IMG/VR virus record: IMGVR_UViG_2778261673_000007 | Source: a virus | Lineage: Duplodnaviria; Heunggongvirae; Uroviricota; Caudoviricetes | Strand: one strand, 5' to 3' | Length of the DNA: 40,308 nucleotides | Program-made: the position numbers and the translations under genes | The notes under the pieces: model-generated | The model's database searches: none | Seen by the model: the letters and a program-made list of their open reading frames with translations, nothing else | What the model was told of the DNA's origin: nothing | Part shown: positions 1 to 40,308 of the stretch, one piece after another | How the letters are laid out: the number at the start of each line of letters is the position of its first letter | Position numbering within the stretch: position 1 is the stretch's first letter

Positions 1-465
1 TCACTTTGATTCAATTTTGAAACTTTTTTTAACCACTAAAATCATGCAGCTAATCACTTCTGCAATGAGGTTAAGAGATAGCACGATAGCAAAAAGTTCT
101 AAAGCAGTAAATAGCTTGCCTTTAGAAGGGATAAATTCGTGCTGAGGATAATTTACTAGTGGTATGTCATAATTACGTAAATAGGGAAGGAAGATTGTTA
201 CTGCCAGACACATGACCAGTAATTTCAAATCTAATTCTAAACTATCTAAATAGTCCGTAAAGTCTGTGCTTTTCTCGCCCTTATTAATGACAGCCAAAAT
301 TCCGAAGATAACGGAGATACCTGCGGCAATACCTCCAAGTATTGAACCTATTACTCCAGCAGAAGCCTGCTCAAGTAAGGTATAAATGGTTTTATCAGTC
401 GATGCTAATGCTAAGCACAAAAAGAAGGTAGCTATAGCTTTAATCCAGACAGTTAGATTTTGCAT
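1..465 (-). CDS. Small integral membrane protein, about four predicted TM helices; downstream partner of the 298-aa gene (putative effector of a two-gene cargo module)
   Basis: Complete ORF with stop at 1-3; four hydrophobic stretches in the translation; 26-nt overlap with the upstream gene (440-465) suggests translational coupling; AT-rich relative to the phage structural genes. No family recognised. Confidence 0.5.
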   Translation of the reverse strand: MQNLTVWIKAIATFFLCLALASTDKTIYTLLEQASAGVIGSILGGIAAGISVIFGILAVINKGEKSTDFTDYLDSLELDLKLLVMCLAVTIFLPYLRNYDIPLVNYPQHEFIPSKGKLFTALELFAIVLSLNLIAEVISCMILVVKKSFKIESK

Positions 466-1336
466 TTTTGAACGTATACCTGTTTTGATGTAATGCTATG
501 ATCTCTTTAATATCATTTGCTGAGTAGCCATCAAGTTCAATTTCTGATATCTCACCTTCGATCAGCACGATTTTGGCTGTCTGATTACTGGATACCGTAG
601 TAGATTTTGACTTGAGTGTCTTACGTCCTTTAATCAACCATGACCCGCCACCATCTTTGACCCAGTCAACAAGAGTCTCAGCCCAATGAGAACCTTTGAG
701 TTTCAAATTGCCATCTTTGTTTTCAAAAATAGTGGTCACAGTATTTGCATTGGTATCTTTTTCAAGCTTCCGTAAATCATTGGTTAACGCTTGCTTACTG
801 CTTCCGAAGATATTCGGAGTAATCAGCGTAAAGCTGACTTTGTCGATAAATTGAAGCCTATGGTATTCTGACCAAAAATCTTCCATTTCAAGACAAGGCT
901 CTATAAATATTCTAAGTCCTAACTGAGCCAAATAGTCGTTATTGGCTAGATCTTCAAACGCTTTAGCAACTTGTTGCGCATCCTTGAAAACAGCGGTTTT
1001 CCTCTCAACCAGTAACACCTGCTCTACTTTGTCCCAAATCCATACGATAGGTGGATAGTTGTCTACATCGTACTCTCGAAAGTCTTTATCATGTCCTTTA
1101 ATCTTTTGCAGCTTTGATATGACTCCAGCCATAACACCATCAGTAGGTTTTATGCTCAATTTCAGGGTGTAACTAGTTTTCTTATGAACGGAAGGTGTTG
1201 ATGACGTCATGTGTAAATTTTTTGCAGCGATAACCATAGCATTTTCAAAATGAGAGATATCTTTCTGAACAGTTCCTTTCGAAAAGAGGTCTGGATCGCG
1301 CGGTCTCATTAACACACGTAAGGCATACAACTGCAT
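440..1336 (-). CDS. Hypothetical 298-aa cytoplasmic protein, first gene of an int-proximal two-gene cargo module
   Basis: ATG at 1334-1336 preceded by AGGAG with 8-nt spacing; no TM segments, no P-loop, no HExxH, no recognisable nucleotidyltransferase motif; AT-rich; promoter region upstream carries a LexA box. Confidence 0.55.
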   Translation of the reverse strand: MQLYALRVLMRPRDPDLFSKGTVQKDISHFENAMVIAAKNLHMTSSTPSVHKKTSYTLKLSIKPTDGVMAGVISKLQKIKGHDKDFREYDVDNYPPIVWIWDKVEQVLLVERKTAVFKDAQQVAKAFEDLANNDYLAQLGLRIFIEPCLEMEDFWSEYHRLQFIDKVSFTLITPNIFGSSKQALTNDLRKLEKDTNANTVTTIFENKDGNLKLKGSHWAETLVDWVKDGGGSWLIKGRKTLKSKSTTVSSNQTAKIVLIEGEISEIELDGYSANDIKEIIALHQNRYTFKNAKSNCLD

Positions 1337-1414
1337 AAGAAAACTCCTGTAAACTATTTGGTTTCATTATTCCATAAAACCAAGCACTTTCAAGAGCTTA
1401 ATTTTCTTTCAATT

Positions 1415-1430
1415 CTGTATGCATATACAG
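1415..1430. promoter_or_regulatory. LexA (SOS) box CTGTATGCATATACAG in the promoter region of the two-gene cargo module
   Basis: Perfect CTGT-N8-ACAG palindrome with AT-rich spacer, flanked by t...ta as in the E. coli consensus taCTGTatatatatACAGta; lies in the 115-bp gap between the int stop and the start of the 298-aa gene, near putative -35/-10 elements on the minus strand. Confidence 0.55.
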
Positions 1431-1451
1431 TATCATTCAATTTTGTAAAAT

Positions 1452-2579
1452 TCAAACCTTGATTTTTGCCCATTCCTTACCACGATCATCATGGTATTTA
1501 GCTGTCTGGTTAGGCGATTTATGTCCCAGAAGTTTTTGGGTGTCGACGCCCTGAGCTTCGTAAAGTCGCTCAGATAAAGATCTTTGTTCATGGAATGTGG
1601 CGGGCGAACCTTCACCCCAGTCAATGCCTGCTAAATCCCTCGCTTTACTGAAATTCATCGTCAATGTATTGGCTTTTACTTGCGCGCCACGTTCAGCCTG
1701 TGAAGTAGTACGAAAAAAATGTACAAGGTATGGGCTGACTGCATAGTCACGGCAGCGGGCTACTACATCGCGTAAACTCCAGTTAATTGCATTGAGGCGA
1801 AGGGAAAGCGGGATGGCGATTTTGCTCCCGGTTTTTTCTTGGATGACGTGAAGATGATCATCCCAAATATCGCTAAATTTCATACGTGAGATATCACCTA
1901 ACCGTTGGCCGGTAACCAGTGCTAACAGCATGGCATTCCCCATATAACGATGGCGGGCATCTGCGATATCAAAGATTTTTTGCCATTCTTCAAGACTTAA
2001 CCGTTGTCGGGTAATTTTTCTTCTGGGTTGTTTGGTTGCCAGTGCTGGATTATAGCCCGGAGGGACTTCCCCATAGTGTTGTGCCTCCTTGAATACATCA
2101 ATTAGAACGGAGCGGACTACTTGCGCCATCCTCGGTTGCCCGGCAGTGATATACTCGTCAAGTAATTGTGCTATATCCCTTACATCAACTGATGAAATTA
2201 ATTTCATTCCTGCTCGTTCCCTGAGCAAGGATACTGGTTTGGCTTTCTGTTTATAGGTGTTTAGCTTTATATCGCCACTTTCCAGTCTGTCATCCTGGAT
2301 TGCTTGATAGCGATCTAACCAGGTTGACGTTGTGATTGCTTTTCCTTTGCTGGTTGCGATCCTGTCACTGATAGCCAGAATCTGCCGGGTTCTTTGCTCA
2401 GCCAGGCGTGAATTTGCCTCAGTGGCAATAGCAATGGCTTCAGCTTCGTTTGTGCCTAAAGAATGAAACTTCCCGGTCACTGGATGTTTATATCGCCAAT
2501 AGACTTTATTTACTTTTCTACTATAAAGCGGATACAAGTTCGGGACTGAAACATTATTTTTACGTGGTCTGGCTGCCAT
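1452..2579 (-). CDS. intE: Tyrosine site-specific integrase, e14 IntE-like (375 aa)
   Basis: 375-aa ORF with the phage-integrase C-terminal catalytic region (R...HxxR...Y pattern near ...LGHKSPNQTAKYHD); followed on the same strand by an excisionase-like gene; element sits at icd as e14 does. Confidence 0.85.
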   Translation of the reverse strand: MAARPRKNNVSVPNLYPLYSRKVNKVYWRYKHPVTGKFHSLGTNEAEAIAIATEANSRLAEQRTRQILAISDRIATSKGKAITTSTWLDRYQAIQDDRLESGDIKLNTYKQKAKPVSLLRERAGMKLISSVDVRDIAQLLDEYITAGQPRMAQVVRSVLIDVFKEAQHYGEVPPGYNPALATKQPRRKITRQRLSLEEWQKIFDIADARHRYMGNAMLLALVTGQRLGDISRMKFSDIWDDHLHVIQEKTGSKIAIPLSLRLNAINWSLRDVVARCRDYAVSPYLVHFFRTTSQAERGAQVKANTLTMNFSKARDLAGIDWGEGSPATFHEQRSLSERLYEAQGVDTQKLLGHKSPNQTAKYHDDRGKEWAKIKV

Positions 2580-2805
2580 TACTTAAAATCCTTTGTAGAA
2601 TAATAGAATCATTTTTCTTGATGACAGGAGTAACTAATTCCCCAACTAACTCTGCGTCCTCACGCACTCGCCATAGTCGACCTTGTTTCATTGCCGGTGG
2701 ACAAAATAAATTCTGCTTAGCATAACGACGCAATGTGGACACGCTTGGAGGATTACTTCTGTATTTTTCCGCAGCCCATTCCTCAAGTGTCAGCATTTGA
2801 AGCAT
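2560..2805 (-). CDS. xisE: Excisionase / AlpA-like small DNA-binding protein (likely start at the internal Met, about 81 aa)
   Basis: Small basic ORF immediately upstream of and overlapping int; sequence ...LTLEEWAAEKY...PSVSTLRRYAK...GRLWRVRED typical of phage Xis/AlpA helix-turn-helix proteins. Confidence 0.7.
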   Translation of the reverse strand: MLQMLTLEEWAAEKYRSNPPSVSTLRRYAKQNLFCPPAMKQGRLWRVREDAELVGELVTPVIKKNDSIILQRILSNGSQTT

Positions 2806-2848
2806 TTTTGATAACCTCATTTCTTTTGCTACAAAACTATTTCACTAG

Positions 2849-3397
2849 TTAATTTCGCTGTCTGGATTGTTTATGCATCTTATGCAGCTCTTTAAAGCGT
2901 TCCATAAACATCCCGTAGGCATGGCCCGGTGCCAGTGGAATCACGTTGAACATCTCTGTTGCCGGGATGCCTTCCAGCACAGGCCAGAAAGAGCCATCAT
3001 CAAGCCCGAGATCGCGGCGTTCGGTTGCCAGCATGATGAGATCGGCATATTTCACGGGCGTACTCATAACCGGGGGTAACCCGTATTTCTCACGGATTAC
3101 GGCGTCTATTTTTTCTTCCATCTGTTTATAGTCAGGAAGAAGGCGTTTCAGTGGAGCGGGGATGTCCTGGCAATACACTTCTGTTGCATCATGCATTAAC
3201 GCTTCAAAAGCAAATTCCTGCGGTACCAGTTGGCTGCAAAGAACCGCATGTTGGGCGACGCTGTAGAAGTGTGAAAGATGTCCTGCAAAGCGACAGATAT
3301 TTGAAAGGGAAAACGCGATATCGTTAATAACGATGTCGTCTTTATTTATCCTGTCATAATAAAAATGCTTCCCAGAAAAAGTTTTAATAAATGACAT
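2849..3397 (-). CDS. HD-domain phosphohydrolase (YfdR-like 5'-deoxynucleotidase)
   Basis: Translation contains the H...HD metal-binding pattern (AGHLSHF...ALMHDATE); start placed at the internal ATG (MSFIKTF) preceded by GGAG; the ORF-track start at 3460 is probably too far upstream. Confidence 0.7.
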   Translation of the reverse strand: MSFIKTFSGKHFYYDRINKDDIVINDIAFSLSNICRFAGHLSHFYSVAQHAVLCSQLVPQEFAFEALMHDATEVYCQDIPAPLKRLLPDYKQMEEKIDAVIREKYGLPPVMSTPVKYADLIMLATERRDLGLDDGSFWPVLEGIPATEMFNVIPLAPGHAYGMFMERFKELHKMHKQSRQRN

Positions 3398-3525
3398 TTT
3401 GTTCTCCACGTTATTTGCGCTGCACCGCACTGAATTCTGGTAAAAGGAAGCCCTCACCATCCGGCGATTATTGAGTTAATTACGTTTCCATAAATGCCCC
3501 CGCAGGGGCATTTGCAGTAATCAAA

Positions 3526-4350
3526 TCAGGCGGTGAAAGTACCAATAAAGGTTTCTACTTTGCTGTCTTTGAATTTCTCAACAAGCAGATCGCGAAATTC
3601 GTTAGCCATTTCTTCCTGCACCGCCTCCAGCTGAATAATGCGCAGAACAAGTACAGGACGATCGCCAGTGATAATGCTGAGGCGTAATTTAAAAGAACGT
3701 TCTTTCAGACCTTCAAACGGAACGCATTTAAATTCAAATGCCACTGGCATAATGTCTTTGGTCTTCGCTTCGACAGACTCCATCAGGGAGCGTTTGCCGC
3801 TGAAGTCATTGTCTTCAAAATCAGCAGTCTGGTTCGCTTCAATTGTGATTTTACGGATCGCCGCAGCCGCTTTGGTTGCCTGAATGGCGTCACCATTAGC
3901 ATCAAAGCCCACAAGGTTGTCGGCCCAGTCTTCAATCCATTCTGCCAGTGATTTCTGGGAGTTACGCTCGCCGTGAACAGACAACAGAGCAGAGAACGGT
4001 GCTGTCTTTTTCAGTTTGAGAGTGGCGGTGTTATCTGCGTGGCCTGGTTCATCAATAGTACCCAGGTTAAGCACACTGACGGCACGCATATTATCAGCAT
4101 CGATAAAGCAGCGGGTGCCTTCATCTGCAAGATCTTTAGAATAACGGGTAAAGTCATCAATGCTGGCAGTGGAAAGCGCACCACGGAAACGGAAGCGATT
4201 TAAATTAAATTTTTCCAGGTCATGAATGCGGAAATTCTCAGGCAATGCCACAGCATCGGCACCAATCTTACTGATAATTTCATTAACACCCTGAGCAGAA
4301 ATAAGGGCATGGATTTGATTAATTGCGGTTGCGTCTAAGTTCTGAGACAT
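3526..4350 (-). CDS. YfdQ-like DUF2303-family phage protein (274 aa)
   Basis: 274-aa ORF with GAGGA RBS; sequence and length recalled as matching the YfdQ family of the E. coli CPS-53 prophage early region; adjacent to the HD hydrolase as yfdQ-yfdR are. Confidence 0.6.
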
Positions 4351-4415
4351 AATAAGTCCTCACTATATAAAGATATTCAGTGATGAGATAAATAATCAGT
4401 TAATTAAAAACGATA

Positions 4416-4778
4416 TTAACGACCTGCTGCGCGGAGTTTTCCGTCAGGTTCACCGGCAAGAGTCAGTAACTGTCCCTGGTCTTCCTGCAGAATAGTCAGG
4501 CGACCACCGCGATTGACATACATCGGCGTTTCGGTGGTGTCTTCTTCGGAAATTTTCCCGCGGTTAGTCGGGCGAACATATGAGAGTTTGTGTTTGATTT
4601 TCACTCGGTTCTCATCAAACGGTTCGATTTCCAGGTTGAGTGAGACCTTACCTTTGGTTTTCGTGTTCATCACACCGGAAGCGACTTCACTGAGAACTGC
4701 GCCGATTTTGGTTTCAAATACGCCGCCGTCCAGCTCCCCGATAAATGCCTGCACATCAGTACTGCGTTCGCTAGCCAT
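4416..4778 (-). CDS. Hypothetical early-left-operon protein (about 121 aa; start at internal ATG with GGAG RBS)
   Basis: The ORF-track version (4416-5096) extends into GC-rich, non-protein-like sequence; a GGAG-ATG pair at 4776-4778 gives a compact protein with normal composition. Confidence 0.5.
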   Translation of the reverse strand: MASERSTDVQAFIGELDGGVFETKIGAVLSEVASGVMNTKTKGKVSLNLEIEPFDENRVKIKHKLSYVRPTNRGKISEEDTTETPMYVNRGGRLTILQEDQGQLLTLAGEPDGKLRAAGR

Positions 4779-4826
4779 TTTGCTGCTCCTCATCATATCG
4801 ACCCTGCAAGGCCGATTAGTTTCTCC

Positions 4827-4915
4827 ACAAAACAGAGAAGAACACCTGCGGTGGCAGCCGCCCGGATGGATTGGGTTATGAGCCCGTCGTCCGGTGATGC
4901 TCTTCTCTGTTTTGT
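4827..4915. repeat. 15-bp perfect inverted repeat (ACAAAACAGAGAAGA / TCTTCTCTGTTTTGT) enclosing a 59-nt GC-rich loop
   Basis: Arms at 4827-4841 and 4901-4915 read directly from the sequence; lies in a 470-bp stretch with no credible ORF. Confidence 0.45.
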
Positions 4916-5182
4916 AAAAAGGACGGTACCAGCCGGAAGCAAGGGTACAAACTGGTACCGCCAGGACTACACACAGCATAAAGTTGTGGTGCCGGGTGCC
5001 TCCCGGTGCCTGGCGAAGGTTGCACACCAGGCGGGTGGGTATCCACAGAAGGTCGACTGTCAGCCTCAACCTTAACCCGCGTGCGCTGAGCCGCATTCAC
5101 CACAACGCTAAGGATTCTCTCTGGTTGAAAATACTTAGCTGTTATGTGCCTGCTTTTAGCCACATCAGGCGAGGTGGACCTA

Positions 5183-5231
5183 GTTATTCCCCAACAACAA
5201 GGATTCGGTTAATCTGGTTATCCCCAACAAC
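5183..5231. promoter_or_regulatory. Two direct repeats GTTAT(T/C)CCCCAACAAC 34 bp apart, immediately upstream of the 5247 gene
   Basis: Copies at 5183-5198 and 5217-5231; positioned within about 50 bp of the start codon at 5247; candidate operator or UTR element. Confidence 0.35.
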
Positions 5232-5246
5232 GCAAAAGGAAAAGAA

Positions 5247-5681
5247 ATGTCCGGTAATATCTATACGCTGTACAAATCCCACTGTGAAAATGTTGGAAAG
5301 TATCGGGGCATTGAAATCAGTGGGGTAGTGCCATCAGTCGAAATAAGCAAAGTTGAATCAAGGGCAACATTACTTACTCTTTTGGACCTTGTCTTACATG
5401 AGCACCGGAAGAAATTCGGCACTCCCTATAATCAGTTGAATGGGAAAAAGGCTCTGGTTCACCTTATTCTGATGAAGCATCACTGGATGCCAAAACAGAT
5501 TAATGAGATGAAATTTGATGAACTTCTTCTTTCAATTCAGGATGAACTCACACTTGATAAAATAAGCGTAACCGCCCAGAAATTTTTAGATTATCGAGAC
5601 TGGAGATCACAAATTCATCACTTTGATGATTTTGACGAAAATGAATGGGATCCTAATTTGTCTGCACAATATCTAAAGTAA
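5247..5681 (+). CDS. Hypothetical 144-aa protein, oriented against the leftward early operon (possible lysogeny-expressed moron)
   Basis: ATG ORF with AAAGGAAAAG upstream; AT-rich; convergent with and overlapping the minus-strand small gene at 5653-5681; no family recognised. Confidence 0.5.
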   Translation: MSGNIYTLYKSHCENVGKYRGIEISGVVPSVEISKVESRATLLTLLDLVLHEHRKKFGTPYNQLNGKKALVHLILMKHHWMPKQINEMKFDELLLSIQDELTLDKISVTAQKFLDYRDWRSQIHHFDDFDENEWDPNLSAQYLK

Positions 5682-5859
5682 CATCCTGTGATAAAACCGT
5701 GATTTCCTGATCCAGTTTTTTTAAGGAGTCTATTGTTTCCTGTCGATAAGACAGCACTTCACGAAGCTGGTTTATAGCTGCCAGCTTCTTTGTCATCCAC
5801 TCATAAATTTCCTCATCTGTGTAGCCAGGCGCGACGATTTTGGGTTCTGTTTTGTGCAT
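5653..5859 (-). CDS. Hypothetical small protein (about 68 aa) at the head of the leftward operon
   Basis: Internal ATG (MHKTEPK) preceded by AGGAGATGTGAA; lies just downstream of the putative OL/pL region. Confidence 0.4.
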   Translation of the reverse strand: MHKTEPKIVAPGYTDEEIYEWMTKKLAAINQLREVLSYRQETIDSLKKLDQEITVLSQDVTLDIVQTN

Positions 5860-5918
5860 TTCACATCTCCTCAAGTTATCAGTTACTTGTTGATGGGGAC
5901 CAGATTGTTAAAGAGCTA

Positions 5919-5941
5919 AGCGTCCTGTAGGGCGCTTTTTT
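5919..5941 (+). terminator. Putative rho-independent terminator (short bulged GC stem followed by TTTTTT)
   Basis: AGCG(t)CC ... GGCGCT followed by a T6 run on the plus strand; would terminate transcripts of the 5247 gene. Confidence 0.35.
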
Positions 5942-6020
5942 GTTGCTAACGAATCATCCTGGACTTCATATGCCCCAGGCGGCTACTTCGTGGGCGTCCT
6001 GCCTGTTCGTTGTTTCGCTT

Positions 6021-6047
6021 GGGTACATTATGTATCTCAAAGGTACA
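6021..6047. promoter_or_regulatory. Putative OL operator half-sites (GGTACA motifs) left of the repressor gene
   Basis: GGTACATTATGTATC and AGGTACATTG share the GTACA half-site with the palindromes found between the repressor and cro genes. Confidence 0.35.
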
Positions 6048-6093
6048 TTGTCAAGTATAAAAAAACCTGCCGAAGCAGGTTCATAAACATTGA

Positions 6094-6768
6094 TTAGGCT
6101 TTGATTTTGTATCTTCTTGGTTTTCCTGAGAAAATCACTGTACCAATTATAGAGCAATTACCGTTGATCTTAATGTAAGGCTCAGGCCAGTTTGGGTTTA
6201 ACGCTTTGAGATAACGCTGTGTCCCATCTTCTATCAACCTTTTGAAGGTGGTTTCACCTGTATCGTGCATCAATGCAATAACGTCGTCACCGTGGCAGGC
6301 AGGTACTTCAGGATCGACAAAAATCATGTCTCCCGGGCGGTACTCATCAATCATTGAATCACCTATCACCCGCAAGATATAAGTCATTTCCCCACAGGGT
6401 ACAGGGCAGGGATACGTTTCTGCTGTGCTCAAATCAACCTCAGAATATCCAACTTCTTTCCATGCTCCGGCCTGTACCCATGATATGACAGGGACTAATG
6501 TGATTTGTTTATTAGTGATTGAAACATCAGGTTTTTTTGTGATGTTCGTTGTCTGGTGTTCTTGATCGAGCCATCCGACAGGCAGGTCGAAACATTTTTC
6601 GATGTGTCGTGCCATGCTGTCACCGATATTTTTAGTAGCACCATCTCCCATAAACCTGCTGGTCTGGGTTGGCTCGCGATCAATCATAGTGGCAAAGGAA
6701 GAATTCCCGCCAACACCATCTCTCAGTTTTCTGGCGTTAGACCGCCGGATGTCATGGATTGTTTTCAT
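6094..6768 (-). CDS. cohE: CI-like prophage repressor: N-terminal HTH, C-terminal S24 LexA-type self-cleaving peptidase domain
   Basis: 224 aa; C-terminal region contains the GDSM serine motif and a downstream Lys (TFKRL) typical of S24 peptidases; divergent from a Cro-like gene across an operator-rich intergenic region; size matches the e14 repressor. Confidence 0.8.
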   Translation of the reverse strand: MKTIHDIRRSNARKLRDGVGGNSSFATMIDREPTQTSRFMGDGATKNIGDSMARHIEKCFDLPVGWLDQEHQTTNITKKPDVSITNKQITLVPVISWVQAGAWKEVGYSEVDLSTAETYPCPVPCGEMTYILRVIGDSMIDEYRPGDMIFVDPEVPACHGDDVIALMHDTGETTFKRLIEDGTQRYLKALNPNWPEPYIKINGNCSIIGTVIFSGKPRRYKIKA

Positions 6769-6783
6769 AACGAAATTAAAACC

Positions 6784-6853
6784 CTTGTACCGCTAAGGTA
6801 CAAGTATCTTGAAGGTTCATTTCAATCATGTAATATGTACACCGGAGGTACAT
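6784..6853. promoter_or_regulatory. OR/pR region: palindromic operators CTTGTACC-N5-GGTACAAG and ATGTAC-N7-GTACAT with a TTGAAG-16-TAATAT promoter reading into cro
   Basis: Palindromes read directly (6784-6804 and 6835-6853); -35 TTGAAG at 6809-6814 and -10 TAATAT at 6831-6836; the second operator overlaps the -10. Confidence 0.5.
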
Positions 6854-6858
6854 ATTGT

Positions 6859-7059
6859 ATGAAAGCGTATTGGGACTCTTTAACCAAAGAACAGCAGGGC
6901 GAGTTGGCCGGAAAAGTTGGCTCAACACCTGGCTACTTACGGCTGGTTTTCAATGGCTATAAAAAAGCCAGTTTTGTGCTGGCTAAAAAACTTGAGCAAT
7001 GCACGTCAGGTGCAATTACGAAATCTGACTTAAGACCGGATATCTATCCGAAAGATTAG
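6859..7059 (+). CDS. croE: Cro-like small HTH regulator (66 aa)
   Basis: ATG at 6859 preceded by GGAGG; divergent from the repressor; small helix-turn-helix-like protein. Confidence 0.65.
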   Translation: MKAYWDSLTKEQQGELAGKVGSTPGYLRLVFNGYKKASFVLAKKLEQCTSGAITKSDLRPDIYPKD

Positions 7060-7090
7060 CAGAACACTTTCAATTTTTAACCACAGAACG

Positions 7091-7660
7091 ATGAGGCTAA
7101 TCGTGGGTAAGCATCACTGGAAAATAGAAAAACAGCCTGAGTGGTACGTGAAAGCTGTCAGAAAAACTATCGCGGCGTTGCCGGGTGGTTACGCTGAAGC
7201 GGCTGACTGGCTCGATGTAACAGAAAACGCTTTATTCAACCGCCTTCGTGCAGATGGCGATCAGATTTTCCCGCTGGGATGGGCAATGGTTTTACAGCGT
7301 GCTGGTGGCACTCACTTCATTGCTGATGCTGTGGCGCAGTCTGCAAATGGCGTCTTTGTGTCTCTTCCTGACGTCGAGGATGTGGACAACGCCGATATTA
7401 ACCAGCGTCTGCTGGAAGTCATTGAACAGATCGGCAGTTATTCAAAACAGATTCGTTCAGCAATCGAAGACGGTGTAGTGGAACCGCATGAGAAGACAGC
7501 AATTAACGACGAGCTGTATCTCTCAATTTCGAAGCTGCAGGAGCATGCAGCACTTGTCTACAAAATTTTTTGCATTTCAGAAAGTAATGACGCCCGCGAG
7601 TGTGCAGCTCCGGGCGTCGTGGCGTCGATTGCTTCTGGTTGTGGAGAAACTAACGCATGA
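7091..7660 (+). CDS. CII-like phage regulatory protein (YmfL-like, 189 aa)
   Basis: Position immediately after cro and size match the CII/CP76 regulatory proteins of lambdoid prophages; assignment by position and recalled family resemblance only. Confidence 0.5.
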
Positions 7661-7995
7661 ACAGTTTAACAACACACTACCGTCGCTCGCAACTGATTGC
7701 GCTTCCTGTACCGGGTGGAAAAGCGAAGGTGGAATATTGCTATGCAGTGAATGTACCAGGTGGCAGGGTAATTGTAACCCACAGCTTTGCAGAGTGGGCT
7801 GTGGGTGATTTCAACCGGCAAAAGGAGACAGTCCTTTGCGACAAGTTAACCGCTGGTTCAAAGATCACTACGGAGTACCCGTCAGAGTCATTCGTTGGGA
7901 GCCGGAAACACAACGGGTTATCTACCTCCGCGAAGGCTATGAGCATGAATGCTTCAGTCCGCTCGAACAGTTTCGTCGTAAATTCAGGGAAATAG
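7657..7995 (+). CDS. Hypothetical protein (YmfM-like, 112 aa); C-terminal half may be the wrong frame
   Basis: ORF overlaps the upstream stop (ATGA coupling); the N-terminal half looks protein-like, the C-terminal half is Ser-rich and low-complexity while an overlapping frame is more protein-like. Confidence 0.4.
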
Positions 7996-8015
7996 AGGTC
8001 GGTCATGAGCACTAA
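7836..8015 (+). CDS. Possible small overlapping gene (59 aa, TTG start) not in the ORF track
   Basis: AAGGAGA 8 nt upstream of TTG at 7836; translation ...[51 protein letters not shown] has normal protein-like composition; ends at TAA 8013-8015, overlapping the start of the replication gene. Confidence 0.3.
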
Positions 8016-8976
8016 ATTAACCGGCTATGTATGGGATGGTTGCGCAGCGTCAGGCATGAAATTATCCAGCGTGGCAATTATGGCACGCCTGGCTGATTTC
8101 AGTAATGACGAAGGTGTGTGCTGGCCATCAATTGAAACCATTGCCCGTCAGATTGGCGCGGGGATGAGTACCGTCAGAACGGCTATCGCACGGCTGGAAG
8201 CAGAAGGCTGGTTAACGCGTAAGGCGCGTCGCCAGGGTAACCGCAATGCGTCGAACGTCTATCAGCTTAACGTTGCAAAGCTTCAGGCTGCGGCACTTTC
8301 TCAACTGTCAGATTCTGACCCGTCAAAATCTGACCCGTCAAAATCTGACACATCAAAATCTGACGCATCAAAATCTGACCCGTCAAAATTTGATGCGTCG
8401 AAATCTGGCAAAAAAGCGGGTTTTCACCCGTCAGAATCTGGCGGGGATCCGTCAGTAAAATCAAAACATGATCCGTCAGATAAAAAACCTTCTCGTCCGG
8501 ACGCTTCGCAACCGGACACGCAGACGGATGAACAGGATTTTTTAACTCGCCATCCTGATGCGGTTGTATTCAGCCCTAAAAAGCGCCAGTGGGGAACGCA
8601 GGATGATTTGACCTGCGCACAGTGGCTCTGGAAAAAAATCATCGCCCTGTACGAGCAAGCCGCCGAATGTGACGGCGAGGTGGTTCGTCCCAAAGAACCG
8701 AACTGGACAGCCTGGGCAAACGAAATTCGCCTGATGTGTGTGCAGGATGGTCGTACTCACAAACAAATCTGCGAGATGTACAGCCGCGTCAGCCGCGATC
8801 CGTTCTGGTGCCGTAACGTGCTCAGCCCGTCGAAGTTGCGGGAAAAATGGGATGAGCTTTCCCTGCGCTTATCACCGTCCGTCAGCACGTACACCGAAAA
8901 ACGCGAAGACCCGTACTTCAAATCCAGTTACGACAACGTGGACTACAGCCAGATCCCGGCAGGATTCAGGGGGTGA
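8005..8976 (+). CDS. Replication initiator protein (lambda O-like), N-terminal HTH, central repeat-encoded linker
   Basis: Position after cro/cII-like genes; N-terminal helix-turn-helix-like segment; internal tandem DNA repeats (iterons) encoding SDPSKSD repeats, as in lambdoid O genes that contain the origin. Confidence 0.7.
   Translation: MSTKLTGYVWDGCAASGMKLSSVAIMARLADFSNDEGVCWPSIETIARQIGAGMSTVRTAIARLEAEGWLTRKARRQGNRNASNVYQLNVAKLQAAALSQLSDSDPSKSDPSKSDTSKSDASKSDPSKFDASKSGKKAGFHPSESGGDPSVKSKHDPSDKKPSRPDASQPDTQTDEQDFLTRHPDAVVFSPKKRQWGTQDDLTCAQWLWKKIIALYEQAAECDGEVVRPKEPNWTAWANEIRLMCVQDGRTHKQICEMYSRVSRDPFWCRNVLSPSKLREKWDELSLRLSPSVSTYTEKREDPYFKSSYDNVDYSQIPAGFRG
8308..8412. repeat. Seven tandem 15-bp repeats (TCAAAATCTGACCCG and variants): putative origin iterons inside the initiator gene
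   Basis: Read directly: units at 8308, 8323, 8338, 8353, 8368, 8383, 8398, with degenerate copies to about 8480 and an A-rich stretch downstream. Confidence 0.6.
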
Positions 8977-8978
8977 TC

Positions 8979-9467
8979 ATGAGTCTTTTGAATGAAGTTC
9001 AGAAATTCATTGAAGCCCATCCGGGATGTACTTCCGGAGACATTGCGGATGCTTTTGCAGGTTACTCACGGCAGCGCGTTCTGCAGTCAGCAAGCAAGTT
9101 ACGTCAGAGTGGGCGTGTGGCTCACCGTTGTGAAGGAGATACACGCAGACATTTCCCGCGCCTGACTGAGAGAGCGCAGGAACCGGAATCACAACCAGTT
9201 CGAGAAACCAGACCTGTGCGCAATTTCTATGTCGGCACTAACGATCCACGGGTGATTTTGTGCCTGACCCGCCAGGCTGAAGAACTGAAGTCCAGGGGCT
9301 TATACCGTCGTGCTGCAACCGTGTGGATGGCGGCATTCCGTGAAAGCCACTCCCAGCCAGAACGAAACAATTTTCTGGCGCGTCGTGAGCGGTGCTTACG
9401 GAAAAGCAGCAAGCGCGCTGCATCGGGTGAAGAGTGGTATCTGTCAGGGAATTACGTGGGGGCTTAA
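8979..9467 (+). CDS. Hypothetical protein with possible winged-helix N-terminus (regulator?)
   Basis: ATG at 8979 after AGGGGGTG; Arg-rich C-terminus; no secure family assignment. Confidence 0.4.
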   Translation: MSLLNEVQKFIEAHPGCTSGDIADAFAGYSRQRVLQSASKLRQSGRVAHRCEGDTRRHFPRLTERAQEPESQPVRETRPVRNFYVGTNDPRVILCLTRQAEELKSRGLYRRAATVWMAAFRESHSQPERNNFLARRERCLRKSSKRAASGEEWYLSGNYVGA

Positions 9468-10120
9468 TGAGTAATAAATATTGCCAGGCGCTGGTGGAAC
9501 TGCGGAACAAACCAGTCCATGAACTGAAGGAAGTGGGCGATCAGTGGCGCACGCCGGACAACATTTTCTGGGGAATTAACACCCTGTTTGGCCCGTTTGT
9601 TCTGGATCTGTTTACTGACGGTGATAACGCCAAATGTGCCGCGTATTACACGGCGGAAGATAACGCGCTGGCGCATGACTGGTCAGAACGTCTTGCGGAG
9701 CTTAAAGGTGCTGCCTTTGGTAATCCCCCATACAGCCGCGCCAGTCAGCATGAGGGGCAATACATCACCGGCATGCGTTACATCATGAAACATGCCAGTG
9801 CCATGCGTGATAAGGGCGGGCGCTATGTTTTCCTGATCAAAGCTGCCACCAGCGAAGTGTGGTGGCCGGAAGATGCGGACCATATTGCTTTTATTCGCGG
9901 GCGTATTGGTTTTGAACTGCCTGCCTGGTTTATCCCGAAGGATGAGAAGCAGGTGCCGACAGGCGCTTTCTTCGCTGGTGCTATTGCTGTTTTCGACAAG
10001 ACCTGGAAGGGACCGGCAATCAGCTACATCGGGCGCGATGAACTTGAGGCATGTGGTGAAGCCTTTCTGGTGCAGGTTCGCCAGCAGGCGGAAAAACTGG
10101 TCAGGGAGATGGCGGCATGA
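9467..10120 (+). CDS. Phage DNA N6-adenine methyltransferase (Dam-like)
   Basis: Contains the NPPY catalytic motif (GNPPYSRAS) characteristic of N6-adenine/N4-cytosine methyltransferases; start overlaps the previous stop (TAATG). Confidence 0.75.
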   Translation: MSNKYCQALVELRNKPVHELKEVGDQWRTPDNIFWGINTLFGPFVLDLFTDGDNAKCAAYYTAEDNALAHDWSERLAELKGAAFGNPPYSRASQHEGQYITGMRYIMKHASAMRDKGGRYVFLIKAATSEVWWPEDADHIAFIRGRIGFELPAWFIPKDEKQVPTGAFFAGAIAVFDKTWKGPAISYIGRDELEACGEAFLVQVRQQAEKLVREMAA

Positions 10121-10443
10121 CGACGTTAACTCAATGCCAGCAGCAGGTGCTGGATATGCTGATTTCTTACCAGAAAGAGCGTGGCTTTCCGCCAACCAAT
10201 CAGGAGGTGGCAACCATCCTGGGATACCGTTCAGTGAATGCAGCGGTAGAGCATCTTCGTGCACTGGAGAAAAAAGGCGTCATCACGATAAAGCGTGGCG
10301 TGGCCCGGGGGATAACGCTTCATACCGCGGTGAAGGACGACGACAGCGAGGCGGTCGGGATTATCCGCGCACTGCTTGCCGGTGAGGAAAACGGCAGGCT
10401 GCGTGCAGCCCACTGGTTACATGAGAGGGGCCTGAAAGTATGA
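10117..10443 (+). CDS. LexA N-terminal DNA-binding-domain homolog lacking the S24 peptidase domain (108 aa)
   Basis: Aligns by eye with E. coli LexA residues 1-70 (...QQxV.D.I.......GxPPT..E.A..LG.RS.NAA.EHL.AL..KGVI.I..G..RGI.L); no Ala-Gly cleavage site or Ser/Lys dyad follows. Confidence 0.7.
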   Translation: MTTLTQCQQQVLDMLISYQKERGFPPTNQEVATILGYRSVNAAVEHLRALEKKGVITIKRGVARGITLHTAVKDDDSEAVGIIRALLAGEENGRLRAAHWLHERGLKV

Positions 10444-10829
10444 AGCTGATCCTGCCTTTCCCGCCCAGCGTGAACTCGTACTGGCGACACCCCAACAAAG
10501 GGGCGTTTGCAGGTAAGAGCCTGATAAGCGCGGCGGGGCGCAAATTCCAGAGCGCGGCGTGTGCAGCAATAGTTGAGCAGTTACGTCGTCTGCCGAAACC
10601 AACGTCGGCACCTGCTTCAGTGGAGATCGTGTTGTTTCCTCCGGATAACCGGATCCGCGATCTGGACAACTATAACAAGGCGCTGTTTGACGCCCTGACC
10701 CACGCGGGTGTGTGGGAAGACGACAGTCAGGTGAAAAGAATGCTGGTGGAGTGGGGACCGGTTATCCCGGAAGGGAAGGTCGAGATCACTATCAGTAAGT
10801 ACGAGAAACCGGCGGGTGCAGCCGCCTGA
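10440..10829 (+). CDS. rusA: RusA Holliday-junction resolvase
   Basis: 129 aa; N-terminal PFPPSVNSYWRH and central RDLDNYNKALFDALT match the conserved RusA catalytic region (Asp-rich site). Confidence 0.85.
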   Translation: MKLILPFPPSVNSYWRHPNKGAFAGKSLISAAGRKFQSAACAAIVEQLRRLPKPTSAPASVEIVLFPPDNRIRDLDNYNKALFDALTHAGVWEDDSQVKRMLVEWGPVIPEGKVEITISKYEKPAGAAA

Positions 10830-10848
10830 TTAAGAGGAGAAACGAAGT

Positions 10849-11646
10849 ATGAATAATCTGATGGTCATTGATGGTATTGAAGTTCGTCGTGATGCTTATG
10901 GTCGTTACAGCCTGAACGATCTGCACAGGGCTGCCGGTTCTCTGGATAAGCATAAGCCTGCATTCTGGCTCCGCAATGAGCAAACTGAACGTTTAATAAG
11001 CGAGTTGCAGATTTGCAACTCGGTCAATATAGAGCCAGTTAACGTTATTCGTGGCGGAAATAACCAGGGGACGTATGTCTGCAAAGAACTGGTGTATGCC
11101 TATGCAATGTGGATCAGCCCGTCATTCCATCTGAAGGTGATCCGTACTTTCGATATGGTAACCAGCGCACCGGAAAAATTATCCGGACAGGCTGCTGACA
11201 AGATGCAGGCTGGTGTGATTCTGCTGGACTTTATGCGCCGGGAATTAAACCTGTCTAACTCATCAGTGCTTGGAGCCTGTCAGAAGCTTCAGGAGGCTGT
11301 TGGCTTACCGAATCTGGCACCGCGCTATGCCATTGATGCTCCTGCTGATGCACTCGATGGCTCAAGCCGCCCTACGCTATCATTGAGTGCACTGCTGAAG
11401 CAGTATGGTATCCGCCTTACGGCTAATCAGGCATATCACCAGATGGTGAAGCTGGGGATCGTCGAACAGCGCGAACGATACAGCCGTACCGCGATTAACA
11501 ACATCAAAAAATTCTGGTCGCTAACAGCGAAAGGCTGCATGTTCGGCAAGAACATCACCAGTCCCGCAAATCCGCGCGAGACGCAGCCGCACTTTTTCGA
11601 ATCCCGATTCCCTGAGCTATTAAAGCTGCTCGCTACCGTTCATTGA
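10849..11646 (+). CDS. KilA-N domain protein
   Basis: N-terminal segment (DGIEVR...YSLNDLH...FWLRNEQT...GGNNQGTYV...YAMWISPSFHL) has the KilA-N pattern; strong RBS AAGAGGAGA. Confidence 0.7.
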   Translation: MNNLMVIDGIEVRRDAYGRYSLNDLHRAAGSLDKHKPAFWLRNEQTERLISELQICNSVNIEPVNVIRGGNNQGTYVCKELVYAYAMWISPSFHLKVIRTFDMVTSAPEKLSGQAADKMQAGVILLDFMRRELNLSNSSVLGACQKLQEAVGLPNLAPRYAIDAPADALDGSSRPTLSLSALLKQYGIRLTANQAYHQMVKLGIVEQRERYSRTAINNIKKFWSLTAKGCMFGKNITSPANPRETQPHFFESRFPELLKLLATVH

Positions 11647-11647
11647 G

Positions 11648-12643
11648 GTGACCGTGAGAGCACTACTGACCCCTGAAATTGCCCCGCGTATGGGGATCGT
11701 ATTGTTCAGACCAGGTTCAGAGCTGATGCCCTTGTTTATGCAGGGGCGTGTCCTGCTGGAGCCTGAGCCGGAACGTTATTCATCTTTCGCCAGTGGTGCC
11801 GTTCCGGCAGCATCACAACCGCTGGCGGATGATCCTGCCGTTCGGGCCGTGTTCCGCAATGAGGCAGTGATCCGTCGTGCTGGTGGAGTGGAATGTCTTG
11901 AAAGCTGGTTACTTCGTGAAAAAGGCTGCCAGTGGCCTCATTCCGACTGGCACAGCGAGAACATGACCACAATGCGACACGCGCCGGGCGCAATCCGTCT
12001 GTGCTGGCACTGCGATAACCAGCTGCGCGATCAGTTCACGGAACGGCTGGAATCAATGGCAACGGATAACTGTGCCCGCTGGATGTTGTCTGTTGTGCGT
12101 CGGGATCTCGGTTTTGATGATAGTCACGTTGTGACAATGCCGGAACTATGCTGGTGGCTGGTTCGTAATGACCTGGCGGATGCCTTACCGGAAAGTGCAG
12201 CCCGTAAGGCACTGAGATTACCGAAGCCTGTTGTGCCGTCTGCCACCCGGGAAAGTGACCTTGTTCCTTCGGTTCCTGCCACCAGCATCATCCAGGATAA
12301 AGCGAAAAAGGTGCTGGCGCTGAAAGTGGATCCGGAGTCGCCGGAGTCTTTTATGTTACGCCCCAAACGTCGCCGCTGGGTTAACGAAAAGTACACGCGC
12401 TGGGTTAAGACGCAGCCGTGCGCATGTTGTGGAAAGTCTGCTGATGATCCTCACCACCTGATAGGTCACGGTCAGGGAGGAATGGGGACAAAAACGCATG
12501 ACCTCTTTGTGTTGCCTTTGTGCAGAAAGCATCACGACGAGCTGCATGCAGATACCGTGGCATTTGAAGAGAAGTATGGCTCCCAACTGGAGCTGATATT
12601 TCGTTTTATCGATCGTGCGCTGGCAACTGGCGTGCTGGCCTGA
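11648..12643 (+). CDS. DUF968-family protein with C-terminal Cys/His cluster (NinG/HNH-like)
   Basis: C-terminal CACCGK...HHLIGHGQGG...CRKHHDELH metal-binding cluster; nin-region position; true start may be the GTG at 11654. Confidence 0.55.
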   Translation: MTVRALLTPEIAPRMGIVLFRPGSELMPLFMQGRVLLEPEPERYSSFASGAVPAASQPLADDPAVRAVFRNEAVIRRAGGVECLESWLLREKGCQWPHSDWHSENMTTMRHAPGAIRLCWHCDNQLRDQFTERLESMATDNCARWMLSVVRRDLGFDDSHVVTMPELCWWLVRNDLADALPESAARKALRLPKPVVPSATRESDLVPSVPATSIIQDKAKKVLALKVDPESPESFMLRPKRRRWVNEKYTRWVKTQPCACCGKSADDPHHLIGHGQGGMGTKTHDLFVLPLCRKHHDELHADTVAFEEKYGSQLELIFRFIDRALATGVLA

Positions 12644-12660
12644 TTTTGTGGAGAAAGTTG

Positions 12661-13023
12661 ATGCGTGATATTCAGATGGTTCTGGATCGTTGGGGAGCAT
12701 GGGCGGCGAGTGATAGTTCTGGAGTAGACTATTCTCCTATAGCTGCTGGGTTTAAAGGGCTTCTTCCCTATACAAGCAAAACACGTCAGGCTTGTTCAGA
12801 TAGTGATGCATTAATTATTGAAGGTTGTCTTGCTCTTCTTAAGAAGAGAAAACCGTATGAGCACTCTCTGATTGTGGCTCATTACCTGTATGGCATCTCG
12901 AAAAGGAAGATAGCAAAAGCATACAAAAAAGATGAGAAATTGATACGTATAGAGATACAGTTGGCTGAAGGGTTTATAGATGGTTGTCTCTCGATGCTGG
13001 ATATTCGTTTAGAAATGGAGTAA
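12661..13023 (+). CDS. Late-gene antiterminator Q (QuuD-like small Q family)
   Basis: Begins MRDIQMVLDRWGAWAA... which I recall as the N-terminus of the DLP12 QuuD-type antiterminators; position upstream of the lysis cassette; start at internal ATG with GGAGAAAG RBS. Confidence 0.65.
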   Translation: MRDIQMVLDRWGAWAASDSSGVDYSPIAAGFKGLLPYTSKTRQACSDSDALIIEGCLALLKKRKPYEHSLIVAHYLYGISKRKIAKAYKKDEKLIRIEIQLAEGFIDGCLSMLDIRLEME

Positions 13024-13033
13024 TAAAATTAAG

Positions 13034-13064
13034 GCAGCAACATAGAGTTTAACTTTGTTGCTGC
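13034..13064 (-). terminator. Rho-independent terminator for the 13074-13820 cargo gene (9-bp stem, U-rich tail on the minus strand)
   Basis: GCAGCAACA ... TGTTGCTGC inverted repeat; on the minus strand the stem is followed by CUUAAUUUUAUUA. Confidence 0.45.
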
Positions 13065-13073
13065 GTAACAGAT

Positions 13074-13820
13074 TTAATCTGGCATTATGGTAGATAATTG
13101 TGGGCTAGGTTTAACCCCGTAGGTTTCTGATATTCTTTTAACGTTGATACCTACGATTTTTCTGACAGCTCCCAACGAAAATTCTAACTCTTTAATCCCT
13201 GCGTCTTTAGAAGTGTTGTTCATATAATAACGGCATGCTTCTCGAATTGACTTGCAAACGATAAATAGAGGTGATTCATCTGGGATTTGAGAAAGCAAAG
13301 AGGTCAAACATGTTCTTAACTCTTTGAGTGATTCGGCAACAAAACAGGGGTTTTCAAGATGATATTCTACGAACAAAGCCCCTTTATCATCCAATTCATT
13401 TATAATCTTTTTTGCCAGATTTCTTTCATCATGCTGTTGAATATATTTCAAAGCATCGAAGGTAATATTAATCGAACCTTCAAGACAGGAGCTTATAAGG
13501 CTTTCATGATCTTTTTTCCATTTTCTTAATACAGGTGCCGGATAGTCTAGCCCCTGATTCTTATCTATTAATACAGAACAAGTAGCACACAGCCATATGC
13601 CATTGTTAATTGACTTCCTTTCTGTTTCTGATTGTGACATGTCATAGCGTGGGCCATCAGGAGATGCTGCACATATGTGAGCAGCAACTCCTGTCTTGAT
13701 TGATTTATTGCCATCAATTGATGGGCCAATGGTCAATCTAGGGCATGAAGGGTTTGAACAAATGAATGCTGCCCGCTCTGCTAATTTTTTTATAGTGTCT
13801 TTAGAAAAATTATGTCGCAT
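13074..13820 (-). CDS. AT-rich cargo gene: 248-aa protein with N-terminal HNH-like Cys/His nuclease motif and unknown C-terminal domain
   Basis: CSNPSC ... AAHICA ... NNGIWLCATC arrangement resembles a zinc-ribbon HNH nuclease; oriented opposite to flanking phage genes; distinctly lower GC; sits between Q and the late promoter. Confidence 0.5.
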   Translation of the reverse strand: MRHNFSKDTIKKLAERAAFICSNPSCPRLTIGPSIDGNKSIKTGVAAHICAASPDGPRYDMSQSETERKSINNGIWLCATCSVLIDKNQGLDYPAPVLRKWKKDHESLISSCLEGSINITFDALKYIQQHDERNLAKKIINELDDKGALFVEYHLENPCFVAESLKELRTCLTSLLSQIPDESPLFIVCKSIREACRYYMNNTSKDAGIKELEFSLGAVRKIVGINVKRISETYGVKPSPQLSTIMPD

Positions 13821-13912
13821 GTAGTGAACCCAATATATGAGAAAAATATTACTAACGCGGTCCGCATTTTATCATGTAATGTGTTAAGAGTGGTTACTTC
13901 GCCACACAGCTT

Positions 13913-13943
13913 AAACCCGCCGTCGAGCGGGTTTTGTCGTTTC
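13913..13943 (+). terminator. Putative tR'-type terminator downstream of the late promoter (Q-antitermination target region)
   Basis: AACCCGC-cgtcga-GCGGGTT followed by TTTTG; located between Q and the holin, where lambdoid phages place pR', qut and tR'. Confidence 0.45.
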
Positions 13944-14086
13944 TGGGGCTGGGGATTCGTTGGTCCTTGCCTATTCCGCAGTTATCCATTGGTTCGGCTT
14001 CTTTGACGTTTCCGCTTCTGATTTGCGGTACATGATGTTTCCTCAATTTGCACCTGCTGTATCAGCGAGGTGAGAGATAACTACAA

Positions 14087-14413
14087 ATGCCTCATAACCC
14101 AAATACATGGCTGGAGTTGGTCCAGAGCTGGTGGCGTGGAGACACACCGCTGGGCGCAGTGATTATGTCGATTGTTATGGCTGGTTTACGTATTGCCTAT
14201 TTTGGCGGTGGTGGCGGCTGGAAACGAAAAACACTCGAAATTCTACTCTGTGGCGCTCTGACGCTGACTTTCGCATCCGCTCTTGAGTATGTCGGATGGC
14301 CTAAATCACTATCTGTTGCCATTGGTGGTGGGGTGGGGCTGATCGGTGTTGATGCTATTCGTGGGGCTGCAATGAGAGTAATCGGTAACAAGTTTGGTGG
14401 CTCTAAGGAGTAA
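14087..14413 (+). CDS. Holin (lambda S-like)
   Basis: 108 aa, hydrophobic helices with a charged C-terminus; resembles lambda S in the ...GGG...TLTFASALEYVG...IGVDAIRG region; immediately precedes the endolysin. Confidence 0.8.
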   Translation: MPHNPNTWLELVQSWWRGDTPLGAVIMSIVMAGLRIAYFGGGGGWKRKTLEILLCGALTLTFASALEYVGWPKSLSVAIGGGVGLIGVDAIRGAAMRVIGNKFGGSKE

Positions 14414-14416
14414 TTT

Positions 14417-14893
14417 ATGCAGGTACTAAATTCCCAGCGTAAAGCTTTCCTGGATATGGTGGCATGGTCAGAGGGAACGGATAACGGGCGACAACTGACA
14501 CGTAACCACGGTTATGACGTTATTGTCGGTGGAGAACTCTTCACTGATTACTCCGATCACCCTCGCAAACTTGTCACGCTAAACCCGAAACTCAAATCAA
14601 CAGCTGCAGGCCGTTATCAACTTCTTTCACGCTGGTGGGATGCTTACCGCAAGCAGCTTGGGTTGAAAGACTTCTCTCCAAAAAGCCAGGATGCTGTGGC
14701 ATTGCAGCAGATTAAAGAGCGTGGCGCTTTACCGATGATTGATCGCGGCGATATTCGTCAGGCTATCGATCGTTGCAGCAATATCTGGGCTTCACTGCCG
14801 GGCGCTGGTTACGGTCAGTATGAACATAAAATCGGTGACCTGATTGCCCGGTTTAAAGAGGCTGGTGGGGTGGTAAATGAAGTTGAGCTATAA
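14417..14893 (+). CDS. Endolysin, lambda R-type lytic transglycosylase
   Basis: Near-identical by recall to lambda R over most of its length (NQRKAFLDM.AWSEGTDNGRQ.TRNHGYDVIVGGELFTDYSDHPRKLVTLNPKLKST.AGRYQLLSRWWDAYRKQLGLKDF...). Confidence 0.9.
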   Translation: MQVLNSQRKAFLDMVAWSEGTDNGRQLTRNHGYDVIVGGELFTDYSDHPRKLVTLNPKLKSTAAGRYQLLSRWWDAYRKQLGLKDFSPKSQDAVALQQIKERGALPMIDRGDIRQAIDRCSNIWASLPGAGYGQYEHKIGDLIARFKEAGGVVNEVEL

Positions 14894-15338
14894 GCTGGTT
14901 ATCGCTGTTTTCTTCGTTTCTGTCGTTGGTTCTTTTATCTGTTCAGTGAATCATTACCACAATAAAGCTATTGAATACAAAAAGCAGCGTGATGAGAATG
15001 CTATGGCATTAGATTCGGCTATGGCGACCATCTCTGATATGCAGAAGCGTCAACGTGACGTAGCAGAACTTGACGCCAGATACACAAAGGAGCTTGCTGA
15101 TGCTAACGCGACTATCGAAAGTCTCCGTGCTGATGTTTCTGCTGGGCGTAAGCGCCTGCAAGTCGCTGCCACCTGTGCAAAGTCAACGACCAGAGCCAGC
15201 GGCATGGGCGATGGAGAAAGTCCAAGACTTACAGCAGATGCTGAACTCAATTATTACCGTCTCCGAAGTGGAATCGACAAGATAACGGCGCAGGTTAACT
15301 ACTTGCAGGAGTATGTAAAGTTGCAGTGTTTGCATTGA
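14877..15338 (+). CDS. Rz i-spanin
   Basis: N-terminal TM helix then coiled-coil periplasmic domain; overlaps endolysin end; contains an embedded +1-frame lipoprotein gene. Confidence 0.8.
   Translation: MKLSYKLVIAVFFVSVVGSFICSVNHYHNKAIEYKKQRDENAMALDSAMATISDMQKRQRDVAELDARYTKELADANATIESLRADVSAGRKRLQVAATCAKSTTRASGMGDGESPRLTADAELNYYRLRSGIDKITAQVNYLQEYVKLQCLH
15100..15285 (+). CDS. Rz1 o-spanin (embedded lipoprotein)
   Basis: Embedded in Rz in another frame; signal peptide with lipobox-like VSAC; Pro-rich mature region; GGAG 7 nt upstream of the ATG at 15100. Confidence 0.7.
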   Translation: MLTRLSKVSVLMFLLGVSACKSLPPVQSQRPEPAAWAMEKVQDLQQMLNSIITVSEVESTR

Positions 15339-15386
15339 CCTTGACTATTTGACAGTTGTTAAATGTTTTCTCCAAATGGGGAGAGA

Positions 15387-16076
15387 ATGATGAGAATTTT
15401 TGGGTGCGGTGTTTTAGTTAGTGTCGTTTATTTCTTTGGCTTAGGTATTACGATCCATGTTCTTGATTTGAACCAGATGACGTCGTGGAATGAGTTTGGA
15501 GATTTTCTTGCTGGTGCATTTTCCCCAGTGGCCTTTTTTTGGCTTGTGCTTGGGTATTTACAGCAACAAAAAGAACTACAGCAAAATACTGAAGCGTTAA
15601 AGTTACAAGCCACTGAGTTGAAAAACTCAGTCGAACAATATAAAGAGATGGTTTCCGTTTCTAAACAGCAATTAGAAAATGAATCAATCAAAGCCATGAC
15701 AGAAAGGCTGGAAAGAGAAAAAGAAACGAAGCCTGATCTATATATGTTGAATCTGGGATGGTCAGTTAAAAGTGGTGATCAGTATGAGTATAATTGGTCG
15801 GTATTTAGTGATGGTAAAACAGCGAAAAATATAAGCTTAACTTTTGACCCTCCTATCGGGGAATATAGCTCGCATTTTTTTAGAAGTAGCAATGGCGCAA
15901 TTAAACTTCCTAAAAATAAAATAAATGCTGGAGATGTGCCTGAACATTTTCGGGTCGTTTTGACTTATGAGAGTATATTGGGGTATTCGTATGAATCTGA
16001 ATATCATTATGAGCATGATATGAATGGTATGTATAATTTAATTGATTCTGCTGATTATCAGCGAACAAAGATTTAA
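15387..16076 (+). CDS. AT-rich cargo gene: two-TM membrane protein with coiled-coil and unknown C-terminal domain
   Basis: Start taken at the ATG pair following GGGGAGAG; two hydrophobic helices, a Q/E/K-rich coiled-coil stretch, then a Tyr-rich C-terminal domain; strong terminator follows; low GC. Confidence 0.5.
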   Translation: MMRIFGCGVLVSVVYFFGLGITIHVLDLNQMTSWNEFGDFLAGAFSPVAFFWLVLGYLQQQKELQQNTEALKLQATELKNSVEQYKEMVSVSKQQLENESIKAMTERLEREKETKPDLYMLNLGWSVKSGDQYEYNWSVFSDGKTAKNISLTFDPPIGEYSSHFFRSSNGAIKLPKNKINAGDVPEHFRVVLTYESILGYSYESEYHYEHDMNGMYNLIDSADYQRTKI

Positions 16077-16118
16077 CTACAGTCGTGGTACTGTCAGAGT
16101 AAATTGTTACTATGAATT

Positions 16119-16143
16119 AGCCTCGCATTAGCGAGGCTTTTTA
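16119..16143 (+). terminator. Rho-independent terminator (AGCCTCGC-atta-GCGAGGCT + TTTTT)
   Basis: Perfect 8-bp stem, 4-nt loop, T-run; directly downstream of the cargo gene ending at 16076. Confidence 0.65.
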
Positions 16144-16154
16144 CTGGTGTTTTT

Positions 16155-16505
16155 ATGCCCCCACGAACCCCAAAAGCCTGCCGCGTTCGCGGTTGCCGCA
16201 ATACCACTACTGACCCGTCAGGCTATTGTGAAAGCCATAAAAGCGAAGGCTGGAAGCAATACAAGCCAGGACAATCCCGTCATCAGCGCGGCTACGGTTC
16301 GAAATGGGATGCTATCCGTGAACGTGTACTGAAACGTGACAAAGGTTTATGTCAGTTATGTCTGCGTGCCGGTGTGGTGCGTGAAGCGAAAACCGTTGAC
16401 CACATCATCCCTAAAGCGCATGGCGGCACTGATGCCGACTGTAATCTGCAGAGTCTGTGCTGGCCGTGTCATAAGGCGAAGACGGCCCGTGAACGGTTGA
16501 AGTGA
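16155..16505 (+). CDS. HNH endonuclease (terminase-associated)
   Basis: CxxC...H...N...H...CxxC pattern (CRVRGCRN ... DHIIPKAHGGTDADCNLQSLCWPCH); located just upstream of terminase genes as in HK97-like packaging modules. Confidence 0.8.
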   Translation: MPPRTPKACRVRGCRNTTTDPSGYCESHKSEGWKQYKPGQSRHQRGYGSKWDAIRERVLKRDKGLCQLCLRAGVVREAKTVDHIIPKAHGGTDADCNLQSLCWPCHKAKTARERLK

Positions 16506-16526
16506 TAATGATTCTCAACTTCCTGA

Positions 16527-16592
16527 GGGGAGGGGCGGGTCAAATCCCTGCGGCCTGACGTCTTCCGGACTGCCCGCCCCATCGTTTTTTTA
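16527..16592 (+). terminator. GC-rich stem (GGGGCGGG / CCCGCCCC) with long loop followed by T7: terminator-like element, possibly cos-proximal
   Basis: Read directly; located between the HNH gene and terminase small subunit, where HK97-type phages place cos. Confidence 0.35.
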
Positions 16593-16630
16593 TACCCGCG
16601 AAAAATGAAATTTAACCAGGAGTGCCGCAT

Positions 16631-17125
16631 ATGGCTGGAACGGCGGGGCGTTCCGGGCGTCGCCCCAAGCCAACGGCGCGCAAGGCGCTGGCCGGAAACC
16701 CCGGCAAGCGAGCCCTGAATAAAGATGAACCTGTTTTTACGCCCATCAAAGGTGTTGAGCCACCGGAGTGGTTCGCTGAAGAAGATCTCCCTCTCGCTAC
16801 GATCATGTGGCAACTGACAACTAAAGAACTCTGCGGTCAGGGCCTGCTGTGCGTGACTGACCTTGCGGTGCTTGAGCGGTGGTGCGTGGCCTACGAGTTC
16901 TGGCGACGTGCCGTGAAAAATATTGCCAGACAGGGCAACACCATCACCGGTGCAATGGGCGGTATGGTCAAAAATCCGGAGCTGACTGCCAAAAAAGAAC
17001 AGGAGTCCGAGATGAGCAGTACGGGGGCAATGCTCGGACTCGACCCCAGCAGCCGCCAGCGTCTGATTGGCCTGGCGGGGAAGAAGAAAGCCACTAACCC
17101 GTTTCTGAAAATCATCGAATCATGA
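16631..17125 (+). CDS. Terminase small subunit (P27-like)
   Basis: Position immediately upstream of the large terminase; basic N-terminus; start taken at the ATG 9 nt after AGGAG. Confidence 0.7.
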
Positions 17126-18855
17126 GCCGGAAATCTTACCCCAACGTAAATGCTGCAAATCAGTATGCCCGGGATGTCGTGCGCGGAAAGATTGTTGCCT
17201 GCCAGTTTGTGATTCAGGCCTGCCAGCGCCATCTTGATGACCTGATGGCGGAAAAAAGTAAGTCGTTTCGTTACCGCTTCGACAAGGACCTGGCTGAACG
17301 GGCCGCGAAATTTATTCAGCTGTTGCCGCACACCAAGGGGGAGTGGGCATTCAAACGGATGCCCATCACGCTGGAGCCGTGGCAGCTATTTGTGATCTGC
17401 TGTGCGTTTGGCTGGGTCAATAAAGGCACCCGGTTGCGCCGCTTCCGGGAGGTGTACACCGAAATCCCCCGTAAGAACGGCAAATCAGCAATCTCTGCCG
17501 GTGTTGCCCTGTATTGTTTTGCCTGTGATAACGAGTTTGGCGCGGAAGTGTATTCCGGTGCCACGACAGAGAAACAGGCGTGGGAAGTCTTTCGCCCGGC
17601 GCGACTGATGTGTAAACGCACACCCATGCTGACGGAAGCGTTCGGGATTGAGGTTAACGCCTCAAACATGAACCGTCCGGAGGATGGCGCGCGGTTTGAA
17701 CCGCTGATCGGCAACCCAGGTGATGGTTCATCACCCCACTGTGCCGTGGTTGATGAATATCACGAGCATGCCACCGATGCGCTTTATACCACAATGCTTA
17801 CCGGGATGGGGGCGCGACGTCAGCCACTGATGTGGGCCATCACCACCGCCGGGTACAACATTGAGGGGCCGTGCTACGACAAGCGGCGGGAAGTCATCGA
17901 GATGCTCAACGGCTCGGTGCCTAACGATGAACTGTTCGGGATCATCTATACCGTTGATGAAGGTGACGACTGGACCGACCCGCAGGTGCTGGAAAAAGCC
18001 AATCCAAATATTGGCGTGTCGGTTTATCGCGAATTTTTGTTAAGTCAGCAGCAGCGTGCGAAAAATAACGCCCGTCTGGCAAACGTCTTTAAAACAAAAC
18101 ACCTCAATATCTGGGTGTCGGCGCGTTCGGCGTATTTCAACCTGGTGAGCTGGCAGAGCTGCGAGGATAAATCACTGACTCTTGAGCAGTTCGAGGGGCA
18201 GCCGTGCATTCTGGCCTTTGACCTGGCGCGTAAGCTGGATATGAACAGCATGGCGCGACTTTATACCCGCGAGATTGACGGTAAAACGCATTACTACAGT
18301 GTGGCCCCGCGTTTCTGGGTACCGTATGACACGGTGTACAGCGTCGAGAAAAATGAAGATCGCCGGACAGCCGAACGCTTTCAGAAATGGGTGGAAATGG
18401 GCGTTCTGACCGTTACCGATGGTGCAGAGGTGGATTATCGCTACATCCTTGAAGAGGCCAAAGCGGCGAACAAAATCAGCCCGGTCAGTGAGTCACCCAT
18501 CGACCCTTTCGGAGCGACCGGGCTGTCACATGACCTTGCTGATGAAGACCTGAATCCCGTTACTATCGTCCAGAACTTCGCCAATATGTCCGACCCGATG
18601 AAAGAGCTGGAGGCAGCGATTGAATCGGGACGCTTTCATCATGACGGCAATCCCATCATGACCTGGTGTATCGGCAATGTGGTCGGCAAAAACATGCCAG
18701 GTAACGATGATTTAGTGAAGCCCGTCAAAGAGCAGGCGGAAAACAAAATCGATGGTGCAGTTGCGCTGATTATGGCGGTTGGCAGAGCCATGCTGTACGA
18801 GAAAGAAGACACGCTGTCTGACCACATTGAGTCCTATGGGATCCGCTCGCTTTAA
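17122..18855 (+). CDS. Terminase large subunit
   Basis: 577 aa; Walker-like ATPase region and C-terminal nuclease acidic residues (...[11 protein letters not shown]...); overlaps small-subunit stop. Confidence 0.9.
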
Positions 18856-18866
18856 CTGAGGTAATT

Positions 18867-19049
18867 ATGATCATGCTGATTCTCGCGCCTCTGGTGGGCG
18901 TGCTGGGGGCGCTTTTGCTGGCGTATGGTGCCTGGCTGATTTATCCCCCGGCGGGGTTTGTTGTTGCCGGGGCGTTGTGTCTGTTCTGGTCGTGGCTGGT
19001 GGCGCGATATCTCGACCGTACACAGTCGTCTGTCGGCGGAGGTAAATAG
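18867..19049 (+). CDS. Small hydrophobic protein (60 aa), uncertain
   Basis: Two hydrophobic helices; short gap-filling ORF between terminase and portal. Confidence 0.3.
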
Positions 19050-20290
19050 TGTTCTTTTCGGGATTATTTCAACGAAAAAGTGACGCACCGGTGACCACGC
19101 CAGCAGAGCTGGCGGATGCTATCGGGTTGTCCTACGACACCTATACCGGAAAGCAGATCAGCAGCCAGCGGGCCATGCGACTGACGGCGGTTTTTTCCTG
19201 TGTCAGGGTGCTGGCGGAGTCGGTCGGGATGTTGCCCTGCAACCTGTATCACCTGAACGGCAGTCTGAAGCAGAGAGCCGCTGGCGAACGTCTGCATAAG
19301 CTGATCTCCACGCATCCCAATGGCTATATGACGCCGCAGGAGTTCTGGGAGCTGGTGGTCACCTGTCTGTGCCTGCGGGGAAACTTTTACGCCTACAAAG
19401 TGAAAGCATTTGGCGAAGTGGCTGAACTGCTGCCCGTCGATCCCGGCTGTGTGGTACCGAAGCTTAACAGTAGCTGGGAGCCGGTCTATCAGGTCACATT
19501 CCCGGATGGCTCCACGGATGTACTGAGCCAGGAGGATATCTGGCATGTGCGCACGCTGACGCTGGACGGACTGGTGGGGCTGAATCCCATCGCCTATGCC
19601 CGCGAGGCAATATCGCTGGCGGCAGCGACCGAAGAGCACGGGGCCAGACTGTTCAGCAATGGCGCGGTGACGTCGGGTGTGTTGCGTACAGAGCAGACGC
19701 TGTCAGATCAGGCTTATGAGCGCCTGAAGAAAGATTTTGAGGAGCGTCACACCGGGCTTGGCAATGCTCACCGCCCGATGATCCTTGAGATGGGGCTGGA
19801 CTGGAAGTCGATGGCGCTGAACGCCGAGGACAGCCAGTTCCTGGAAACCCGCAAGTTTCAGCTTGAAGAAATCTGTCGTCTGTTCCGGGTGCCGTTGCAC
19901 ATGGTGCAGAACACCGATCGCGCCACCTTCAACAATATCGAAGAGCTGGGGCTGGGATTTATCAACTATTCACTGGTGCCGTATCTGACCCGCATCGAAC
20001 AGCGGATCAACACCGGACTGGTACGAAAAAGTAAGCAGGGCGTTTATTACGCCAAATTTAACGCCGGGGCGTTACTGCGCGGGGATATGAAGTCCCGTTT
20101 TGAAGCCTACGCCACCGGGATCAACTGGGGAATTTACTCTCCCAATGACTGCCGCGACCTGGAAGATATGAATCCACGACCCGGTGGTGATGTCTATCTC
20201 ACACCGATGAACATGACCACGAAACCCTCCGATGGCAGTAAAGCCGGTAAGCAGAAGGATAACGCCAATGCAGACGAAACAACGTCTTGA
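19049..20290 (+). CDS. Portal protein (HK97 family)
   Basis: 413 aa, follows terminase; GTG start with GGAGGT RBS; portal-like composition and order. Confidence 0.85.
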   Translation: MFFSGLFQRKSDAPVTTPAELADAIGLSYDTYTGKQISSQRAMRLTAVFSCVRVLAESVGMLPCNLYHLNGSLKQRAAGERLHKLISTHPNGYMTPQEFWELVVTCLCLRGNFYAYKVKAFGEVAELLPVDPGCVVPKLNSSWEPVYQVTFPDGSTDVLSQEDIWHVRTLTLDGLVGLNPIAYAREAISLAAATEEHGARLFSNGAVTSGVLRTEQTLSDQAYERLKKDFEERHTGLGNAHRPMILEMGLDWKSMALNAEDSQFLETRKFQLEEICRLFRVPLHMVQNTDRATFNNIEELGLGFINYSLVPYLTRIEQRINTGLVRKSKQGVYYAKFNAGALLRGDMKSRFEAYATGINWGIYSPNDCRDLEDMNPRPGGDVYLTPMNMTTKPSDGSKAGKQKDNANADETTS

Positions 20291-20918
20291 TGTACCGCTG
20301 AGTCTGAAATCTGTCAGTGACTCCGGTGAGTTTGAAGGGTATGGCTCCGTCTTTGGTGTAAAGGACAGCCACGATGATGTGGTGATGTCCGGGGCATTTG
20401 CTGCTTCCCTGCGGGCGTGGAGTGACAGAAAAGCGTTACCTGCGCTGCTCTGGCAGCACCGCATGGATGAACCCATCGGTGTTTACACCGAAATGAAGGA
20501 AGACGATGTCGGGCTTTACGTCAGGGGACGGTTGCTTATTGATGATGATCCCCTCGCAAAACGCGCACATGCACACATGAAGGCCGGTTCGTTAACCGGC
20601 CTTTCTATTGGGTACGTCCTGAAAGACTGGGAATACGACCGGAGCAAAGAAGCCTTTCTGCTGAAAGAAATCGACCTCTGGGAAGTCAGCCTGGTGACGT
20701 TCCCGTCTAACGACGAGGCGCGGATCAGCGACGTCAAGAACGCACTGGCCCGCGGGGAAATCCCCGAACAGAAAAAAATCGAAAGAGTCCTGCGTGATGT
20801 CGGACTCTCCCGTACCCAGGCCAAAGCATTCATGGCCGGGGGCTATGGCGCACTGTCCCTGCGCGACGCTGAGGATGTGGGCTCTGCACTGAATGCACTG
20901 AAAAATCTGAACTTCTAA
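20268..20918 (+). CDS. Prohead protease (HK97 family)
   Basis: Gene order portal-protease-capsid; start taken at internal ATG (MQTKQRL) overlapping the portal 3' end. Confidence 0.75.
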   Translation: MQTKQRLDVPLSLKSVSDSGEFEGYGSVFGVKDSHDDVVMSGAFAASLRAWSDRKALPALLWQHRMDEPIGVYTEMKEDDVGLYVRGRLLIDDDPLAKRAHAHMKAGSLTGLSIGYVLKDWEYDRSKEAFLLKEIDLWEVSLVTFPSNDEARISDVKNALARGEIPEQKKIERVLRDVGLSRTQAKAFMAGGYGALSLRDAEDVGSALNALKNLNF

Positions 20919-20932
20919 TCAGGAGAAATACG

Positions 20933-22138
20933 ATGGCGGTTGATATTAAAGATGTCGAACAGGTCGCGCAGGAGCTGCAGCAGAAGTTTGACGACTTCAA
21001 AGCAAAGAACGACAAGCGCGTGGATGCGATTGAGCAGGAAAAAGGCAAGCTTGCCGGGCAGGTGGAAACCCTGAACGGGAAACTCAGCGAGCTGGAAAAT
21101 CTCAAAAGCGACCTTGAAAAAGAGCTGCTTGAGCTGAAACGTCCGGCAGGTGGAGCGCAAAATAAACTGGCCACCGAGCATAAAGAGGCGTTTGTGGGCT
21201 TCCTGCGTAAAGGCCGTGAAGACGGTCTGCGCGATCTGGAGCGTAAGGCATTGCAGGTGGGTACCGATGAAGACGGTGGCTACGCCGTGCCGGAAGAACT
21301 GGATCGCAACATTCTTAACCTGCTGAAAGATGAAGTGGTGATGCGTCAGGAAGCCACGGTGATCACCGTTGGCGGTTCCGACTACAAAAAACTGGTGAAT
21401 CTGGGCGGTACGGCTTCCGGATGGGTGGGGGAAACGGATACGCGATCCCAGACTGCCACCTCCAGACTGGAGCTGATTGAACCTCTCATGGGGGAAATCT
21501 ACGGCAACCCGCAGGCTACCCAGAAAATGCTGGACGATGCCTTCTTCAACGTGGAGGCCTGGATCAACAGCGAGCTGGCAACCGAATTTGCCGAACAGGA
21601 AGAAATTGCCTTTACCTCAGGCAATGGCACCAAGAAGCCGAAAGGGTTCCTGGCGTATGAATCCACTGATGAAACCGACAAGGTCCGGGCGTTCGGCAAA
21701 CTTCAGCATATTGTATCCGGCGAAGCGACCGCGGTGACCGCAGACGCCATTATCAAACTGATTTACACGCTGCGTAAGGCACACCGCACTGGCGCGAAGT
21801 TCATGATGAACAACAACAGCCTGTTTGCCATACGTTTGCTGAAAGACACCGAGGGTAACTATCTGTGGCGTCCGGGGCTGGAACTGGGGCAGCCGTCCTC
21901 TCTGGCGGGTTACGGTATCGCTGAAAACGAACAGATGCCGGATATCGCCGCTGATGCGAAAGCCATTGCATTTGGTAACTTCAAACGGGGTTACACCATC
22001 GTTGACCGTATCGGCACCCGCATTCTGCGTGACCCGTACACCAATAAACCGTTTGTCGGTTTTTATACCACCAAGCGCACCGGCGGGATGCTGGTCGATT
22101 CGCAGGCCATCAAACTGCTGAAGATTGCAGCGGCGTAA
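20933..22138 (+). CDS. Major capsid protein (HK97 fold) with N-terminal coiled-coil delta domain
   Basis: 401 aa; N-terminal 100 residues strongly coiled-coil (scaffold-like delta domain); follows the protease. Confidence 0.85.
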   Translation: MAVDIKDVEQVAQELQQKFDDFKAKNDKRVDAIEQEKGKLAGQVETLNGKLSELENLKSDLEKELLELKRPAGGAQNKLATEHKEAFVGFLRKGREDGLRDLERKALQVGTDEDGGYAVPEELDRNILNLLKDEVVMRQEATVITVGGSDYKKLVNLGGTASGWVGETDTRSQTATSRLELIEPLMGEIYGNPQATQKMLDDAFFNVEAWINSELATEFAEQEEIAFTSGNGTKKPKGFLAYESTDETDKVRAFGKLQHIVSGEATAVTADAIIKLIYTLRKAHRTGAKFMMNNNSLFAIRLLKDTEGNYLWRPGLELGQPSSLAGYGIAENEQMPDIAADAKAIAFGNFKRGYTIVDRIGTRILRDPYTNKPFVGFYTTKRTGGMLVDSQAIKLLKIAAA

Positions 22139-22187
22139 TCACTCAGGGGCGCGGAACCGCGCCCCCTGTTCTGACGGGTGAAGAATC

Positions 22188-22388
22188 ATGATCCTGAAAC
22201 AAGATCTGAAATGGTCACCGGACGGTATGCGTGTTGAGGTCATTCGGGCCGGTGAGTATGACGACGGGGCGCTTCCTGCCCGGGTGCAGGAGATTGCACT
22301 TCAGGCCGGGTTAGCAGAGCGCGGAATCAGTGCAAAAAGCAGTAAAGCGGCAAAAGAGAAAAAAGCCACGACCAGTAAAGAGGGCTGA
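22188..22388 (+). CDS. Small hypothetical head-module protein
   Basis: 66-aa ORF with Lys-rich tail between capsid and connector genes. Confidence 0.4.
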   Translation: MILKQDLKWSPDGMRVEVIRAGEYDDGALPARVQEIALQAGLAERGISAKSSKAAKEKKATTSKEG

Positions 22389-22390
22389 GT

Positions 22391-22714
22391 ATGCTTCTGA
22401 CAATGGAAGAGATTAAAGCCCAACTCCGGCTGGATGAGGATTTCGATGCTGATGACCGCCATCTGCAACTGCTGGCCTGTGCGGCACAAAAGCGGACGGA
22501 AACGTATCTGAACCGGAAGCTCTATGCACCGGATGAAACCATTCCGGACAGCGATCCGGACGGGCTGCACCTGCCGGATGATATTCGTCTGGGGATGCTG
22601 ATGCTTATCAGCCATTTTTACGAAAACCGCTCGTCGGTTACGGAAGTGGAGAAACTCGACATGCCGCAGAGTTTTGGCTGGCTTGTCGGCCCGTACAGGT
22701 ACTTTCCGCAATGA
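22391..22714 (+). CDS. Head-tail connector protein (gp6-like)
   Basis: Size and position after capsid gene; acidic small protein typical of the family. Confidence 0.6.
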   Translation: MLLTMEEIKAQLRLDEDFDADDRHLQLLACAAQKRTETYLNRKLYAPDETIPDSDPDGLHLPDDIRLGMLMLISHFYENRSSVTEVEKLDMPQSFGWLVGPYRYFPQ

Positions 22715-23121
22715 AAATTCGTCAGGCGCAGACCAGCGCAACCTACATTCTGCCGGACCCCGGTGAACTGAATAAACGCGTCCTGATCCGCCAGCGGGTG
22801 GATATGCCCGCGGATAACTTTGGCGTGGAGCCTCAATACCCGGTTACGTTCCGGACATGGGCGAAGGTTATCCAGACCAGTGCCACCACCTGGCAGGAAA
22901 CCGCGCAGACCGGGGACGCCATCACCCATTACATCACCATTCGTTACCGCCGGGGGATCACTGCTGATTATGAGGTGGTCTGTGATGACAGTGTGTACCG
23001 GGTGAAACGTCAGCGTGATCTGAACGGGGCGCGGCGCTTTCTGCTGCTGGAGTGTACGGAGCTGGGCGAATGTAGGCAGAGTCACGGAGGCAGCAATGGC
23101 GACTTCCTTTTTGCACGTTGA
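22711..23121 (+). CDS. Head-tail adaptor / head closure protein
   Basis: Position and size; overlapping start/stop with neighbours. Confidence 0.55.
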   Translation: MKIRQAQTSATYILPDPGELNKRVLIRQRVDMPADNFGVEPQYPVTFRTWAKVIQTSATTWQETAQTGDAITHYITIRYRRGITADYEVVCDDSVYRVKRQRDLNGARRFLLLECTELGECRQSHGGSNGDFLFAR

Positions 23122-23602
23122 TTTTCAGCAGCCTGCGGAGATGCGCTTTAACCGCGCCCGTGTCCGGCGGGCGTTTGTCACGATTGGTCAGCGTCATATG
23201 CGTGATGCCCGTCGGCTGGTGATGCGCCGTGCGCGGTCGGCACCGGGTGAAAACCCCGGTTATCAGACCGGACGCCTGGCTCGTTCGATTGGTTACATGG
23301 TACCCAGAGCCAGTAAACATCGCCCTGGTTTTATGGCACGTATAGCCCCTAACCAGCGTAATGGAGAGGGAAACCGCCGTATCACCGGTGATTTTTATCC
23401 GGCTTTTTTGTTCTATGGCGTGAGGCGAGGGGCAAAGCGTCGTCGCAGCCATCATCGTGGTGCATCCGGTGGCAGCGGCTGGCGACTGGCTCCACGTAAT
23501 AACTTCATGGTGGAAACTCTTGAAAAGAACCGCAGCTGGACACGCTATTTTCTGGCGCGGGAATTGCGTAAATCACTGAAGCCGGAGCGACGACACAGAT
23601 GA
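23096..23602 (+). CDS. HK97 gp10-like morphogenesis protein (very basic)
   Basis: Arg-rich 168-aa protein in head-tail joining position. Confidence 0.5.
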   Translation: MATSFLHVDFQQPAEMRFNRARVRRAFVTIGQRHMRDARRLVMRRARSAPGENPGYQTGRLARSIGYMVPRASKHRPGFMARIAPNQRNGEGNRRITGDFYPAFLFYGVRRGAKRRRSHHRGASGGSGWRLAPRNNFMVETLEKNRSWTRYFLARELRKSLKPERRHR

Positions 23603-24159
23603 AACTGACGCCTGTTATTGCTGCGCTGCGTGCCCGCTGCCCGTATTTTGAAAACCGGGTGGCAGGCGCGGCACAGTTCAAAAATCTGCCGGAGGTCGGA
23701 AAGCTGAGACTCCCGGCGGCGTATGTGGTACCGGGGGATGATTCTCCGGGAGAAAACAAAAGCCAGACCGACTACTGGCAGGAGCTGAAAGAGGGCTTCT
23801 CCGTGGTTGTCATACTGAGTAACGGGCGTGATGAGCGCGGTCAGTTTGCTTCGTATGATGTGGTGGACGATGTCCGGCAGATGCTCTTTAAGGCTCTGCT
23901 GGGCTGGAACCCGGAAGCGTGCGGTAACCCGATTACCTATGACGGCGGCACGCTGCTGGATCTGAATCGTCATGAGCTGATTTATCAGTTCGATTTTTCG
24001 GTCATCAGCGAGCTGACCGAAGACGATACCCGCCAGCAGGATGACCTGAACAGTCTGGATGAACTGCGAACGCTGGCGATTGATGTTGATTATCTCGATC
24101 CCGGTAACGGGCCTGACGGCGATATCGAACATCACACCGAAATACCCCTTCCTTCCTGA
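23599..24159 (+). CDS. Tail completion / terminator-like protein
   Basis: Position immediately upstream of the sheath gene cluster. Confidence 0.45.
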   Translation: MKLTPVIAALRARCPYFENRVAGAAQFKNLPEVGKLRLPAAYVVPGDDSPGENKSQTDYWQELKEGFSVVVILSNGRDERGQFASYDVVDDVRQMLFKALLGWNPEACGNPITYDGGTLLDLNRHELIYQFDFSVISELTEDDTRQQDDLNSLDELRTLAIDVDYLDPGNGPDGDIEHHTEIPLPS

Positions 24160-24167
24160 GGATCATC

Positions 24168-24338
24168 ATGTTTGTGAAACCTGTTAAAGGGCGGTCAGTG
24201 CCTGACCCTGCCCGCGGCGACCTTTTGCCCGCCGAAGGGCGAAATGTTGATGAGAACAACTACTGGCTGCGCCGTGAAGCAGCGGGTGATATCCGGCGCG
24301 TGAATAAAAAGGTGAACACCGATGACGATAAGCTTTAA
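24168..24338 (+). CDS. Small ORF (56 aa) upstream of and overlapping the sheath gene; not in the ORF track
   Basis: GAGGA 6 nt before ATG at 24168; ends TAA 24336-24338. Confidence 0.3.
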   Translation: MFVKPVKGRSVPDPARGDLLPAEGRNVDENNYWLRREAAGDIRRVNKKVNTDDDKL

Positions 24339-25818
24339 CACCATTCCGTCGAATACGCTGGTTCCGCTGTTTTATGCGGAAATGGATAACCAGGCTGCGA
24401 ATACTGCACAGGACAGCGGAGCATCGCTGCTGATTGGTCATGCCAATAACGGTGCAGAGATTGTTGCCAACAGTCTGGTGCTGATGCCGTCGGCAGACTA
24501 TGCACGCCAGATTTGTGGTGCGGGAAGTCAGCTGGCGCGTATGGTCGAGGCTTATCGCCAGACCGACCCGTTTGGTGAGCTGTATGTGATTGCCGTTCCG
24601 GAAGCCACAGGCGCGGCGGCAACGGTTACGCTGACGGTGACCGGGGAAGCAACCGAAAGCGGCACGGTGAATGTCTATGTGGGACGTACCCGCGTGCAGG
24701 CTCCGGTGACCAACGGCGATAACGTCACGACGATTGCCAGCAGTATCCAGGATGCCATCAATGCCGTTCCGACTCTGCCGTTTACAGCTTCATCTTCGGC
24801 TGGCGTGGTCACACTGACCGCGCGTCATAAGGGGCTTTGCGGGAATGAAATTCCTGTCAGCCTCAATTACTACGGCTTCGGTGGGGGCGAAGTGCTGCCA
24901 GCGGGCGTACAGATTGCCGTGGCGACGGGGACCGTCGGAACGGGCGCTCCGGTTCTCACCGGCGCGGTGGCTGCAATGGCGGATGAGCCGTTTGATTATA
25001 TCGGTCTGCCGTTCAACGACACGGCCTCCGTTAACACGCTGGTGACCGAGATGAACGATACCAGCGGTCGCTGGAGCTATGCGCGTCAGCTGTATGGTCA
25101 TGTGTATACGGCAAAGACCGGCACACTGTCAGAACTGGTGAACGCAGGTGACCAGTTTAACCAGCAGCACATCACCCTGGCGGGGTACGAAAAAGAGACC
25201 CAGACGCCTGCCGACGAGCTGGCGGCAAGCCGTACCGCCCGCGCAGCGGTGTTTATCCGCAACGATCCGGCACGTCCCACGCAGACCGGTGAGCTGGTGG
25301 GTATGCTGCCTGCGCCGAAGGGGAAACGGTTCACGATGACCGAGCAGCAGACCCTGCTGTCTCATGGCGTGGCAACGGCGTATGTCGAAAGCGGGGTGCT
25401 GCGCATTCAGCGTGATGTCACCACGTACAGGAAAAATTCTTACGGGGTTGCGGATAACAGCTACCTCGACAGCGAGACGCTGCATACCAGTGCGTATGTA
25501 CTGCGCAAACTGAAATCCGTCATTACCAGTAAGTACGGGCGTCACAAGCTTGCCAGCGACGGTACCCGCTTTGGTCCCGGTCAGGCGATTGTCACCCCGG
25601 CGGTAATCAAAGGGGAACTGCTGGCAACCTACCGTCAGCTTGAGCGTGCGGGGATCGTGGAAAACTACGAACTGTTTAAGCAGTACCTGGTTGTGGAGCG
25701 TGATGCCAGCGATCCGAACCGCCTGAACACGCTGTTCCCGCCTGACTATGTTAACCAGTTGCGTGTTTTTGCCGTGGTTAACCAGTTCCGTCTTCAGTAT
25801 TCAGAGGAGTCTGCATAA
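24322..25818 (+). CDS. Contractile tail sheath protein (Mu L-like)
   Basis: 498 aa, followed directly by a 118-aa tube gene, chaperone with frameshift and tape measure: canonical myovirus order. Confidence 0.8.
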   Translation: MTISFNTIPSNTLVPLFYAEMDNQAANTAQDSGASLLIGHANNGAEIVANSLVLMPSADYARQICGAGSQLARMVEAYRQTDPFGELYVIAVPEATGAAATVTLTVTGEATESGTVNVYVGRTRVQAPVTNGDNVTTIASSIQDAINAVPTLPFTASSSAGVVTLTARHKGLCGNEIPVSLNYYGFGGGEVLPAGVQIAVATGTVGTGAPVLTGAVAAMADEPFDYIGLPFNDTASVNTLVTEMNDTSGRWSYARQLYGHVYTAKTGTLSELVNAGDQFNQQHITLAGYEKETQTPADELAASRTARAAVFIRNDPARPTQTGELVGMLPAPKGKRFTMTEQQTLLSHGVATAYVESGVLRIQRDVTTYRKNSYGVADNSYLDSETLHTSAYVLRKLKSVITSKYGRHKLASDGTRFGPGQAIVTPAVIKGELLATYRQLERAGIVENYELFKQYLVVERDASDPNRLNTLFPPDYVNQLRVFAVVNQFRLQYSEESA

Positions 25819-26174
25819 TGGCCCGTATCGGGGGAACCTGTTATTTCAAAATTGACGGTCAGCAGCTATCGCTGACCGGCGGCATTGAGGTGCCCATGAA
25901 CAGGACGGTCAATGATGACATCATCGGCCTGGACGGTTCAGTGGACCGCAAGGAAACTCACCGTGCGCCTTATGTCAAAGGGACATTCAAGGTGCCGAAG
26001 AATTTTCCGGTGAGTAAAATCACCTCGTCTGATGAGATGACCATCACTGCCGAGCTGGCGAACGGTCAGGTCTATGTATTGTCGTCCGCCTGGCTGCACG
26101 GAGAAGCGAACCATAATGCCGAAGAAGGCACGGTTGATCTTGAGTTCCACGGTGAAGAAGGGGATTACCAGTAA
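25818..26174 (+). CDS. Tail tube protein
   Basis: 118 aa immediately after sheath. Confidence 0.7.
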   Translation: MARIGGTCYFKIDGQQLSLTGGIEVPMNRTVNDDIIGLDGSVDRKETHRAPYVKGTFKVPKNFPVSKITSSDEMTITAELANGQVYVLSSAWLHGEANHNAEEGTVDLEFHGEEGDYQ

Positions 26175-26443
26175 TGAAAGAGCTTGAGTTAAAGAAACCG
26201 ATTATCGCTCATGGTGAGACACTCTCCGTACTGGAGTTTGATGAACCCACCGGGAAGGATGTCCGCGAGCTGGGGTATCCCTACCAGATGAATCAGGATG
26301 AGTCCGTCAGACTTCTGGCGCATGTGGTGTCGAAATACATTGTGCGGCTGGCGAAAGTGCCGCAAAGCTCTGTCGACCAGATGTCTCCGGCAGACCTGAA
26401 TGCAGCGGCGTGGCTTGTGGCTGGTTTTTTCCTCCAGGCCTGA
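26174..26443 (+). CDS. Tail assembly chaperone (upstream frame)
   Basis: Position between tube and tape measure; ends just after a TTTTTTC slippery site. Confidence 0.6.
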   Translation: MKELELKKPIIAHGETLSVLEFDEPTGKDVRELGYPYQMNQDESVRLLAHVVSKYIVRLAKVPQSSVDQMSPADLNAAAWLVAGFFLQA

Positions 26444-26592
26444 CGGCTGAATACCTCACTGATCGCTTCTTTGACTGCGCCAGCTACTGGCGCATTAATC
26501 CCTTCGAATTGCTGAATATGCCGATCAGTGAAATTCCCTTGCTGGTCAGTCAGGCAAACAGGATAGAGCAGGAGAAACGCACACATGGCTGA
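26425..26592 (+). CDS. Tail assembly chaperone -1 frameshift extension (slippery site T TTT TTC at 26425-26431)
   Basis: The -1 frame downstream of the heptamer encodes protein-like sequence (EYLTDRFFDCASYWRINPFELLNMPISEIPLLVSQANRIEQEK) running to the tape-measure start. Confidence 0.5.
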   Translation, partial: FFPPGLTAEYLTDRFFDCASYWRINPFELLNMPISEIPLLVSQANRIEQEKRTHG

Positions 26593-28420
26593 ATTTGAGC
26601 TTAAGGCGTTGATCACCGGTGTCGACAGGCTTTCTCCCGCGCTGTCGAAAATGCAAAAGAAAATCCGGGGATTTAAACGCCAGGCGGAAGAAGCGTCACA
26701 GGGTGGGCTGGCGCTTGGTGGCGGACTGGCAGCGGGTCTGACGCTTTCCCTGAAATCTTATGCCGATCAGGAAAACGCCGCCACCGGGCTGAAAGTCGCC
26801 ATGATGGATGCGAACGGCGAGGTTGGAAAGAGCTTTCAGGACATCAATAAACTGGCTATTGGACTGGGTAACCAGCTACCCGGTACAACGGCTGATTTCC
26901 AGAACATGATGCAGATGCTGGTGCGTCAGGGGATTCCGGCAGAAAACATTCTGGGTGGTGTGGGTAAAGCGACAGCTTATCTTGCGGTACAACTGAAAAA
27001 AACACCGGAAGCGGCTGCTGAGTTTGCTGCAAAGATGCAGGATGCTACCGGAACGGCGTCAGAAGACATGATGGGGCTGTTCGACACTATCCAGAAGGCG
27101 TTTTATCTGGGCGTTGACGATACCAACATGTTGTCCTTCTTCACTAAAACCAGTTCTGTTCTGAAGATGGTGAACAAGGACGGTCTTCAGGCTGCACAGA
27201 GCCTTGCCCCCATCAGCGTCATGATGGATCAGATGGGGATGAACGGGGAGTCGGCAGGTAATGCACTGCGAAAAGTTATCCAGTCCGGATTAAGCGTTAA
27301 GAAAATCAGGGACGTCAATAAAGTCATGGCCCGCCAGAAACTCGGGGTACAGCTCGATTTTACTGACGGCAAAGGAAGTTTTGGCGGTCTTGATAACATG
27401 TTCAGGCAACTGGCAAAGCTGCGAAAACTGACCGACGTTAAGCGAACAGGTGTACTTAAGGCAATATTTGGTGATGATGCCGAAACCCTTCAGGTGGTCA
27501 ATGCACTAATCGATAAAGGAAAGGATGGCTACGATCAGATCCAGCAGAAGATGAATAAACAGGCCAGCCTGAATAAACGTGTTCAGGCCCAGCTTGGTAC
27601 GCTGTCCAACCTGTGGGAGGCAATGACGGGGACCGCAACTAACGGCCTTGCGGCTATTGGCGGCGCATTTTCTGGTGACGCCAAAAATATCACGCAATGG
27701 CTGGGGGTGTTAGGGGAAAAATTCACGAAGTTTGCGGATGAAAATCCCCGGGTTATTCGCGGCGTCGTCGGGCTTGCTGCCGGTCTTGCGATTCTGAAAC
27801 TGGGATTGATGGGCGTTGGCGGTGCCATCAGTATTGTCAGCAGGATCATGTCGATGACGCCGATTGGAATGATTGCGACGGCGATAGCCCTGGCTGCGGG
27901 ATTAATTATCACTAACTGGGATGTTGTCGGACCTTATTTCAAGAAGCTCTGGGAAACCATTGGTCCTTATTTTGAGGCTGGCTGGGAACTTCTGAAGAAG
28001 GTTTTTGCCTGGTCGCCGCTGGGGATGGTAATCAATAACTGGGGACCGGTTGTTAAGTGGTTTCAGGATATGTGGGACAAGCTGAAGCCAATTATTGAGT
28101 GGTTTACCGACAGTTCCGGTGACACGGTCGATGCCATTAACTCTGCGCAGTGGGGCGCTGGTGCTTATGATGCTTATGGGACGGGAATACCGGCACGGGG
28201 ATACACACCTTATCAGGCGGTAGATCCGGCTCAGTCAAACAACGCCTCCGATGCCACAGGCCCGAATCCCTTCATGATTAACAAAGCTTCTGCGCCAAAA
28301 GTTGCTGGTGAGATCAAGGTCTCTTTTGTGAATTCGCCTCCGGGTATGCGGGTTATGGAAACGCGATCCAGCGGTTTTGATGTCAGCCATGATGTTGGCT
28401 ATACGCGCTTTGGCAGGTAA
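26585..28420 (+). CDS. Tail tape measure protein
   Basis: 611 aa, Ala/Gly-rich with predicted helical and TM-like segments; canonical position. Confidence 0.8.
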   Translation: MAEFELKALITGVDRLSPALSKMQKKIRGFKRQAEEASQGGLALGGGLAAGLTLSLKSYADQENAATGLKVAMMDANGEVGKSFQDINKLAIGLGNQLPGTTADFQNMMQMLVRQGIPAENILGGVGKATAYLAVQLKKTPEAAAEFAAKMQDATGTASEDMMGLFDTIQKAFYLGVDDTNMLSFFTKTSSVLKMVNKDGLQAAQSLAPISVMMDQMGMNGESAGNALRKVIQSGLSVKKIRDVNKVMARQKLGVQLDFTDGKGSFGGLDNMFRQLAKLRKLTDVKRTGVLKAIFGDDAETLQVVNALIDKGKDGYDQIQQKMNKQASLNKRVQAQLGTLSNLWEAMTGTATNGLAAIGGAFSGDAKNITQWLGVLGEKFTKFADENPRVIRGVVGLAAGLAILKLGLMGVGGAISIVSRIMSMTPIGMIATAIALAAGLIITNWDVVGPYFKKLWETIGPYFEAGWELLKKVFAWSPLGMVINNWGPVVKWFQDMWDKLKPIIEWFTDSSGDTVDAINSAQWGAGAYDAYGTGIPARGYTPYQAVDPAQSNNASDATGPNPFMINKASAPKVAGEIKVSFVNSPPGMRVMETRSSGFDVSHDVGYTRFGR

Positions 28421-28480
28421 TGAAAAATTAATCTGTTAATGAGTCCCACTCCGGTGGGATTTTTTATGTACGGAGTTTAT

Positions 28481-29809
28481 ATGACGTGGAAAGACAGACT
28501 TCAGGACGCGTCATTTCGCGGTGTGCCGTTTAAGGTTGAAGAAGAAAGTGCGGGAACCGGTCGTCGTGTGGAAACGCACGAATACCCGAACCGCGACAAA
28601 CCCTATACCGAAGACCTGGGGAAAATCACTTTCCGCCCGTCCATCACAGCTTATGTGGTGGGAGATGACTGCTTTGACCAGCGCGATCGCCTGATTGACG
28701 CGCTGAATAAACCCGGTCCCGGCACGCTTGTCCATCCGACTTACGGTGAGCTGAAAGTCTGTGTTGACGGGGAAGTTCGGGTCAGCACATCGAAGAGTGA
28801 AGGGCGTATTGTCCGCTTTGACCTGAAGTTTGTCGAAGCGGGAGAACTCTCTTACCCCACTTCAGGTGCGGCGACGGCGCAGACGCTGATGTCATCCTGT
28901 TCTGCACTGGATGACTGCATCAGTGACAGCTTCAGTGGTTTCAGTATCGATGGCGTGGCAGATTTTGTGCAGAACGACGTCGTCGGTAATGCCAGCACAA
29001 TGCTTGGGTATGTTTCTGATGCGATGAAAGTGGTGGATTCTGCCGTATCGGATGCCGCCAGGCTGTTGCAGGGGGATATCTCGGTACTTCTGCCGCCGCC
29101 ATCGTCAGGCAAAAATTTCGTTGAGCAGGTGCAGAAAATGTGGCGTACCGGGAAACGCCTTTATGGTAACGCCAGCGACCTGGTCACCATGATCAAAACG
29201 CTTTCCGGTGTCAGCCTCGGCAGCGATCTGCAACCGCGCGGCGTCTGGAAAACGGACAGTAAAACCACCGCCACGGCGACGCAGCAGCGTAACGTGGTTG
29301 CCAGCACCCTTCGTACGACCGCAATCAGCGAAGCGGCGTATGCCGTCACACGATTGCCTGCGCCCACAACTTCCGCGGTGATGCAGAATGCCACAGTGGG
29401 GCCGTCAACAACACCCGCGCAGAGCACCGGCTGGCCTTTTGTCACGCATCCGGCACTGAACAATGCACCGGCGGTGAAAAACACGGTTGACCTGCCAACG
29501 TGGGAAGAACTGACCGACATTCGCGACACACTGAATACGGCAATTGATAAGGAGTTGTCCCGTACAACCAGTGATGCGCTGTTTCTGGCGCTGCGCCGGG
29601 TGAAAGCAGATCTGAATGCGGATATCAACACGCGCATTGAACAGTCTGCACGGATCATTCAGCGCACGCCGGATGAGGTTTTACCCGCGCTGGTGCTGGC
29701 GGCGACCTGGTTTGATAACGCGGCGCGTGACGCGGACATTATCCGGCGTAATGCCATTACGCATCCCGGCTTTGTGCCGGTGATCCCTCTGAAGGTGCCA
29801 GTGCAATGA
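28481..29809 (+). CDS. Mu N-like DNA circularisation / tail hub protein
   Basis: Start at ATG 28481 after GGAG; position after tape measure in a Mu-like tail module. Confidence 0.5.
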   Translation: MTWKDRLQDASFRGVPFKVEEESAGTGRRVETHEYPNRDKPYTEDLGKITFRPSITAYVVGDDCFDQRDRLIDALNKPGPGTLVHPTYGELKVCVDGEVRVSTSKSEGRIVRFDLKFVEAGELSYPTSGAATAQTLMSSCSALDDCISDSFSGFSIDGVADFVQNDVVGNASTMLGYVSDAMKVVDSAVSDAARLLQGDISVLLPPPSSGKNFVEQVQKMWRTGKRLYGNASDLVTMIKTLSGVSLGSDLQPRGVWKTDSKTTATATQQRNVVASTLRTTAISEAAYAVTRLPAPTTSAVMQNATVGPSTTPAQSTGWPFVTHPALNNAPAVKNTVDLPTWEELTDIRDTLNTAIDKELSRTTSDALFLALRRVKADLNADINTRIEQSARIIQRTPDEVLPALVLAATWFDNAARDADIIRRNAITHPGFVPVIPLKVPVQ

Positions 29810-30885
29810 ACGACAATGTCACGCTACGGGTAAATGGCCGGGAGTGGAATGGCTGGACATCGGTGCGCATCGGTGCCGGTATTGAACGGCTGGCGCGGGA
29901 TTTCAGTGTGGAGATCACTCGCCAGTGGCCGGGAGATGAGGGTATCACCACGCTTCAGCCGCGCATTAAAAACGGTTCAAAAGTGGAAGTGCTGATTGGT
30001 GATGAGCTGGTGATCACCGGCTGGGTGGAGGCGACTCCCGTTCGTTACGATGCCCGTTCGGTCAGCACCGGTATTGCCGGACGTAGTCTGACGGCTGACC
30101 TGATTGACTGTGCAGCCGAACCGACACAGTTTAACGGACGCTCGCTGGTGCAGATTGCGCAGGCGCTTGCTGCGCCTTTCGGCATTGAGGTGGTGAACAG
30201 CGGTGCGCCGTCGGGTGTTATTCCTGATGTTCAGCCTGATCACGGTGAAACGGTGATTGAGGTAATCAACAAAATACTCGGTCAGCAGCAGGCGCTGGCT
30301 TACGACGACCCGCACGGCAGGCTGGTGATTGGCGGTATTGGCTCAACGCGGGCACATACCGCGCTGGTACTTGGGGAAAACATCCTTTCCTGTGATACGG
30401 AGAAGAGTATCCGGGAGCGGTTTTCTGTTTACCAGGTGGCGGGGCAGCGTGCCGGAAACGACGATGATTTCGGTGAGGCCACCACCACCGCGCTGCGGGC
30501 CCGCACAGAGGACGCATTTATTGCCCGTTACCGTCCGATGTATATCAGGCAGACAGGGCAGGCCACGGGGGCAGGTTGTATTGCGCGTGCTGACTTTGAA
30601 GCCCGACAACGGGCGGCGCGGACGGATGAAACCACCTATGTGGTGCAGGGCTGGCGACAGGGTAACGGTACGCTGTGGCAGCCCAACCAGCGGGTGATTG
30701 TCTTCGATCCGGTCTGTGGTTTCGACAATACCGAACTGCTTGTCTCGGAAGTCACGTTTACTCAGGACCAGAACGGCACCCTGACGGAAATCCGTGTCGG
30801 CCCACCTGATGCTTATCTGCCTGAACCCGAAGCCCCCGGCGCGCGGAAAAAGAAAAAAGCCAGAGTACAGGAGGACCCGTTCTGA
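29806..30885 (+). CDS. Mu P-like tail protein
   Basis: Gene order and size in Mu-like baseplate cluster. Confidence 0.55.
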   Translation: MNDNVTLRVNGREWNGWTSVRIGAGIERLARDFSVEITRQWPGDEGITTLQPRIKNGSKVEVLIGDELVITGWVEATPVRYDARSVSTGIAGRSLTADLIDCAAEPTQFNGRSLVQIAQALAAPFGIEVVNSGAPSGVIPDVQPDHGETVIEVINKILGQQQALAYDDPHGRLVIGGIGSTRAHTALVLGENILSCDTEKSIRERFSVYQVAGQRAGNDDDFGEATTTALRARTEDAFIARYRPMYIRQTGQATGAGCIARADFEARQRAARTDETTYVVQGWRQGNGTLWQPNQRVIVFDPVCGFDNTELLVSEVTFTQDQNGTLTEIRVGPPDAYLPEPEAPGARKKKKARVQEDPF

Positions 30886-31433
30886 TGAGGACGATTGAAG
30901 CCATGCAGCGACAACTTCTCGGCCTGATTGGGCGGGCAGTGGTGAAAAGCATCAGTGCCGCCACGAAATGTCAGACCGTGGATGTGTCCCTGATTGCCGG
31001 TGAACCCAAAGCCGGGGTTGAACATCTTGAACCCTACGGTTTTACCGCAAGGGCAAACAGCGGTGCGGAAGCGGTGGTGTTGTTTCCGGATGGCGACCGT
31101 TCTCATGCGGTGGTTGTTACGGTGTCGGACCGGCGCTACCGCCTGAAAGGGCTGCAGACGGGTGAGGTGGCGGTCTATGACGATCAGGGGCAGTCCGTGA
31201 CGCTGACCCGGGAGGGGATCGTGGTGGACGGTGCAGGTAAAACGATCACGTTTCGCAATTCACCTAAAGCACGTTTTGAAATGGACCTAGAAGTGACAGG
31301 ACAGGTGAAAGACCTGTGCGACTCCAGCGGCACCACCATGTCAGCGATGCGGCTTGCCTATAACGGGCATCGTCACAGAGAGAACGGTCAGGGCAGTAAC
31401 ACCGACAAACCTGATAAAGCGATGGAGGCATGA
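30885..31433 (+). CDS. Baseplate assembly protein V-like (spike)
   Basis: 182 aa with gpV-like N-terminal OB-fold region pattern; position. Confidence 0.6.
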   Translation: MRTIEAMQRQLLGLIGRAVVKSISAATKCQTVDVSLIAGEPKAGVEHLEPYGFTARANSGAEAVVLFPDGDRSHAVVVTVSDRRYRLKGLQTGEVAVYDDQGQSVTLTREGIVVDGAGKTITFRNSPKARFEMDLEVTGQVKDLCDSSGTTMSAMRLAYNGHRHRENGQGSNTDKPDKAMEA

Positions 31434-31858
31434 TGGAACTGTGGCTGACGGTGAACGGTAAACGCACCTGCGCCAGCGCACCGCTGGATCCGCTGACCCG
31501 CGCCGTGGTGATTTCCCTGTTTACCTGGCGGCGGGCGGAGCCTGATGACAACGCCGACGTCCCGATGGGATGGTGGGGGGATACCTGGCCTGCGGTACAG
31601 AATGACCGTTACGGCTCCCGACTGTGGCTGCTTCAGCGCAGCAAACTGACCAATCAGCTGGTGCAGACGGTAAGGGGGTATATCCGCGAATGCCTGCAAT
31701 GGATGATTGATGACGGCGTGGTGTCCCGTATTGATCTGGATATCCGCCGCACCGGGATTAATGAACTGGGTAATAGTATCACTCTCTGGCGTCGTGACGG
31801 ACCGGTAATGATTTCTTTTGATGATCTGTGGAGTGCGATAACGCATGGCGGACAGTGA
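31430..31858 (+). CDS. Baseplate protein (Mu gp46 / GPW-like)
   Basis: 142 aa, precedes baseplate J. Confidence 0.5.
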   Translation: MMELWLTVNGKRTCASAPLDPLTRAVVISLFTWRRAEPDDNADVPMGWWGDTWPAVQNDRYGSRLWLLQRSKLTNQLVQTVRGYIRECLQWMIDDGVVSRIDLDIRRTGINELGNSITLWRRDGPVMISFDDLWSAITHGGQ

Positions 31859-32903
31859 ATTTCAGCGCCCGACGCTGGCAGAAAATATCAGTATGCTCCG
31901 TAACGATTTATTCGCCAGGCTGGACGTCAGCGACACGCTCCGGCGCATGGATGAAGACGTGCGGGCAAAGGTGTATGCGGCGGCGCTGCATACGGTTTAC
32001 GGGTACATCGATTATCTGGCAATGAACATTCTGCCTGACCTGTGCGATGAGTCCTGGCTGGCGCGACATGCTGCGATGAAACGGTGTCCGCGCAAGGGGG
32101 CCACGGCTGCCAGCGGGTATATGCGCTGGGAAGGTGTCAGCGATGGCCTGAAGGTGACCGCCGGGAGTGTTATTCAGCGCGATGACCTGGTTCAGTACAC
32201 GGCAACTGCCGATGTAACCAGCTCCGGTGGTGTCCTGCGCGTGCCGATCGCCTGCTCAAGTGCAGGTGCGGTCGGTAACGCTGACGACGGTACGGCATTA
32301 ATCCTGGTCACGCCGGTGAATGGTCTGCCGTCTTCCGGTGTGGCTGACACCCTTACAGGCGGATTTGATACTGAAGAGCTGGAAACGTGGCGCGCCCGCG
32401 TCATTGAGCGGTATTACTGGACGCCTCAGGGCGGGGCTGACGGGGACTATGTCGTCTGGGCTAAAGAAGTGCCCGGCATTACCCGCGCATGGACATACCG
32501 TCACTGGATGGGAACGGGAACTGTCGGTGTGATGATTGCCAGCAGTGACCTGATTAATCCCATTCCGGAAGAATCAACGGAAACGGCAGCAAGACAACAT
32601 ATCGTGCCACTGGCCCCGGTGGCAGGCTCTGATTTGTATGTATTCAGGCCGGTGGCGCATAAAGTGGATTTTCATATCCGCGTGACGCCGGACACACCAG
32701 AAATACGAGCCGCCATCACCGCGGAGTTGCGTTCGTTTCTTCTGCGTGATGGTTATCCGCAGGGAGAACTGAAGGTATCGCGTATCAGTGAGGCGATTTC
32801 CGGTGCGAACGGGGAATACAGCCATCAGTTGCTTGCACCGGCAGACAATATCTCCATTGCGAAAAATGAACTGGCGGTTCTGGGGACGATTTCATGGACG
32901 TGA
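31845..32903 (+). CDS. Baseplate J-like protein
   Basis: 352 aa; canonical position before gp48-like and tail fibre genes. Confidence 0.7.
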
Positions 32904-33478
32904 CAAACGATGATTACATCCGTCTGTTGTCGGCACTGTTGCCACCCGGTCCGGCGTGGTCAGCCAGAGATCCGGCGATTGCCGGTGCGGCACCGTCATT
33001 AACCCGCGTTCATCAGCGTGCGGATGCCCTGATGCGGGAGCTGGATCCGCGCACCACCACTGAACTGATAAACCGCTGGGAGCGTCTGTGCGGTCTGCCG
33101 GATGAATGTATTCCGGCGGGAACGCAGACCCTTCGCCAGCGTCAGCAACGGCTGGATGCGAAGGTTAACCTGGCGGGCGGCATCAACGAGAATTTTTATC
33201 TTGCACAGCTTGCTGCCCTGGGCAGGCCAGATGCCACCATCACGCGATACGACAAAAGCACCTTCACCTGCTCATCGGCCTGTACTGACGCGGTGAATGC
33301 GCCGGAATGGCGGTATTACTGGCAGATCAACATGCCAGCCGCCACCAACTCCACCTGGATGACATGTGGCGATCCCTGTGATTCCGCACTGCGTATCTGG
33401 GGTGACACCGTTGTCGAGTGTGTGCTTAACAAACTCTGCCCGTCGCATACCTACGTAATTTTTAAATATCCGGAGTAA
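32894..33478 (+). CDS. Mu gp48-like tail protein (YmfQ-like, 194 aa)
   Basis: Size and position; same length as the e14 ymfQ product by recall. Confidence 0.55.
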
Positions 33479-33481
33479 TCC

Positions 33482-34120
33482 ATGCATCGTATAGACACGA
33501 AAACCGCGCAGAAGGATAAGTTCGGCGCGGGTAAGAACGGTTTTACCCGTGGTAACCCCCAGACCGGCACGCCTGCCACCGATCTGGATGATGACTACTT
33601 TGACATGTTGCAGGAGGAACTTTGCAGCGTGGTGGAGGCATCCGGTGCCAGCCTGGAGAAGGGGCGGCACGACCAGTTACTTACCGCACTTCGCGCGCTG
33701 CTGTTAAGCCGCAAGAATCCGTTTGGCGATATCAAATCGGATGGCACTGTGCAAACGGCTCTCGAAAACCTTGGTTTGGGAGAATTATCTCTGGCTGGCA
33801 CTGCATCGGGTGTCATTGGTCTGAATGGGTATGTAACGATTCCGTTAATTATTTCAGGTTCCCGGAGAACACTGATTATTCAGTGGGGGCAGGCGAGATT
33901 TGGTGGGTCTGGTGGTGAAGATGCCGGATATCTTAATGATTTTCCTTTTGCCTTTCCGTCAGCATGTTATGGGGTGATAGTTAGTCATGTGGGGTATACA
34001 CCTTCAGGCGCAGGAATCCTGTCGGCTTCTGCCATTACATCAAATCAGTTCCGCGGTTTTTCAAGCATAGCGACTGCTGCAAACGCTGTATTTGGTCGTT
34101 ATATCGCTATAGGGGTGTAA
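33482..34120 (+). CDS. Tail fibre protein: constant N-terminal part fused to the currently expressed variable C-terminal part
   Basis: N-terminal tail-fibre-like region; a gix/hix-like recombination site lies inside the gene at codon ~93; followed by a tail fibre assembly gene. Confidence 0.65.
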
Positions 34121-34121
34121 T

Positions 34122-34559
34122 ATGTTTTATAGTCCATCTTTAAACATTTTTGTGAATCCTGCACTTAAGGATGATTACATTAATGCAAATTCATGGCCAG
34201 ATGATGCTCTGGCTGTCAGTGATGATGTTTATAATAAATTTGCAATAAATACGCCCCCAGATGGCAAAATTCGTGTTGCAGGAGAGAATGGATTACCCAC
34301 ATGGGCACTAATACCTCCACCATCACATGAAGAACTTATTCAACAGGCAGAATCAGAAAGGCAATTATTGCTTAATCAGGCCAACGAATACATGAACAGT
34401 AAACAATGGCCCGGTAAAGCCGCTATTGGTCGTCTGAAAGACGAGGAACTGGCGCAATATAATTTGTGGCTGGATTACCTGGACGCACTGGAGCTGGTTG
34501 ATACCTCCAGTGTGCCAGATATTGAATGGCCTACGCCTCCGGCAGTTCAGGCCAGATGA
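34122..34559 (+). CDS. Tail fibre assembly protein (expressed orientation)
   Basis: 145 aa with C-terminal ...LWLDYLDALELVDTS...WP motif typical of Tfa chaperones. Confidence 0.7.
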   Translation: MFYSPSLNIFVNPALKDDYINANSWPDDALAVSDDVYNKFAINTPPDGKIRVAGENGLPTWALIPPPSHEELIQQAESERQLLLNQANEYMNSKQWPGKAAIGRLKDEELAQYNLWLDYLDALELVDTSSVPDIEWPTPPAVQAR

Positions 34560-35133
34560 CATCCGGCGCTGTGCTGGTATCTGTTGCCGTCACCGCGTCA
34601 ATGTAATCCAGCACAGTGTTAAGTCGGGTGGTCTCTGCCTGCATCAGCTTCCGCCCGGCCTGCAATTTAAGTTGAATCAGACTAATGGAAGCCATTGCAG
34701 TATTAATCAGTGACTGACGCTGTACTTCTGCCGCGTCTACTGCGGCGCTATGCTGTGCCTCAGTATCGGTCACCCATTTCTTACCATCCCATTTATCGAA
34801 TGGCGTTAACGGGGCGATAGTGGTTGTATTTTCAGGATAATCACCCGGAGCTGTGATTTCTTTGGCGTCTCCCGTTTCGGTGTTATAGACGATTTCACCG
34901 CGATGGTCTGGCACATATTCCCATGAGTTTAAATCCATCGAACGGCAGATAGCATAACCCGCCTTATGTATACCAGGTTCATCCAGACAGGAATATGCAG
35001 GGATACCGACACCAATGGCAAGATATTCATTTGAAGTAGAAATATATTCCCGAGTTTTACCATCATAGTTATAGACGGTAATATTCCCCGCCTTCGTGGC
35101 AATAAGCTCGCTATTTAATACGGCGTTATCCAT
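34531..35133 (-). CDS. Alternative tail fibre assembly protein (inverted orientation, TfaE-like)
   Basis: 200 aa; C-terminal ...LDYIDAVTATDTS...WPELP motif; convergent with and overlapping the other tfa. Confidence 0.7.
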   Translation of the reverse strand: MDNAVLNSELIATKAGNITVYNYDGKTREYISTSNEYLAIGVGIPAYSCLDEPGIHKAGYAICRSMDLNSWEYVPDHRGEIVYNTETGDAKEITAPGDYPENTTTIAPLTPFDKWDGKKWVTDTEAQHSAAVDAAEVQRQSLINTAMASISLIQLKLQAGRKLMQAETTRLNTVLDYIDAVTATDTSTAPDVIWPELPEA

Positions 35134-35654
35134 TATGCAGCCCTCACGATATAGTTAAATGCAATATTTCGTGGACGGGTTTCACTCCCGCCAGTATTAC
35201 CGATACTCCCTCGTGAATGAAGTGTCGGTGATGGGATCAGACTCCCTCCTGTATTTGTGGCATCAAGTCCCCGTCCTTGTGTGTATGTCTTTTTGAAAAT
35301 CGTAGCCAGTTCCCATTCATCTTTTGTGTCGTAACCATCATTGGCAACAACAATATGGCGGTGTTTTTCCAGCATCCCTGTCTGAATGCTCAATAAAACA
35401 CGTCCTGCATCAATACCGCGCCCGTCATCCCAGCCACGAATAAACTCACCACGTAAATCAGGCAATTTATTTGTCGGATAAGCCTTTGCCAGTTCCGGGT
35501 ATTCTTCAGCAGAAAAAGCCGCACCGTTGCATTTCAGCCAGCCTGTTGGCGGTGTGGCTGAAGGCCATGGAACAGGCACACCAACAGGTAATGCAGAGCC
35601 TTCTCCCAAACCAACGTTTATGAAAATGCAGAAATAACGAGCAAATGGCATCAT
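35133..35654 (-). CDS. Alternative tail fibre variable C-terminal segment (silent until inversion)
   Basis: Contains the conserved fibre-tip segment PVGVPVPWP...GWL.CNGAAFS...YPELAKAYP...LPDLRGEFIRGWDDGRG; its 5' end lies at the right recombination site. Confidence 0.6.
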   Translation of the reverse strand: MMPFARYFCIFINVGLGEGSALPVGVPVPWPSATPPTGWLKCNGAAFSAEEYPELAKAYPTNKLPDLRGEFIRGWDDGRGIDAGRVLLSIQTGMLEKHRHIVVANDGYDTKDEWELATIFKKTYTQGRGLDATNTGGSLIPSPTLHSRGSIGNTGGSETRPRNIAFNYIVRAA

Positions 35655-35680
35655 TCCTGCTTTTGTCAGAGGGATCCACT

Positions 35681-35872
35681 ATGCTTATTGGCTATGTACG
35701 CGTATCAATAAATGACCAGAACACAGATCTACAACGTAATGCGTTGAACTGTGCAGGATGCGAGCTGATTTTTGAAGACAAGATAAGCGGTACAAAGTCC
35801 GAGAGCCTAGGGCTGACAGTGCTGTTCTTGATGCAAATTAAAGGATTTAATAGTGAGTTGCGGCCTTACTAA
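35681..35872 (+). pseudogene. pinE: Truncated, degenerate Pin/Gin/Hin-family serine invertase (only about 64 codons)
   Basis: First ~35 residues MLIGYVRVSINDQNTDLQRNALNCAGCELIFEDKISG match the invertase N-terminus including the catalytic Ser region; sequence then diverges and stops, far short of the ~190 aa of intact invertases. Confidence 0.65.
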
Positions 35873-35883
35873 TGTAAGGCCGC
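35860..35883. other. Perfect 10-bp inverted repeat hairpin (GCGGCCTTAC-taat-GTAAGGCCGC) at the junction between the invertase remnant and the AT-rich cargo gene
   Basis: Read directly; followed on the plus strand by a T-rich stretch. Confidence 0.45.
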
Positions 35884-35905
35884 TATAATCATTTTATTAA
35901 TTGCA

Positions 35906-37795
35906 TTAATCGTATTTTGGCCATACTTTCAATGCAATTTCCCCCAACTTTTTACCTCGCTCCAGTATTTCACTCTCATCCCATTTATCCTTAAGTATAA
36001 GTGGTATGTTCAGTCGTAGATTGGTGTGGACGATGAGAGCATCACGTTTTTTCAGAAATACAGCATTCTGAACGGAACGGTTTACGCTAAGGTTAAGCAA
36101 AGTTAGATTTCCCAACGTAGCTATCGCTTGTTGCCGTTTCCTTACCAGTAGCTGTTCAGGGGTAAGATCGGTTCCAGACAGAACAATTTGGTTCATTACC
36201 GTAGCATCTGAATTTGTCACCATATGACCATTTTCGAGAGGCCAACAGGAATACCAACTTTGAGGCATAAGATGATCGATATCGAGATTAGAAAGATTTG
36301 GAACATCAGGCTTTTCTGTCTTCACTTGGCGACAAAGTTCTCTTTCAAGTTCCGTTAACATTGAGCGCATTTTCGGTGCGTCGAGCCTGCCAGGATAAAG
36401 TGGAGCATTGATGCAAGCGTTGAGAAATTCTGAGTCCCCAGGCCAACGTGAGGCTTCGCCATTTAAGCTATTGAGGATATTACGTAACTCAATACTGGAA
36501 ATTTCCGTTTTAGACAAGTGTCGCAATACATTCATAAATACATTGTTGTAATTCTTTGGCGTCAGGCCACATACGGATCTTCGTACTACGTAGGAGACAA
36601 GATCATTATACATGGCTGCTTTCTCATCATCGGCGATGTTAGCTATCGAAATGAACAAAGCAAGCGGATAGAGTGTCGTCACATCATAGGCTGCGATGCG
36701 ATGTCCAAAGTGTGAGATGGGGGTTGTGCCAAAACCACCAACCAATTCTTTATATTGTGATGCATATTGTTTGAGGCGCTTTACTTGCAGATCTGCTCGT
36801 TGTGAAGGCAAGTCCTTACTTACATAATCACGATACTCATTGTAAAGGCGAGACAGATCAATTTCACGCTGCCTTTCTGATTGCAATGTCGCATGTACAA
36901 GCCACTCCATGCGTGGTTTATTAATACGTCCACGGCGTTGCTTTTCCGACCAGTATTTATCTTCAAAGATCTTCCACTCATTTTCATATAATTCAATAGT
37001 ATTAATATTTTCATGCTCAGCGCACATAAAGATATAGTTGCGAATAAGATCCGTTGCATGAAGTTCCGCTCCTCGCCCATTTAATGTTTCAAAAATTATT
37101 TGGGCATCATCTTCAGCTTCGAGAAATATGCTTACCAGTTTCAGATCCGTCAAGACAGCCTCAATTAGTGCTACAGCATTTTCTTGTGGTGAGCGGTTTT
37201 CTATTTTAATCCATTTTATAAAGGCTTCAGTAAAAAACCATAATGCCTCTAGTGACGGCGGGTGGTTGAAATGTTTACGTAACGTACCATGTTGCGTGAA
37301 GCTATCAGAAAATACATTACGGAGATCGTCAATATTATCAACATTAAGACTTTGAATAAAATGAGTTTGATCTCGAAAAGTTGGCCACAGTTTGAAGCAT
37401 TCTACCTTTTTATTTCTCATCGTTGCTTCGTTTGTATTTTTCAAGCAAGTCAATACTAACCCTTCCAGTTCAGAAAGGCCTGTAGCACGCAATGATAATC
37501 GAATGGATGCCAGAATATATTGAAGAGTGGTTAAACGTTGCTGGCCGTCAATAATATGTATGGTATCTACACCTAACAAGCTGTTTTTGAGTTGAGGTTC
37601 CAGCACCACCGCGCCGAGGAAATGAGGGGTTGGTTTTGTTCCCGAAAGTCGGCTCTGTGCTTTTTCGAAGATATCCTCCAGCAAAGCTGACCATTGGTTT
37701 CGTTGCGTCCATACGTAGGCACGTTGATAGAATGGAACACGATATTGTCGTTGATTTTGGAAAATTTGCTGGATGGTTAGCGTTTCGGATTTCAT
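35906..37795 (-). CDS. GmrSD-family type IV (modification-dependent) restriction endonuclease: N-terminal DUF262, C-terminal DUF1524/HNH-like
   Basis: N-terminal VPFYQRAYVW and IIDGQQRLTTL motifs (DUF262 NTPase-like); C-terminal DIDHLMPQS and GNLTLLNLSVNRSVQNAVFLKKR motifs (DUF1524 nuclease); 629 aa; strongly AT-rich relative to flanking phage DNA. Confidence 0.8.
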   Translation of the reverse strand: MKSETLTIQQIFQNQRQYRVPFYQRAYVWTQRNQWSALLEDIFEKAQSRLSGTKPTPHFLGAVVLEPQLKNSLLGVDTIHIIDGQQRLTTLQYILASIRLSLRATGLSELEGLVLTCLKNTNEATMRNKKVECFKLWPTFRDQTHFIQSLNVDNIDDLRNVFSDSFTQHGTLRKHFNHPPSLEALWFFTEAFIKWIKIENRSPQENAVALIEAVLTDLKLVSIFLEAEDDAQIIFETLNGRGAELHATDLIRNYIFMCAEHENINTIELYENEWKIFEDKYWSEKQRRGRINKPRMEWLVHATLQSERQREIDLSRLYNEYRDYVSKDLPSQRADLQVKRLKQYASQYKELVGGFGTTPISHFGHRIAAYDVTTLYPLALFISIANIADDEKAAMYNDLVSYVVRRSVCGLTPKNYNNVFMNVLRHLSKTEISSIELRNILNSLNGEASRWPGDSEFLNACINAPLYPGRLDAPKMRSMLTELERELCRQVKTEKPDVPNLSNLDIDHLMPQSWYSCWPLENGHMVTNSDATVMNQIVLSGTDLTPEQLLVRKRQQAIATLGNLTLLNLSVNRSVQNAVFLKKRDALIVHTNLRLNIPLILKDKWDESEILERGKKLGEIALKVWPKYD

Positions 37796-38051
37796 TGTTT
37801 ACCTATAAATAACATTAAGTGACATTCTACAAGAGTAAGAAATTCATCTGAGTCAGAACAATCATTTTTATGTAGTTATGATACAGTGTATTTGTTACTG
37901 GTGAAGTAAAAATAAGAAACCCCGCTTTTGAATGCTGACGCGCTACGGTTTCATTGGATATTTTTTGTCTCTCCTCCATCCCGTTGGTGTTCTGTTTAGA
38001 CTGATAACTTGCTGTTTTAATTGATATTAGTTTCTTGCGCCGCCCAATCAT

Positions 38052-38077
38052 GGTTGGTGGGTTGGTGGGTTGGTGGG
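38052..38077. repeat. Tandem repeat (GGTTGGTG)x3
   Basis: Read directly, about 260 bp upstream of the GmrSD gene start. Confidence 0.5.
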
Positions 38078-38622
38078 AGTTAAATCCACATTGGTATGAA
38101 TAACATAGAATATGAATTAGTGTTTCAGAATTGCTTCAGCCATCACTTTTTAATACGTTCAATTTGAATGTTTATTTCCGAAACAATTTTTTCAGGTTTC
38201 AGTCCCTCGTTAGATTGCACAAAATCTCTAATTTGCATCATTCGATGTGCACAAATTTGTAATTCGCTATAAACACTTAGCTCGTCAGATTCATTTTGAG
38301 ATTGTTCACCTGTTTAAAATTCTACATAAGTATGTGGCGGATTGTGATAAACACGAGAAATCGGGGTTGGCCACCATTCCTCACCGGTCACTACGTCCGC
38401 ATCGAATAGTACAGTTTTGTCAATTTCCATTAATTTCTGGATAAGAACAGAAGTTTTCAAGCGAACCTCCATTTTGCCATAAAGTGGTTATCAAAACGCT
38501 ACGTAAACTATACAAAATCAGCGAGTTATGGTGAAGGTAAAAAAACAAGTTTAGATGTTCGTTAAGTATAAAATTGTTTTAATTCAATTGGATATAATAA
38601 TTTTCTAAATCTAATGCTGCGC

Positions 38623-38778
38623 CATATGGGTTGGACTGAAGCGGCTGACCTGATTGTTAAAGGTATGGAAGGCGCAATCAATGCCAAGACCGTAACTTAT
38701 GACTTCGAACGTCTGATGGAAGGCGCTAAGCTGCTGAAATGTTCAGAGTTTGGTGAAGCGATCATCGAAAACATGTAA
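38623..38778 (+). pseudogene. icd: Displaced 3' fragment of isocitrate dehydrogenase gene (last ~52 codons), marking the prophage-host junction
   Basis: Translation [51 protein letters not shown] matches the Icd C-terminus as recalled; homology begins abruptly after AT-rich sequence at about 38620; no upstream icd coding sequence present. Confidence 0.8.
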
Positions 38779-38800
38779 TCTCTCCATGTGTTAAATATTG

Positions 38801-38833
38801 AAACGGGCGTATAACACGCCCGTTGTTTTATTT
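38801..38833 (+). terminator. icd rho-independent terminator
   Basis: AAACGGGCGT-ataac-ACGCCCGTT followed by GTTTTATTT. Confidence 0.7.
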
Positions 38834-38880
38834 ATGTGGATATTATTAATAGCATATCGAGCATATTTATATGAAGCCCA

Positions 38881-39204
38881 TTACTTGAGCCCATATGGGC
38901 ATATTTTTATAATGCAACTATTATGTAAACATTTATTTGTTATTTTGCTTTCTCCTGGAGGACACTCTTGACTGCTTTTGAGTAAACTCCATAAATCCTT
39001 GTTGAATGGTGCGATGTGATAAATAGTAATAGGATATTCTTTATCCTTAAGGATAATACCAGACTTAACCGGTGTAAATATACTGCCAGGAGGGAGAAAT
39101 ATAGTAGATTGATACCAGATGATCATTTTCATATTACCCCATATGGCTGAAAAAGATATACCACATGTAGGTTGAATTACCGTGTCAATTACTATCCACT
39201 TCAT
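38881..39204 (-). CDS. iraM: IraM-like anti-adaptor protein (107 aa)
   Basis: 107-aa AT-rich ORF in the position downstream of icd/e14 where iraM lies in E. coli K-12; identification from recalled size and neighbourhood. Confidence 0.55.
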
Positions 39205-39664
39205 TTGTTATGTCTTATCCCACGGTATTTAATATGGTTCATTAGGATGTTTATTTCTTGATTTTGCATATGAGTATATTACCCCCCCCTCAAAAAAATA
39301 AATTAATTAAAATAATGGCTTATATAAAATAAAATTTAAAGCAAGGAATCTCAATGGATGTTAAACAAAATGAGATTTTGTGAAAGCAATAAATTATTGA
39401 CTTCGTTTTAGATTTGTTTAGCTATAATGTTATACATTCAAATGACTGAACATCCTGTAATTAAAACATAGCCTTTATGCTACTTTGTGCCAATTTGCTA
39501 AACATTATGGTTGCCTTTTTATATAACGATAATAATGAATATAAGCATGACATGAGAATAAGGTTTCAATTTTTGAGTTATATAGGAATGATTTAACCTG
39601 TTCCTGGCTAAAATACATATAACCGGATGATGACTAAACCAAAATACATGTGCGTTAAGTATTG

Positions 39665-39696
39665 AAACGGACGTGTGGCACGGCCGTTGTTTTTAT
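39665..39696 (+). terminator. Second, diverged copy of the icd terminator region (orphan)
   Basis: ATTGAAACGGACGTGTGGCACGGCCGTTGTTTTTAT is about 85 percent identical to the sequence at 38797-38833; no plus-strand gene upstream. Confidence 0.4.
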
Positions 39697-39903
39697 AAAT
39701 ATGTTAACCGTTATAAAATAACGTATCAAAAGTCAAGTGATCACATTTCAAATATCAAGTTGATAGTATTAGTCTGGTGATTATTTATGGGTGACAATAA
39801 AAAGACAGTATTAATCATCCATAGAGATAGTCTCTGCACTTTTATTTCCATTATGCTAATGCCTTACTGAATTATGAAGCATTTCTTAAGTATCCAACTT
39901 TAG

Positions 39904-40308
39904 CTAGATTAATGGTTTATTATTTTCTACATCTTCAATATATAAAAGCGTATTATCAATGGCGTAGTAACTGCGTTTGTTATGATTAACATCAGTAACC
40001 CACCGGAAAACGCCCGCGCCTGCCAGTGTTGAACAGTATTCCCGAAATGTAGATTTTCCGCAAATATGAAGCAATGCGGCCTCTTTTATTTTAGCAGGGT
40101 TCTTGGTCGTACTAACTTTTAACAGGTTCCTGGTTCCTCTTAATAACAAAACCGTATCATCGTGAGTAATAATTCTGATGTTATCCGTAGCCAGATAATA
40201 AATGTAATGTGCAATACGGTGATGTTTTAATTCTGAATAAAACCAGGAGAAGTTTTGCTCTTTTCTCACTTGCTCAAACATCTTTTGAAAAACAACGACC
40301 TGATCCAT
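39904..40308 (-). CDS. ycgX: YcgX-like DUF1398 protein (134 aa)
   Basis: 134-aa ORF with ATG at the window edge (40306-40308); size and position next to iraM match K-12 ycgX by recall. Confidence 0.55.
   Translation of the reverse strand: MDQVVVFQKMFEQVRKEQNFSWFYSELKHHRIAHYIYYLATDNIRIITHDDTVLLLRGTRNLLKVSTTKNPAKIKEAALLHICGKSTFREYCSTLAGAGVFRWVTDVNHNKRSYYAIDNTLLYIEDVENNKPLI

Follow-up and report, generated by a model that had tools for sequence, protein, structure and literature searches.

The window, that is, the whole stretch of 40,308 nucleotides of Caudoviricetes virus DNA which was analysed (IMG/VR record IMGVR_UViG_2778261673_000007), possesses a short region rich in RNA structure between its repressor gene and a yfdP-like gene. 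A 601-nt query showed ~99% identity to Shigella phage SfIV, and SfV was also close. The GC content is 0.55-0.575 over 4700-5199 while it is 0.36-0.49 in the adjoining genes. Several ORFs, among them ones of 226, 95 and 114 aa, run across the region. They have zero matches in Pfam, and no frame is open in the homologues, so that 4779-5246 is indeed the GC-rich and gene-free stretch described in an earlier note on this DNA. The features of the locus are as follows.

4416..4778, minus strand: yfdP-like gene (120 aa), nearest protein-coding gene 3' of the RNA, with ATG after GAGGAG at 4786-4791
4827..4915, minus strand: long hairpin of 89 nt, 20 contiguous pairs and a structured top (inverted repeat, folding)
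4914..5136, minus strand: STnc100-like RNA in its full Rfam alignment extent, composed of leader, pseudoknotted core, linker and terminator (cmscan RF02076, fold z-score)
4916..4962, minus strand: intrinsic-terminator-like hairpin, 11-13 bp stem, C and UUUUU (Rfam terminator alignment; z = -3.3)
4983..5106, minus strand: conserved core of ~124 nt, five helices round one junction (covariation; 86.7 bits with covariance model R1, described below)
5183..5231, no strand assigned: direct repeats GTTAT(T)CCCCAACAAC, 34 nt apart (sequence)
5183-5198: direct repeat 1, GTTATTCCCCAACAAC
5217-5231: direct repeat 2, GTTATCCCCAACAAC
5247-5681, plus strand: convergent gene, 144 aa, family not recognised
6027..6054, minus strand: candidate pL, TTGACA-16-CATAAT (11 of 12 promoter consensus positions)
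6094-6768, minus strand: cI, with Peptidase_S24 domain (domain match)

A CP76-type cII-like gene is situated right of cI. The candidate pL lies just past a terminator-like hairpin which follows cI, and is overlapped by operator-like GGTACA..TGTA motifs which recur between cI and cro. As these motifs are shared with the cI/cro region, the promoter at 6054-6027(-) was taken as pL. Leftward from it are found a 73-aa ORF, the convergent 144-aa gene, the direct repeats, the RNA with its terminator and the long hairpin, followed by yfdP-, yfdQ- (DUF2303) and yfdR-like (HD-domain) genes. The placement in an early-left operon, which had been suggested from the letters, is borne out by the S24-type cI at 6094-6768(-) and the candidate pL with its operator-like motifs. 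The RNA is co-oriented and positioned a few hundred bases 3' of a cI-type repressor gene in SfIV, SfV, e14, ST64B, phiES15 and the ECO_1_S prophage of E. coli, and the same placement downstream of cI was observed in about nine window-type loci of Buttiauxella, Pantoea, Lelliottia and Klebsiella. The conservation of its position in the early-left operon is established. In SfV, a putative terminator is annotated just upstream of the RNA. P1-like phages carry a window-type RNA in the ban operon, ~30 nt upstream of tciA, and the P1 record, with 535 features, has it unannotated.

At gathering thresholds, no Rfam family reached its score in the entire window. Permissive cmscan of 4300-5700 matched the minus strand at 4914-5136 to STnc100 (RF02076) with 43.1 bits and an E-value of 1.2e-7, in an alignment spanning model positions 1-206, terminator included. 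This falls short of the gathering score of 47 bits, and for that reason the RNA is not called by annotation pipelines. Sub-threshold STnc100 matches are likewise found in SfIV, ST64B, Cronobacter phage phiES15, P1, RCS47 and SJ46. Weak matches to snoR72, ftsZ-DE, DicF and DUF805b had E > 1 and were dismissed as chance. Direct alignment with canonical copies from 933W (75 nt 3' of stx2B), phage Evi and a Klebsiella phage revealed the blocks GGUGAAU ... CACCGGGAGGCACCCGGCACC as common to the 4914-5136 RNA and canonical STnc100, and none of 100 shuffles contained a match to the conserved 22-mer.

Relatives were gathered with two conserved blocks by scanning one genome per bacterial species. The scan yielded 120 loci across Enterobacterales (Kosakonia, Pantoea, Erwinia, Rahnella, Klebsiella, Citrobacter and others) with 138 distinct cores of 88-135 nt. 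When 72 diverse cores were aligned with MAFFT, blind to structure, RNAalifold recovered five nested helices. The elements of the core in the window, all on the minus strand, are listed in 5' to 3' order.

5098-5106/4983-4991: helix P1
5095-5097: AAU segment
5079-5094: helix H1
5076-5078/5033-5035: helix P3
5016..5073: pseudoknot, AAGGUU (5068-5073) pairing with AACCUU (5016-5021) in the H3 loop (permutation test)
5036-5067: variable hairpins
5027-5032/5008-5013: helix H3
5007: single A
4992-5006: P6 hairpin, CCGGG-AGGCA-CCCGG

In the MAFFT alignment 92.6% of the cells were paired against 80% after column shuffling and ~40% with the partners displaced by 1-3 columns, and 16 of the 27 pairs had compensatory changes on both sides. 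A covariance model, R1, was built from this alignment with the window sequence in the seed. When the 149 copies in the fetched loci were aligned to R1, 94.1% of the cells paired and compensatory changes were present in 22 of the 27 pairs, in an alignment which, being fitted to R1, leans toward the structure. GGUGAAU and the P6 hairpin were set in the search pattern, which imposes part of their seeming invariance; in 38 copies found by the model only, the inner part of P1 covaries too (e.g. GCUAUG/CAUAGC and CGGAACG/CGUUCCG), and P6 covaries occasionally (e.g. CCGUG/CACGG). The bulged register of H1 is supported by copies with a six-nucleotide 5' arm, such as CCUUUC-UAAGC-GAAAGG, since these lose the bulge. 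The minus strand was assigned because G.U pairs are frequent, one H3 pair being A-U in 55 and G-U in another 55 copies of the 149-copy set, and because the fold z-scores against shuffled controls differ between the strands (-4.8 for minus, -1.5 for plus). The junction and loop nucleotides AAU, UNNGC and AGGCA are invariant in the core, and P6 directly adjoins the 3' strand of P1 without a spacer, as a T-arm does when it stacks on the acceptor stem.

In nearly every copy, the 5-9 nt after P3 match the H3 loop by complementarity, and this is achieved by many different sequences. Besides AAGGUU/AACCUU of the window, the pairings include CUGGUG/UACCAG in 933W, UGGUUAU/AUAACCA in P1, UUUGAUC/GAUCAAA, GGCAAA/UUUGCC and GAAUCCGGA/UUCGGGUUU, making more than 12 sequence solutions in all. 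The register of the pseudoknot loop varies between sequences in both alignments, and a permutation test was used in place of a column-wise count of covariation. Among the 72 sequences, the mean energy of the duplex with the own loop was -9.47 kcal/mol while it was -6.12 +/- 0.28 kcal/mol with permuted loops (z = -12), and 0 of 20000 permutations reached the observed energy. Both P3 and the pseudoknot are absent from the Rfam consensus line of RF02076.

R1 gave nearly equal scores to the window and to canonical 933W (87.1 bits), both of them seed members; among copies outside the seed, ST64B scored 83.9 bits and e14 69.9 bits. With RF02076, canonical copies scored 49-208 bits while only one of the eight window-type genome loci tested reached the threshold. 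H1 reads GCGGC-UCAGC-GC-A-CGC in the window and CCCCC-UNNGC-GG-N-GGG in canonical copies, amounting to three double swaps, and P3 is GGG/CCC in place of the canonical GCG/CGC. The low Rfam score is explained by this divergence of H1 and P3. The 4914-5136 RNA has the conserved helices and sequence blocks of STnc100, a predicted Rho-independent terminator at its 3' end (4916-4962) and, like STnc100, a location in DNA of temperate phages and prophages of Enterobacterales. It is established that the minus strand carries a conserved pseudoknotted RNA with homology to STnc100. Judged from sequence, this is a divergent and previously unannotated relative, ~220 nt long, of the STnc100/PasD prophage RNAs. 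The earlier note had proposed a candidate structured RNA here, and the RF02076 match, the minus-strand fold and the covarying helices confirm it; the covariance-model search and comparative folding which it had asked for were the very analyses that identified the STnc100-like RNA and its compensatory changes.

Existing annotation treats the same sequence as protein. In E. coli it is labelled hypothetical protein, or YmfH in K-12, and RefSeq and GenBank place ORFs here, giving grounds for reading the region as coding for YmfH in e14, an N-terminal extension of SfIVp34, or SfIVp35. Several lines of evidence make this very improbable. The empty Pfam result is one; another is that none of the frames is consistently open among 21 window-type homologues, whose cores of 108-124 nt vary in length by non-multiples of three. 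The e14 copy of K-12 is 94% identical to the window and is annotated as YmfH, but a 1-nt deletion in its P6 hairpin shifts the ymfH frame relative to the window copy. Substitutions compensate within the RNA helices, and the annotators of SfV and ST64B put the start of the downstream gene (orf32 and sb37, the yfdP-like counterparts) 3' of the RNA. The 226-aa ORF (4416-5096) was rejected as a spurious upstream extension of the yfdP-like gene through the RNA. The 'ymfH' of K-12 e14 is, as far as sequence comparison can tell, the e14 copy of the STnc100-like RNA mis-annotated as a protein.

The 3' part of the RNA forms its own terminator, which is established. The loop of the hairpin at 4916-4962 measures 19 nt and its U-tract has just five residues; the hairpin is kept in e14, ECO_1_S and L015 while ST64B and phiES15 have a different hairpin and U-tract in its place. 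Immediately 3' of it, and 5' of the ribosome-binding site of the next gene, lies the long hairpin. The perfect 15-bp inverted repeat reported earlier at 4827-4915 is present exactly as claimed, within arms of 25 nt (4827-4851 and 4891-4915) which are 84% complementary; with G.U pairs the hairpin has a dG of -45.5 kcal/mol. No U-tract follows it on either strand. It accompanies the RNA in front of different genes, namely a yfdP-like gene (window and ST64B), xisE (e14) and rdgC (ECO_1_S). The ST64B hairpin shows one compensatory change from G-C to A-U, and Stx2c phages and mEp460 also possess the long hairpin together with the terminator, behind a different upstream sequence. By analogy with the N-leader and sib sites of lambda, we propose that the long hairpin may be cut by RNase III or may stabilise a 5' end. 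The two direct repeats reported upstream of 5247 are present as well, the copies differing by a one-base indel, and can fold into small GGGG-loop hairpins on the minus strand only. They lie between the points where homology breaks in SfV (5177) and PhiR29_1 (5231); as homology to SfV ends at 5177, they are not conserved with the RNA. Both kinds of repeat singled out at first are thus real; they are accessory, and the main element at 4983-5106(-), lying between them, had been missed.

The position of the RNA after pL also raised the question of antitermination. An earlier suggestion was a nutL site for an N-type antiterminator, for which the position fits and the 5-bp stem and 5-nt loop of P6 have the dimensions of boxB; a retron msr/msd RNA could likewise be imagined from the long inverted repeat, which superficially resembles the a1/a2 repeats. 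Neither reading is credible to any appreciable degree, and together they are the least probable of those considered. The 73-aa first ORF after pL has no Pfam match and, by eye, no arginine-rich motif, and neither an N-like protein nor a boxA/boxB pair was found. P6 belongs to a larger fold which occurs also outside pL operons, in late operons and in the ban operon of P1, and the window has a single copy. The check for a retron gave no reverse transcriptase domain in the neighbours (the yfdP-like and the 144-aa gene) and no match to a retron family.

More plausible than these, though still improbable, is a cis-acting, put-like antiterminator for early-left transcription in a phage without N. 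SfV-, e14- and ST64B-type prophages have no annotated or detected N, the RNA is placed early in the pL operon ahead of terminators, and HK022 sets the precedent of antitermination by RNA only at such a position (PMC9378689). Against this, R1 and Rfam match nothing in 24000-31000 of HK022, the segment expected to include putL and putR, and R1 finds one copy in the window with none 3' of pR. Many members of the family are free-standing units of promoter, core and terminator, or arrays. Canonical copies are positioned 3' of Q, where the polymerase is already modified, and they accumulate as terminated RNAs in lysogens (PMC5331693). A riboswitch-like switch, with the 3' strand of P1 alternating with a terminator or ribosome-binding site, was rejected as a metabolite switch would hardly suit downstream genes of such diversity. 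In phage P1, a predicted 9-bp hairpin would sequester the ribosome-binding site of tciA and is marginal against shuffles (z = -1.9); no comparable hairpin was seen by eye in two other leader-type copies.

In the family at large, the RNA takes three forms in genomes: a free-standing gene made up of promoter, core and terminator, a leader embedded in an operon, or an array of units joined head to tail. The place of canonical copies is between Q and the lysis genes. About 20 of the 135 distinct copies, all of them canonical, have a sigma-70 promoter with the -10 element ending 8 nt before GGUGAAU, and their transcript would therefore start at the P1 helix. Neither a promoter scan nor the positional scan detected a dedicated promoter 5' of the window RNA; the latter scan does detect the promoters of canonical copies. 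A strong intrinsic terminator is situated 17-50 nt past the core in about half of the copies while in others the core is directly followed by a tRNA gene, another unit or the ribosome-binding site of a gene. Pantoea prophages have head-to-tail series of five or six diverged units, flanked by a candidate Q-like gene on one side and holin/lysozyme genes on the other; these genes were assigned by eye. Eleven STnc100 copies of EDL933 are transcribed, one of them detected by Northern blot (PMC5331693), and one copy is located 75 nt downstream of stx2B (PMC12370729). PasD1 and PasD2 of EPEC E2348/69 are Hfq-dependent sRNAs detected by RIL-seq (PMC8550237), and Zhu, Shabalina and Storz put forward a common ancestor for PasD and STnc100 (bioRxiv 10.64898/2026.05.13.724894). 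In K-12, the ymfH-xisE-intE promoter region is nearly silent (PMC12132413).

These properties bear on the main rival reading, according to which it is the shape of the core that would matter: it could bind a protein or act as a decoy, serve in tRNA-like processing or in anti-defence, or even be a ribozyme, and would be expressed from leaders of early and late operons. The junction of five helices with its pseudoknot and the invariant AAU, UNNGC and AGGCA favor such a role, and so do the T-arm/acceptor-like contact of P6 with P1, the Pantoea arrays and the units lying 9-40 nt from phage tRNA genes at several loci. Overexpression of K-12 'ymfH' triggered the retron-Sen2 toxin (bioRxiv 10.1101/2020.06.22.160242), which would then be an effect of the RNA; that result was credited to the protein and never dissected. 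The RNA has no Rfam similarity to tRNA, ribozyme or riboswitch families. ARAGORN finds nothing at the site and no tRNA elsewhere in the window, and no family of the Rfam tRNA clan matched 4300-5700 at E <= 10. The P6 loop has 5 nt against the 7 nt of a T-loop, and among the relatives, PasD does behave like an Hfq-dependent sRNA, with targets detected by RIL-seq (PMC8550237). On balance we regard a role by shape as possible but rather unlikely.

The reading which we favor, with moderate confidence, is a ~220-nt RNA of the STnc100/PasD family which is transcribed from pL, released by its terminator and active in trans as an Hfq-associated regulator, the terminator doubling as an attenuator. On inactivation of the S24-type CI, pL (about 6027-6054) would fire leftward across the RNA. 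Some of the transcription would end at the RNA terminator and free a stable structured RNA, the 5' end of which would be formed by processing, while polymerases reading through would continue into yfdPQR and then xis/int. The mRNA downstream would probably be cut by RNase III at the long hairpin, or stabilised by it at the 5' end. For the freed RNA, the most probable role would be regulation in trans in association with Hfq, as for its relatives PasD and STnc100. Transcription from pL, processing, partial read-through, Hfq binding and action in trans are all suggested by the behaviour of the family and the local anatomy. That transcription from pL reaches the RNA is an assumption, since the convergent 144-aa gene intervenes and SfV has its putative terminator upstream of the RNA. 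Other observations speak against this mechanism. The Rfam score is under the curated threshold; the terminator has a long loop and a short U-tract; Hfq sRNAs which act by base pairing do not typically have a core so densely structured, with a pseudoknot and invariant loops; and about half of the family has no terminator, some members being arranged in head-to-tail arrays. Taken together with the silence of the K-12 region and the assumed read-through, these points suggest that the core itself may have another role, e.g. protein binding or as a decoy.

The RNA sequence or a close relative is carried by 2772 of 5426 complete E. coli genomes. The data indicate that this widespread sequence, which has been called a protein, is an RNA gene scoring just below the Rfam threshold of STnc100. 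It belongs to a known, poorly understood family, as a divergent subtype or member rather than a new system. Helix P3, the covarying pseudoknot and the bulge-compensated H1 are new to the consensus line of RF02076, and a structural framework is now available for the function of these abundant prophage RNAs. As e14 ymfH is predicted to be the same RNA, it can be tested simply in K-12. If the core does work by its shape, the family would represent a distinct class of pseudoknotted, array-forming phage RNA and not a base-pairing sRNA.

Comparison with known systems places the locus among other phage RNAs. Like the 4914-5136 RNA, HK022 put is structured and follows an early promoter in a lambdoid phage without functional N. 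It is ~70 nt long with two stems and exists as an L and R pair (PMC9378689) while the window RNA is single and has no match to it in sequence or structure. The arrays of phage tRNAs resemble the STnc100-type family in their head-to-tail arrangement, in its proximity to tRNAs in late-operon leaders and in the likeness of P6-P1 to T-arm and acceptor; the STnc100-type RNA differs from tRNA in having five helices and a pseudoknot, with neither CCA nor an anticodon arm. The N-leader and sib of phage lambda are RNase III hairpins. They share with the 4827-4915 hairpin a long near-perfect duplex of a length suited to RNase III, a place in the pL transcript and a position beside the start of a gene. 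Their sequences are unrelated, and cleavage of the window hairpin by RNase III is hypothetical. PasD1 and PasD2 are structural homologues of STnc100 according to their authors (bioRxiv 10.64898/2026.05.13.724894), and their likeness to the window RNA rests on that statement. They lie in late regions near Q and LpxR, unlike the early-left RNA of the window, and provide the only functional data of the family, namely Hfq-dependent stability and RIL-seq partners (PMC8550237). The closest likeness is with STnc100 itself. The location differs, the window type being found in early-left operons or the P1 ban operon and the canonical type between Q and the lysis genes, and the 4914-5136 RNA has no detected promoter of its own, unlike the ~20 canonical copies. 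Helices P1, H1, H3 and P6, the 3' terminator and the co-oriented placement in prophage operons are shared by both.

The STnc100-like RNA, encoded on the minus strand of the window, is overlapped by annotated protein genes in phage SfIV and in the e14 prophage (coordinates of comparison loci, numbered L, are local to each locus).

L001 5717-6629, phage SfIV: SfIVp34 and SfIVp35 coding-sequence calls over the RNA
L004 4048-4359, E. coli K-12 e14 prophage: ymfH, annotated protein gene

In the SfIV annotation, SfIVp34 is given an upstream extension that traverses the RNA, and the call for SfIVp35 spans it on the opposite strand. Both the extension and SfIVp35 look like annotation artefacts. In e14, ymfH overlaps the copy of the RNA, with its core, terminator and long hairpin, and sequence comparison revealed that its frame is not kept in the window copy despite 94% identity. 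The retron-Sen2 toxin was triggered on ymfH overexpression in a published screen (bioRxiv 10.1101/2020.06.22.160242), and this triggering could be an RNA effect.

The region from the RNA towards the candidate early-left promoter pL contains the following features.

5183-5231: two direct repeats upstream of the RNA
5247-5681, plus strand: 144-aa gene, opposed to early-left transcription
6021-6055: GGTACA..TGTA(C/T)C motifs over candidate pL
6784-6860: the same motifs, between cI and cro

Both direct repeats fall exactly between the points at which homology to SfV (5177) and to PhiR29_1 (5231) breaks off; folding predicted small GGGG-loop hairpins from them on the minus strand only. No Pfam match was found for the 144-aa gene product. 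Terminator-like hairpins are situated downstream of this gene on the plus strand (5763-5788 and 5918-5937). At this position SfV and e14 have other genes, likewise on the opposite strand. The 144-aa gene looks like an inserted moron. The motifs at both sites are likely CI operators.

Copies of the RNA were also located in other phages, prophages and a megaplasmid.

L002 2497-2630 (AF234172, about 70,073-70,206), phage P1: unannotated window-type copy between upl and tciA
L008 3040-3184, E. coli ECO_1_S prophage: copy with replaced core interior
L073 4132-5932, L064 6395-7839, L069 2059-3606, L044 944-1994 and L035 3110-4491, Pantoea: head-to-tail STnc100-type arrays
L010 3001-3260, phage 933W: canonical STnc100 copy and AsxR on opposite strands
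L005 409-597, phage ST64B: C4 antisense RNA and isrK

The phage P1 copy scores 90.5 bits with R1, the covariance model built here from 72 relatives, and is situated in the ban operon about 30 nt upstream of tciA. A predicted 9-bp hairpin, with a z of only -1.9, shares sequence with the 3' strand of helix P1 of the RNA; its formation would occlude the ribosome-binding site of tciA. The ECO_1_S copy (R1, 28 bits) retains the 5' leader, P1 stem and terminator around a core interior of unrelated sequence; this unit has either decayed or been remodelled. The Pantoea arrays, found in prophages and one megaplasmid, possess 5-6 diverged units each, some directly joined without spacer; that of L073 occupies the gap from a candidate Q-like gene to holin/lysozyme genes, as assigned by eye. 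In ST64B, C4 antisense RNA scores 79.7 bits and its immediate neighbour isrK 64.3 bits; the two are about 2.5 kb away from this phage's copy of the STnc100-like RNA. In 933W, the canonical STnc100 copy is situated downstream of stx2B, and the anti-sRNA AsxR (88 bits) directly abuts it on the opposite strand.

Follow-up and report, generated by a model that had tools for sequence, protein, structure and literature searches.

Genomic context of ORF144

The window (the whole stretch of 40,308 nucleotides analysed here; IMG/VR record IMGVR_UViG_2778261673_000007) represents an SfIV/e14-type prophage, and ORF144 lies within its pL operon. The gene occupies positions 5247 to 5681 on the plus strand, with an ATG at 5247 and a stop codon ending at 5681, and encodes 144 residues; a Shine-Dalgarno sequence, AGGA (5237 to 5240), is located 6 nt 5' of the start codon. 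The repressor gene cI, ORF68, yfdP, yfdQ, and yfdR, that is, all neighbours of ORF144, are found on the minus strand.

The cI-type repressor gene (6094 to 6768, minus strand; YmfK/LexA family, Peptidase_S24) has a terminator at 6082 to 6063. The operators follow the pattern TGTAyC-N5-rGGTACA, three of them at oR (6786 to 6852) and two at oL (6011 to 6029 and 6031 to 6047), and the repeat families of oL/pL are shared with oR. The near-consensus pL promoter (6011 to 6054, minus strand), with TTGACA at 6054 to 6049, CATAAT at 6032 to 6027, and a spacer of 16 nt, overlaps both oL operators and adjoins the cI terminator on its far side. From this placement, transcription from pL runs first through ORF68 and next, in antisense, through ORF144. 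The following protein gene in this operon, yfdP (4416 to 4778, minus strand; YfdP, Pfam ID PF27127, in homologous loci), can be reached from pL only by antisense transcription through ORF144; its neighbour yfdQ lies at 3526 to 4350 on the minus strand. An earlier, sequence-only reading had described ORF144 as an AT-rich gene that runs against a leftward early operon, overlaps a convergent small gene, and is preceded by direct repeats. This description holds: the neighbours are uniformly on the minus strand, with pL and oL ahead of ORF68, the GC content of ORF144 is 38.2%, below both the 49.4% of the window and the 53% of the structural region, the overlap with the small gene spans 29 nt (5653 to 5681), and two conserved repeat copies precede the gene (5184 to 5198 and 5218 to 5231).

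The leader of the pL transcript (5948 to 6014, minus strand) forms part of the context outside the cassette described below. It is conserved in SfV, in e14, and in Yersinia and Pectobacterium phages having different operators, and shows compensatory changes in one stem. Immediately to the left of the cassette is an STnc100-like small RNA element (4914 to 5136, minus strand), which matches Rfam family RF02076 over the full model length with 43.1 bits (E value of 1.2e-7) against a gathering score of 47; a scan of the entire window at the gathering threshold returned no Rfam match. The block is present in 2,817 of 5,426 E. coli genomes and is annotated elsewhere as ymfH, as a pseudogene, or as part of SfIVp34/p35. 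The neighbouring annotated open reading frames SfIVp35 and ymfH look spurious.

ORF144 belongs to a conserved family with a predicted all-helical fold

ORF144 is a full-length member of the ECs1072 family. It matches NCBIfam NF033230 ("ECs1072 family phage-associated protein") with 155.9 bits against a cutoff of 70, residues 4 to 144 aligning to profile positions 2 to 142 of 142, and PHROG 5286 (phrog_5286) with an E value of 7.2e-90 over positions 1 to 144 of 144. Both entries give a name only ("hypoth_equivalog" and "unknown function"), and the partner gene, the polarity, and the expression described here are absent from them. Homologues of about 145 to 155 residues occur across the Enterobacterales (65 representatives at the 50% identity level), among which residues R54, H72, W80, and W134 are conserved. 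The dN/dS ratio relative to the E. albertii copy is 0.22, so that ORF144 is under purifying selection and is a real, conserved gene. Truncated or frameshifted copies of the family are numerous in the databases (P0002 to P0004, P0006 to P0009, P0013, and P0014).

The AlphaFold2 model of ORF144 is all-helical (pLDDT of 87.7, pTM of 0.84). The protein has a pI of 6.4 and no transmembrane segment, since the maximum Kyte-Doolittle value in a 19-residue window is only 0.84. Foldseek searches with two AlphaFold2 models against the PDB and with one against BFVD yielded no match with an E value below 0.5 or a TM score above 0.31, and a profile search of PDB sequences returned nothing, the best hit being myoglobin at an E value of 0.8. 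The models thus describe a soluble, acidic, all-helical protein with a fold that appears not to have been seen before. Foldseek matches to Bcl-2/BFL1 and FAT-domain proteins were discarded as helical-bundle noise. A HEPN toxin identity was also rejected: the fold-search matches (TM score of at most 0.31, probability of at most 0.12, E value above 2) are noise, 18 residues separate the conserved R54 from the conserved H72, and the Rx4-6H motif is not conserved.

Scans of ORF144, ORF68, and distant members against Pfam, NCBIfam, and PADLOC matched the name-only family alone. In PADLOC-DB 2.0, which includes Rex, Abi, and PD-type systems, no family matched ORF144, ORF68, or YfdP at an E value of 0.1 or below. 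The SieB family (Pfam ID PF14163) recognises the SieB neighbour in Yersinia with an E value of 8e-20, and ORF144 is without a Pfam match at an E value of 0.1 or below. These searches revealed no sequence or structural link of ORF144 to any defence, exclusion, toxin, or regulator family, and we found no functional study in the literature on ECs1072, WP_000016389, phrog_5286, or STMMW_20121.

ORF68 is a conserved convergent partner

ORF68 (5653 to 5859, minus strand) is the first open reading frame downstream of pL and encodes an acidic protein with a predicted coiled coil. Its match to phrog_1744 (E value of 8e-35) starts at the ATG at 5859, and the dN/dS ratio across the first 48 codons is 0.05. 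The 3' ends of ORF68 and ORF144 overlap, and the two mRNAs converge with an estimated overlap of 110 to 140 nt. The N-terminal motif EPxxxxPG...E(L/I)xxW(L/M) recurs in a small convergent open reading frame in Proteus, Rouxiella, Yersinia, Erwinia, Hafnia, Xenorhabdus, Pectobacterium, E. albertii, Sakai Sp4, and ST64B. Small convergent homologues are found at at least 10 other loci, and a search with the small protein recovers convergent ECs1072-family genes in Salmonella, Klebsiella, and Serratia. ORF68, which had been taken for an ordinary member of the pL operon, is instead a newly recognised partner of ORF144 whose conservation extends from E. coli to Proteus, Xenorhabdus, Klebsiella, and Salmonella. 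The two genes occur together frequently, yet not in every case. Locus L019 carries the large gene alone, and in phages SKA5 and 118970_sal3 the small gene persists and the large one is reduced to a remnant, which means that any antidote relationship is not strict.

The orientation of the pair is fixed with respect to the surrounding operon, a new observation covering three lytic operons. In every pL, pR, and Q-to-holin instance examined, the large gene opposes the operon and the small gene follows it. The pL context comprises the window, L006/7, L016, and L018, the pR context is Sp4 (after cII), and the Q-to-holin context comprises L003 to L005, L012 to L015, L020 to L024, L028, and L029. With about 3 to 5 independent insertion contexts behind it, this rule could have arisen by chance (about 1 in 8 to 1 in 16).

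Boundaries and distribution of the cassette

Judged from its sequence, the ORF144/ORF68 pair appears to be a self-contained, mobile two-gene accessory cassette, or "moron", with sharp boundaries and predicted terminators. SfV and e14 share both flanks at 90 to 98% identity and lack 5178 to 5947, the homology breakpoints being at 5177/5178 and 5945 to 5948, and the GC content of the cassette is 40.0%, compared with 49.4% for the window. Its "head" (5178 to 5231, plus strand), the predicted promoter region with both direct repeats, is absent from SfV and e14 and is common to prophages with other plus-oriented cargo: loci L025 and L026 match 5100 to 5231 at 96 to 98% identity and diverge at 5232. 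Their cargo proteins (171 and 167 residues, respectively) gave no significant match to SieB or to known defence proteins.

The identical slot between the same flanks is occupied in the e14 element of E. coli K-12 by ymfI and ymfJ, which, like ORF144 and ORF68, are convergent and overlapping (113 residues rightward, 102 leftward). We considered YmfI/YmfJ of e14 and orf33 of SfV as diverged homologues of ORF144/ORF68 and rejected them; ymfI and ymfJ show no detectable sequence similarity to ORF144 or ORF68.

The cassette is present in 408 of 5,426 complete E. coli genomes (7.5%), the ST64B homologue is found on at least 1,000 Salmonella contigs, and further copies lie in Klebsiella, Proteus, Yersinia, Serratia, and Xenorhabdus prophages. 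The ECs1072 family spans plant, insect, and enteric bacteria. A Yersinia copy of the large gene adjoins sieB on the same strand, and in Erwinia, a free-standing pair of large and small gene is located in the chromosome outside any recognisable prophage. Some loci have toxin-antitoxin genes near the cassette, for example, PemK in L014.

Predicted transcription signals

The first direct repeat copy, TTATTCCCCAACAAC (5184 to 5198, plus strand), overlaps the predicted -35 element of ORF144 and is conserved in L018, L019, L025, and L026. The second, TTATCCCCAACAAC (5218 to 5231, plus strand), lies inside the left arm of an inverted repeat (5211 to 5231) and inside the CA-rich 5' untranslated region. 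By count, two matches in 40 kb are unremarkable (1.0 expected; 24 of 100 shuffles reach 2). Conservation of the two copies, which lie 33 bp apart, extends to E. albertii, to a homologue of 55% identity, and to two other-cargo prophages, and ACAAC-type motifs are found about 15 to 25 nt 5' of the start codon in distant ORF144 homologues.

A candidate, weak ORF144 promoter is predicted at 5187 to 5215 on the plus strand (-35 TTCCCC at 5187 to 5192, a 17-nt spacer, -10 TAATCT at 5210 to 5215), with a transcription start near 5222. It is the best plus-strand weight-matrix site in 4780 to 5250, its score of 7.3 not being above background, and a consensus promoter scan found no plus-strand sigma-70 site upstream of ORF144. 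The candidate coincides in position with a TTCTCC-17-TGtTATCTT element 5' of the homologous genes in Yersinia and Pectobacterium, and homologues, among them L019, conserve both its location and its sequence.

A terminator-like hairpin for the ORF144 transcript (5763 to 5788, plus strand) lies antisense inside the ORF68 coding sequence, where the other strand encodes KKLAAINQL. Hairpins are found at the equivalent position in L014 (4485 to 4507), L003 (5479 to 5501), and L012 (4479 to 4501), and, read in reverse complement, they specify K-x-K-A-A-L-x-E-Q-L, a conserved stretch of the small protein. That the predicted terminator of one gene would be written antisense within the other is a new observation. 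Further downstream, a strong intrinsic terminator is predicted, AAGCGTCCTGTAGGGCGCTT followed by TTTTTG (5918 to 5937, plus strand; not a minus-strand terminator), which would close the counter-oriented transcription unit ahead of pL and cI. Together with the "tail" (5900 to 6014), this site is conserved in the other-cargo prophages, where it lies directly 3' of the cargo stop codon. Over both strands of 4300 to 7200, 11 terminator-like sites are predicted, compared with 2.7 expected.

The right arm of the inverted repeat, CTTGTTGATGGGGACCAGATT (5886 to 5906, minus strand), is complementary to 5211 to 5231 and lies upstream of the ORF68 ribosome-binding site; the two arms bracket the cargo. 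The predicted head-tail duplex has an energy of -25 kcal/mol (z score of -3.9), and equivalent inverted repeats are present in L025 and L026. A cassette-specific covariation of the head and tail repeats was considered and is unsupported, because the cross-pairing energies are about as good as the cognate ones.

Expression of the ST64B homologue in lysogeny

The Salmonella prophage ST64B carries a pair of the same two families (profile E values of 2e-45 and 8e-33), which, as in the window, is convergent with overlapping 3' ends and has its large gene directed against the phage operon. The large gene, STMMW_20121, is 435 nt long, overlaps the small gene by 71 nt, compared with 29 nt in the window, and the gap to the holin gene is 161 nt. 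The ST64B pair differs from that of the window in its position between a late-region gene and the holin gene instead of behind pL, in the identity of STMMW_20121 to ORF144 of only about 32%, and in the C-terminal FLWDPSPL of the small protein, which ORF68 lacks. The small gene, STMMW_20131, is an unannotated open reading frame convergent with sb50.

Published strand-resolved RNA sequencing shows that STMMW_20121 is highly expressed in lysogeny and has its own transcription start site and promoter. Its level lies between 61 and 269 TPM in all but one of 17 conditions, the exception being late stationary phase with 4.9 TPM, and is 80 TPM in macrophages, whereas the lysis genes next to it do not exceed about 7 TPM unless the prophage is induced. 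Owen et al. classed the gene as "accessory or regulatory". Under peroxide and nitric oxide, both of them prophage-inducing, STMMW_20121 drops from 269 to about 110 TPM, and STMMW_20131 climbs from 108 TPM to values of 148 to 258 TPM. The small-gene interval is also transcribed in lysogeny (23 to 258 TPM), so that a small protein made only in lytic growth is not established. ST64B has a promoter and a terminator immediately upstream of the small open reading frame, and part of the STMMW_20131 signal may represent a short leader that starts at a pR'-like promoter within the annotated open reading frame and is then terminated.

The sequence-only reading had suggested that ORF144 may be expressed in the lysogen and confer exclusion, as counter-oriented early genes often do, and had named silence in the lysogen together with a match to a standard lytic-cycle protein as what would speak against this. 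The family scans gave no such match, and the expression of the ST64B homologue argues, by homology, for lysogen expression of ORF144 itself.

Possible functions of the cassette

The interval between cI and the early-left genes is a known hotspot for lysogen-expressed abortive-infection genes, such as rexAB and bstA. Like ORF144, rexAB of lambda, sieB/esc of P22, and bstA/aba of BTP1 lie in this hotspot next to the repressor gene; they are expressed in the lysogen, as is the ST64B homologue of ORF144, and must spare the lytic growth of their own phage. However, rexAB and bstA are co-oriented with cI and use the cI promoter, whereas ORF144 runs against cI and pL from its own predicted promoter. 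Membrane location likewise sets SieB and RexB apart from the predicted soluble ORF144 protein. No similarity in sequence or fold links rexAB, sieB, or bstA to ORF144, for which exclusion is a possible role.

The cassette also resembles the classical morons (Hendrix/Juhala; for example, HK97 gp15 and lambda bor and lom) in being an extra unit with its own predicted promoter and terminator, and its deviant GC content, its absence from sibling phages, and the lysogen expression of its ST64B homologue are likewise moron-like. Unlike classical morons, it consists of two convergent genes, one of them on the transcript of the host operon, instead of a single gene, and one gene carries the predicted terminator of the other in its coding sequence. 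Convergent transcripts with a 3' overlap around a terminator are also known from par/Fst (pAD1) type I loci, and the STnc6030 antisense RNA of BTP1 illustrates that antisense transcription in lytic operons can mediate exclusion. In contrast to both, the two strands of the cassette each encode a conserved protein.

With about an even chance of being right, in our estimation, the pair is a lysogeny-expressed accessory cassette that is switched off at induction through its convergent layout and probably acts in phage conflict. In the lysogen, cI would shut off pL, and ORF144 would be made from its own weak promoter. ORF68, as the first gene behind the lytic promoter, would be made mainly after induction. 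Upon induction, strong pL transcription would collide with the ORF144 transcript, to which it is antisense, and lower the level of ORF144, so that the cassette might work as a toggle, with the large protein present in lysogeny and the small protein in lytic growth. While the prophage is dormant, the large protein may target superinfecting phages or other mobile elements, and the small protein may modulate or neutralise it when the own prophage goes lytic, a form of self-immunity. The promoter position in the window, repression by convergent transcription, contact of the two proteins with each other, and a role against phages are what we infer. The stronger claim, that the pair is an unrecognised two-component prophage defence system with self-immunity, in which a sensor or effector of new fold would be produced solely in the silent prophage and disarmed at induction by the polarity-locked convergent layout, is possible but tentative.

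A prophage-internal regulator, which would stabilise lysogeny or time the lytic programme of its own phage, seems unlikely, although the insertion sites lend it some weight. The cassette always lies directly behind a lytic promoter or an antitermination-subject terminator (pL here, after cII in Sp4, after Q in at least eight phages). Head-on transcription and antisense overlap could damp leaky read-through from pL, pR, or pR', and the large protein could counteract the small protein, whether early or late, or a step of antitermination, up to the point at which induction overrides it. The promoter and terminator directly 5' of the small open reading frame in ST64B and the label "accessory or regulatory" fit such a role, and the phages with the small gene only, SKA5 and 118970_sal3, suggest a separate lytic role for the small gene. 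However, close relatives (SfV, e14-type, and other-cargo phages) lack the cassette, a point against its being a core regulator, the Erwinia copy lies outside a recognisable prophage, and no DNA-binding or RNA-binding domain was detected. The absence of a secretion signal, transmembrane segment, or enzyme motif from the cytoplasmic protein makes it distinctly unlikely that the large protein is a host-directed lysogenic-conversion factor that alters host physiology or virulence, with the small gene as a mere neighbour sharing its 3' end. Such a factor would be in line with the activity of the Salmonella homologue in infection-relevant conditions and macrophages, with the naming of ORF-35 and ORF-36 as virulence candidates by the authors of the SfIV genome paper, and with the 2.1-fold change of the Sakai homologue ECs1072 at a growth transition, but it leaves the tight, polarity-locked pairing in three operon contexts unexplained, and the family is found alike in plant, insect, and enteric bacteria.

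The converging mRNAs, with a predicted terminator shared in antisense, recall the convergent type I par/Fst loci and could point to a toxin-antitoxin-like addiction or abortive module, in which one protein is toxic and is neutralised by the other or by the antisense overlap, with stabilisation of the prophage or death of infected cells as the result; the free-standing Erwinia pair and nearby toxin-antitoxin genes such as PemK would suit this reading. Since large-only (L019) and small-only (SKA5, 118970_sal3) states both occur naturally, both proteins are acidic, soluble, and without similarity to any toxin or antitoxin, and the HEPN-like matches are noise with no conserved Rx4-6H motif, we consider such a module improbable. 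There is very little left to suggest that ORF144 is non-functional, that is, a spurious or decaying open reading frame or an ordinary lytic gene inverted by chance. The many truncated or frameshifted database copies and the spurious look of the adjacent SfIVp35 and ymfH would agree with this, but it is largely refuted by the purifying selection, the conservation of length and motifs across orders of divergence, the confident predicted fold, the high transcription of the homologue in lysogeny from its own promoter, and the lack of a match to any lytic-function family.

Implications

STMMW_20121, the one homologue with transcript data, ranks with the most strongly expressed genes of its prophage in lysogeny, and both proteins of the cassette lack a Pfam family and a structural relative. 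With such a relative switched on in a dormant prophage, ORF144 is a good candidate for a new phage-versus-phage function. If the defence reading is true, the inverted repeats, along with the head and tail that other prophages share, would delimit a slot in lambdoid phages where such cargo genes can be exchanged, and a pair serving defence or self-immunity would represent a new family and a new regulatory logic for prophage-encoded immunity. If the cassette is instead a regulator, it would represent a portable means of tuning lytic promoters. With the same polarity in three unrelated operons, the pair suggests a testable design principle, in which the expression of an accessory gene may be coupled to the lysis-lysogeny state purely through the site and orientation of its insertion.

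The ORF144 gene and its family

The sequence-only reading described a 144-aa gene at 5247-5681 (+), transcribed against the leftward early operon, AT-rich, overlapping a convergent small gene and preceded by direct repeats, and this description holds in every point. The ORF (ORF144) has a good Shine-Dalgarno sequence and a GC content of 38%, compared with 49% for the window, and no other + strand gene is present from cro to the integrase end. It overlaps 29 nt of the 3' end of the small gene ORF68, and two copies of TTAT(T)CCCCAACAAC, 33 bp apart, lie upstream.

ORF144 belongs over its full length to NCBIfam NF033230 ("ECs1072 family phage-associated protein") and to PHROG 5286, two families labelled function unknown. 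An exhaustive HMMER search, clustered at 50% identity, yields 65 representatives, nearly all 145-155 aa long, with conserved residues L46, L50, R54, G66, A69, H72, W80, and W134; the named genera are Escherichia, Salmonella, Enterobacter, Proteus, Providencia, Erwinia, Hafnia, Xenorhabdus, Yersinia, Pectobacterium, and Rouxiella. Comparison with the copy in E. albertii (72% identity) gives a dN/dS of 0.22, with dS 0.76.

The AlphaFold2 model of ORF144 (pLDDT 87.7, pTM 0.84, 24-sequence alignment) is all-helical, with two long predicted N-terminal helices and then a small helical domain, and the protein is predicted from its sequence to be soluble with a pI of 6.4. Foldseek finds nothing similar to the model in PDB and BFVD (best E about 0.7-0.9, TM ≤0.3), the profile search of PDB sequences with the family is empty, and the Pfam and PADLOC scans of ORF144 give no match. 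Of the homology and structure searches that the sequence-only reading proposed, the former lead to a family known by name and the latter to no match in PDB or BFVD. ORF144 was also considered as SieB, Rex, BstA, any PADLOC family or a HEPN member, and is a member of none.

A conserved convergent partner

In every distant locus fetched via the large protein, an ORF of 79-117 aa converges on the large gene. These small ORFs share the N-terminal motif EPYFxNPGxxxxELEDWL, which reads EPKIVAPGYTDEEIYEWM in ORF68, followed by a predicted coiled coil. The partner is present, though unannotated, in Yersinia (L006), Pectobacterium (L016), and Sakai Sp4. A search with the small-protein profile returns 138 clusters, all named "hypothetical", and the three that were checked (Salmonella, Klebsiella, Serratia) all adjoin a convergent, overlapping ORF matching the large-family profile with E values of 1e-42 to 1e-56. 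One locus (L019) has a large gene without the small partner, and in phages SKA5 and 118970_sal3 the small gene is retained but the large one is reduced to its final ~66 codons. Our main new finding is that, on these comparisons, the small convergent ORF is a conserved partner of the large gene; the two are probably coupled in function.

Immunity region and operon contexts

The window is a lambdoid prophage or phage to which Shigella phage SfIV is near-identical (98.8% over 4400-6900); ORF144 is SfIVp36 there. The immunity region is of the e14/SfV type, with a cI-like S24 repressor gene at 6094-6768 (-), found by gene and domain searches, cro at ~6859-7059 (+), and the CPS-53-type genes yfdP, yfdQ (DUF2303), and yfdR leftward of cI. 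The 17-bp operator TGTAyC-N5-rGGTACA occurs in three copies between cI and cro and in two more at 6011-6047. Just beyond the cI terminator (6082-6063, -), the near-consensus leftward promoter TTGACA-16-CATAAT at 6054-6027 (-), overlapped by two operators, is the lytic promoter pL. ORF68 (5859-5653, -; 68 aa) is the first ORF behind it, and a pL transcript must pass antisense through ORF144 to reach yfdP.

SfV, e14, and other E. coli prophages conserve the pL leader (5948-6014, -), as do Yersinia and Pectobacterium phages despite their differing operators. The leader contains one 5-bp stem with compensatory changes among six sequences, its fold z-score being unremarkable alone (-0.95). Because no N-like gene is found downstream of pL in the window, the leader may act in cis, either in antitermination (put/nut-like) or in processing. 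The window ends (1-1500 and 38000-40308) are very AT-rich (GC 30-39%), which, by analogy with SfIV, may be explained by gtr O-antigen modification genes flanking the integrase.

The pair occurs in three different lytic operons: in the pL operon beside the repressor (window, E. albertii, Yersinia, Pectobacterium), in the pR operon between cII and a replication gene (Sakai Sp4, with the eponymous ECs1072, now named ECs_5703), and in the late region from antiterminator Q to holin (Proteus, Rouxiella, Hafnia, Xenorhabdus, Salmonella, Klebsiella, Serratia, ST64B, KPP5665-2). In all three the polarity is constant, with the small gene following the operon and the large gene opposing it. One Erwinia copy, with non-overlapping genes, lies in a region unlike prophage. 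Near late-region cassettes we also observed other conflict genes, namely SIR2 with DUF87/HerA (L004 6892-9674), a PemK toxin gene (L014 5102-5503), and, after the lysis cassette, Acb2/Tad1-like anti-defence genes (L005 1042-1278, L014 2140-2364, L022 6475-6735).

Cassette boundaries and signals

Homology of the window with SfV and e14 ends at 5177/5178 and restarts at 5945-5948, which delimits the ORF144/ORF68 cassette. Other E. coli prophages share its head (to 5231, with both repeats) and its tail (from 5900, with the terminator at 5918-5937), and hold between them a different + strand ORF at the same start offset without a small partner, of 171 aa (L025 1571-2086) or 167 aa (L026 1571-2074). 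At the same position, e14 carries ymfI/ymfJ (L008 1930-2517), a pair resembling ORF144/ORF68 in its convergent, overlapping design but unrelated in sequence, and SfV carries the unrelated leftward orf33 (L002 3980-4276). The slot beside the repressor, occupied by at least four other cargos, is thus an exchangeable site of uncharacterised genes; these four have no Pfam or PADLOC match. Since the repeats and terminator are common to different cargos, they belong to a reusable expression slot, and the coupling of ORF144 with ORF68 is specific to this cargo.

The best candidate promoter for ORF144, TTCCCC-17-TAATCT at 5187-5215 (+), is weak and not significant alone; it is conserved in a 55%-identical homologue and matches the position of TTCTCC-17-TGtTATCTT upstream of the Yersinia and Pectobacterium homologues. 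Two + strand terminators are predicted, at 5763-5788 inside ORF68 and at 5918-5937 in the tail. Hairpins matching the first of these in position are present in Xenorhabdus, Proteus, and Hafnia, where the opposite strand encodes the conserved K-x-K-A-A-L-x-E-Q-L of the small protein, so one DNA stretch would serve as both predicted terminator and partner motif. A weak - strand terminator-like hairpin inside ORF144 (5563-5578), 75 nt beyond the ORF68 stop codon, mirrors the + hairpin in ORF68; no counterpart was seen in the distant homologues checked.

Where the genes overlap, several homologues contain the palindrome TGGGATCCCA (L028 2849-2858, L014 4409-4418, L012 4403-4412, L022 3774-3783, L023 3705-3714), which encodes W-D-P on both strands; in the large protein this includes the invariant W134, and in the small protein it falls in the FPWDP motif. 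The window has only TGGGATCC (5646-5653), and ORF68 stops just before it, without the FPWDP motif. An inverted repeat of ~20 bp flanks the cargo in the window (5211-5231/5886-5906) as well as in both alternative cassettes (L025 1533-1554/2088-2112, with equivalents in L026). It could reflect end-to-end pairing of either long transcript, facing promoter-like elements ((T/C)AATCTGG...), or marks of exchange. The predicted duplexes reach -18 to -30 kcal/mol in the three cassettes, among which cognate-specific covariation is not supported, cross-cassette pairing being as good.

Left of the cassette, the - strand at 4914-5136 shows a near-threshold, full-length match to STnc100 (RF02076; 43.1 bits versus a gathering score of 47, E 1.2e-7), related in a 2026 preprint to PasD small RNAs. 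It lies inside a conserved block (4780-5177) present in 2817 of 5426 complete E. coli genomes and annotated variously as ymfH (e14), a frameshifted pseudogene (PGAP), or an N-terminal extension of SfIVp34/SfIVp35; these protein-coding calls are probably artefacts overlying a gene for a small RNA. A 25-nt inverted repeat (4827-4851/4891-4915; 84% complementary, 39-nt loop) between the 3' end of the STnc100-like element and yfdP may be a small-RNA terminator or processing site.

Expression of the ST64B homologue

In Salmonella prophage ST64B the pair lies between sb49 and the holin gene sb51, and AY055382 annotates the small ORF as sb50 but has no annotation for the large one. Lengths, the 71-nt overlap, and the holin distance agree exactly with STMMW_20121 (2090066-2090500, large) and STMMW_20131 (2090430-2090789, small) of S. 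Typhimurium D23580, which identifies the two pairs with each other. Strand-resolved RNA-seq and dRNA-seq under 17 conditions (Owen et al. 2020, PMC7067206) gave STMMW_20121 its own promoter, antisense to lytic genes, and transcription in almost all conditions, and the authors place it among candidate accessory or regulatory genes whose function is unknown. Their Table S5 reports 61-269 TPM in 16 of 17 conditions and 4.9 TPM in late stationary phase. For comparison, BTP1 cI and bstA are at a similar level, and the adjacent holin is at 0.3-7 TPM without induction. Peroxide and nitric oxide, which induce ST64B, lower STMMW_20121 from 269 TPM in matched InSPI2 to 113 and 105 and raise STMMW_20131 from 108 to 148 and 258, respectively (PMC7067206).

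STMMW_20131 also shows 23-130 TPM without induction (PMC7067206). As annotated, STMMW_20131/sb50 includes ~100 nt upstream of the true small-ORF start, and a strong promoter (TTGAAA-16-TATGAT) followed by a terminator-like hairpin lies immediately upstream of that ORF (L028 3068-3205, -), which by sequence looks like a pR'/tR' pair. Because the annotated ORF holds both elements, part of the uninduced reads may be a short terminated leader RNA. In a Sakai microarray study, ECs1072 is among the genes changing at a growth transition in uninduced culture (-2.1-fold). We consider it likely that ORF144 is a real gene with its own transcription unit, expressed in lysogeny.

Possible roles

The cassette occupies the position of abortive-infection genes, in a known hotspot of lysogen-expressed examples (rexAB, bstA). 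In Yersinia, sieB adjoins the large gene, and divergence of the large gene is far more rapid than that of its partner and flanking sequence (72% versus 98% aa identity to E. albertii). These features, together with the exchangeable cargo, suggest a role in phage conflict, and exclusion or defence, by analogy, is put forward tentatively. A regulator of the prophage's own lysis-lysogeny programme is doubtful, a core regulatory role being weakened by sibling phages that dispense with the cassette, and a conversion factor directed at the host is somewhat less likely again. The paired arrangement might also recall a toxin-antitoxin-like module, but this is improbable, and strict antidote or addiction models are weakened by the large-only and small-only states. 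That the ORF is non-functional is scarcely credible.

Until now the ORF144 family was catalogued by name only and the ST64B homologue flagged from transcriptomics. The present analysis adds the conserved partner, the polarity fixed in three operon contexts, the predicted terminator within the partner's coding sequence, the exchangeable head/cargo/tail slot, and a modelled ORF144 without any structural relative in PDB or BFVD.

As the favoured mechanism, the cassette would work like a moron whose geometry ties expression to the prophage state. While pL is repressed, the large gene would be read from its own promoter and its protein would accumulate in the lysogen. Upon induction, pL (or pR, or Q-modified pR') would first express the small protein, after which polymerases and antisense RNA would traverse the large gene and reduce its expression. 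In the phage-conflict reading, the small protein would modulate or neutralise the large one in the prophage's own lytic growth. The cassette is directly testable.

Follow-up and report, generated by a model that had tools for sequence, protein, structure and literature searches.

The window analysed here, a stretch of 40,308 nucleotides from a Caudoviricetes virus (IMG/VR record IMGVR_UViG_2778261673_000007), contains a run of short tandem repeats inside a predicted replication gene. This raises the question of whether the repeats form the replication origin of the prophage, as the iterons within gene O do in phage lambda, whether they are a DNA element of another kind, or whether they merely encode a repetitive peptide. 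The evidence presented below makes it likely that the array supplies the iterons of the prophage replication origin and lies where its own initiator gene encodes the linker.

The initiator gene and its surroundings

The repeats lie in a gene for a protein of 323 amino acids (Table 1) that is approximately 97% identical to proteins of the Shigella phages SfIV and SfII and consists of a winged helix, a disordered linker and a lambda-O-type C-terminal domain, in that order. The gene had been described in the earlier note as O-like, which is correct for the family assignment and for the C-terminal domain only. The whole protein (aa 1-323) matched PHROG 391, 'replication initiation O-like', over profile positions 1-298 of 298 (E = 3.7e-134). 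The C-terminal domain aligned with lambda O by tblastn (39% identity, E = 1e-17) and with phi80 gene 15 (35% identity, E = 6e-18), and BLASTP aligned residues 141-287 with lambda O residues 139-270 (36% identity, E = 1e-25). The N-terminal domain is not of the lambda O family: aa 23-70 matched Pfam HTH_36 (PF13730) with E = 4.5e-11 and 42.8 bits, where the curated threshold is 25, no match to Phage_rep_O was found with Pfam, and BLASTP gave no N-terminal similarity to lambda O. Because HTH_36 stands in place of Phage_rep_O, the initiator is, as judged from these matches, a hybrid of an HTH_36 N-terminal domain and a lambda-O-type C-terminal domain and not a plain O orthologue. Members of the family are usually annotated as 'helix-turn-helix domain-containing protein' with the origin left unmarked, and relatives are named 'Replication protein 15' in some database sources.

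The AlphaFold2 model of the N-terminal domain contained four helices and a two-strand wing (pLDDT 73-90). Its best Foldseek matches were MarR/ArsR-type winged-helix proteins, some of them solved on DNA, a similarity at the level of the fold only (E = 2e-3 to 2e-2); comparison of the sequence with solved structures gave only marginal MarR matches (E ~0.2). The linker, aa 103-170, was predicted to be disordered (pLDDT <50), and the C-terminal domain was modelled as helical (pLDDT 86-96).

The window has a DUF4222 gene just upstream, overlapping the initiator gene, and a gene of this type occupies the same place in 56 of 71 loci. Downstream follow PerC-like, Dam, LexA-DBD-like, RusA, KilA-N, DUF968 and Q genes. 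A search of Pfam matches and neighbouring genes in the early region of the window gave no helicase-loader gene of the P, DnaB or DnaC type; this leaves the helicase-loading step unexplained and counts against the origin reading. In relatives the gene next to the initiator can be a loader, lambda P in locus L163 and an IstB/DnaC-like ATPase in locus L164.

Table 1. Features of the initiator gene region, in positions of the window
Feature	Position	Strand	Basis or remark
DUF4222 gene	7836..8015	+	overlaps initiator start codon; Pfam DUF4222, E = 8.6e-19
Predicted replication initiator gene, 323 aa, yfdO / SfII_41 family	8005..8976	+	ORF, Pfam HTH_36, PHROG 391
N-terminal winged-helix coding region, aa 1-100, presumed iteron-binding domain	8005..8304	+	AlphaFold2, Foldseek
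Spurious ORF, other frame	8246-8458	+	spans array region
Spurious ORF	8267-8464	-	antisense to array region
Zone of DNA-level constraint, proposed origin extent	8299..8517	.	overlaps coding sequence
Iteron array	8307..8412	.	seven head-to-tail 15-bp units
Isolated conserved iteron, CCGTCAGAATCTGGC	8428..8442	.	48 bp past last good array unit
Two GATCCGTCA boxes, 8446-8457 (GATCCGTCAGTA) and 8470-8478 (GATCCGTCA)	8446..8478	.	one Dam site (GATC) each
A-rich, least stable duplex segment, candidate unwinding region (AGTAAAATCAAAACATGATCCGTCAGATAAAAAACC)	8454..8494	.	nearest-neighbour stability scan
C-terminal domain coding region, aa 176-288	8530..8868	+	homologous to C-domains of lambda O, phi80 gp15
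Phage Dam-family adenine methyltransferase	9434..10120	+	Pfam Dam, E = 1.4e-45

The repeat array and its copy number

Tandem Repeats Finder identified positions 8314-8407 as a single array with a period of 15, 6.3 copies, 87% matches, a score of 132 and the consensus TCTGACCCGTCAAAA, and no other tandem repeat of the window comes near it in strength. Seven tandem 15-bp repeats with additional degenerate copies had been claimed for this region, and seven in-register units were indeed found at 8308-8412, starting at 8308, 8323, 8338, 8353, 8368, 8383 and 8398. The seventh unit, TCGAAATCTGGCAAA, is degenerate, and the three outlying degenerate copies are the isolated iteron and the two boxes listed in Table 1. 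Every unit contains a 13-bp near-palindrome, GTCA(A/G)A(A/T)TCTGAC, with two free bases between successive palindromes. The seven units and the isolated iteron, as internally symmetric sites, lie in the gene between the parts coding for the N- and C-terminal domains of the initiator. When both strands of the window were scanned for the 13-mer GTCARAWTCTGAC with up to one mismatch, 10 matches were obtained, all within 8307-8442 and none elsewhere, compared with 0.11 expected from shuffled sequence and a maximum of 2 in 100 shuffles. The array is translated in frame as SDSDP-SKSDP-SKSDT-SKSDA-SKSDP-SKFDA-SKSGK, in keeping with the SDPSKSD linker that had been read from the ORF. In the main subfamily of relatives the unit has the consensus ccgTCAaAaTCTGac (241 units in 53 genes), and among the spacings counted in these 53 genes the 48-bp spacing of the isolated iteron, shared by many relatives, is the second commonest (n=31).

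The number of units varies between relatives, as the earlier note had anticipated. Among 82 close relatives the gene ranges from 924 to 969 nt in steps of 15 bp, with a length of 939 nt in 76 genes, 954 nt in three, 969 nt in two and 924 nt in one; the window holds one of the two 969-nt genes. The modal count is five units, which is also the count in the same module of SfII and SfIV, and the window has seven. Since the period is exactly five codons, slippage or unequal recombination can add or remove units in frame, which explains the variation. Across all protein hits the count extends from 0-1 up to at least eight. Only 0-2 canonical units are present in some relatives (for example P0016-P0018 and P0034, the last of which occurs on 128 Salmonella contigs), which means either that a long array is dispensable or that these prophages are replication-dead; this too counts against the origin reading.

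A scan for sigma-70 promoters gave two weak matches inside the array compared with 2.5 expected from shuffles. A terminator-like hairpin is present on the minus strand at 8430-8417, and relatives do not conserve its left arm.

Selection on the DNA of the linker-coding region

Synonymous sites were compared in 39 deduplicated, diverged relatives. At codons with at least four-fold degeneracy the fraction of pairs using the same codon was 0.33 in the N-terminal domain, 0.77 over 8299-8517 and 0.35 downstream, and with distant pairs only the values were 0.66 within the zone against 0.31 upstream and 0.28 downstream. The six-fold degenerate Ser codons at aa 107, 112, 127, 143, 150, 153 and 158 were identical in 95-100% of pairs, while most Ser codons of the N-terminal domain had a pair identity of 0.20-0.36. 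The zone is thus subject to purifying selection at synonymous sites, and its DNA is selected independently of the encoded protein; constraint of this kind is expected of an origin that overlaps a gene. This contrast, together with the alignment of the array to the lambda iterons described below, also supports the proposal that the locus has the lambdoid arrangement of an origin inside O.

An overlapping gene was rejected as the source of the constraint. Extra ORFs of the spurious kind are present, one on each strand (Table 1), neither of them conserved; over the zone of constraint no other plus-strand frame stayed open in any of the 39 relatives, and the best minus-strand frame did so in 16 of 39.

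The repeat unit also covaries with the presumed recognition helix of the initiator. Proteins with the helix STVRT are paired with the unit cgTCAaAaTCTGAc (53 genes, 241 units), those with STV(S/K)A with CAA-N3-TTGA units, and those with STVIT/IG with GTTCAGAATCTGAAC or GTCCAGAAWCTGAAC units. The palindromic NCA-N5-TGA form and the 15-bp period are retained in all subfamilies despite differences in the repeat peptide, which is SKSDP, SERSE, PETER, PSNID/PSTVD or SEFEG. The N-terminal domain, the array and the GATC boxes move as one module and are found on at least two types of C-terminal domain, the lambda-O type and Phg_2220_C. The tail of the zone, 8491-8517, is the joint at which the differing C-terminal domains attach.

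The GATC boxes and the A-rich segment

With 90-100% conservation per base, the two GATC boxes following the array exceed all other DNA of the region. Of 39 lineages, 37 retain GATCC in the first box and 34 in the second, and the Asp codon in the boxes is always GAT (identity 1.00), compared with approximately 0.5 for Asp codons of the N-terminal domain. In 34 of 71 diverse loci a Dam homologue is encoded no more than 3 kb downstream of the initiator gene, and others occur in phiNP and in loci L021 and L011. The phage Dam methyltransferase is a possible functional partner of the boxes.

The A-rich stretch noted previously after the repeats is present, directly following the array, and is the least stable 30-40 bp of the gene; its instability is modest, ranking only among the 4-6% least stable stretches of the 40 kb at an A+T content of approximately 64%, and is far less extreme than that of the AT-rich region of lambda. 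This moderate instability, unlike lambda's, counts against the origin reading. Inspection of 8455-8490 by eye revealed no convincing IHF-like or DnaA-box-like matches.

Function of the array

An array of sites bound by its own gene product need not be an origin: the repeats could serve as an autoregulatory operator or roadblock, or as copy-control ('handcuffing') sites, with replication starting elsewhere in the phage. The palindromes, the synonymous constraint and the covariation with the winged helix would fit any protein-bound DNA element, MarR/ArsR-like folds are typically those of repressors, and the adjoining A-rich stretch would make a weak unwinding element. This account is nevertheless unlikely, as the array occupies the position of the annotated initiator-binding sites of lambda and phi80, beside a homologous C-terminal domain, the window contains no second repeat array or motif copy able to act as origin, and lambda P or DnaC-like loaders accompany the initiator in relatives.

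The conservation could instead mark a recombination joint, at which linker DNA is swapped between lambdoid replication modules so often and so recently that its nucleotide identity is high, and the repeat is a tolerated product of slippage. Differing C-terminal domains join the module of N-terminal domain and array just past the zone, a megablast comparison of the gene with phiNP matched 8344-8513 only, the linker is predicted to be disordered and the copy number varies freely. As 8491-8517 lies at this joint, part of the conservation of the zone may be due to recombination and not to an origin. For the zone as a whole this is a quite improbable explanation. The Pro codons of the spacers between the palindromes are unconstrained, their same-codon fraction of 0.33-0.35 representing saturation, and since they stand next to bases that are 95-100% identical, recent transfer cannot explain the conservation. 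The tracking of the recognition helix by the repeats of each subfamily, and the survival of the palindromic form where the peptide differs, likewise speak against it.

A purely protein-level feature, in which a flexible Ser/Asp/Lys/Pro-rich linker is tuned in length by the number of repeats and the DNA itself has no function, would suit a low-complexity segment that is predicted to be disordered, joins two folded domains and changes length by whole pentapeptides. It is strongly disfavoured, because selection on the peptide cannot yield a same-codon fraction of 0.77 against 0.33 or restrict the array Ser codons to TCA or TCT in 82% of cases compared with 29% elsewhere in the same genes, and because the peptides vary among subfamilies as the DNA palindrome persists. 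Hairpins formed from the palindromes, acting on the initiator mRNA to control its translation or stability, are hardly credible as the selected feature: the 205-nt segment does fold better than shuffled sequence (z = -6.5 as RNA, z = -7.2 as single-stranded DNA), but this is a trivial and uninformative consequence of palindromes in tandem, the long-range pairs of the predicted fold extend over several units and cannot persist across 0 to at least eight copies, the local stems are of 4-6 bp and often mismatched (ATCA...TGAC), and the strongly conserved GATCCGTCA boxes are left unexplained.

The origin reading, which we prefer, suggests the following sequence of events. The N-terminal winged helix, probably as dimers, would bind the 13-bp near-palindromes every 15 bp along the array and may also bind the isolated iteron. 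The resulting nucleoprotein complex would destabilise the adjoining segment at 8446-8494 that contains the A-rich sequence and both GATC boxes, and the lambda-O-type C-terminal domain would then recruit the host replicative helicase, either directly or through host DnaC, as the phage itself encodes no loader. With 10.5 bp per turn, a 15-bp spacing sets successive dimers approximately 154° apart around the helix. The spacing in lambda is roughly two turns, and an O-some-like wrap therefore cannot be assumed for this array.

A wider reading would combine an origin licensed by adenine methylation, a tunable strength, and loading of the host helicase by a phage that itself encodes no P, DnaC or DnaB; taken jointly, these three are a speculative and rather doubtful combination. 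Its methylation part is suggested by the near-invariant GATCC boxes of the segment that may unwind and by the Dam-family gene near about half of the diverse loci. If the wider reading were true, firing would require methylation or SeqA sequestration, or take its timing from one of them, in the manner of oriC and P1 oriR, the array would be a slippage-driven dial for initiator-site number and linker length at once, and the module would amount to a one-protein lambdoid replicon.

Distribution and significance

DNA matches to the initiator family were present in 2,724 of 5,426 complete E. coli genomes, with approximately 1,600 full-length copies in E. coli, and relatives were found in Shigella, Salmonella, Klebsiella, Pantoea, Providencia and other genera. 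The literature found on SfV/SfII/SfIV, yfdO/CPS-53, HTH_36 and phi80 gene 15 contained no experiment on the family and no experimentally mapped origin for it, which counts against the origin reading, and older work in subscription journals may exist. SfII and SfIV were deposited as complete phage genomes, and the isolation of SfIV is reported in its paper, which does not mention an origin; the SfII record, the only one among the relatives with its features listed in full, has no ori feature. Placing the origin at 8299-8517 would give SfII/SfIV/CPS-53-type prophages a concrete and testable annotation. It is also relevant to those Shiga-toxin phages whose replication modules depart from the lambda pattern, on the replication of which a survey states that nothing is known (PMC8951638). 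The combination of synonymous-site conservation with covariation between repeat and recognition helix is a transferable test for origins hidden in genes. Because it varies in 15-bp steps, the array may be misassembled or taken for a frameshift-free indel polymorphism.

A link to oriJ of the Rac prophage was rejected, YdaU of K-12 being a DUF1376 protein outside the initiator family. A ydaS/ydaT-type context surrounds some relatives of the initiator, and the papers found on oriJ give no fine map.

Comparison with known origins

A close counterpart of the proposed origin is that of lambda. It too is placed centrally in the initiator gene, where the linker between the origin-binding N-terminal domain and the C-terminal domain is encoded, and it too has several binding sites with inverted repeats and an A-rich segment after them. 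The two C-terminal domains share homology at 36-39% identity. Their alignment sets the last degenerate unit of the window (HPSESGG, 8428-8442) on the annotated iteron 4 of lambda (YPSKQGD) and the A-rich segment on the AT-rich segment of lambda; the lambda record labels its sites 'ori iteron', and in both lambda and phi80 the initiator-binding sites are annotated at the matching place in the gene. There are several differences from lambda. The N-terminal domain is HTH_36 and not that of the lambda O family, and seven head-to-tail 15-bp units are present in place of four 18-bp sites 20-24 bp apart, with a five-codon period that permits in-frame expansion and contraction. The window also has a much weaker A-rich segment and a pair of conserved GATC boxes, and no P gene follows the initiator.

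Phi80 resembles the window in its homologous C-terminal domain and in the four gp15 sites annotated within gene 15 at the equivalent position. Its N-terminal domain is unmatched, tblastn having aligned only aa 177-288 of the window protein, its sites are of the TTCCCGAAAACGGGAA type with a 21-bp spacing and are unrelated to the window units, and it has a P-like gene 14. In E. coli oriC and in iteron plasmids with methylation-sensitive origins such as P1 oriR, repeated initiator sites lie beside an unwinding region with GATC sites; the candidate unwinding region beside the array of the window has only two such sites. In gene 18 of P22 four repeats of about 20 bp inside the initiator gene are read as the origin, and in gene 18 of phage L six imprecise 11-bp repeats are so read on computational grounds only, the two initiators each having a separate repeat specificity (PMC8022706). 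These phages differ from the window in initiator family and repeat length and themselves encode a DnaB-type helicase (PMC8022706). The proposed origin of the SfII-like prophage is another example of the known lambda-type design and not a new kind of system, adding one more case to lambda, phi80 and P22 and leaving the overall picture unchanged.

The repeat array in the initiator gene

The array of 15-bp repeats within the initiator (rep) gene of this SfII-like lambdoid prophage is, on the evidence of sequence comparison, likely to be the iteron array of a putative replication origin. The lambdoid arrangement of an ori inside O, proposed in the earlier note, is supported by the homology of the C-terminal domain together with the array position relative to lambda and phi80, by constraint at synonymous sites and by covariation of the repeat with the recognition helix.

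Analysis with Tandem Repeats Finder revealed a single outstanding tandem repeat in the window, spanning 8314-8407 with a period of 15, 6.3 copies, 87% matches and the consensus TCTGACCCGTCAAAA. The array is in frame with the initiator ORF, encoding SD(S/P/T/A)-SK-type pentapeptides, and contains seven in-register units, the seventh of which is degenerate. Each unit contains a 13-bp near-palindrome, GTCA(A/G)A(A/T)TCTGAC, with two free bases between neighbouring palindromes. A scan of both strands for this 13-mer with at most one mismatch gave 10 matches, all within 8307-8442, compared to 0.11 expected from shuffles. The program output, the in-register reading and the 13-mer scan agreed with the repeats and coordinates first described. 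A terminator-like minus-strand hairpin in the interval separating the array from the isolated iteron is probably fortuitous, as conservation in relatives does not extend to its left arm.

Features of the window discussed in the text
Feature	Position	Strand	Remarks
S24-type cI repressor	6094-6768	minus	
112-aa ORF	7657-7995		annotated as SfII_40 in SfII
DUF4222 ORF	7836-8015		
Initiator gene	8005-8976	plus	323 aa
Constrained zone	8299-8517		aa 99-171; proposed origin extent
Array unit starts	8308, 8323, 8338, 8353, 8368, 8383, 8398		unit at 8398 degenerate
Terminator-like hairpin	8417-8430	minus	CGGGTGAAAACCCG then CTTTTTTGCC
Degenerate copy (isolated iteron)	8428-8442		CCGTCAGAATCTGGC; 3' of array
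Degenerate copy (first GATC box)	8446-8457		GATCCGTCAGTA; 3' of array
Degenerate copy (second GATC box)	8470-8478		GATCCGTCA; 3' of array
Dam-family adenine methylase	9434-10120		
Perfect 8-bp tandem repeat	38052-38077		GGTTGGTG x 3.2; close to right end

The initiator gene was 939 nt long in 76 of 82 close relatives, 954 nt in three, 969 nt in two (the window included) and 924 nt in one, corresponding to 5, 6, 7 and 4 units respectively. Among more distant hits, the shortest arrays had 0-1 units (P0016-P0018, and P0034, seen on 128 Salmonella contigs) and the longest at least 8 (P0007, P0037), so that the variation in copy number anticipated between isolates was observed. As the period is exactly five codons, gain or loss of a unit stays in frame. 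The very short arrays are the main uncertainty about the number of units needed.

The initiator and its neighbourhood

The early region is ordered integrase, S24-type cI repressor, CII/CP76-like, DUF4222, repeat-bearing gene, PerC-like, Dam methylase, LexA-DBD-like, RusA, KilA-N protein, DUF968 and Q, and from cI to the KilA-N gene this order is identical in Shigella phage SfII. The naming of the gene as O-like was justified by a full-length match to PHROG 391 'replication initiation O-like' (E = 4e-134) and by the homology of its C-terminal domain to lambda O. A Pfam HTH_36 match covers aa 23-70. In the AlphaFold2 model aa 1-100 form a winged-helix domain and aa 176-290 a helical domain predicted with confidence; aa 103-170, which lie between them, are disordered (pLDDT below 50). 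Similarity of the N-domain to MarR/ArsR-type winged-helix proteins extends no further than the fold.

In DNA sequence the gene shares approximately 97% identity with its SfIV and SfII counterparts, and it represents in intact form the gene that is truncated beside yfdN in E. coli K-12 CPS-53. The K-12 laboratory-strain copies (DNA hits H58-H61) matched only query positions 333-972, equivalent to 8337-8976, and their match therefore starts within the iteron array; a tblastn match to loci resembling these copies extends back to aa 79. The last 76 bp of the gene (8901-8976, to the PerC-like junction) share 96-97% identity with many Stx2c/Stx2a phages, SfV, mEp460 and the cdtI phage. Elsewhere the initiator genes of those phages show no relationship to it in DNA sequence, so the segment looks like a mosaic joint.

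There is an 11-nt overlap between the DUF4222 ORF and the initiator gene, taking in the start codon of the latter, and the ORF is conserved immediately upstream in 56 of 71 diverse loci. The DUF4222 ORF also overlaps, in a different frame, the 112-aa ORF that is annotated in its place in the SfII record; of the two annotations, one is likely to be in error. DUF4222 may serve the replication module as an accessory.

The gene following the initiator in relatives with the same C-domain is lambda P (L163), IstB/DnaC-like (L164), DUF1627 (L162) or, as in the window, PerC (L165), so a dedicated helicase loader accompanies this C-domain in some family members and is absent in others. The early region of the window contains no gene of P, DnaB or DnaC type, and SfII and SfIV, both deposited as complete phage genomes, have the same arrangement; the isolation of SfIV is described in the SfIV paper.

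Covariation and constraint on the DNA

A 15-bp (five-codon) periodic repeat is found at the same gene position in all subfamilies, with an encoded peptide that varies between them (SKSDP, SERSE, PETER, PSNID/PSTVD, SEFEG). All share the DNA form NCA-N5-TGA, whose palindromic arms vary with the recognition helix in the winged-helix domain. The helix STVRT occurs with cgTCAaAaTCTGAc (53 genes, 241 units), STV(S/K)A with CAA-N3-TTGA (5 genes and L164) and STVIT / STVIG with GTTCAGAATCTGAAC / GTCCAGAAWCTGAAC (L018, L163, L162). A more distant HTH_36 variant (L066, 3001-3888) carries a 30-bp repeat encoding SPGGSEANSPGGAPD. The N-domain, array and GATC boxes move as one module, partnered by a C-domain of either lambda-O-type or Phg_2220_C, as would be expected if the array were the cognate site of the N-domain.

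Selection on the DNA was measured using 79 diverse genomic loci and 80 close loci on viral contigs, from which 39 genes less than 85% identical over the first 240 nt were taken. For each aligned column the frequency of the same codon was determined between gene pairs sharing the amino acid, for all pairs (codons of four-fold or higher degeneracy) and for distant pairs (N-domain under 70% identical). The same-codon fraction was 0.33 for all pairs and 0.31 for distant pairs over aa 2-97 (N-domain), rose to 0.77 and 0.66 over aa 99-171, and was 0.35 and 0.28 over aa 172-200. Six-fold degenerate serine codons in this zone were identical in 95-100% of pairs, whereas most N-domain serines scored 0.20-0.36. 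The codon between palindromes was at saturation (0.33-0.35) inside the zone, which makes the pattern site-specific rather than a relic of recent transfer. Among the 39 relatives no other reading frame of the constrained segment was conserved, in keeping with the dismissal of the antisense ORFs as spurious. The constraint is not explicable by the predicted-disordered peptide and can be explained by a cis-acting DNA element.

The evidence weighs against each of four other readings, the most serious being that the repeats are autoregulatory or copy-control sites without origin function. Against this, the array occupies a position equivalent to the lambda and phi80 sites, and the tandem-repeat and 13-mer scans gave no other candidate origin in the window. 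A recombination joint may contribute to the conservation over 8491-8517, the 3' end of the zone, but leaves unexplained both the alternation of saturated and invariant bases and the covariation with the recognition helix. Selection for mRNA structure is argued against: the good folding scores of the segment (z about -6.5 as RNA, -7.2 as DNA) would be given by any tandem palindrome, and the predicted fold cannot be kept because it spans several units whose number varies. A purely protein-level linker is excluded by the synonymous-site result.

The segment following the array

The A-rich stretch reported after the repeats is present, with 8454-8494 being the least stable duplex of the initiator gene, but it is modest, and within the 40-kb window it ranks no higher than the top 4-6%. 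Conservation within the zone peaks at the first GATC box (90-100% per base), and the second, GATCC(G/A)TCA, follows 24 bp later. Of 39 lineages, 37 retain GATCC in the first box and 34 in the second, and the Asp codon there is always GAT. The boxes are identical across subfamilies with different iterons, and so are probably not read by the variable recognition surface.

A Dam-family methylase gene lies at most 3 kb downstream of the rep gene in 34 of 71 diverse loci, including the window. The methylase gene comes immediately after the rep gene in phiNP and forms a fusion with a PAPS-reductase domain in L011, and SfIV is without the methylase present in SfII and SfV (SfIV paper). A role for methylation at the putative origin is a lead, not a finding.

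Comparison with known origins

Searches of literature and annotation gave no published or annotated origin map for the HTH_36/lambda-O-C hybrid family, and a survey of Shiga-toxin phages states that nothing is known about replication of such non-lambda modules (PMC8951638). Repeats within the initiator gene of P22 and phage L have been read as the origin (PMC8022706).

The C-terminal domain of the initiator is homologous to those of lambda O (39% identity, E = 1e-17) and phi80 gp15 (35% identity, E = 6e-18), and direct BLASTP aligned aa 139-270 of lambda O with aa 141-287 (E = 1e-25). In the protein alignment lambda iteron 4 (YPSKQGD) corresponds to the isolated unit (HPSESGG, 8425-8445), and the lambda AT-rich segment to the GATC/A-rich segment. 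The N-domains are unrelated, from which the initiator is judged to be a hybrid in which a lambda-O-type C-domain is joined to a presumed origin-binding domain of another kind that has repeats of its own. This C-domain also occurs on other N-terminal regions, in L066 and in L014, the latter region having no Pfam match.

Origins within initiator genes, with repeats particular to each initiator, are well established for lambda and phi80. The annotated records place four ori iterons inside lambda O (39034-39118) and four gp15 sites inside phi80 gene 15 (36663-36739). The lambda iterons are spaced by 20, 24 and 23 bp, whereas the window array has an exact five-codon period. The design is already known, and to it the window adds the HTH_36/lambda-O-C hybrid family.

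Follow-up and report, generated by a model that had tools for sequence, protein, structure and literature searches.

Background

The isolated DNA-binding domain of LexA binds DNA weakly. When LexA residues 1-87 are fused to a leucine zipper, the engineered protein represses SOS-box reporters; such fusions, like the non-cleavable LexA(Ind-) mutants, repress SOS boxes regardless of DNA damage.

Phages also encode LexA DNA-binding domains. BFVD contains many phage proteins of 65-150 residues annotated as LexA DNA-binding domain proteins. In the literature searched, no tested function was found for short phage LexA-domain proteins, taken as the BFVD matches and PHROG 362. The one characterized phage counterpart found is gp6 of Bacillus phage GIL01, a 66-residue truncated LexA homologue with an operator of its own; its binding site is GaCACAnnTGTGaC instead of the LexA box, and it serves as an activator of the late promoter P3 (PMC6182141).

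Here we describe a 108-residue LexA-domain protein encoded in a window of 40,308 nucleotides, "the window" meaning the whole stretch of DNA analysed (IMG/VR record IMGVR_UViG_2778261673_000007). The open literature searched held no functional study of this lambdoid LexA-domain protein. Existing names for it are "LexA DNA binding domain protein", "repressor, lexA family", "LexA-like protein", and "LexA family transcriptional regulator". The annotation is already established and the kind of protein is known; the gene is a sound, testable lead and no surprise.

The gene in its operon

The DNA of the window is that of a lambdoid prophage at icd (the e14 site); the icd 3' end occurs at window positions 38614-38831 and again, in E. 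coli fEC.1, just left of the window. Its genes run in the order int, cI-type repressor, CII-like, O-like, PerC-like, methyltransferase, LexA-domain gene, rusA, KilA-N, HNH/DUF968, Q, and lysis genes (Table 1). Within the early-right operon, the LexA-domain gene stands after the replication genes and before Q. Its start overlaps the methyltransferase stop, and its stop the rusA start, each in an ATGA; a GGAG is present 9-12 nt 5' of the ATG. Promoter prediction gave no promoter-like site directly upstream of the gene.

Table 1. Positions of the features discussed, in window coordinates
Feature	Position	Strand	Basis or remark
LexA-domain protein gene (108 aa)	10117..10443	+	ATG ORF, stop codon included
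Winged helix-turn-helix LexA DNA-binding domain (residues 1-68)	10117..10320	+	AlphaFold secondary structure, Foldseek, pN/pS
Recognition-helix start and the residue before it (residues 39-52)	10231..10272	+	alignments to LexA
Two-helix tail (residues 74-87 and 93-103)	10336..10425	+	AlphaFold helices, conservation, pN/pS
ATGA overlap, LexA-domain gene start with methyltransferase stop	10117..10120	+	sequence
ATGA overlap, LexA-domain gene stop with rusA start	10440..10443	+	sequence
N6-adenine methyltransferase	9434..10120	+	directly upstream of the LexA-domain gene
rusA	10440..10829	+	directly downstream of the LexA-domain gene
cI-type S24 repressor	6094..6768	-	the prophage's own
int	1452..2579	-	prophage gene order
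Q antiterminator	12646..13023		between the early block and the lysis genes
tR'-like terminator	13913-13934		after Q
SOS box CTGTATGCATATACAG	1415..1430		single exact CTGT-N8-ACAG match in the window
Two-gene cargo downstream of the SOS box	440..1336, 1..465	-	between attL and int

Because the gene has no predicted promoter of its own and is joined by ATGA overlaps into the early-right operon, expression is expected after prophage induction or on infection. To judge from this position, the protein is probably made together with the delayed-early genes during lytic growth, and not in the resting lysogen. A first-pass annotation of this DNA had suggested that the protein keeps SOS-box promoters repressed during DNA damage; the operon position would limit any such action to the period after the prophage's own induction or after infection.

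The same placement is annotated in phages SfII and mEp460 and recurs in prophages of Escherichia, Shigella, Citrobacter, Kluyvera, Kosakonia, and Enterobacter. In some prophages the gene follows PerC directly, with no methyltransferase, or stands directly before DUF968, with no RusA. These arrangements indicate that it is not tied to either neighbour.

Domain composition of the protein

Membership of the 108-residue protein in both PF01726 and PHROG 362 is clear. It matches the whole Pfam LexA_DNA_bind model (PF01726, positions 1-65 of 65) with E=5.5e-19 and 68.2 bits, well past the score cutoff of 23.7 bits, and PHROG 362 ("transcriptional repressor") across positions 1-106 of 106 with E=5.4e-58. 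Among solved structures, its closest relatives are full-length LexA of E. coli and the LexA DNA-binding domain (1lea, 1jhh, 3jso; E ~1e-15). A separate PADLOC search gave a weak winged-helix match to a CARF model, which was judged to be generic HTH similarity and rejected as an identity for the protein.

The AlphaFold model (25 family members, monomer run only, pLDDT 83, pTM 0.58) places helices at residues 6-22, 28-35, and 40-52 and strands at residues 56-58 and 66-68 in the DNA-binding domain, with the strands forming a two-stranded wing. In a Foldseek comparison, residues 1-68 of the model superpose on 3jso and 1lea with an rmsd of 0.9-1.0 Å over 67-68 residues at 50% identity.

The full LexA model, TIGR00498, scores 69.4 bits against the protein, below its cutoff of 110.95, and aligns over model positions 1-91 of 203. 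A Pfam search found no Peptidase_S24 domain before the chain ends at residue 108. Thus, of the properties of a canonical LexA (TIGR00498), the protein has the N-terminal winged-helix DNA-binding domain and lacks the S24 domain with its Ser/Lys dyad, the curated score, and a conserved Ala-Gly site. Since the catalytic domain is absent, self-cleavage in the manner of LexA is impossible. The domain searches and the superposition bear out what had been read from the DNA at first pass, namely that the protein is the N-terminal winged-HTH domain of LexA without the S24 peptidase, and the LexA family HMMs divide as that reading predicts, with LexA_DNA_bind matched and the full-LexA model below cutoff.

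The C-terminal tail

The DNA-binding domain is followed by a low-confidence linker (residues 71-74) and then by two helices predicted with pLDDT of about 84-86. Relatives that share this tail are proteins of 100-135 residues that align with the 108-residue protein from end to end. Among those that are 38-53% identical, hydrophobic residues are found at positions 82, 83, and 86, and A97 and L101 are invariant; the two-helix tail is retained in relatives as distant as ~40% identity in Kosakonia, Kluyvera, and Enterobacter prophages. No significant PDB relative of the tail was found, either by Foldseek with the model, which matched the winged-helix part alone, or with a tail-only profile. That profile gave only sub-threshold repeat matches, to designed PPR proteins.

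The chain had been thought to stop short of the Ala-Gly cleavage site of LexA, and this proved incorrect. HMMER aligns the sequence LLAGE (residues 86-90) with VAAGE (residues 82-86) of LexA, so that A88-G89 falls opposite A84-G85, the bond at which LexA is cleaved, and 18 residues follow. A role as a cleavage-site mimic or pseudo-substrate (LLAGEE versus VAAGEP in LexA) was considered and rejected. The AG does not persist in the family: close relatives read LLANEE or LLVGEE here, and distant ones have unrelated residues. The segment is also predicted to be helical, compared with a strand-loop in LexA. Together, the lack of conservation of AG and the helical prediction indicate that the tail is a separate module and not a leftover hinge. 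We propose that it may be a dimerisation or partner-binding module.

DNA-facing residues and candidate operators

The base contacts of LexA, as listed second-hand in PMC3091678, are made by S39, N41, A42, E44, and E45 of helix 3. Residues 39-46 of the 108-residue protein are S39 V40 N41 A42 A43 V44 E45 H46, versus S39 P40 N41 A42 A43 E44 E45 H46 in LexA, and RSVNAAVEH matches RSPNAAEEH at 7 of 9 positions. Four of the five contact residues named there (S39, N41, A42, and E45) are therefore identical, the fifth being changed from Glu44 to Val, and the RGI of the LexA wing is also retained. Across the whole family, S39 and N41 are invariant. Position 44 is hydrophobic or small in every member and never Glu; position 45 is mostly Glu, with Gly, Asp, Leu, or Ile in some distant members, among which position 42 is variable as well.

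The binding of the protein to CTGT-type sites is plausible from these residues. However, given that Glu44 is replaced family-wide, the exact specificity for the SOS box is not to be assumed. The early description of the protein as an uncleavable LexA mimic is partly supported: the catalytic domain is absent, and the Glu at position 44 is never kept. If the dimerisation module differs from that of LexA, the spacing of half-sites could differ too. Among CTGT/ACAG pairs at spacings of 0-20 in the window, there was no excess at other spacings.

The loss of Glu44 in all family members, together with the variation at residues 42 and 45 in the distant ones, leaves room for a regulator of the gp6 type, which would recognize its own operator, activate or repress phage promoters in lytic growth, and have no action at host SOS boxes. 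We regard this as possible, though somewhat doubtful, and as a serious rival that comes close to the surrogate reading set out below. The precedent is gp6 itself, and many phage groups commonly encode short LexA-domain proteins. The rate of divergence points the same way: in Citrobacter, Kluyvera, Kosakonia, and Enterobacter prophages, the LexA-domain protein is ~50-67% identical versus ~77-90% for RusA, and between genera the values are ~50% for the protein versus 77% for RusA and 66% for DUF968. A protein bound to the SOS box, which is invariant in enterobacteria, would not be expected to diverge faster than its neighbours. On the other hand, the recognition helix (SVNAAVEH) is much nearer to that of host LexA than is the helix of gp6 (SHKTAHRY). 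A private operator is also hard to place. An inverted-repeat search of the immunity and late-promoter regions for non-SOS or LexA-like palindromes gave no candidate (a weak negative), the absence of an excess of CTGT/ACAG pairs at other spacings likewise offers no such site, and the ORF list shows no non-coding gap able to hold an operator inside the conserved gene block. Furthermore, late transcription is already served by Q, with a tR'-like terminator after it.

Distribution and selection

The LexA-domain gene is present in 2233 of 5426 complete E. coli genomes (~40%), with up to four copies per genome. Fifty phage records carry it at 95-99% identity, including SfII, mEp460, and Stx2a/Stx2c phages; Shigella serotype-converting phages are among the carriers. 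A search of 1.8 billion representative proteins returned 4315 relatives at E<=0.001. Besides the form with a tail, these include a second protease-less type of ~160 residues with two tandem LexA domains, each protein giving two PF01726 stretches (P0159, P0162, P0163), and a third type consisting of bare LexA domains of ~80 residues. Protease-less LexA domains are thus common in phages, and the predicted helical tail marks the enterobacterial lambdoid group.

In the loci examined, 202 of 209 copies are intact. The median dN/dS is 0.09 (115 alleles), and pooled pN/pS is 0.02 for residues 1-70 versus 0.23 for the tail. Purifying selection on the gene is strong, and on the DNA-binding domain it is extremely strong; the ORF is a real gene that functions, and its DNA-binding surface is tightly constrained. 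It is extremely improbable, then, that the gene is what is left of a captured lexA, decaying and now without function. Some database copies do carry frameshifts or are joined to the methyltransferase (P0024, P0030, P0111, P0023, P0092), as decay would predict, but the remnant idea is contradicted by the number of intact copies, by the dN/dS of the whole and the far lower value in the DNA-binding domain, and by the conservation of the tail and of the gene's position across genera.

SOS boxes near the gene

The only exact CTGT-N8-ACAG match in the window overlaps a plausible predicted promoter for the two cargo genes, which had no family matches in the family searches. A PSSM built from ~24 E. 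coli SOS boxes scores the site (1413-1432) at 21.9, versus 17.5 for the best score in 30 shuffles, with the rest of the window at chance level. A single exact match is not unusual in itself, as at least one was found in 38 of 100 shuffles of the 40-kb window. The box and the cargo lie inside the att-bounded prophage.

These features invite the idea that the LexA-domain protein is a dedicated partner of the cargo (1-1430), an uncleavable LexA domain that keeps the phage's own LexA-controlled module silent during induction. A built-in link of this kind had been put forward at first pass, and the high score of the box, its overlap with a plausible promoter, and its location within the prophage would suit it. 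Distribution largely refutes it. The cargo with its box occurs in 32 of the 5426 E. coli genomes, at identities of at least 99% in all, compared with 2233 for the gene, and SfII, mEp460, and prophages of other genera carry the gene without the cargo. Given also the frequency of exact matches in shuffled DNA, we judge a dedicated partnership very improbable. The box may possibly be a target shared with host LexA, and at most one among many.

Other boxes occur in related phages. In SfII and mEp460, the stretch of cI that codes for the linker contains a strong SOS box, which reads TACTGTTTTTATATACAGTA in SfII; further boxes in mEp460 precede a dinI-like gene and coincide with the start of a methylase gene situated between Q and holin. 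A strong SOS box is found within 10 kb of the LexA-domain gene in 44 of 80 IMG/VR loci, at a few recurrent positions, and 36 of the 80 have none. Comparison loci retrieved through the holin were intended to supply gene-less phages but carried the gene in 56 of 58 cases, and for this reason the association with SOS boxes is not separable from shared ancestry. Of loci retrieved through the SfII cI, 50 of 56 carry the gene; these are not independent, because their cI genes are identical.

A proposed LexA surrogate

The reading that we favor, tentatively and as something possible more than probable, is that the protein is a RecA-insensitive LexA surrogate that pairs via its tail and acts at SOS-type operators in lytic growth. 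A proteobacterial-type LexA winged helix, a short flexible linker, and a two-helix tail would make up a RecA-insensitive transcription regulator, the tail replacing the dimerising, self-cleaving S24 domain of LexA. We infer that the protein would appear with the early-right operon after induction or infection and not in the quiescent lysogen, that it would pair through the tail and bind CTGT-containing LexA-type operators, and that it would restore repression on SOS-box promoters, both of host SOS genes and of LexA-controlled prophage cargo, once host LexA has been destroyed. That the phage would benefit from shutting off the SOS response is conjecture.

The surrogate reading is favored because the LexA domain is full and 50% identical, and because it keeps the wing RGI and the contacts S39, N41, A42, and E45 as listed in PMC3091678. 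The very low pN/pS of the DNA-binding domain fits a fixed, conserved DNA target, and the tandem LexA-domain pairs found elsewhere fit a need for two domains per site. Conservation of the tail across genera, a gene position that is constant across six genera, and the canonical SOS boxes often carried by phages of the group argue for the same reading. Finally, repression by LexA(1-87)-zipper fusions indicates that an architecture of domain plus foreign dimeriser can work. Weighing against the surrogate reading would be the replacement of Glu44 in every member and the variation of residues 42 and 45 in distant members, and, by analogy, gp6, in which specificity is changed and the protein activates. 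The 36 of 80 loci that are without a strong box within 10 kb also count against it, as do the weak binding of the isolated LexA domain and the altered half-site spacing that a different dimerisation module could bring.

A LexA-like surface could in principle serve the opposite end. The protein might be a LexA antagonist that occupies SOS half-sites or interferes with LexA without repressing, so that the SOS response is prolonged or heightened while the phage grows or upon infection. It has a DNA-binding surface like that of LexA without LexA's own dimer domain, and its operon position would imply synthesis on infection, at a time when LexA is still intact. Yet a protein bound to an SOS box that overlaps a promoter would normally repress, the chain lacks the LexA C-terminal domain through which mixed dimers would form, and the AG aligned with the cleavage site is unconserved, which makes a pseudo-substrate role unlikely. 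On balance, we consider an antagonist quite improbable.

The surrogate reading also has a more far-reaching form, which we think possible, though somewhat doubtful: a natural RecA-proof repressor made of a LexA domain and a dimerising hairpin, borne by the prophages of ~40% of E. coli genomes, Stx2 phages included, that after the phage's own induction would turn the host SOS regulon back off together with LexA-controlled genes of rival prophages, colicin plasmids, and cargo. In SfII-like phages, such a repressor would also occupy the SOS box inside cI. If this form were true, it would represent a widespread phage brake on SOS, touching mutagenesis, prophage competition, and possibly toxin output.

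More generally, activity at SOS boxes would mean that prophage induction feeds back on the host DNA-damage response, which governs mutagenesis, filamentation, colicin release, the induction of other prophages, and the expression of LexA-controlled cargo. If the protein is instead a private regulator like gp6, then a step in the regulation of a very common group of lambdoid phages would have gone unrecognised.

Comparison with known systems

Bacillus phage GIL01 gp6, which matches PF01726 with E=8e-14, resembles the 108-residue protein in being phage-encoded from an early operon and in having LexA_DNA_bind only, with no protease. It differs in having no tail and in having a recognition helix that has diverged from that of its host LexA. 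The settings differ too: for its lysogeny repressor, GIL01, a tectivirus, relies on host LexA, whereas the lambdoid prophage has a cI-type S24 repressor of its own. BLASTP of the two proteins gave no alignment at E<=100. Thus, gp6 is an independent derivation, from a Firmicute-type LexA, and an analogue rather than an orthologue.

With the N-terminal domain of E. coli LexA (1lea, 3jso), the protein has its fold in common (rmsd 0.9 Å, 50% identity over 68 residues). Unlike E. coli LexA, it is without the S24 domain, the catalytic Ser/Lys, and the LexA dimer interface; it has Val for Glu44 and a two-helix tail in place of the hinge and C-terminal domain; and it is encoded by a phage, in a lytic operon. 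The LexA(1-87)-zipper fusions and LexA(Ind-), with a foreign dimeriser in the one case and a RecA-proof LexA in the other, show the behaviour proposed for the 108-residue protein. These laboratory constructs and mutants retain the native recognition helix, whereas the phage protein is natural, has Glu44 changed, and would dimerise by way of its tail.

The other short phage LexA-domain proteins (Mycobacterium phage Wildcat, Tectiviridae, PHROG 362) likewise have 65-150 residues, a winged helix, and no protease. Most consist of the domain alone, and the tail is seen only in the enterobacterial lambdoid group. The LexA DNA-binding domain has been reused by phages, and the candidate solutions to the problem of pairing it are a helical tail here and tandem duplication elsewhere.

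SOS boxes at cargo genes

LexA-controlled cargo seems to be common in this group of lambdoid phages. Among relatives of the prophage, strong SOS boxes (LexA operators) recur at cargo genes lying between Q and the lysis genes, as at positions 41021-41040 of phage mEp460, and in many IMG/VR loci the holin gene has a strong box upstream of it, at a distance of about 1121 bp or 320 bp. One such box in the Q-to-lysis interval is located at the start of a gene annotated as a "DNA methylase". mEp460 also carries two SOS boxes ahead of a dinI-like gene adjoining int (23255-23274 and 23283-23302).

The window contains a two-gene cargo at its left end, and the SOS box in front of this operon overlaps a plausible predicted promoter for it. 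Neither of the encoded proteins has a match in Pfam, PHROG, or PADLOC, and of 5426 E. coli genomes only 32 carry the pair. The e14 element holds lit, ymfD, and ymfE at the equivalent position. An accessory or defence function, induced by the SOS response, is possible for this operon.

Protein-coding features of the window
Feature	Position	Strand	Placement
Two-gene operon (298 aa + 154 aa)	1-1336	minus	behind the SOS box at 1415-1430, between attL and int
PerC-family protein (yfdN-like)	8973-9467		two genes upstream of the LexA-domain gene
248-aa protein	13074-13820	minus	between Q and holin

An SOS box within cI

The cI repressor genes of SfII and mEp460 contain, within the coding sequence itself, an SOS box close to consensus (TACTGTTTTTATATACAGTA or TACTGTTTTTACATACAGTA), at 29167-29186 and 31970-31989 respectively. 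The residues that the box encodes, TVYKNS, belong to the linker joining the HTH domain to the S24 domain. The box is present in 80 of 80 IMG/VR loci with an SfII-type cI, although these loci are not independent, because their cI proteins are 99-100% identical to that of SfII. No promoter is predicted around the box.

Variants and neighbours of the LexA-domain gene

Some copies of the gene for the 108-aa LexA-domain protein either contain an internal frameshift or have been called as a fusion to the upstream methyltransferase (database proteins P0024, P0030, P0111, P0023, P0092, and P0098). These are probably artefacts of sequencing or gene calling, or occasional pseudogenes. A different arrangement is seen in six metagenomic proteins from outside the window (P0159, P0162, P0163, P0133, P0145, and P0152), which consist of two tandem LexA DNA-binding domains within about 140-165 residues and have no protease domain. 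Such proteins amount to a covalent "dimer" form of the same idea as the protease-less 108-aa protein. The PerC-family gene is conserved as part of the early operon that also contains the LexA-domain gene; PerC/Pch-type proteins are activators of virulence loci in EPEC and EHEC.

The attachment site and the Q-to-holin slot

The 3' end of icd is present in three copies, at 7577-7794 and 8771-8919 of the E. coli locus that includes the DNA left of the window (L002) and at 38614-38831 of the window. One copy closes icd, a second comes after the remnant of an integrase immediately left of the window, and the third is close to the window's right end. It looks as though, at the attachment site of e14, the intact prophage stands in tandem with a decayed element.

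Within the prophage, the 248-aa protein has a PADLOC hit to PDC-M68A, a candidate defence model (E=7.5e-27), and also matches HNH-endonuclease effector models. Its gene is in the cargo slot where related phages have stx or methylase genes.

Follow-up and report, generated by a model that had tools for sequence, protein, structure and literature searches.

Cargo between Q and the lysis genes

The window analysed here, a 40,308-nt stretch of a Caudoviricetes genome (IMG/VR record IMGVR_UViG_2778261673_000007), carries between the antiterminator gene Q and the lysis genes a reverse-strand gene whose product fuses an HNH nuclease domain to a DUF6650 domain (Table 1). Annotated E. coli genes match it at 100% DNA identity, and their product, WP_001406331.1, is named "hypothetical protein" or "DUF6650 family protein" by PGAP, depending on the record. 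Homologues from several phyla begin at the same MR(H/D)NF and align with it from end to end at 45-95% identity, so the open reading frame is a real gene rather than a chance one. In the GC profile, values fall to 0.35-0.41 over 12900-13800, against 0.53-0.59 on either side, and the 248-aa open reading frame itself has a GC content of about 0.36 between flanks of about 0.55. The original prediction of a reverse-oriented, AT-rich gene of this length is thus borne out by the ORF listing, the drop in GC and the full-length homologues.

Table 1. Features in and around the cargo gene, in window coordinates
Feature	Position	Strand	Remarks
Antiterminator Q	12646-13023	+	PF06530, 6.6e-52; left flank, tail-to-tail with the cargo gene
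Cargo-specific AT-rich segment (moron)	about 13029-13840	.	Between the Q-side homology and the holin-side conserved block
Putative, possibly bidirectional terminator hairpin	13034-13064	-	In the gap where Q and the cargo gene converge
Cargo CDS, HNH-DUF6650 fusion	13074..13820	-	ATG start, 248 aa, = WP_001406331.1
DUF6650 (PF20355) helical domain	13077..13439	-	Residues about 128-248; homologous to TM-less ThsG-like proteins
Cap5-type HNH (beta-beta-alpha-metal) nuclease domain	13479..13820	-	Residues 1-114
Divergent intergenic region	13821..13912	.	Expected: cargo promoter (-), Q-dependent late promoter (+)
Terminator-like hairpin, candidate tR'	13913-13934	+	AAACCCGC...GCGGGTTT then T-run; upstream of holin S
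Lambda-family holin S	14087-14413	+	PF05106, 5.7e-25; right flank; endolysin, then Rz downstream

The gene resides on a prophage of SfII/SfIV-like type, in which a lambdoid early region is combined with an HK97-type head and a contractile tail; in strain S56, this prophage has its integration site beside tRNA-Thr and proA. Homology to phage cdtI stops at about 13028, about 5 bp past the Q stop codon, and the block common to SfIV/SfII phages resumes at about 13841, upstream of holin S; together, these two boundaries delimit the cargo-specific segment. Its position was already read as a cargo site from the sequence alone, and that reading holds, with Q to the left, the holin to the right and other reverse-strand genes occupying the same slot in SfIV and cdtI. 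In Stx phages, the Shiga toxin genes sit in this slot as well. Further, in viral contigs the gene again faces Q tail-to-tail ahead of the lysis genes, and the slot is kept in a Buttiauxella prophage (56% protein identity) and in another prophage (83%). Of 5426 complete E. coli genomes, 24 carried the whole cargo, and 2600 matched part of the 13024-14086 query. Among the other cargo genes considered, specifically SfIV gp48/49 and cdtI orf53/54 in the same slot and the second-slot cargo of S56, none matched a PADLOC model.

The stop codons of the two convergent genes, Q and cargo, lie 50 bp apart, and the gap holds a hairpin with a 9-bp GC-rich stem, followed on the minus strand by a U-rich tract, CUUAAUUUUAUU. 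Its RNA fold has an energy of -18 kcal/mol (z = -4.87), none of 200 shuffled sequences was equally stable, and a consensus terminator scan missed it because its loop exceeds 8 nt. The original prediction had credited the gene with its own terminator, a role for which this hairpin is plausible rather than proven, and had placed the late promoter to the right of the gene. The second hairpin of Table 1 sits within the SfIV/SfII-conserved block, and is context rather than cargo; it is a candidate tR', the site for Q read-through, in which case the late promoter would indeed lie to the right of the cargo. Such a placement of pR'/tR' fits both this hairpin and the start of the conserved block, but a sigma-70 consensus scan of 12900-14200 on both strands returned no promoter match, and the two promoters entered in Table 1 are those expected from the gene layout and the downstream terminator-like site. 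An Rfam search of the window gave no match.

The nuclease domain and the DUF6650 domain

The sequence alone had suggested an N-terminal HNH-like motif followed by a domain called unknown, and HMM and structure searches had been proposed to follow it up. These searches sharpen the former to a Cap5-type HNH domain and identify the latter as DUF6650, the domain of ThsG in type VI Thoeris. For the N-terminus, PADLOC models of CBASS endonuclease effectors, SAVED-HNH, PDC-M68A and HNH-bearing Shedu SduA match residues 1 to about 115-130, with E-values from 7.5e-27 to 4.7e-8. A PDB sequence search returned the Cap5 chains 8ysq, 7rwk and 7rwm, plus 9om4, and in a structure search the fold of the domain matches Cap5, such that similarity to the Cap5 clade of HNH nucleases is present in both sequence and fold. 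An AF2 monomer model of the protein has a pLDDT of 88.5.

Catalysis by PsCap5 relies on His56 as general base and on a Mg ion coordinated by His91 and Asp95 (PMC12141522). Across 47 homologues of the cargo protein, the counterparts of His56 (H48, which aligns with the AHI His of Cap5) and Asp95 (D86) are invariant, as are N73, N88, C21, C26, C78 and C81, while the counterpart of His91 (S82) is Ser or Ala. Hence, both the catalytic His (H48) and the structural Asn (N73) of the HNH fold are present, and the invariance of H48, D86, N73, N88 and the four Cys indicates that the domain is under selection as an enzyme. With His91 replaced, the metal site departs from that of Cap5, and we infer DNase activity with some uncertainty; N88 may substitute for the missing Mg ligand. 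The four invariant Cys suggest a structural Zn, with C21/C26/C78/C81 as its putative site, whereas zinc is not mentioned in the account of PsCap5 (PMC12141522).

The likeness to Cap5 is confined to the nuclease. Matches to HNH-SAVED profiles and to Cap5 chains end at about residue 115, and in place of the SAVED domain that follows the HNH in Cap5 (PsCap5, 8FMF/9DIF; AsCap5, 7RWK), the cargo protein has the helical DUF6650. Unlike Cap5 in CBASS, the gene has neither a CD-NTase nearby nor a conserved neighbour. Two other relatives share the HNH module and also reside in temperate-phage hotspots, but have unrelated C-terminal halves. First, the PADLOC candidate PDC-M68A matches at 7.5e-27 over residues 1-130, and only positions 1-130 of its 253-position profile take part; the cargo gene lacks a conserved second gene, and we take the "M" in PDC-M68 to denote a multi-gene candidate. 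Second, "lysogenic conversion" proteins of the P2 hotspot (P2-EC46 and Yersinia phage vB_YenM_31.17) are 50-52% identical over residues 2-109.

The C-terminal domain was recognised as DUF6650 from the PGAP product name, from precomputed matches and from a purpose-built profile. Pfam PF20355.3 and NCBIfam scans of the cargo protein gave only noise over the C-terminus, and PF20355.3 gave sub-threshold DUF6650 matches on some homologues; a precomputed PF20355.5 match was present in all 120 of the full-length homologues listed, which number at least 120. An exhaustive search of representative proteins with a profile of residues 116-248 alone (profile A2) found 1189 proteins, 490 of them at E <= 1e-10, and the best 150 of the 1189 are mostly stand-alone proteins of 150-190 aa. 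DUF6650 scored above the Pfam cut-off in seven of ten of these matches that were scanned (57-65 bits, against a cut-off of 27). Aligned with 60 canonical DUF6650 proteins by hhalign, A2 matched over the whole domain (probability 99.95%, E 1.7e-38). By profile comparison, then, the C-terminal domain is a member of DUF6650. Members that are HNH-fused, stand-alone or TIR-linked all conserve E156, S164, R169, C196, R197 and R220. The fold is a four-helix bundle, for which the structure search returned generic four-helix bundles and no informative solved relative. As a technical observation, a word-indexed search with the C-terminal profile found 10 proteins, against the 1189 of the exhaustive search.

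Kinship with known defence systems and genomic context

Type VI Thoeris, described in a Sorek-lab preprint of December 2025 (10.64898/2025.12.03.692087), consists of a TIR protein, ThsB, and a DUF6650 effector, ThsG. Upon infection, ThsB makes 2'cADPR; added 2'cADPR arrests cells that carry the system, and the response of ThsG is specific to this molecule. Modelling gives ThsG the shape of a tube of six subunits whose pockets are positively charged, and how ThsG proteins without membrane helices exert toxicity is, according to the authors, unclear; neither "HNH" nor "nuclease" occurs in the main text of the preprint (10.64898/2025.12.03.692087). The cargo C-terminus belongs to the same Pfam family as ThsG and shares its polar core, but the cargo gene has no adjacent ThsB TIR, its DUF6650 being fused instead to an HNH domain.

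How close this kinship is depends on which DUF6650 proteins are compared. The tested E. coli ThsG lies in a P2-like prophage hotspot, immediately upstream of its own TIR gene, and has transmembrane helices. A2 showed no direct similarity to it, and profile-profile scores were weak: a profile built from 14 ThsG sequences scored E 5.8e-4 (probability 29%) with canonical DUF6650 and E 0.025 with the HNH-DUF6650 family. The similarity being this remote, we claim no close kinship with the tested ThsG. In contrast, the cargo domain aligns over its full length with DUF6650 proteins that lack transmembrane helices and adjoin type-VI-like ThsB TIR genes. Among 80 metagenomic loci of canonical stand-alone DUF6650, found with a 16-sequence subset of the 60-sequence alignment, three have such a TIR gene directly downstream, and their DUF6650 proteins score 76-86 bits against the C-terminal profile. 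These scores, together with the common conserved residues, indicate that the cargo domain is a genuine homologue of ThsG-type proteins without membrane helices. The other 77 loci have no such TIR, and type I R-M subunits are found alongside them, as are unrelated genes. Thus, a TIR signal is not the rule of the family, and with only three TIR-linked loci in 80, ligand gating may not be general to DUF6650.

A second line of literature comes from DefensePredictor (Science 2026, PMC13092281), in which DUF6650 is one of five functionally uncharacterised domains that gain a new link to defence. The supplement assigns the domain to DS-27 (SMEK + DUF6650), a single-gene system listed as validated in E. 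coli MG1655. Like the cargo gene, DS-27 is a single E. coli gene with an N-terminal module, a C-terminal region annotated as DUF6650 and no partner gene. Its N-terminus, however, is SMEK rather than HNH (SMEK_N matches DS-27 at 1.6e-22 and has no match in the cargo protein), its DUF6650 call stands at an HHpred probability of 0.88, and hhalign of A2 against DS-27 detected no similarity (probability 0.3). WP_001406331.1 itself appears in the supplement as a "predicted novel defense gene" with a log-odds of about 8.6 (PMC13092281); the portion of the supplement available to us lists it in the prediction table only, with no testing record.

Full-length HNH-DUF6650 homologues at 45-56% identity are spread over several phyla. 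The neighbourhoods of the fusion gene were compared across 28 full-length loci on one-genome-per-species contigs, drawn from Gamma-, Beta- and Alphaproteobacteria, Bacteroidota, Cyanobacteria, Acidobacteriota and Clostridia. No conserved partner gene emerged from these loci, the only common family being the gene itself. An apparent cluster of neighbours at nine loci was rejected, as its members are antisense ORFs within the cargo gene. The neighbours include integrases, RepB, methyltransferases, PIN, LmuB, GajB, SduA and STAND NTPases, and the fusion genes are often found in prophages or defence islands.

A TIR partner was sought more widely. With four type VI TIR queries, phmmer found none in the window, nor closer than about 8 kb to the gene at 80 HNH loci; it recovered all positive controls and the three TIR-linked stand-alone DUF6650 loci, and a partial Pfam summary covered other TIR families. 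In the S56 prophage, PGAP annotates no product named TIR and no CD-NTase-like product. Type VI Thoeris is borne on P2-like elements in 42 E. coli genomes, and one of the 24 cargo genomes (LT2-3) is among them, where 0.19 would be expected. This co-occurrence is not meaningful, and a source of cADPR for the cargo protein is hence not evident from it.

A possible gated nuclease and its rivals

Building on the domain identities, the conserved catalytic and DUF6650 residues, the stand-alone organisation and the recurrent prophage and defence-island context established above, we propose that the cargo is a self-contained, prophage-borne immune effector, whose Cap5-type HNH DNase is probably restrained, and then activated, through DUF6650, a proposal to which we give an even chance. 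The gene is probably a one-gene anti-phage device of undescribed design, and its most likely function would be that of a stand-alone abortive-infection or exclusion DNase gated by DUF6650. The defensive reading draws on homology, genomic context and the published machine-learning prediction for this exact protein; the nuclease activity, the gating by DUF6650, oligomerisation, the trigger, expression in the lysogen and the defence phenotype are what we infer.

The mechanism can be sketched by analogy with Cap5, in which SAVED binds the ligand, tetramers form and the HNH domains cut, and with ThsG, with its 2'cADPR and its modelled hexamer. In the lysogen, the gene would be driven by its own promoter, against the direction of the late operon. 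Upon infection by another phage, the DUF6650 domain would receive a cue, with a small nucleotide of the cADPR family as the foremost candidate signal, and the conserved E156/S164/R169/R197/R220 could form the ligand pocket. The protein would then oligomerise, like ligand-bound Cap5 and modelled ThsG, and its HNH domains would cut DNA non-specifically, so that either the cell is sacrificed to stop the infection or the incoming genome is excluded. The cue is the weakest link of this chain. Homology and the conserved Arg-rich core point towards a cADPR-type ligand; the missing TIR partner favours either an origin of the signal in trans or direct sensing.

Direct sensing is one version of the rival that survives best, which we regard as possible, if on the doubtful side. 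Here, the same defence nuclease would work with no diffusible signal: DUF6650 would either be a scaffold for oligomerisation or itself sense a protein or nucleic acid of the phage, and the protein would be a fully autonomous sensor-effector, as DS-27 appears to be. The 28 full-length loci, near which neither a TIR gene nor another conserved partner was found, agree with it, as do E. coli genomes, in which the gene and type VI Thoeris do not meaningfully co-occur, the 77 of 80 canonical loci without a TIR neighbour, and the listing of DS-27 as a validated one-gene construct. However, the Arg/Glu/Ser core is common to TIR-linked members, which suggests that the same ligand site has been kept, and DS-27 is a weak precedent because it has no detectable similarity to the cargo C-terminal domain.

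The opposite resolution of the cue, unlikely in our estimate, is that the protein is an orphan Thoeris-type receptor-effector, its DUF6650 binding 2'cADPR or a related TIR product made elsewhere and thereby turning on the HNH DNase. The signal could come, for example, from a TIR protein of the host chromosome, of another prophage or of a neighbouring defence system. Were this so, bacterial immune signalling could act in trans between separately inherited modules, DUF6650 would be the nucleotide-sensing and oligomerising part of ThsG, and the finding would help explain what ThsG proteins without transmembrane helices do.

It is improbable that the protein is a type IV, McrA-like modification-dependent or constitutive restriction nuclease, with a C-terminus that reads DNA or its modification and restricts modified phage DNA. 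Single-gene type IV HNH enzymes are common on mobile elements, the type II HNH restriction enzymes are the class that DefensePredictor places nearest to WP_001406331.1 (PMC13092281), and the HNH domains of EcoKMcrA and ScoMcrA show a weak fold similarity that is limited to the HNH core (Foldseek E 0.3-0.9). Yet the HNH domain is far nearer to Cap5 than to McrA, and a four-helix-bundle DUF6650 is unlike known modification readers. Further, no methyltransferase is conserved nearby; methyltransferases make up 2 of 142 neighbours of the fusion genes, on which count a methyltransferase-paired restriction reading was rejected.

The two remaining rivals are poorly supported. A role in the service of the phage itself, either as a counter-defence DUF6650 sponge for the Thoeris signal or as a nuclease in its own lytic cycle, is very improbable: the gene is phage-borne, phages are known to carry the cADPR sponges Tad1 and Tad2 (10.64898/2025.12.03.692087), and the C-terminal domain has a match (4.5e-6) to phrog_29952, a PHROG family of phage proteins that stand alone, but the gene opposes the late operon and is not part of the early one, its homologues are mostly in non-phage chromosomal contexts that adjoin defence genes, and a sponge would not need invariant nuclease residues. 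Least credible of all is a free-standing homing endonuclease that spreads by cleaving cargo-less Q-S junctions, for despite the HNH domain and the sporadic presence at one intergenic site (24 genomes, against 2600 that partly match the Q-S interval), flanks are unrelated across the 28 loci from several phyla, with no conserved target gene such as the original prediction had named, alongside homing-endonuclease homology, as evidence against itself; similarity to phage homing HNH proteins is marginal (best viral structural match E 0.08), the fusion to the immune-linked DUF6650 is conserved, and the gene is oriented against lytic transcription.

For the gated immune effector that we favour, the individual domains, the idea of a sensor-gated HNH effector and the machine-learning flag on the exact protein are already known. 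The HNH-DUF6650 architecture, its orphan status and its residence between Q and the lysis genes were absent from the DUF6650 papers that were searched. The link of the domain to immunity is itself recent and runs through the ThsG effectors of type VI Thoeris and through DS-27, and its conserved natural fusion to a well-understood Cap5-type HNH argues that DUF6650 can regulate, or sense for, a separate killing domain. The output of an HNH-DUF6650 protein, DNA cleavage, is easy to assay and would give a handle on the role of DUF6650, and a family without TIR partners could be used to test non-TIR sensing or signals supplied in trans. The gene also adds a defined example of defence-type cargo to the Q-to-lysis slot of SfII/SfIV-like prophages.

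A second cargo slot and the contents of the first

The prophage type has a second cargo slot, independent of the one between antiterminator Q and the lysis genes, as indicated by both the uneven distribution and the replacement of the gene that occupies it. Specifically, this gene, which has a GC content of ~0.34-0.39, is present in the compared loci L194, L196, and L200 and absent from locus L193 and strain GCUET01, in prophages that are otherwise near-identical, while two reverse-strand ORFs take its position in E. coli strain S56, which carries a prophage of the same type. Its product has a hydrophobic segment at the N-terminus and a coiled-coil region and matches phrog_9267 at 1e-42, a PHROG entry labelled as of unknown function; no match was found among the PADLOC defence-system profiles or in NCBIfam.

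The Q-to-holin slot itself holds other reverse-strand genes in related phages, namely gp48 and gp49 in SfIV (L082) and orf53 and orf54 in cdtI (L083), the last of which encodes a DUF6731 protein. None of these four matched PADLOC.

Features of the window and of compared loci
Feature	Position	Strand	Product and setting
N6-adenine methyltransferase (phage), then small LexA-family protein	window 9434-10443	+	LexA-family protein of 108 aa; early region
DUF968/HNHc_6 protein	window 11648-12643	+	directly upstream of Q
Second cargo gene	window 15363-16076	+	237 aa; AT-rich; between Rz and the HNH/terminase genes
HNH endonuclease	window 16155-16505	+	116 aa; directly upstream of the P27-family small terminase
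Extra ORF, Buttiauxella gaviniae prophage	L002 3306-4349	-	347 aa; HNH-DUF6650 gene on one side, lysis genes on the other
E. coli type VI Thoeris (TM-ThsG and ThsB TIR)	L085/L086 3270-4618		P2-like prophage; portal gene on one flank, the side of the replication gene gpA on the other

HNH proteins and the early methyltransferase

The two HNH-type proteins encoded beside the terminase and upstream of Q look ordinary and unrelated to the HNH-DUF6650 cargo gene; an HNH gene next to the small terminase is the usual packaging-associated arrangement. The early-region N6-adenine methyltransferase is unlikely to be the partner of the cargo gene, since homologues of the latter show no conserved methyltransferase in their vicinity.

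Detection and distribution of DUF6650

The older PF20355 model under-reports the HNH-DUF6650 family in scans. The cargo protein (13074-13820) gave no DUF6650 match at E <= 1 against the local Pfam-A (PF20355.3), and the domain was assigned to it by PGAP and by the precomputed PF20355.5 hits. For the TM-ThsG of the E. coli type VI Thoeris system, which is carried by 42 of 5426 E. coli genomes, HMMER detected no DUF6650 with the local Pfam copy and no Pfam hit was precomputed, and its published DUF6650 label probably derives from a remote-homology method.

Among the canonical stand-alone DUF6650 genes (metagenome loci L089-L168), a type-VI-like TIR adjoins only 3 of 80, and several others adjoin type I R-M subunits (Methylase_S, HSDR_N, and ResIII). 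The majority of DUF6650 genes thus do not seem to be part of any recognisable Thoeris operon. P0149, a 351-aa variant of the HNH-DUF6650 family retrieved in the representative search, carries ~100 additional amino acids at the N-terminus, before the HNH-DUF6650 core, and other DUF6650 proteins (P0160 and P0209) have one or two hydrophobic helices.

Follow-up and report, generated by a model that had tools for sequence, protein, structure and literature searches.

Membrane effectors of abortive-infection systems include Cap15 of CBASS, a 2TM-beta-barrel protein, and a protein with two transmembrane (TM) helices in retron Ec48. In these effectors, whose role is membrane disruption in abortive infection, an N-terminal TM hairpin is combined with a small cytoplasmic beta-rich domain, as is predicted for the protein described here; to our knowledge, no long stalk helix occurs in effectors of the Cap15/Ec48 type. 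Lactococcal AbiC likewise has two TM helices, its known effect being that less capsid protein is produced, and the TM segment of AbiP is needed for its phenotype (PMC13064643). The putAbiC proteins (PF16872), which match the PADLOC models of both AbiP and AbiC, are encoded like the present protein by stand-alone single genes (230-300 aa). The slot after Rz/Rz1, in which the gene studied here is found, can also carry the morons bor and iss, the products of which are outer-membrane lipoproteins of about 97 aa.

The locus lies in a window of 40,308 nucleotides, i.e., the whole stretch of DNA that was analyzed, where an E. coli prophage holds an inserted moron cassette of about 0.8 kb composed of a promoter-like signal, one gene and an intrinsic terminator (Table 1). 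A sequence-only reading of this DNA had described an AT-rich gene between the lysis cassette and the packaging genes, and this description holds, as the gene has a GC content of 36.0% vs. 51.6% in the flanking 5 kb on each side (36.8% at 15501-16000, surroundings 46-57%), with spanin genes upstream and HNH and terminase genes downstream. Homology to related prophages breaks at about 15313 and returns at 16135-16155 (blastn). In the prophage of strain BY68 the spanin-to-HNH slot is empty, only 27 bp separating lysC from HNH, while in other related E. coli prophages it is occupied by iss, by an 83-aa ORF or by two reverse-strand ORFs. The idea that a moron sits in a slot used elsewhere by bor/iss is thus borne out. 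As for prevalence at this locus, a check proposed by the same reading, the slot is variable and the gene is present in only 12 of 5,426 complete E. coli genomes, although the flanks are matched in 3,592. The gene is a true moron, an extra unit separating genes that are direct neighbors in related prophages, since relatives leave the slot unoccupied or use it for other cargo, the boundaries are defined, the unit is AT-rich, a putative promoter signal travels with it and a strong terminator follows; a terminator of its own and a deviant base composition are both marks of morons.

Table 1. Features of the moron cassette and its surroundings (positions in the window).
Feature	Position	Strand	Remarks
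Holin, lambda-family	14087-14413		Upstream of gene
GH24 lysozyme	14417-14893		Upstream of gene
Rz	14877-15338		Upstream of gene
Rz1	15070-15285		Upstream of gene; coordinates fall within Rz
Whole inserted cassette	15314..16154	+	Homology lost and regained vs. gene-less related prophages (blastn, loci L090-L093)
Sigma70-like promoter, predicted	15335..15364	+	-35 TTGACC 15335-15340, spacer 18 nt, -10 TTAAAT 15359-15364
Shine-Dalgarno GGAG	15380..15383	+	6 nt 5' of ATG 15390; read from sequence
Coding sequence	15390..16076	+	228 aa, preferred start; stop codon 16074-16076; other in-frame starts 15387, 15363
TM helix 1	15393..15461	+	Residues 2-24; variable apart from G7; AF2 helix and conservation table
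Acidic short loop, probably periplasmic	15462..15497	+	Ends in near-invariant N34-E35-x-G37-D38
TM helix 2	15498..15557	+	Residues 37-56; near-invariant G37 D38 F39 xA41 G42 xF44 xP46 xA48 xxW51 L52 xL54 G55; AF2
Stalk/coiled-coil helix	15558..15728	+	Residues 57-113; first 40 near-invariant, remainder variable; AF2, conservation and heptads
C-terminal Ig-like (E-set type) beta-sandwich	15738..16064	+	Tyr-rich, fast-evolving; proposed sensor/specificity domain
Intrinsic terminator	16119..16143	+	8-bp stem (6 GC), 4-nt loop at 16119-16138, TTTTT tail
HNH	16155-16505		Downstream of gene
TerS, P27-type	16622-17125		Downstream of gene
TerL	17122-18855		Downstream of gene

Counted from the first ATG, the ORF spans 15363..16076 (+) and encodes 237 aa, whereas the RefSeq entry for the identical gene (WP_000984534.1, "hypothetical protein") starts at ATG 15387 and has 229 aa. 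The next ATG, at 15390, is preferred because of the position of the GGAG motif and because homologues begin with MKxF or MRxF. Upstream, a TTGACx-17/18 nt-T(T)TAAT signature ending 25-30 nt 5' of the ATG was found by our own scan in seven of eight upstream regions, taken from E. coli (two alleles), Enterobacter, Citrobacter and Serratia (three loci), the proteins being 45-50% identical; 3.9% of random 120-nt windows match the same signature. A putative sigma70-like promoter therefore seems to travel with the gene across genera, with a predicted transcription start at about 15371, and we infer that the gene could be expressed from it in the lysogen. The candidate -10 element departs from the consensus at position 2, and a stricter consensus scan did not flag the site. 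Further TTGAC motifs are present at 15341-15346 and 15349-15354. The terminator, also noted as strong in the sequence-only reading, has a free energy of -19.3 kcal/mol (z = -3.7 vs. shuffles). An Rfam scan of the window gave no match.

The AlphaFold2 (AF2) model of the protein has a pLDDT of 94.1 (33-sequence alignment) and displays, in 229-aa numbering, a helix at 2-25 corresponding to TM1, a short loop, a continuous helix at 34-114 comprising TM2 and the stalk, and a beta-sandwich at 118-226. Two TM helices, a coiled coil and a Tyr-rich C-terminal domain, all recognized beforehand in the sequence, are thus recovered, with 11 Tyr in the 113 residues of the C-terminal domain vs. 3 in the N-terminal 115. 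The inter-TM loop of the E. coli protein contains no K or R, and homologues with an N-terminal extension carry a K/R-rich linker ahead of TM1; this charge bias is clear support for an N-in/C-in topology of the E. coli protein but weak support across the family. The product is probably an inner-membrane hairpin with its C-terminal domain in the cytoplasm. Along the stalk, hydrophobic residues recur at 60/67/74/81/88 and 63/70/77/84/91, and the conserved polar residues lie on the surface. A barrel-type coiled coil with a polar core was dropped, as the heptads place Leu at d and Ala or Val at a, as in an ordinary zipper. The beta-sandwich gives only generic fold matches, Asf1, RhoGDI and Mediator scoring alike. 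Kir/KirBac channels resemble the protein in architecture only and were rejected as relatives: with about 10 residues between the TM helices it has no pore helix or selectivity filter, a stalk of 80 residues is inserted and there is no sequence similarity.

In total, 268 homologues were found, and the family, which is very uniform, comprises at least 4,297 clusters at 50% identity. With so many homologues and clusters, and a signature of purifying selection in its N-terminal half, the gene must be regarded as real. The earlier statement that no family could be recognized stands as far as Pfam, NCBIfam and PADLOC are concerned, scans of the whole protein and of its N-terminal half yielding only noise-level coiled-coil or TM matches, but it does not stand for PHROG 9267, a family with no assigned function, which is matched with an E-value of 1e-42 (residues 17-226 vs. 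profile positions 16-255 of 266), nor in view of the size of the family and of the membrane module discussed below. The loop, TM2 and the early stalk are near-invariant across Proteobacteria and the beta-sandwich evolves fast. Across 254 sequences the TM2 positions listed in Table 1 are 93-100% conserved, and the near-invariant residues of the stalk are Q58, Q59, E62, L63, A69, L70, L72, Q73, A74, E76, L77, N79, S80, V81, Q83, and Q94. Such a pattern is sensor/effector-like (entropy 1.1 bits vs. 3.2 bits). Between two E. coli alleles, that of the window and that of ECCHD184, residues 1-116 differ by 0 nonsynonymous and 14 synonymous changes, residues 117-229 by 11 nonsynonymous and 8 synonymous ones. 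The spread is patchy, a homologue being carried by 222 of 185,579 species representatives, and phage and plasmid collections gave just three weak or partial matches each. Literature searches on the accession, on putAbiC/PF16872 and on morons adjacent to lysis cassettes returned nothing on this protein family. The Gifsy defense protein GiPD474 is an ATPase and is unrelated to the moron protein.

Homologues that are 45-50% identical occupy the same spanin-to-terminase slot in unrelated lambdoid prophages of Enterobacter, Citrobacter, and Yersinia, while others run antisense within the early regions of prophages from Pseudomonas and other gammaproteobacteria. In three Pseudomonas genomes the homologue is found at the same queA-adjacent locus, each time with a different defense gene just upstream, namely a type XI retron RT-protease (1e-176), PDC-S06 (1e-289) or PDC-S60 (8e-81). 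In Serratia marcescens, an icd-adjacent island holds a homologue together with a putAbiC gene and IS remnants. The copies in 11 Rhodobacteraceae genomes overlap a ParE/GyrB-type gene at its stop codon and look vertical and operonic rather than mobile. Clustering the ORFs of 81 loci and scanning 254 neighbors (genes within two positions on either side at about 70 species-representative loci) with Pfam and PADLOC revealed no conserved partner gene, only lineage-specific synteny, which fits a single-gene system; among these neighbors, defense matches were sporadic and many were housekeeping genes. An accessory role in retrons was rejected, because the RT-protease is a neighbor at one locus only (of about 90) and a type XI retron is described as consisting of a single gene. 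Similarly, a 2TM effector of CBASS, Pycsar or a retron was discarded, with no PADLOC match and no adjacent cyclase or RT conserved over about 80 loci. Almost no phage hallmark genes were detected by single-sequence phmmer near the non-enterobacterial homologues, so that the prophage link outside Enterobacterales and Pseudomonas rests on a few loci inspected individually.

The closest relationship was found in the membrane part of the protein. When profiles were compared with hhalign, the moron family matched the family of Atu_ph08 AUZ95463.1 from an Agrobacterium phage with a probability of 99.3% (E 7.7e-21), and the latter matched putAbiC with 96.1% (E 3.6e-9), a relationship also seen by BLASTP (33% identity over 125 aa, E 6e-14). 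Directly compared with putAbiC, the moron family reached only 89.1% (E 2.2e-6) over TM1, loop, TM2, and stalk, a score to be read with care since profile scores may come out too high where TM or coiled-coil segments are aligned. The AF2 models of the moron protein and of putAbiC are alike in TM1, a loop of about nine residues and a long TM2-stalk helix; in both proteins the loop ends in (F/W)GD, TM2 runs into the stalk, and the membrane is left at a conserved Gln. On these grounds the membrane module of the moron protein appears to be remotely homologous to that of the AbiC/AbiP-like putAbiC proteins. In contrast, the C-terminus of putAbiC is a helical domain (FE..FFQML ... RAQLSNYELLxLFYN) that defines PF16872, whereas the moron protein has an Ig-like beta-sandwich. 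The PF16872 and PADLOC AbiC/AbiP models cover the helical residues 78-250 of putAbiC proteins, and none of them matched the moron protein, whole or N-terminal half, at E <= 10. Members of the Atu_ph08 family share the membrane module, with the motif NEWGD(F/L)LAGxFAPIAFLWLV, but differ in having an unrelated helical C-terminal domain, in being rhizobial and in being phage-encoded beside a Snf2 helicase gene. AUZ95463.1 itself is mis-annotated as "methyl-accepting chemotaxis protein I".

Most likely, the moron product is a prophage-encoded anti-phage protein that would act by abortive infection as a single-gene system, a candidate assignment based on sequence comparison to which we give a probability of about one half. 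It is suggested by the recurrent occupancy of the slot, the defense neighborhoods, the homology of the module, the sensor/effector-like evolution and the patchy distribution. Against it, the link to AbiC/AbiP is confined to the membrane module, the moron protein itself matches no PADLOC model, and its membrane segment is near-invariant across proteobacterial classes, which is unusual for an arms-race protein; the coupling of the Rhodobacteraceae copies to parE also calls for caution, as do the sporadic nature of the defense matches among the neighbors and the weak family-wide charge bias. The protein would then consist of two modules, a membrane part with two TM helices and a stalk, and a cytoplasmic Ig-like beta-sandwich. 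The variable beta-sandwich could recognize a phage product or an infection cue in the cytoplasm, and a conserved TM2 assembly, zippered by the stalk, could be the effector that perturbs the inner membrane, either through depolarization or leakage or via a conserved partner in the membrane.

An inner-membrane moron product might instead serve superinfection exclusion, a role put forward in the sequence-only reading. Made in the lysogen, it would block DNA translocation or tape-measure insertion by incoming phages without killing the cell, like P22 SieA, T4 Imm, or HK97 gp15. A prophage moron with a promoter-like signal of its own, a product predicted in the inner membrane and a stand-alone gene, as is typical of Sie functions, would all suit this role. 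However, the prediction leaves only some 10 residues in the periplasm and puts the variable domain, which presumably determines specificity, in the cytoplasm, the shared membrane module points to Abi-type relatives, and the copies in non-prophage defense hotspots fit general defense better than service to the carrying phage, all of which makes exclusion unlikely. Similarly low odds are given to a host-beneficial membrane function unrelated to phages, i.e., lysogenic conversion in a broad sense, for instance by an oligomeric ion-conducting or stress-responsive protein gated or regulated by the beta-sandwich. With 8-13 residues, the inter-TM loop has no room for a P-loop or selectivity filter, the fold matches are generic, and the fast C-terminal domain, with its nonsynonymous differences between the E. 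coli alleles, the very patchy distribution and the recurrence of the gene in prophage cargo slots and defense hotspots all speak against such a role.

The position of the gene, directly 3' of the lysis cassette and in the same orientation, invites the reading that it encodes a lysis accessory, such as a timing factor that resembles a holin or antiholin and is transcribed, as part of the late operon, directly after Rz/Rz1, the more so as class II holins share the 2TM N-in/C-in layout and a weak coiled-coil match to the Rz-like spanin phrog_739 (E 0.09) was obtained. This is very improbable, as the prophage already has a lambda-family holin, the gene carries a promoter-like signal and a terminator, most homologues lie outside lysis cassettes or outside prophages, and the gene is missing from nearly all related prophages in which the lysis genes are the same; nothing was found to identify its product as a structural or lysis protein common to every related phage. 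With 228 aa and a folded domain, the product is also far larger than holins. Class II holins or pinholins were set aside as a class, since they are small 2TM proteins (about 70-110 aa) that end in a short charged C-terminus and have their genes 5' of the endolysin gene, while the moron protein has a folded domain of 110 residues and is encoded downstream of Rz. A Bor/Iss-type surface lipoprotein giving serum resistance is suggested by position only, iss lying in the same slot of a related prophage, and is effectively refuted by sequence features. BLASTP against Iss gives no similarity (E 5.1), and there is no lipobox: Cys6, five residues from the start, is not conserved, has no preceding h-region and is followed by a TM hairpin predicted to reside in the inner membrane. 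The bor-type analogy drawn earlier thus fails at the protein level, and with a predicted inner-membrane hairpin, a cytoplasmic C-terminal domain, no lipoprotein signal and no similarity to Iss, serum resistance or receptor masking is unlikely.

If the moron product is indeed an Abi-type anti-phage protein, a compact one-gene defense beside prophage lysis genes joins the catalog, and a membrane module is defined that is common to at least three protein architectures, including the AbiC/AbiP-like one, the mechanism of which has been obscure since the 1990s. It would also offer a tractable sensor/effector pair, as the natural alleles differ at the protein level in the beta-sandwich only. Beyond this, it is conceivable, if doubtful, that these proteins represent a widespread and so far unrecognized class of single-polypeptide membrane immune sensors, in which an interchangeable cytoplasmic domain controls a common 2TM-stalk effector that oligomerizes via TM2 and collapses the membrane potential. 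The recognition domains may then be Ig-like here and helical, of the AbiC/AbiP or Atu_ph08 type, elsewhere, and the shared module would explain how lactococcal-type AbiC/AbiP kill or arrest the cell. Should the anti-phage reading prove false, the family is still a large and strikingly conserved proteobacterial membrane family with neither a Pfam model nor an assigned function.

Defense-related cargo is also seen elsewhere in the same prophage, where other slots are occupied by a type IV restriction gene, GmrSD, and by an HNH/PDC-M68A-like gene; this is counted among the defense neighborhoods that favor the anti-phage reading.

The window corresponds to a nearly complete E. coli prophage, with a Q antiterminator gene, a lysis cassette of lambda type, P27-type terminase genes, a head of HK97 type and a contractile tail resembling that of Mu. 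Strain WP4-S18-ESBL-08 carries the same element at tRNA-Thr/proA. Between the spanin and HNH/terminase genes of the prophage lies an AT-rich gene (36.0% GC; flanks 51.6%) that is a moron, strictly defined. While a lysozyme-to-TerS query matches 3,592 of 5,426 complete E. coli genomes, the gene is present in only 12 of them, and the contents of the slot vary in related prophages: the spanin-to-HNH interval is 27 bp in strain BY68 and is elsewhere occupied by the bor homologue iss, by an 83-aa ORF or by two reverse-strand ORFs. Similarity to related prophages devoid of the gene ends near 15313 and returns at 16135-16155, marking out a cassette about 0.8 kb long. The sequence-only reading, which had described an AT-rich moron between lysis and packaging genes followed by a strong terminator, is borne out on these points, the terminator being intrinsic (free energy -19.3 kcal/mol, z = -3.7). 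Morons occupying the bor slot are already a well-known type of cassette.

Features of the prophage, in coordinates of the whole stretch
Feature	Position	Strand	Remarks
Integrase	1452-2579	-	window prophage
HNH/PDC-M68A-like cargo gene	13074-13820	-	AT-rich, between Q antiterminator and holin
Putative promoter		+	-35 TTGACC, 18-nt spacer, -10 TTAAAT; upstream of the moron ATG
Moron ORF	15363-16076	+	ORF call
GGAG	15380-15383	+	upstream of ATG 15390 of the moron
Intrinsic terminator	16119-16138		after the moron
GmrSD-type type IV restriction enzyme, 629 aa	35906-37795	-	PF03235 2e-33, PF07510 4e-19

RefSeq places the start of the protein (WP_000984534.1, hypothetical protein) at 15387; the ATG at 15390, giving 228 aa, is favored because of the GGAG upstream and of the MKxF or MRxF starts of homologues. 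A promoter-like arrangement, TTGACx-17/18 nt-T(T)TAAT with its end 25-30 nt ahead of the start codon, also precedes the Enterobacter, Citrobacter, and Serratia homologues, which are 45-50% identical proteins in differing contexts. The same arrangement being kept across genera, the putative promoter, the gene and the terminator seem to travel together; 3.9% of random 120-nt windows match this arrangement, and the putative site of the E. coli gene went unflagged in a scan with a stricter consensus. Within 20 bp immediately ahead of the gene (15335-15354) there are three tandem copies of TTGAC (TTGACC, TTGACT, TTGACA), of which only the first has the conserved spacing; the other two may serve as alternative -35 elements or as a site for a regulator.

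The protein belongs to a large, uncharacterized family without a Pfam model. The earlier statement that no family is recognized stands for Pfam, NCBIfam, and PADLOC, scans of which gave no match, but not for PHROG 9267 (function unknown), which matches at 1e-42. A word-indexed search recovered 268 homologues, and a full profile search 4,297 clusters at 50% identity (E ≤ 1e-3; 1,215 at E ≤ 1e-30), the best 150 of which are all 190-306 aa long and mostly aligned to almost the entire profile, some with an additional N-terminal TM segment. Of 185,579 species representatives, 222 harbor a relative; most of these are alpha-, beta-, or gamma-proteobacteria, and the gene is rare in isolated phage and plasmid collections.

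The architecture anticipated from sequence is recovered by AlphaFold2 (pLDDT 94), namely two hydrophobic N-terminal helices, the second extending unbroken over about 80 residues with heptad periodicity as a coiled-coil stalk, and a Tyr-rich C-terminal domain (11 Tyr in 113 residues) folded as a beta-sandwich. The E. coli protein carries Arg in the N-tail and Lys residues after TM2, with three acidic and no basic residues in the inter-TM loop, and N-terminally extended relatives have a K/R-rich linker ahead of TM1; this charge pattern, a weak bias across the family, would place both termini, and hence stalk and sandwich, in the cytoplasm. Conservation is concentrated from the loop end through TM2 into the first 40 residues of the stalk, where the following positions, in 228-aa numbering, are 82-100% invariant, most above 92% (254 sequences): N34, E35, G37, D38, F39, A41, G42, F44, P46, A48, W51, L52, L54, and G55 in the loop and TM2, and Q58, Q59, E62, L63, A69, L70, L72, Q73, A74, E76, L77, N79, S80, V81, and Q83 in the stalk. 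Mean column entropy is 1.1 bits in this region, 2.7 bits in TM1 and 3.2 bits in the beta-sandwich. Two E. coli alleles with 93.6% identity show 14 synonymous and no nonsynonymous changes in residues 1-116, against 8 synonymous and 11 nonsynonymous in residues 117-229. The stalk heptads, with Ala/Val at a and Leu at d, are those of an ordinary parallel zipper; the invariant Q58, Q59, E62, Q73, E76, N79, S80, and Q83 therefore lie outside the core and are not accounted for by a simple anchor role.

The sole phage-genome match with an annotated product is AUZ95463.1 from Agrobacterium phage Atu_ph08 (locus L100, 3833-4618), whose GenBank label, "methyl-accepting chemotaxis protein I (serine)," looks wrong. 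It shares with the E. coli protein only the loop, TM2, and stalk (NEWGDLLAGLFAPIAFLWLV), its C-terminal part being instead an uncharacterized helical domain, and a Pfam scan gave no match. As a query, it recovers canonical members of the family and also a putAbiC (PF16872) protein (E 2.6e-4 against 5.8 billion database sequences), with 33% pairwise identity over 125 residues covering TM1, loop, TM2, and stalk (E 6e-14). Profile-profile comparisons relate the family to the Atu_ph08-like proteins (99.3%, E 7.7e-21), these to putAbiC (96.1%, E 3.6e-9) and the family directly to putAbiC (89.1%, E 2.2e-6). In its AlphaFold2 model, a Serratia putAbiC protein resembles the E. coli protein in its N-terminal helix (2-26), loop, and long helix (36-108), but has an all-helical domain after the stalk. 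PF16872 and the PADLOC AbiP/AbiC models match this helical domain only; the E. coli protein is therefore not a PF16872 member, and what is common to both is a membrane module described by no library model. According to a 2026 review (PMC13064643), AbiC of lactococci contains two TM helices and has a structural relationship to AbiP; its mechanism is unknown, capsid protein production being reduced, and AbiP needs its TM segment for its phenotype. Literature searches returned nothing on the present family or on putAbiC/PF16872, and the link to AbiC/AbiP through a common membrane module appears to be unreported. Residues 41-76 of a Serratia putAbiC protein (P0296), which hold the FGD/TM2 motif, weakly match the start of Pfam DUF6082 (E 0.058), so that the module might extend to that family.

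No conserved partner gene was found across homologue loci, and most of the contexts examined one by one are mobile or defense-related. The spanin-to-terminase slot holds a homologue in prophages of Enterobacter sp. 638, Citrobacter freundii (with a different terminase type), and Yersinia enterocolitica, and in Pseudomonas and other gammaproteobacterial prophages a homologue lies antisense in the early region. In one such Pseudomonas region (L106, 727-2451), an adjoining pair of RVT_1 reverse transcriptase and bAvd genes resembles a diversity-generating retroelement. Other homologues are found in a putative mobile element with a DUF5906 gene (P. putida) and in a variable island that also encodes caspase-like and CHAT proteins. 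An icd-adjacent island of Serratia marcescens (L098/L099, 4744-7681) holds a putAbiC gene, IS fragments, and a homologue within 3 kb, thus two proteins with the common module side by side. At a queA-adjacent hotspot in three Pseudomonas genomes (L004, 5825-8687; L046, 7258-10678; L033, 5326-10666), the homologue is accompanied by a small divergent ORF (109-138 aa), and the slot directly upstream is variable, with a type XI retron RT-protease gene in one genome, PDC-S06 in another and PDC-S60 in the third.

The best-supported reading is that of a single-gene, prophage-borne anti-phage protein of abortive-infection type, with a probability of about one half for the anti-phage role. With the gene placed directly after the lysis genes, its late expression would do no harm while the prophage itself is being induced. 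Clearly less probable is a specific mechanism in which the conserved 2TM-stalk module, common to AbiC/AbiP-like proteins, would be the effector and the fast-evolving cytoplasmic Ig-like domain the sensor controlling it. Against a defense role, immediate neighbors are mostly unremarkable in about 70 species-representative loci, and in 11 Rhodobacteraceae genomes (L038, L048, L051, L055, L063, L064, L069, L078, L080, L081, and L082; about 9900-10700 in each) the homologue directly follows a gene for a topoisomerase subunit of ParE/GyrB type. The two overlap in ten of these genomes, the homologue beginning 4-32 bp inside the 3' end of the topoisomerase gene; in L078 a 13-bp gap lies between them. 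Unlike the mobile contexts seen elsewhere, such an arrangement suggests that the genes are translationally coupled and vertically inherited, and the pair looks like a stable operon. A membrane or ion function unrelated to phages is unlikely, as is, to the same degree, the superinfection exclusion proposed earlier, here at the inner membrane. A lysis accessory, for a gene next to the spanins, is improbable, and a Bor-like lipoprotein, suggested by the slot, hardly conceivable, since the protein has neither a lipobox nor similarity to Iss. The gene makes a good candidate for experiments, though no surprise in itself.

Other cargo slots of the prophage also hold defense genes. The GmrSD gene sits in an AT-rich stretch after the tail-fiber genes. 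The N-terminal 130 residues of the HNH/PDC-M68A-like product match PADLOC PDC-M68A (7.5e-27) and CBASS-type "Effector endonuclease"/SAVED-HNH models, and the product has no Pfam match at 1e-3; strain WP4-S18-ESBL-08 carries a Dcm methyltransferase and an ATP-dependent nuclease in this slot instead. The stretch 38000-40308, with 30-37% GC and hardly any ORF above 100 aa, may represent the end of the prophage, host DNA or a degraded island.

Follow-up and report, generated by a model that had tools for sequence, protein, structure and literature searches.

The tail-fibre genes of an e14-family prophage include a P-type invertible segment beside which the invertase gene pin is cut to a stub, and we consider it very probable that this segment is an orphaned switch, flipped by an invertase acting in trans and immobile only where the cell lacks such an enzyme. 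The prophage lies in the window, by which we mean the whole stretch of 40,308 nucleotides that was analysed. In the proposed explanation, a single replacement would have swapped the right-end cargo of the prophage (the 3' end of pin together with mcrA) for a GmrSD restriction gene, leaving a stub of 63 codons. The swap would have spared all that is needed in cis: the two 26-bp crossover sites, whose central dinucleotides match; the promoterless and the expressed tip-chaperone cassettes, in frame; and pin up to nt 136, a stretch that corresponds to the enhancer region of the Gin, Hin and Pin systems. What is left would be an orphan substrate for a serine invertase of the Gin/Pin family or the PinQ/PinR type, supplied by another prophage, a plasmid or an infecting phage. 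The segment is probably an ordinary, known switch that is run by a borrowed enzyme, and is not frozen; in the window's own strain it would flip if a helper is encoded elsewhere in the genome.

The invertible segment and the pin stub

Comparison by blastn with e14 of Escherichia coli K-12 gives 98.5% identity over ymfQ and the constant part of the fibre gene, and 99.7% from position 38604 through icdC and iraM. Synteny extends from ymfQ to pin, and a duplicate of the icd C terminus followed by iraM lies at the right end, as in prophages of the e14 family at icd. The left end of the window has an integrase-sized open reading frame, and the lengths of the head and tail open reading frames match those of annotated genes of a related prophage; whereas e14 is a 15-kb remnant, the prophage integrated at icd in the window is apparently complete, from integrase through tail. 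The order in both is ymfQ, fibre, tfa, tfa (minus strand), fibre tip (minus strand), pin, type IV restriction gene, icd' and iraM, the K-12 genes being named ymfQ, stfP, tfaP, tfaE, stfE, pinE, mcrA, icdC and iraM. The features of the locus are:

31845-32903: baseplate J
32894-33478: Mu gp48/YmfQ
33482-34120, plus strand: currently expressed fibre gene of 212 aa, positional equivalent of e14 stfP, with Pfam Gp53-like_C at residues 131-211; constant N-terminal part 33482-33772, variable tip 33773-34120
33759-33784: left 26-bp crossover site within the fibre coding sequence, half-sites CTCTCGAAAACC and GGTTTGGGAGAA around the central dinucleotide TT (33771-33772)
33773-35612: P-type invertible segment, 1,840 bp between the central dinucleotides
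34122-34559, plus strand: chaperone cognate to the expressed tip (Pfam Caudo_TAP, E=9.5e-35)
34531-35133, minus strand: tfaE-like chaperone cognate to the silent tip (Pfam Caudo_TAP, E=3e-31), 88% identical in nucleotides to the K-12 tfaE region
35133-35612, minus strand: silent alternative tip with a tail-collar domain (Pfam Collar, E=1.2e-15), without a constant N-terminal part of its own
35601-35626: right 26-bp crossover site, half-sites TTCTCCCAAACC and CGTTTATGAAAA around the central dinucleotide AA (35613-35614)
35681-35872, plus strand: pin stub of 63 codons, of which about codons 1-45/49 derive from pin and the remainder is read from the inserted module
35702-35765: putative recombinational enhancer inside the pin stub
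35817-38603: cargo module of 2,787 bp, replacing the pin 3' end and mcrA of e14
35906-37795, minus strand: predicted GmrSD-family type IV (modification-dependent) restriction enzyme of 629 aa, convergent with the pin stub
38614-38778, plus strand: icdC-like duplicate of the icd C terminus, the right attachment end of the prophage, followed by iraM

The segment is bounded by an inverted repeat with arms of 19 nt (33766-33784 and 35601-35619) that are complementary at 18 of 19 positions. No repeat of such quality arose in 200 shuffles of positions 32000-37500, and the 14-mer TTCTCCCAAACCAA has exactly two copies in the 40-kb window, one per strand. The left and right 26-bp sites agree in their inner half-sites and in the central dinucleotide; each 26-mer is base for base the matching P-segment site of K-12 e14, and both contain the repeats reported for e14 (PMC12529663). 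As in the Gin, Pin, Hin and Cin systems, the two sites are paired, inverted and imperfect palindromes of 26 bp with matching central dinucleotides. Inverted 26-bp sites and alternative fibre C termini with chaperones are common to the window and to the Mu G segment with its relatives (Hin, Cin and Min), but the central dinucleotide is AA/TT in the window and GA/TC in gix.

The tips and chaperones on opposite strands are likewise joined in frame to one N terminus. In-silico inversion of 33773-35612 connects the 97 constant codons to the collar tip in frame, giving a fibre of 256 aa instead of the present 212 aa. The two tip cassettes (gp53-like and collar) are alleles other than those of e14.

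The pin gene is whole in e14, whereas in the window it is cut after about nt 136-147, with a 5' end that is 92% identical to that of e14. Pfam Resolvase matches the stub over profile positions 2-54 of 145 only, and tblastn with PinE aligns it over residues 1-49 only. It keeps the catalytic Ser9 in its YVRVS context but lacks the remainder of the catalytic domain, as well as the E helix and the DNA-binding domain. The same stub is annotated elsewhere by PGAP as a pseudogene, 'recombinase family protein, incomplete, missing C-terminus' (UTI89, IHE3034, AHB4, ES7 and ES8). On the strength of these alignments the 63-codon product is predicted to be incapable of recombining DNA. In Gin, Pin, Hin and Cin systems the segment adjoins the gene of a full serine invertase, with a catalytic domain, an E helix and a helix-turn-helix at the C terminus; such a gene is missing here: Mu Gin, Hin, Cin and Min are encoded beside their segments, whereas the window keeps the cis elements only. 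In every cis feature the locus is the e14 P-inversion system, and the resident enzyme alone is missing from the self-contained Gin/Pin definition.

A preliminary description of this DNA had pointed out inverted sites matching at 18 of 19 bp, which the repeat computation, the shuffles and the identity to e14 confirm; two alternative tips with cognate chaperones, which agree with the Pfam domains and the in-frame in-silico flip; and a truncated invertase of about 64 codons, found here to have 63 and to retain Pin residues 1-49 only. The segment that it had put at 1.87 kb is present, but that size is slightly too high (1,840 bp, or 1,854 bp with the 19-nt arms).

The non-functional stub (Pfam and PinE alignment), together with the finding of no other invertase in the 40-kb window, would suit a switch that is frozen in the source strain, with only the gp53-like-tipped fibre being made and the collar tip carried as dead cargo. 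The silent tip and its chaperone, however, are intact open reading frames, and with the evidence from other genomes given below we regard a frozen switch as somewhat unlikely.

The GmrSD cargo module and the truncation of pin

Homology to K-12 e14 ends at nt 136 of pinE (window 35816) and restarts at 38604, the e14 right end, according to blastn; the intervening 2,787 bp stand in place of 1,584 bp of e14 (419 nt of the pin 3' end, and mcrA). The 629-aa gene within this module combines in one chain an N-terminal DUF262 domain (GmrSD_N, GmrS; E=2.1e-33) and a C-terminal DUF1524 domain (GmrSD_C, GmrD; E=3.8e-19), and PADLOC assigns it to its type IV methyl-directed restriction model, mREase_IV, over residues 1-629 of 629 (1516 bits). 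At this end of the prophage, one type IV enzyme, McrA, is to all appearances exchanged for another. The boundaries of the alignment indicate that the stub is the product of this one cargo replacement, pin 3' end and mcrA for GmrSD, and not of gradual erosion. The invertase had been described as decayed; the blastn boundaries and the PADLOC assignment indicate instead that its 3' three-quarters were removed in a single event and not by mutation. A scan of 35550-38700 for sigma-70 promoters and terminators gave nothing better than shuffles.

A homologous prophage-borne GmrSD, sited just downstream of tail-fibre genes, has been characterised (PMC4437046). Judging by its position beside the tail-fibre genes, the UTI89 homologue at the equivalent place (locus 7191-9080) appears to be UTI89_C2960, the 'UT enzyme' of that study. 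Eco94GmrSD and UTI89_C2960 resemble the gene in the window in being single chains of 629 aa with DUF262 and DUF1524, encoded directly downstream of prophage tail-fibre genes (PMC4437046); the main text of that paper does not mention an invertase, whereas here the gene has displaced the 3' end of pin. A swap of defence genes, mcrA to GmrSD, can evidently cut a neighbouring gene, yet the switch stays intact, and it flips in relatives.

Orientation of the segment and helper invertases among E. coli genomes

The stub together with GmrSD occurs at a query cover of at least 80% in 295 of 5,426 complete E. coli genomes (about 5%), and the ExPEC carriers of the orphan switch include UTI89, IHE3034, S88 and APEC O1. 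Among the best 30 of these 295 matches, a collar-type tip lies beside the stub in 21 and a gp53-like tip in 9, where the match breaks exactly at the crossover site. Synthetic queries in flipped and native orientation split one closely related group into two sets with identical scores, the flipped query being matched by UTI89, S88, NU14 and APEC O18 and the native one by IHE3034, APEC O1 and PMV-1. We take this group of close relatives of UTI89 and IHE3034 to be ST95-type ExPEC.

The clearest cases are pairs of genomes. UTI89 and IHE3034 have no mismatch over 11,885 bp once positions 4972-6900 are inverted, with breakpoints inside the 26-bp sites. In another lineage, whose prophage sits at ssrA and carries its own cassette, ES8 and ES7 differ over 11,804 bp by one SNP and an inversion at the 26-bp sites. 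These flip comparisons concern allele pairs other than that of the window. The same stub-GmrSD junction is found in prophages at icd and at ssrA, and it has a single origin. Because the truncation junction is shared, the inversions happened after pin was lost.

The window's exact combination of P-segment allele, stub and GmrSD, native or flipped, is absent from the complete-genome collection, in which the best full-length matches cover 75-85% of the locus at 92-96% identity. AHB4, at first sight a 100%-identical flipped twin, was rejected as proof of inversion in situ: only its stub and GmrSD are identical, and its cassette and backbone are at 88-97%. The phage collection contains no record with the stub-GmrSD junction and yields only partial fibre or invertase matches to P2-like and SfII/SfIV-like phages.

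Two other routes to the observed orientations were weighed. The orientations could come from whole tail-fibre modules imported by homologous recombination, and not from inversion in situ. Such import would fit the mosaic nature of the cassettes (the P segment of the window shares 98.8% identity with its counterpart in BS15R-A, where pinE is intact, and the cassettes of other GmrSD-linked loci have diverged to 88-95% identity) and the occurrence of one junction in prophages at both icd and ssrA. Import would, however, leave differences in the flanks, whereas the UTI89/IHE3034 and ES8/ES7 pairs differ by 0 and 1 SNP over about 11.9 kb, inside and outside the segment, with breakpoints within the 26-bp sites; moreover, inversion has been seen within a single UTI89 culture. 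For these two pairs import is already largely refuted, and as a general account we hold it to be very improbable.

The second route needs no site-specific recombinase: the short inverted repeats would recombine with each other, either through RecA or illegitimately. It agrees with breakpoints at the sole inverted repeat, and sequence alone cannot separate the mechanisms. Perfect identity at the repeat nevertheless extends over 14-15 bp only, which is less than the length needed for efficient RecA recombination; the sites are canonical 26-mers of the gix/hix type; and a subpopulation that PCR detects in ordinary cultures implies a frequency typical of invertases. We consider this route extremely improbable.

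Evidence that the segment is inverted in living cultures comes from Russell et al. (PMC6458436), who detected inversions in UTI89 by read pairs and three-primer PCR at 0.9, 2.1 and 2.9 Mb. The inversions were present in control cells; two lay within prophages, one of them beside a phage invertase (PMC6458436). The published primers for the 2.9-Mb event fall, in the UTI89 locus, in ymfQ, in the tfaE gene that the segment contains and, with one indel, in gmrSD; the segment concerned is the stub-flanked one. Actual inversion of the stub-bearing allele is in this way found in relatives by three observations, the UTI89/IHE3034 pair, the ES8/ES7 pair and the UTI89 primers.

A candidate helper is present in the same strain. 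The primers for the 0.9-Mb event flank an intact UTI89 invertase of 199 aa, UTI89_RS04425, which is Gin-like, 78% identical to PinE and encoded in a P2-like prophage about 2 Mb from the stub segment, beside sites almost identical to Mu gix. This enzyme would be the helper that flips the UTI89 stub segment. In agreement, chimeric anchor queries find one further pinE-3'-like place in UTI89 and one in IHE3034, and both are lost when pinQ is the only bait. The chimeric query is matched in 5,053 of the 5,426 complete E. coli genomes, and its invertase parts give nearly all of the matches, indicating that helpers are common, which weighs against a frozen switch.

Trans action of this kind has precedents. 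PinQ and PinR have been established experimentally to invert the e14 P segment in trans, and Fin of Fels-2 acts on the Hin H segment (PMC12529663). In both cases the segment of one prophage is flipped by the serine invertase of another, the same mechanism as is proposed here. The resident PinE of K-12 is intact, making trans action redundant there, whereas in the window it would be obligatory. As in these known cases, trans inversion is the most likely mode of action of the switch in the window.

The frozen state does receive support from K-12, in which pinE and pinE pinQ mutants are locked (PMC12529663), and from the carriers with an identical UTI89-type GmrSD anchor: 28 of 60 such records, mostly ST95-type, have no second pinE-3'-like or pinQ-like place, in a count of extra places on the chromosomes. 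Both orientations occur among the 28. They could descend from ancestors that flipped and be frozen now, or could depend on plasmids or incoming phages, and many carriers may really be frozen. Against a frozen switch as the general rule stand the inversions of this allele in two or more lineages and in cultures of UTI89.

The preliminary description had judged the host range probably locked unless an invertase from another prophage acts in trans. Given clean inversions after the truncation, the presence of both orientations and the inversion in UTI89 culture, locking is not the best default; the proviso about trans action holds for the stub allele in other strains, as indicated by the inversion pairs, the UTI89 culture and UTI89_RS04425. 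A missing invertase beside an intact segment is accordingly not to be read as a frozen phase, crossover sites and an enhancer in the 5' stub being sufficient in any cell that contains a compatible invertase. Earlier publications cover the components, the cross-reactivity of invertases, the location of GmrSD and the UTI89 inversion (without an explanation); new here are the linking of these parts and the proof, at the population level, that flipping took place after the truncation. The orphan switch probably explains the published, hitherto unexplained inversion in the UTI89 prophage, and trans control between prophages could be studied in a naturally occurring test set, the carriers that have a helper and those that lack one.

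A putative Fis enhancer in the stub

In Gin, Hin and Cin systems the Fis-bound enhancer is located in the 5' part of the invertase gene, and the first ~130 nt of the stub coding sequence are nearly invariant in alignment with intact pinE and Mu gin. The enhancer proposed at 35702-35765 is placed by this alignment and by the geometry of Hin, and includes two 15-bp cores of the Fis type (G...C):

35702-35716: core 1, GTATCAATAAATGAC, about 96 bp from the centre of the right crossover site
35751-35765: core 2, GTGCAGGATGCGAGC, its centre 49 bp from that of core 1

In Hin, the enhancer lies about 100 bp from hixL, and AT-rich ATTTA and TAATG tracts separate its Fis sites (PMC3798978). TAATG is present in the putative enhancer of the window as well, and the spacing is compatible with Hin. 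A search of the literature for an explicit description of the position of the Pin enhancer returned nothing usable, and the argument is that from the gin alignment and the Hin geometry. Mu Gin and its relatives likewise have their enhancer at the start of the invertase gene, and the stub region aligns with gin almost unchanged; the putative stub-borne enhancer may be functional.

It is tempting to go further and suppose that the stub is kept because of its enhancer, making the P segment a 'client' switch that is set entirely by the invertases of other mobile elements. By chance alone, about 84% of random truncation end points would keep the enhancer, so its retention is no evidence of selection, and we think this extension quite unlikely. 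If it were true, host range, or a surface exclusion like that of StfE2, would be coupled to the prophages co-resident in the cell, and carriers that lack a detectable helper and yet differ in orientation would suggest a recombinase not so far recognised, or phages that infect transiently and flip the segment.

Exchange of the tail-end module and tip cassettes

An identical junction between the pin stub and the type IV restriction gene gmrSD is found in prophages integrated at two attachment sites, icd and ssrA:

Junction at icd: this window (icd duplicate 38614-38778) and AHB4
Junction at ssrA: ES7 and ES8 (loci L011 and L010, 10982-11344)

The presence of one junction at both sites indicates that the tail-end module has moved between prophages by recombination. 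The tip cassettes also shuffle independently of the stub: the P segment of the window (33400-35816 compared with L001, the BS15R-A locus) is 98.8% identical to that of BS15R-A, in which pinE is intact, and the cassettes of other GmrSD-linked loci share only 88-95% identity with the window's. The window's combination of P-segment allele, stub and GmrSD is found in no complete genome of the collection.

Divergence of the pin stub

At position 35709 of the window, a C-to-T change converts stub codon 10 from ACA to ATA, replacing Thr10 with Ile in the dead ORF. Alignment locates this change in the middle of the first putative Fis core (35702-35716) and finds it in the window's stub; the stubs of UTI89 and ES8 do not have it, nor do intact pinE and Mu gin. 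Because the centre of the predicted core stays A/T-rich, the change is probably harmless to Fis binding. Compared with the window at position 35811, the stubs of UTI89 (L004, approximately 7095) and ES8 (L010) lack 1 nt (GAGA-CCTAGGG); therefore, the frame and length of the stub peptide vary between lineages, which argues against any function of the peptide itself.

Inversions and a candidate helper invertase in UTI89

A P2-like prophage of UTI89 (chromosome 918974-923595; 43974-48595 of chromosome region L012) encodes a Gin-like invertase of 199 aa, and its gix sites, TTATTTAAAACCTCGGTTTACAGGAA and TTCTCGTAAACCGAGGTATTCGATAA, are close to Mu gix. This invertase is the likely helper for the orphan switch located 2 Mb away. 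Of the inversions published for UTI89 cultures, the legend of Fig. S1 assigns panels D-F to 0.9, 2.1 and 2.9 Mb, whereas the main text describes D and E as prophage inversions and F as the asn tRNA inversion (PMC6458436). Mapping of the published primers places the 2.9-Mb event at the prophage P segment; thus, the asn tRNA inversion is presumably the one at 2.1 Mb.

Right-end cargo slot

The cargo slot at the right end of the prophage (window 35817-38603) contains GmrSD here, in contrast with mcrA in K-12 e14; a LEM-3-like GIY-YIG gene following intact pinE in BS15R-A; GmrSD, a DinI-like pseudogene and a GIY-YIG gene in UTI89; and GmrSD, a DinI-like pseudogene and an AbiTii gene in ES8. A perfect GC-rich hairpin, GCGGCCTTAC TAAT GTAAGGCCGC, lies at 35861-35884 between the pin stub and gmrSD, which converge on it; it is not flagged by a simple terminator scan, and may be a gmrSD terminator that came in with the cargo module. 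The stretch from pin to the attachment end looks like a hotspot for the exchange of defence genes.
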